Part shown: positions 1 to 4,223 of the stretch, in pieces
Numbering within the stretch: position 1 is the stretch's first letter
Layout of the letters: each line of letters opens with the position of its first letter
Virus record (IMG/VR): IMGVR_UViG_2565956712_000005
Reading direction: 5' to 3' (one strand)
Source: a virus
Lineage: Duplodnaviria > Heunggongvirae > Uroviricota > Caudoviricetes
DNA length: 4,223 nucleotides
Notes under the pieces: generated by a model
The model's database searches: none
Told to the model about the DNA's origin: nothing
Seen by the model: only the letters and a program-made list of their open reading frames with translations
Program-made: the position numbers and the translations under genes

Positions 1-2636
1 ACCCGCGCTACGGCATGGGGAAACGTCTTGGTGCGGCGGATGTGGACAAATGGGCGCTGTATGTCATCGGCCAGTACTGCGACCAGTCAGTGCCGGACGG
101 CTTTGGCGGCACGGAGCCGCGCATCACCTGTAATGCGTACCTGACCACACAGCGCAAGGCGTGGGATGTGCTCAGTGATTTCTGCTCGGCGATGCGCTGT
201 ATGCCGGTATGGAACGGGCAGACGCTGACGTTCGTGCAGGACCGGCCGTCGGATAAGGTGTGGACCTATAACCGCAGTAATGTGGTGATGCCGGATGATG
301 GCGCGCCGTTCCGCTACAGTTTCAGCGCCCTGAAGGACCGCCATAATGCCGTTGAGGTGAACTGGATTGACCCGAATAACGGCTGGGAAACGGCAACAGA
401 GCTTGTGGAGGACACGCAGGCCATTGCCCGTTACGGTCGTAACGTCACGAAAATGGATGCCTTTGGCTGTACCAGCCGGGGGCAGGCGCACCGCGCCGGG
501 CTGTGGCTGATTAAAACGGAACTGCTGGAAACGCAGACCGTGGACTTCAGCGTGGGCGCAGAAGGGCTTCGCCATGTGCCGGGCGATGTCATTGAAATCT
601 GTGATGATGACTATGCCGGTATCAGCATCGGCGGGCGCGTGCTGGCGGTAAACAGCCAGACCCGGACGCTGACGCTCGACCGTGAAATCACGCTGCCATC
701 CTCCGGTACCACGCTGATAAGCCAGGTTGACGGAAGTGGCAATCCGGTCAGCGTGGAGGTTCAGTCCGTCACCGACGGCGTGAAGGTGAAAGTGAGCCGT
801 GTTCCTGACGGCGTTGCTGAATACAGCGTATGGGGGCTGAAGCTGCCGACGTTGCGCCAGCGCCTGTTCCGCTGCGTGAGTATCCGTGAGAACGACGACG
901 GCACGTATGCCATCACCGCCGTGCAGCATGTACCGGAAAAAGAGGCCATCGTGGATAACGGGGCGCACTTTGACGGCGACCAGAGCGGCACGGTGAATGG
1001 TGTCACGCCGCCAGCGGTGCAGCACCTGACTGCCGAAGTCACCGCAGACAGCGGGGAATATCAGGTGCTGGCGCGCTGGGACACGCCGAAGGTGGTGAAG
1101 GGCGTGAGCTTTATGCTTCGCCTGACCGTGGCAGCGGATGACGGCAGTGAGCGGCTGGTCAGCACGGCCCGGACGACGGAAACCACATACCGCTTCACGC
1201 AACTGGCGTTGGGAAACTACAGGCTGACAGTCCGGGCGGCAAATGCCTGGGGGCAGCAGGGCGATCCGGCGTCGGTATCGTTCCGGATTGCCGCACCGGC
1301 AGCACCGTCGCGGATTGAGCTGACACCGGGGTATTTTCAGATAACCGCCACGCCGCATCTTGCCGTTTATGACCCGACGGTACAGTTTGAATTCTGGTTC
1401 TCGGAAAAGCGGATTGCGGATATCAGACAGGTTGAAACCACAGCGCGCTATCTTGGCACGGCGCTGTACTGGATAGCTGCCAGTATCAATATCAGGCCGG
1501 GCCATGATTATTATTTTTACATCCGCAGTGTGAACACCGTTGGCAAATCGGCATTTGTGGAGGCTGTTGGCCAGCCGAGTGATGATGCATCCGGCTATCT
1601 GGATTTTTTCAAAGGAGAGATAGGGAAAACCCATCTGGCTCAGGAGTTGTGGACGCAGATTGATAACGGTCAGCTTGCGCCTGACCTGGCTGAAATCAGG
1701 ATGTCCATTACGGATGTCAGCAATGAAATCACGCAGACCGTCAATAAGAAACTGGAAGACCAGAGTGCAGCGATCCAGCAGATACAGAAGGTTCAGGTTG
1801 ATACAAATAATAACCTGAACAGCATGTGGGCTGTGAAGCTGCAGCAGATGCAGGACGGACGCCTTTATATCGCGGGTATTGGTGCCGGTATTGAGAATAC
1901 CCCTGACGGTATGCAGAGTCAGGTGCTGCTGGCGGCGGACAGGATTGCGATGATTAATCCTGCGAATGGCAACACAAAGCCGATGTTTGTTGGTCAGGGC
2001 GATCAGATATTCATGAACGAAGTGTTCCTGAAATACCTGACGGCTCCCACCATTACCAGCGGCGGTAATCCTCCGGCATTTTCCCTGACACCGGACGGGC
2101 GGCTGACGGCGAAAAATGCAGATATCAGCGGTAACGTGAATGCGAACTCCGGGACGCTCAACAATGTCACGATTAATCAGAACTGCCGGATTCTGGGAAA
2201 ACTGTCAGCCAACCAGATTGAAGGCGATATTGTTAAAACGGTGGGCAAAGCTTTCCCCCGGGACTCCCGTGCACCGGAGCGGTGGCCATCAGGGACCATT
2301 ACCGTCAGGGTTTATGACGATCAGCCGTTTGACCGGCAGATTGTTATTCCGGCGGTGGCATTCAGCGGCGCTAAACATGAGAGAGAGCATACTGATATTT
2401 ACTCCTCATGCCGTCTGATAGTGCGGAAAAACGGTGCTGAAATTTATAACCGTACCGCGCTGGATAATACGCTGATTTACAGTGGCGTTATTGATATGCC
2501 TGCCGGTCACGGTCACATGACGCTGGAGTTTTCGGTGTCAGCATGGCTGGTAAATGACTGGTATCCCACAGCAAGTATCAGCGATTTGCTGGTTGTGGTG
2601 ATGAAGAAAGCCACCGCAGGCATCAGTATCAGCTGA
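1..2636 (+). CDS. J: Host-specificity / central tail fibre protein J, C-terminal 873+ codons; 5'-truncated by window edge (reading frame is open from nt 3, the ATG at 15 is internal)
   Basis: Single long ORF in frame 3 with no stop between the window start and TGA at 2634-2636. The translation ([12 protein letters not shown]...[59 protein letters not shown]...) matches my recollection of phage lambda gpJ, which is 1132 aa, so about 260 N-terminal residues lie upstream. Two fibronectin-III-like blocks (about nt 1005-1295 and 1305-1570) as in gpJ. Gene order J-lom-stf is the lambda arrangement. Confidence 0.9.
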
Positions 2637-2654
2637 ATTTTATAACCCCAATAC

Positions 2655-2682
2655 GGGCGTCAGAAATGACGCCTTTTTTATT
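2655..2682 (+). terminator. Rho-independent terminator downstream of J (7-bp perfect stem GGCGTCA / TGACGCC, GAAA loop, then TTTTTTATT)
   Basis: Read directly: ggcgtca (2656-2662), gaaa (2663-2666), tgacgcc (2667-2673), followed by the T-run 2674-2682. It lies 20 nt after the J stop codon. Confidence 0.7.
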
Positions 2683-2692
2683 GCAGAAAAGC

Positions 2693-2698
2693 GAGAGG
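2693..2698 (+). promoter_or_regulatory. Shine-Dalgarno sequence (GAGAGG) for lom, 5 nt upstream of the ATG
   Basis: Purine-rich gagagg at 2693-2698 with a 5-nt spacer to ATG at 2704. Confidence 0.6.
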
Positions 2699-2703
2699 TA
2701 ATT

Positions 2704-2775
2704 ATGCGTAAATTATGTGCTGTTATTCTGTCCGCAGTAGTCTGGCTGGTTGCCGCTGGTACGCCAGCGAGCGCA
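2704..2775 (+). other. Sec signal peptide of Lom (24 codons; predicted cleavage after ASA)
   Basis: Basic N-region (MRK), hydrophobic core (LCAVILSAVVWLVAA), and A-S-A at positions -3 to -1 before AEHQ. Confidence 0.7.
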
Positions 2776-3303
2776 GCAGAGCATCAGTCCACACTAAGCG
2801 CCGGGTATCTTCAGACCCATACTGATATGCCAGGCAGTGATGACCTGAAGGGCATTAACGTGAAATACCGTTATGAATTTACGGACACGCTGGGGCTGGT
2901 GACGTCATTCAGTTATGCCAATGCCAAAGATGAGCAAAAAACGCATTACAGCGATACCCGCTGGCATGAAGATTCCGTGCGTAACCGCTGGTTCAGCATG
3001 ATGGCGGGGCCATCTGTACGCGTGAATGAATGGTTCAGTGCTTATGCGATGGCGGGTATGGCTTACAGCCGTGTGTCGACCTTCTCCGGGGATTATCTCC
3101 GCGTAACTGACAACAAGGGGAAAACGCACGATGTGCTGACCGGAAGTGATGACGGTCGCCACAGCAACACGTCTCTGGCGTGGGGGGCTGGCGTGCAGTT
3201 TAACCCGACCGAATCCGTGGCCATTGACCTTGCTTATGAAGGTTCCGGCAGTGGTGACTGGCGCACTGACGGTTTCATCGTGGGTGTCGGTTATAAATTC
3301 TGA
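2704..3303 (+). CDS. lom: Lom-family outer membrane protein (Ail/Lom/OmpX/PagC 8-stranded beta-barrel family), 199 aa, complete
   Basis: Complete ORF with SD. N-terminal signal peptide MRKLCAVILSAVVWLVAAGTPASA followed by AEHQ (A-x-A signal peptidase I site). The C-terminal block AYEGSGSGDWRTDGFIVGVGYKF with terminal Phe matches my recollection of the lambda Lom C-terminus and the usual outer-membrane beta-barrel signature. KGINVKYRYE and SAYAMAGMAYSR motifs resemble Lom/Ail strands. Position between J and stf is as in lambda. Confidence 0.9.
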   Translation: MRKLCAVILSAVVWLVAAGTPASAAEHQSTLSAGYLQTHTDMPGSDDLKGINVKYRYEFTDTLGLVTSFSYANAKDEQKTHYSDTRWHEDSVRNRWFSMMAGPSVRVNEWFSAYAMAGMAYSRVSTFSGDYLRVTDNKGKTHDVLTGSDDGRHSNTSLAWGAGVQFNPTESVAIDLAYEGSGSGDWRTDGFIVGVGYKF

Positions 3304-3330
3304 TTAGCCAGGTAACACAGTGTTATGACA

Positions 3331-3358
3331 GCCCGCCGGTTCAGGCGGGCTTTTTTGT
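3331..3358 (+). terminator. Rho-independent terminator downstream of lom (7-bp GC-rich stem GCCCGCC / GGCGGGC, 6-nt loop, then TTTTTT)
   Basis: Read directly: gcccgcc (3331-3337), loop ggttca (3338-3343), ggcgggc (3344-3350), T-run 3351-3356. It lies 27 nt after the lom stop codon. Confidence 0.75.
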
Positions 3359-3362
3359 GGAG
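3359..3362 (+). promoter_or_regulatory. Shine-Dalgarno sequence (GGAG) for stf, 5 nt upstream of the ATG
   Basis: ggag at 3359-3362, with ATG at 3368; it sits immediately after the terminator T-tract. Confidence 0.55.
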
Positions 3363-3367
3363 TGGAT

Positions 3368-4223
3368 ATGGCAGCAGTAAAAATCTCAGGTGTGCTGAAA
3401 GATGGTGCGGGAAAACCAATACAGAACTGCACTATTCAACTGAAGGCAAAGCGTAACAGCACCACGGTACTGGTGAACACGGTGGCCTCTGAAAATCCGG
3501 ATGAAGCCGGGCGTTACAGCATGGATGTTGAGTATGGCCAGTACAGCGTTATCCTGCTTGTTGAAGGTTTTCCGCCTTCACATGCCGGAACCATTACCGT
3601 CTATGAAGGTTCCAGACCAGGTACGCTGAATGATTTTCTCGGTGCCATGACGGAAGATGATGTCATGCCGGAGGCATTGCGTCGTTTTGAGGAAATGGTG
3701 GAAGAAGCGGCACGCAACGCCGAAGCCGCCTCTCAGAGCGCAGCGGCGGCAAAGAAATCCGAAACTGCAGCGGCATCATCGAAGAACGCGGCGAAAACCT
3801 CAGAAACGAATGCAGCTAATAGTGCACAGGCGGCAGCGACCTCACAGACTGCATCAGAAAACTCCGCGACAGCAGCCAAAAAATCAGAAACCAACGCGAA
3901 AAATAGCGAGACAGCCGCAAAGACGAGCGAAACCAACGCAAAGTCCAGCCAGACGGCAGCGAAAACCAGCGAAACGAATGCCAAAGCCAGTGAAACTGCG
4001 GCGAAAAGCAGTCAGGATGCAGCAGCCGAAAGCGAGAGTGCTGCAGCTGGTTCTGCAAGCGCGGCTGCTGCTTCTGCCACTGCATCAGCTAACAGTCAAA
4101 AAGCAGCAAAAACCAGTGAAACCAACGCAAAGGTGAGCGAAACAGCGGCTGCGAACTCAGCGAAAGCATCGGCAGCAAGCCAGACGGCAGCTAAAGCAAG
4201 CGAAGATGCAGCCAGAGAGTACG
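3368..4223 (+). CDS. stf: Side tail fibre protein Stf, N-terminal 285 codons; 3'-truncated by window edge
   Basis: Frame-2 ORF from ATG 3368 is open to the window end. The N-terminus MAAVKISGVLKDGAGKPIQNCTIQLKAKRNSTTVLVNTVASENPDEAGRYSMDVEYGQYSVILLVEGFPPSHAGTITVYE... matches my recollection of the conserved prophage tail-fibre N-terminal domain of lambda Stf. This is followed by an Ala/Ser/Thr-rich repetitive shaft typical of Stf and T4 gp37-like fibres. Absent from the ORF track only because no stop codon falls in the window. Confidence 0.85.
   Translation, partial: MAAVKISGVLKDGAGKPIQNCTIQLKAKRNSTTVLVNTVASENPDEAGRYSMDVEYGQYSVILLVEGFPPSHAGTITVYEGSRPGTLNDFLGAMTEDDVMPEALRRFEEMVEEAARNAEAASQSAAAAKKSETAAASSKNAAKTSETNAANSAQAAATSQTASENSATAAKKSETNAKNSETAAKTSETNAKSSQTAAKTSETNAKASETAAKSSQDAAAESESAAAGSASAAAASATASANSQKAAKTSETNAKVSETAAANSAKASAASQTAAKASEDAAREY
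3757..4223 (+). repeat. Degenerate in-frame tandem repeats inside stf encoding an A/S/T/K/E-rich low-complexity shaft (recurring K-T/S-S-E-T-N-A-K and S-E/Q-T-A-A-K units)
   Basis: Recurring nucleotide units such as aaaaccagcgaaaccaacgcaaag, tcagaaaccaacgcgaaaaat and agcgaaacgaatgccaaagcc. Translated, these give AKTSETNAANS, KKSETNAKNSETAAKTSETNAKSSQTAAKTSETNAKASETAAKSSQ and AKTSETNAKVSETAAANSAKASAASQTAAKASEDAA. Confidence 0.7.

Follow-up and report, generated by a model that had tools for sequence, protein, structure and literature searches.

A modular J gene with a long shaft allele and a 1A2-type, probably OmpC-docking tip in a common lambdoid prophage tail region of E. coli

The J-lom-stf locus and the domain chain of J

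The window analysed here, a stretch of 4,223 nt, carries J, lom and stf in this order, as do lambda and Escherichia phage PhiR55_1 (Table 1). The J reading frame is open over nt 3-2636 on the plus strand (877 codons), with its 5' end beyond the window. By BLASTP the fragment starts at lambda gpJ residue 283, aligns over residues 283-1131 and is identical to lambda gpJ at 689 of its 877 positions. Downstream of J lies a terminator-like hairpin, and a terminator is annotated at the equivalent site in phages 21 and Ayreon. At the nucleotide level the window shares 96.7% identity with PhiR55_1 (PV340571) and 98.7% with a prophage in E. coli 2013C-4282, and DNA like it occurs in 5,007 of 5,426 complete E. 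coli genomes, which marks it as a lambdoid prophage tail region that is common in this species.

Table 1. Features of the window, in nucleotide positions or, where marked aa, in residues of the J fragment.
Feature	Position	Strand	Details
J hub domains (aa 1-327; lambda residues 283-609)	3..983	+	GC 0.61, GC3 0.74; identity to lambda ~97% (aa) and 93-99% (nt)
Phage-tail_3 (PF13550), hub	aa 48-214		E 4.5e-43
First Ig/FNIII domain (aa 328-432)	984..1298	+	Ig_J PF24421, E 5.4e-42
Compositional change point, best nt 1331	1298..1390 (support)		GC 0.619 to 0.510
Second Ig/FNIII domain (aa 434-536)	1302..1610	+	Ig_J_second PF24489, E 1.6e-39; GC 0.53
Long-allele alpha-helical shaft and upper beta-prism module (aa ~521-670)	1561..2010	+	
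28 shaft residues with no counterpart in lambda (aa 554-574 and 578-584)	1662..1754	+	alignment gaps
Phage_Tail_Tip (PF09327), central fibre	aa 590-718		E 6.6e-32
Conserved lower-prism linker	1981..2250	+	83-100% nt identity to all phages compared, 30-nt bins
1A2-type C-terminal Ig-like RBD (aa 719-877)	2157..2633	+	Pfam, PDB 9wca and 8xcj matches
Ig_GpJ_C (PF12421), "C-terminal receptor binding domain"	aa 747-877		E 2.3e-37
Terminator-like hairpin with T run, after J	2655..2684	+	
lom (Ail/Lom outer-membrane beta-barrel protein)	2704..3303	+	Pfam Ail_Lom, E 1.5e-127
stf (side tail fibre), 5' part, leaves window	3368..4223	+	Pfam phage_tail_N, E 7.8e-68

Five Pfam J domains are arrayed along the fragment, all scoring over their curated cut-offs, and phmmer aligns it with gpJ chains in the PDB at E-values from 1e-117 to 5e-139. 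This unambiguous homology to solved gpJ structures indicates that the fragment belongs to the lambda-type tip attachment proteins. The central fibre of lambda has been divided (Ge and Wang 2024, PMC11101478) into a pair of FNIII domains, the alpha-helical shaft or AHS (residues 809-861), the beta-sheet prism or CSF, and the Ig-like RBD, which has four loops at its bottom.

Identity to lambda gpJ is distributed along the fragment as a mosaic. The initial annotation had described a body of roughly 530 residues near-identical to lambda, a substituted segment around residues 536-640 and a last stretch of about 150 residues that is homologous yet substantially diverged, and alignment bears out all three. 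Residues 1-535 are 97.0% identical to lambda gpJ, residues 536-640 only 31.4% with 28 gap positions that represent extra residues, residues 641-718 are back at 83.3%, and the last 159 residues (719-877) are at 45.0%. The peptides quoted earlier from the J C-terminus are likewise present in the translation. Nucleotide identity follows the same course: 91-98% until nt 1500, a collapse at ~1560-2000, 83-93% at 1981-2160 and 33-70% from there on. Set against the lambda fibre, the first diverged block (nt 1561-2010) matches the shaft and upper prism and the second (nt 2157-2633) the RBD; the conserved island between them is the lower prism. Divergence from lambda then passes the J stop codon, crosses the intergenic region and enters lom, the 5' half of which is part of the differing block, and ends at ~nt 3200. 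Further downstream, identity to lambda returns to 80-87% until ~nt 3700 and drops anew in stf. The continuation of the diverged block beyond J into lom had escaped the initial annotation.

A GC step inside J that is shared with lambda

A drop in GC content inside J had also been reported, placed at about nt 1620, equated with the protein mosaic and taken as support for horizontal exchange. The drop itself is real: GC is 0.62 at the 5' end of J and 0.475-0.55 between nt 1600 and 2600, and the LLR of a single change point is 16.1, exceeding the maximum of 10.1 in 500 shuffles. Its position is another matter. The fit is best with a change point at nt 1331, and the LLR falls to 10.2 when the point is fixed at nt 1573 and to 8.8 at nt 1620. 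The step thus lies ~240 nt before the first break in identity (nt 1561-1575), within DNA that matches lambda at 96% of positions, and is out of register with the protein mosaic. The change point that fits lambda J best is at the homologous nucleotide (codon 725), where GC falls from 0.61 to 0.53. Since lambda carries the same step at the same nucleotide, the step is no evidence for an exchange specific to the window, and we rejected it as a signature of that exchange.

The step is visible at third codon positions, where GC3 before and after it is 0.74-0.78 versus 0.56-0.65 in the window and 0.71-0.75 versus 0.60-0.68 in lambda, and is therefore not an effect of amino-acid composition. It falls where one Ig/FNIII domain gives way to the next (aa 432/434, ~nt 1298-1302). 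The first of these is the most GC-rich segment of J (GC 0.65, GC3 0.78); the second is, before nt ~1561, 91-96% identical to lambda at the nucleotide level. The J gene of VT1-Sakai is 73% identical to the window until nt 1330 and 95% identical beyond, its last mismatch cluster ending at nt 1280; VT1-Sakai swaps the hub module at the position of the GC step, with identity rising just ahead of it (~nt 1281-1300). We take the step to be an older joint between hub and fibre modules at the Ig/FNIII boundary, common to lambda.

That the drop records a recent gain of a foreign, AT-richer C-terminus by the window phage is a reading to which we give hardly any credence. The step is significant, and the swapped modules do lie 2.5-3.7 GC points under their lambda counterparts (shaft module 0.496 versus 0.521; RBD 0.507 versus 0.544), a gap that by our own estimate is within sampling error for ~300-480 nt. 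Against a foreign origin stand the location of the step in lambda-like DNA, its presence at the same nucleotide in lambda itself, and the loss of support when the change point is moved to the edge of the diverged block. The G+C content of E. coli is typically ~51%, and as GC after the step (0.51) is close to this value, it is the GC-rich hub that is the outlier. GC steps within phage genes can thus be old and shared, which makes them unsafe as a sign of a particular recent exchange.

Independent assortment of shaft alleles and RBD types

We aligned the J proteins of the window and 12 other phages and mapped nucleotide identity in bins of 150 nt and 30 nt. Two shaft alleles emerged; identity is ~31% between them and 97-99% among copies of the same allele. 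The short allele is carried by lambda, 434, 2H10, 2G7b and PhiR47_1, and the long allele by the window, PhiR55_1, 21, 1H12, ev243, Ayreon, Chlobot and mEp332. The same 13 phages display four RBD types (lambda; 434; an A8/21 family; and the type of the window), and of the eight ways to pair a shaft allele with an RBD type, seven are seen. The RBD type of the window sits on the short shaft in 2G7b and PhiR47_1, and other RBD types sit on the long shaft in phage 21, Chlobot and ev243.

Pairwise comparisons illustrate this reshuffling. Lambda gpJ (PDB 8IYK, 8XCJ, 8XCK) shares the J-lom-stf order and the domain chain, and its hub and FNIII domains are 97% identical to those of the window; it differs in its short shaft (28 residues shorter, 31% identity), its RBD (45%), a diverged lom and its use of LamB. 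Phage 21 is like the window in its long shaft allele (97% identical) and hub (98%), and unlike it in an RBD of 67% identity, a reported LamB receptor and the lack of lom. PhiR55_1 and the 2013C-4282 prophage have the same long shaft and 1A2-type RBD, with minor point differences only.

The edges of the modules are sharp. The upstream boundary falls at nt 1561-1575 in all phages compared, and downstream crossovers cluster in the conserved linker at nt 1981-2250: 2G7b turns window-like at ~nt 2011, and divergence from the window starts at ~nt 2161 in lambda, ~nt 2191 in 434-type and ~nt 2251 in A8/21-type phages. At such edges identity falls from 97-100% to 23-60% inside one 30-nt bin. Among the 13 phages, independent assortment of shaft allele and RBD type is well supported, and the crossover pattern is what would be expected from homologous recombination in conserved stretches, not from divergence in place. 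The earlier proposal that the receptor-specificity determinant was exchanged horizontally thus gains good support, from the assortment and the linker crossovers and not from base composition.

Could the C-terminus have diverged where it stands, by point mutation under diversifying selection and free of recombination? Evolution of the J specificity region (residues 960-1132) is indeed rapid, and its hot spots have been located at 1012, 1048/9, 1077/8 and 1107 (Maddamsetti et al. 2018, PMC6646904), and the divergence of the window is strongest at these hot spots. We nevertheless regard this origin as very improbable. Besides the drop in identity within a single bin, one RBD type occurs on both shafts and one shaft allele with three RBD families, an incongruence that point mutation would not be expected to leave, and the divergent block runs on through non-coding DNA into lom.

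An origin of the 28 extra shaft residues by internal duplication was not detected (local alignment score 20; shuffled sequences averaged 19 and reached 34). An AlphaFold2 single-sequence model of residues 501-877 reached a mean pLDDT of 39 and a pTM of 0.30, too low to be of use. The lambda shaft flips and partly refolds into beta-sheet, relaying receptor binding to tail opening. Tentatively, the long shaft allele might function as a further module by itself, and its free pairing with every major RBD family would then reflect selection and not just the breakage of linkage; we hold this to be a doubtful idea, on which a longer shaft could alter the reach of the central fibre or its triggering threshold.

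The RBD type, its likely receptor and its prevalence

The RBD of the window is 45% identical to that of lambda, 44.6% to that of 434 (with 12 gap positions), 62% to that of A8 and 67% to that of phage 21. Identity to lambda is 27.7% within four residues of positions 997, 1012, 1048/9, 1077/8 and 1107 and 52.2% elsewhere in the domain. With 45.0% identity to lambda residues 973-1132 and the low value around the hot spots, this is not a lambda-type LamB-binding RBD, and its distance from 434 sets it equally apart from the 434-type OmpC-binding RBD. Its near-identical counterpart is the 1A2 chimera (Brodel et al., Nature 2024, PMC11338833), which is the nearest experimentally characterised relative: the two RBDs are ~96% identical, with six conservative differences over ~159 residues (from window to 1A2: Q to E, I to V, I to L, R to K, D to N and S to T). 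The 1A2 DNA is given in a supplement, a machine-read PDF with indel errors, and was stitched across reading frames before translation. No exact 15-mer of the window was found in that supplement; because the 1A2 RBD is recoded, the comparison was made at the protein level.

Among solved structures the closest is "A8 gpJ 713" (9WCA/9WCB), which phmmer finds in the PDB at E 4.9e-139 versus 4.5e-119 for lambda gpJ713. Entry 9WCB contains "A8 gpJ 713" plus three chains of outer membrane porin C, so that the A8 RBD has been solved in complex with the trimeric porin OmpC. The A8 RBD, carried by 2H10, phi330 and Stx1a phages, belongs to the same family as that of the window; the N-terminal strand and the C-terminal tail are nearly identical, and the differences include indels in two of the four variable loops. 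The natural Stx2a siphophage phi330 needs OmpC, as seen with Keio mutants and complementation. We considered phi330 as a natural carrier of the RBD type of the window and rejected it, because its RBD is almost identical to A8 and thus of the A8 type.

The functional evidence comes from engineered particles. Natural gpJ C-termini were fused to lambda gpJ and variants chosen on a lamB deletion strain, yielding A8 and 1A2, and the chimeras were then assayed in cells lacking both lamB and ompC that had been complemented with any of 23 OmpC variants (Brodel et al. 2024, PMC11338833). A8 functions with OmpC of either MG1655 or EDL933, whereas 1A2 performs efficiently with the EDL933 form and not with that of MG1655 (PMC11338833). 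In lamB-deleted cells 1A2 delivers DNA in an OmpC-dependent manner (PMC11338833; restated in bioRxiv 10.1101/2025.02.28.640725). These experiments concern an engineered, recoded RBD on lambda J with its short shaft, whereas the J of the window is natural and has the long shaft. Judged from the ~96% identical 1A2 RBD, J of the window most likely binds OmpC rather than LamB. The earlier suggestion of a receptor other than LamB thus finds backing in outside experiments on 1A2, extended to the window by RBD similarity. In the Laub collection, the hosts recorded for natural phages carrying this RBD type are E. coli C or ECOR13 and not K-12, which fits, circumstantially, the failure of 1A2 on K-12 OmpC. 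For PhiR55_1, we found no receptor assignment in the literature examined; the SNIPE paper reports, for the PhiR phages, dependence on ManYZ only.

Continued use of LamB, alone or with OmpC, is an unlikely alternative that draws on the relatives of this RBD. Phage 21, with an RBD 67% identical to that of the window and 82% identical to A8, reportedly uses LamB natively and gains OmpC by one mutation, so specificity within the clade is labile; moreover, the 1A2 data establish that OmpC suffices when LamB is missing, which is compatible with LamB use as well. The closer relative weighs on the other side, as 1A2 was OmpC-dependent in the lamB deletion background, and so does the strong divergence from the lambda RBD, most of all around the hot spots.

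Somewhat less probable still is a target among the other trimeric porins (OmpF, PhoE), or a restriction to certain OmpC alleles. 1A2 does tell OmpC variants apart, and lambda and phage 21 both reach OmpF through a few mutations. Lambda D1107 is one of two residues essential for the lambda switch to OmpF (PMC6646904). The residue aligned with it in the window, D852, corresponds to N in 1A2 and to G in both 2G7b and PhiR47_1, and is thus polymorphic within one RBD type. Two of the six differences from 1A2 sit in variable loops, D852 among them and, in the second variable loop, an R of the window that is K in 1A2. Nonetheless, the direct evidence for this RBD type points to no porin but OmpC. Tentatively, the D/N/G polymorphism at the D1107 equivalent might tune the recognition of OmpC alleles.

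Taken as a whole, we think it likely that the J fragment of the window, the final 877 codons of the gene, belongs to a modular J with recombining shaft and RBD and a 1A2-type tip that docks on OmpC. J would be a chain of exchangeable modules: a GC-rich hub with the first Ig/FNIII domain, the second Ig/FNIII domain, the shaft with the upper prism, the lower prism and the RBD. The conserved lower prism would act as a recombination linker, and co-resident lambdoid prophages would recombine homologously in conserved stretches, reshuffling shaft allele and RBD type independently. On the cell surface, the RBD trimer would most likely dock on OmpC, itself a trimeric porin, and not on LamB, and would probably favour particular OmpC variants, that of O157 EDL933 for example; binding may then, by analogy with lambda, trigger a rearrangement of shaft and prism that opens the tail. 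The GC step between the two Ig/FNIII domains would be an older feature, silent on the exchange in the window.

Much of this has precedents. That the J specificity region undergoes recombination and diversifying selection has been described from 1,207 J homologues (Maddamsetti et al. 2018, PMC6646904), and lambda particles have been redirected to OmpC with an RBD of the window type (Brodel et al. 2024, PMC11338833). With J recombination and the function of 1A2 both published, modular J exchange and the 1A2 RBD type are already known and carry little weight as a discovery. In the literature examined we found neither a description of the long/short shaft dimorphism or its independent assortment nor a structural characterisation of the widespread long shaft allele, and the shaft dimorphism is the only part with some residual novelty.

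Prevalence was counted in the 5,426 complete E. coli genomes from matches covering at least 80% of the query. The RBD type of the window is present in 3,365 genomes, with 1,870 records at 95% identity or more, and the long shaft allele in 3,548 (~65%). The lambda RBD was found in 96 (98 with any match), always at 99% identity or more. Given these counts, calling the modules of the window "replaced" relative to lambda, as the initial annotation did, is a lambda-centred description: the modules do differ, but the form in the window is the common one in E. coli. The LamB-binding tip of lambda is the rarity, and the RBD type of the window is carried by most natural E. coli prophages. The carriers of the lambda RBD among the matches listed are laboratory strains.

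Domain borders and receptor-binding domain variants in J

We compared the hub of the window's J with that of VT1-Sakai (L010), which carries a different allele (73% nucleotide identity). Identity between the two rises to 95% within window positions 1281-1331, coinciding with the GC step, and this switch lies at the border of the two Ig/FNIII domains, suggesting a third exchangeable joint in J at that border. According to its annotation, a mutation truncates the VT1-Sakai J. The J of phage phi330, a natural OmpC-dependent Stx2a siphophage (L015 17482-20610), has a more divergent body, with 72% identity to the window across its last 877 residues. Its shaft is a third variant, which has the length of the long allele and is 60% identical to the window shaft; it is joined to an A8-type receptor-binding domain (RBD).

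Members of the window's RBD type differ at J-fragment residue 852 (nt 2556-2558): the window and PhiR55_1 have D, 2G7b and PhiR47_1 have G, and the OmpC-dependent 1A2 chimera has N. This residue aligns with lambda D1107, a critical residue for lambda to gain the use of OmpF. The LamB-binding RBD of lambda itself (L001 3422-3904) was found in only 98 of the 5,426 complete E. coli genomes, every match having at least 99% identity, and the matches listed are laboratory K-12, B and DE3 strains. Lambda, the model phage, is atypical of its family as to its RBD.

Association of lom with the RBD type

The window-type RBD is present in 2G7b, PhiR47_1, PhiR55_1 and VT1-Sakai alike. Window 2637-3000 holds the J-lom spacer and the 5' half of lom; across this half of lom, identity to the window is 99-100% in 2G7b and PhiR47_1, 87-99% in PhiR55_1 and 84-91% in VT1-Sakai. 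Phages with a 434-type or A8-type RBD share another lom allele and reach only 70-85% in this region; the lambda lom is further still from that of the window. A lom gene is absent from phages 21 and 1H12. The beginning of lom seems to move together with the RBD, and physical linkage may be the sole cause.

Terminator-like hairpins and overlapping ORFs

A consensus scan alone found two terminator-like hairpins in the window, compared with 1.0 expected from shuffles. Phages 21 and Ayreon have annotated terminators at the equivalent positions. GC-rich coding DNA usually has an antisense frame poor in stop codons, and the long antisense ORF, which ends shortly beyond the GC fall in J, is probably such a frame. 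Within window 3700-4223, the stf fragment has a region rich in Ala, Ser, Lys and Thr, with imperfect tandem repeats of a 42-nt (14-residue) unit at 3868-4011 and with A strongly outnumbering T (AT skew up to 0.7). The three overlapping ORFs of this region are probably by-products of its repetitive composition.

Hairpins and additional ORFs in the window
Feature	Position (nt)	Strand	Remark
Antisense ORF across GC-rich part of J	87-1634	-	515 codons
Terminator-like hairpin with T run, 3' of J	2655-2684	+	consensus scan only
Terminator-like hairpin with T run, 3' of lom	3330-3361	+	consensus scan only
Overlapping ORF, stf region	3657-4136	+	
Overlapping ORF, stf region	3733-3984	-	
Overlapping ORF, stf region	3816-4085	-

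Follow-up and report, generated by a model that had tools for sequence, protein, structure and literature searches.

Extra genes between the tail genes of HK97 and HK022 were defined as morons by Juhala et al. 2000 (summarised in PMC3594210), and Lom, the outer-membrane protein encoded between J and stf in phage lambda, has likewise been called moron-encoded and prophage-expressed (PMC3594210, PMC7067206, PMC1151598). Lambda lom is counted among the few genes expressed from the prophage (PMC7067206, PMC1151598), and lom of Phi24B was found to be equally expressed in lysogens and induced cells and hence uncoupled from induction (PMC3342100), whereas one lysogen array study did not detect lom and its promoter was described as little known (PMC2147009). 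A strong expression of Lom during the lytic cycle is stated in PMC9836094 and bioRxiv 10.1101/2025.02.28.640651, both with reference to Liu et al. 2013. According to the same preprint (bioRxiv 10.1101/2025.02.28.640651), over-expressed Lom strongly protects against lambda-vir, but not against T7, Lom levels in lysogens are too low to exclude lambda-vir while late expression is strong, and Lom was proposed to block non-productive adsorption late in infection. The gene is not needed for plaque formation (PMC10695390).

The stretch of DNA analysed here (4,223 nucleotides, referred to as the window) stems from a lambda-like E. coli phage or prophage, more precisely from its late (tail) operon. Open reading frames and Pfam matches across the whole window gave the gene order J - lom - stf with all three genes on the + strand, and every long ORF with family support in the window is located on this strand. 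The 3' part of J, the tail-tip/host-specificity gene, spans positions 15..2636 (+ strand, 873 codons), position 15 being merely the first in-frame ATG of an ORF that is truncated by the window start; it carries five J/tail-tip Pfam domains (Phage-tail_3, Ig_J, Ig_J_second, Phage_Tail_Tip and Ig_GpJ_C) and is named J in the annotations of related phages. At the other end, stf, the side tail fibre gene, is represented by its 5' part (3368..4223, + strand, truncated by the window end), which matches phage_tail_N (PF08400) with E=7.8e-68, and stf is annotated at this place in related phages. Only two intergenic gaps, of 67 and 64 nt, are present. The window matches 255 phage records, with PhiR55_1 (PV340571) showing 96.7% identity over 98% of its length, and, of 5426 complete E. 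coli genomes, 4007 (about three quarters) contain an 881-nt segment surrounding lom at a coverage of at least 80%, with a median of 2 and a maximum of 14 copies; E. coli copies number roughly 15,000. An Rfam scan of the whole window (E<=1) returned only two chance matches, including Trp_leader with 21.7 bits against a cut-off of 41; since all matches were below threshold, the window contains no known RNA family.

The gene lom itself (2704..3303, + strand) encodes a 199-aa precursor of an Ail/Lom-family outer-membrane beta-barrel protein. The Ail_Lom profile (PF06316) covers Lom residues 1-199 with profile positions 1-199 of 199 (E=1.5e-127; 423.5 bits against a cut-off of 23), and a PDB sequence comparison matched the structures of lambda Lom (9wso_C, E=2.6e-49), OmpX (1qj8 and others) and Ail (3qra), the latter two at E ~1e-18, which places the window Lom among the homologues of solved 8-stranded barrels (Lom, OmpX, Ail). 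An earlier sequence-only reading of this DNA had described lom as a complete Ail/Lom-family gene situated between J and stf in the late tail operon, and both statements hold, with PF06316 matched end to end and J and stf Pfam domains on either side. By inspection, the N-terminus (MRKLCAVILSAVVWLVAAGTPASA, followed by AE) is hydrophobic and resembles a signal peptide, with ASA at residues 22-24, and the C-terminus (...GVGYKF) closes with Phe, an aromatic residue as typical for outer-membrane barrels. A single-sequence AlphaFold2 model of Lom proved unusable (pLDDT 37.6). Lom varies mainly within the signal peptide, at residues 37-49 and at residues 73-81.

Starting 18 nt past the J stop codon, the first gap contains an intrinsic-terminator-like hairpin (2655..2682, + strand) with the sequence GGGCGTCA-GAAA-TGACGCCT at 2655-2674, continued by TTTTTTATT to 2682; the T-run itself covers 2674-2679 and is followed by ATT. 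The stem-loop (8 bp with 5 G-C pairs, 4-nt loop, six T) has a calculated energy of -13.0 kcal/mol, and within a 41-nt context the fold reached -14.4 (z=-3.9), with 0/200 shuffles folding as well. The hairpin was retained in 189/189 lom-bearing and 95/95 lom-less contexts examined. Across its 23 distinct variants, standard pairs account for 97.8% of pair cells, and two of the eight pairs show compensatory changes (one from G-C to A-U, the other from C-G to U-A) along with wobble intermediates, while the T-run is almost invariant. The covariation score was reached by 0/500 shuffles, and sliding the partner strand abolished the pairing. Lambda (CGTCCGGGAACGGGCG+TTTTATTAT) and Stx2_14744 (GGGCACCTCAGGAGGTGCC+TTTTTT) carry hairpins of unrelated sequence at the same site. 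The covariation backs a hairpin as such and does not tell RNA from single-stranded DNA; because the T-run is orientation-specific, a terminator is favoured over a DNA hairpin.

The second gap holds a hairpin that belongs to lom (3330..3356, + strand), again in the form of an intrinsic terminator. It begins 26 nt past the lom stop codon and reads AGCCCGCC-GGTTCA-GGCGGGCT at 3330-3351, with the T-run at 3351-3356. Its stem-loop (8 bp with 7 G-C pairs, 6-nt loop, six T) has a calculated energy of -17.6 kcal/mol, or -18.6 in context (z=-3.2; 2/200 shuffles as good). The sequence is near-invariant across alleles, lambda included, so that the alignment offers no covariation and lends the structure no independent support; evidence for a functional hairpin is stronger for the upstream than for the downstream element. 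A 13-nt palindrome in the lom 3' UTR (TAACACAGTGTTA) was also considered and rejected as consistent with chance and disrupted in some variants.

With an intrinsic terminator defined as a GC-rich stem (5-14 bp) and loop (3-8 nt) directly ahead of a U-run on the transcribed strand, both hairpins display the GC-rich stem, the loop and the U-run in a gap just after a stop codon; on the minus strand, no T-run follows either of them, and the terminator form is thus confined to the + strand. A consensus scan found four terminator-like sites window-wide against 4.3 in shuffles and hence no excess; the two top-ranking ones alone combine a perfect 8-bp stem with six T, and they fall one into each intergenic gap, an outcome with a chance of roughly 1e-3 as estimated from the shuffle rate. 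Equally stable 30-nt segments occur elsewhere in GC-rich coding sequence, none of them followed by a T-run. The GenBank record of Ayreon (MF807953) also lists 'terminator' features flanking lom at equivalent positions. The sequence-only reading had placed terminators on both sides of lom at 2655-2682 and 3331-3358; canonical intrinsic-terminator-like hairpins are indeed present there, one per gap and within 1-2 nt of these positions, and the free-energy calculation it had asked for yielded the values of -13.0 and -17.6 kcal/mol. In lambda, terminators to the right of J were reportedly mapped by Luk and Szybalski in 1983.

Relatives without lom between J and stf, suggested earlier as a basis for comparison, do exist. 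Among 80 viral contigs collected via the stf N-terminal domain, ten have J directly followed by stf, and an exact-pattern scan recovered the lom-less junction in 86 viral contigs and the lom junction in at least 120. In the lom-less junction, the J stop is followed by ATTTTATAACCC.., GGGCGCCAGAAATGGCGCC and TTTTTTATT, and then by TGTGGAGTGA(A/G)TATG of stf. The window has the same J stop, hairpin and TTTTTTATT, then the leader GCAGAAAAGCGAGAGGTAATT-ATG of lom, and past the lom hairpin and T-run the stf sequence TGTGGAGTGGATATG resumes; this ribosome-binding region of stf (3356..3370, + strand) lies directly 3' of the J terminator in lom-less relatives. Direct junction comparison with the ten lom-less loci delimits a present/absent module of 673 bp (2683..3355, + strand) that consists of a 21-nt leader, the ORF, a 26-nt spacer as 3' UTR and lom's own terminator. 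Its two breakpoints each lie at the 3' end of a T-tract, with an ambiguity of 2 nt (TT microhomology), and a separate 3-nt indel is found at the stf start. The leader (2683..2703, + strand), invariant in window-type alleles, contains a Shine-Dalgarno sequence, GAGAGG (2693-2698), 5 nt ahead of the lom ATG.

The gene is accessory, as the sequence-only reading had assumed, being present or absent between J and stf in close relatives, and identical J-stop/hairpin haplotypes were found both with and without it. Since the hairpin is kept in lom-less phages, the junctions show that the upstream terminator is the resident J 3' terminator of the J-stf junction, and as such part of the J-stf backbone and not of lom. 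The idea of a cassette bounded by two terminators of its own is accordingly halved: the downstream terminator lies within the indel and stands, while the upstream one, kept in lom-less phages, has to be given up.

Sequence identity between phages follows a mosaic pattern along this region. The J C-terminus and the first two-thirds of lom are variable, the hairpin and leader between them are conserved, and the lom 3' end, its terminator and the stf 5' end are again conserved. Alleles of lom with 44-100% identity all have a conserved hairpin at their left, and the window-type leader is kept in all of them except lambda and Stx2_14744. Furthermore, the lom block occupied one single site in 189/189 contexts, with no hint of mobility. 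The mosaic fits allele exchange by homologous recombination in the conserved flanks, not a self-contained mobile unit.

An alternative reading of the same pattern takes the hairpins primarily as structural joints, be it as hot spots of recombination or insertion or as stabilisers or processing sites of late-mRNA 3' ends, which mark module boundaries in mosaic lambdoid genomes. It would account for the position of both lom breakpoints at the ends of hairpin T-tracts, for the sharp shifts of identity between phages at the hairpins and for an IS200-like element that lies 3 nt past the lom T-run in two relatives (L011 and L074), and a terminator within a Q-antiterminated operon would mostly be bypassed. 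We nevertheless regard a primarily structural role as decidedly unlikely, as both hairpins take the full canonical terminator form exclusively in the direction of transcription, the T-run stays near-invariant while stem bases vary compensatorily, and an unrelated hairpin-plus-T occupies the same site in lambda and Stx2_14744; joint and terminator roles are, besides, not mutually exclusive. As a side possibility, the terminator T-tracts could serve as preferred joints at which modules such as lom or IS200 enter or leave the late operon.

The junctions alone are compatible with insertion or deletion of lom. If the gene were ancestral at this site, the lom-less state would have arisen by deletion between the T-tracts and lom would be a decaying late gene, in line with the TT microhomology of 2 nt at the breakpoints, truncated lom ORFs in 7/136 unique lom-bearing haplotypes, a GC content equal to that of the neighbours and the fact that lom-bearing copies are commoner than lom-less ones in the samples. 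This history appears somewhat unlikely to us, however, as homologues at other tail-operon positions fit repeated acquisition: in Gifsy-2 the homologue lies between M and L and adjoins sodC, in VT2-Sakai it follows the tail-fibre genes, and both types have the downstream hairpin only. Moreover, the direction of the event would leave the identity and expression of the module unchanged. The small RNA 24B_1, encoded downstream of lom in Phi24B (PMC4426718), was set aside as not applicable here because the lom context in that phage is a different, podovirus-type one.

The sequence-only reading had gone further and regarded lom as an autonomous cassette, and this claim is not supported by the sequence. 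A sigma-70 consensus scan detected no + strand promoter in the entire window, and a promoter-matrix scan of the 200 nt upstream of lom gave a best score of 5.28 compared with 7.06 +/- 2.1 in shuffles, thus nothing above chance; with the module reaching only 21 nt ahead of the ATG, it has no room for a promoter. The GC content of lom (0.537) is ordinary when set against the last 600 nt of J (0.525), the whole J fragment (0.564) and stf (0.532), and hence gives no sign of compositional foreignness relative to its neighbours (0.525-0.564). Together with the single site occupied, and as far as the DNA itself can tell, the architecture does not demonstrate autonomy of lom. The absence of a consensus promoter is compatible with a weak, activator-dependent, non-consensus or alternative-sigma promoter, and as lom is reported to be expressed in lambda and Phi24B lysogens, some promoter can be argued to exist; a mapped lom promoter or transcription start was not found in the literature searched.

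These observations bear directly on the view of lom as a classical autonomous moron, which would be transcribed from its own promoter up to its own terminator in the repressed prophage and contribute to lysogenic conversion through adhesion or serum resistance. The presence or absence of lom between near-identical J and stf genes and its own terminator agree with this view, as do the description of Lom as moron-encoded and prophage-expressed (PMC3594210, PMC7067206, PMC1151598) and the uncoupling of lom expression from induction in Phi24B (PMC3342100). In contrast, the module offers merely 21 nt ahead of the ATG and no sigma-70-like promoter, the upstream terminator is backbone, the GC content is not deviant, lom went undetected in one lysogen array study (PMC2147009), and the lysogen level was too low to exclude lambda-vir while late expression was strong (bioRxiv 10.1101/2025.02.28.640651). 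Of the features by which morons are recognised, lom thus has the alternation between presence and absence at the same position and the own terminator, and fails to show an own promoter and a deviant base composition. We consider independent transcription of this kind unlikely for the present locus.

Instead, lom is probably a promoterless accessory module in the late operon, transcribed mainly by terminator-resistant late polymerase and insulated in the prophage. On the model of lambda, a Q-modified, terminator-resistant RNA polymerase would cross both hairpins during lytic growth, and lom would thereby be expressed late, jointly with J and stf; as Q and pR' are located beyond the window, we infer this read-through from lambda. 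In the repressed prophage, the J terminator would halt stray upstream transcription before it reaches lom, and lom's own terminator would keep lom transcripts out of stf. A low lysogenic expression of the lambda type would require a weak or non-consensus start that is unrecognisable in the sequence. The Lom protein would be exported to the outer membrane. As the variable unit is promoterless and the upstream terminator fixed, expression in lysogens should not be assumed from the architecture.

A possible function for such a late protein is suggested by phage T5, in which llp adjoins the receptor-binding-protein gene oad. Llp serves as a working analogy in that this small envelope protein, whose gene is next to that of the receptor-binding protein, masks the receptor used by the phage itself, although Llp is a lipoprotein and the product of an early gene whereas Lom is a beta-barrel. 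The analogy is based on lambda Lom, which was deposited together with LamB and blocks lambda-vir when over-expressed: PDB entry 9wso contains maltoporin (LamB) chains and Lom chains, meaning that a LamB-Lom co-structure has been deposited. In addition to an older report on adhesion, the data available for lambda Lom indicate a binding to LamB and, on over-expression, protection against lambda.

Transferred to the window, lom could encode a late, phage-serving receptor-masking protein behind the receptor-binding domain (RBD) of J, with divergent alleles masking different receptors, the two terminators holding back its production in lysogens and Q antitermination alone allowing high levels. The pairing of J and Lom was analysed in 185 unique haplotypes. 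Each major J-RBD cluster pairs with several Lom clusters, and lom-less loci were also seen for three of the four. In a Mantel test, the distances of J-RBD and Lom correlated at r=0.14-0.20 (p=0.001), compared with 0.07-0.09 for the stf flank. The association between J and Lom is thus weak and close to the level expected from physical linkage. Tight coupling, with Lom alleles matched to J-RBD types, is not supported by these coefficients and the mixed pairings, and given the weak coupling a receptor-matched role is unsupported for the window allele, in which respect the window Lom departs from the T5 Llp analogy. We rate the complete receptor-masking scheme as quite unlikely. Independent of this scheme, the 'virulence cargo' reading of lom rests on the lambda literature, in which newer data point to a phage-serving role, and the promoterless variable unit, taken together with the evidence for a binding of LamB and a block of lambda by lambda Lom, calls for caution against naming every prophage lom a virulence factor.

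Compared with described loci, the arrangement J-lom-stf with two hairpins is already known, very common and annotated in GenBank (Ayreon). Ayreon (MF807953) and PhiR55_1 (PV340571) show allelic differences only, the Lom of Ayreon being 88% identical to that of the window and its J C-terminus being different. Lambda lom (NC_001416 18965-19585) shares with the window the order J-lom-stf on the same strand and a hairpin with T-tract in both gaps, and DNA identity is 76-92% in the final ~80 nt of lom, in the terminator behind it and at the start of stf. In contrast, the two Lom proteins are only 44% identical (199 aa in the window, 206 aa in lambda), the last 200 J residues including the receptor-binding domain are 55% identical, and the upstream hairpin of lambda (CGTCCGGGAACGGGCG) is unrelated in sequence. 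Like the morons of HK97 and HK022, lom is an extra gene between tail genes that is present or absent in close relatives and has its own terminator; unlike them, it has no recognisable promoter and an ordinary GC content, and its upstream terminator belongs to the backbone. The present analysis adds the exact boundary of the module and makes clear that the architecture itself is no demonstration of independent transcription. It thereby refines the variable unit to a Shine-Dalgarno leader, an ORF and a terminator, apparently promoterless, which bears on the annotation of these loci and on how lom is used to exemplify morons.

Comparison of 88 distinct Lom proteins, each of 199 aa like the product of lom in the window (2704-3303), revealed that variable positions concentrate in the signal peptide and two short stretches, the variable segments comprising residues 4-25, 37-49 and 73-81. 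Residues 121-199 were nearly invariant, with a mean distance of 0.036 versus 0.141 for residues 1-120. The lom coding region (2704-3300) also led to PDB entry 9wso, in which lambda Lom (206 aa, under the chain name 'Outer membrane protein lom') is accompanied by maltoporin (LamB), and the presence of both proteins in one entry implies that a Lom-receptor complex has been deposited.

In prophages, lom is often decayed or rearranged. Truncated lom open reading frames of 21-185 aa were detected in 7 of the 136 unique lom-bearing haplotypes among the related loci, and three loci (L054, L075 and L079) retain just the 3' part of lom, adjoining stf.

A tandemly duplicated unit, consisting of a C-terminal J fragment (241 aa), a hairpin and lom, was observed in one further related locus (L124, 763-6800), where J (763-4242) is followed by a first lom copy (4310-4909), the J fragment (5013-5738) and a second lom copy representing a different allele (5806-6405), and then by a divergent stf start. 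Separately, an IS200-like element of 711 bp lies between the lom terminator and the stf ribosome-binding site in L011 (2726-3500) and also in L074; its product is a Y1 transposase (PF01797, E=5e-38). As the insertion point is located 3 nt past the T-run of the lom terminator in both loci, we concluded that a second element landed directly behind this terminator and shortly ahead of the stf ribosome-binding site.

The position of Ail/Lom genes varies from one lambdoid tail operon to another, as follows from the Gifsy-2 Lom homologue, which is encoded between tail genes M and L (L087 1501-2090, corresponding to NC_010393 31238-31827). This homologue adjoins a convergent sodC gene, with one hairpin and T-run separating the two. 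The lom genes of the VT2-Sakai/933W type carry a hairpin and T-run about 25 nt past the lom stop (ACCCGCTGTGATGGCGGGT TTTTTATT; L086 2259-2285 and L088 1992-2024), with a hairpin energy of -10.8 kcal/mol. For the equivalent region of Phi24B, ARNold is reported to have found no Rho-independent terminator (PMC4426718).

Within the samples compared, the N-terminus of stf differed with lom status: window-type lom-bearing copies start with MAAVK (window 3368-3376), whereas lom-less copies start with MAVQ (e.g. L083 at 3501), the two starts being separated by a 3-nt indel and one substitution. Lambda stf starts with MAVK.
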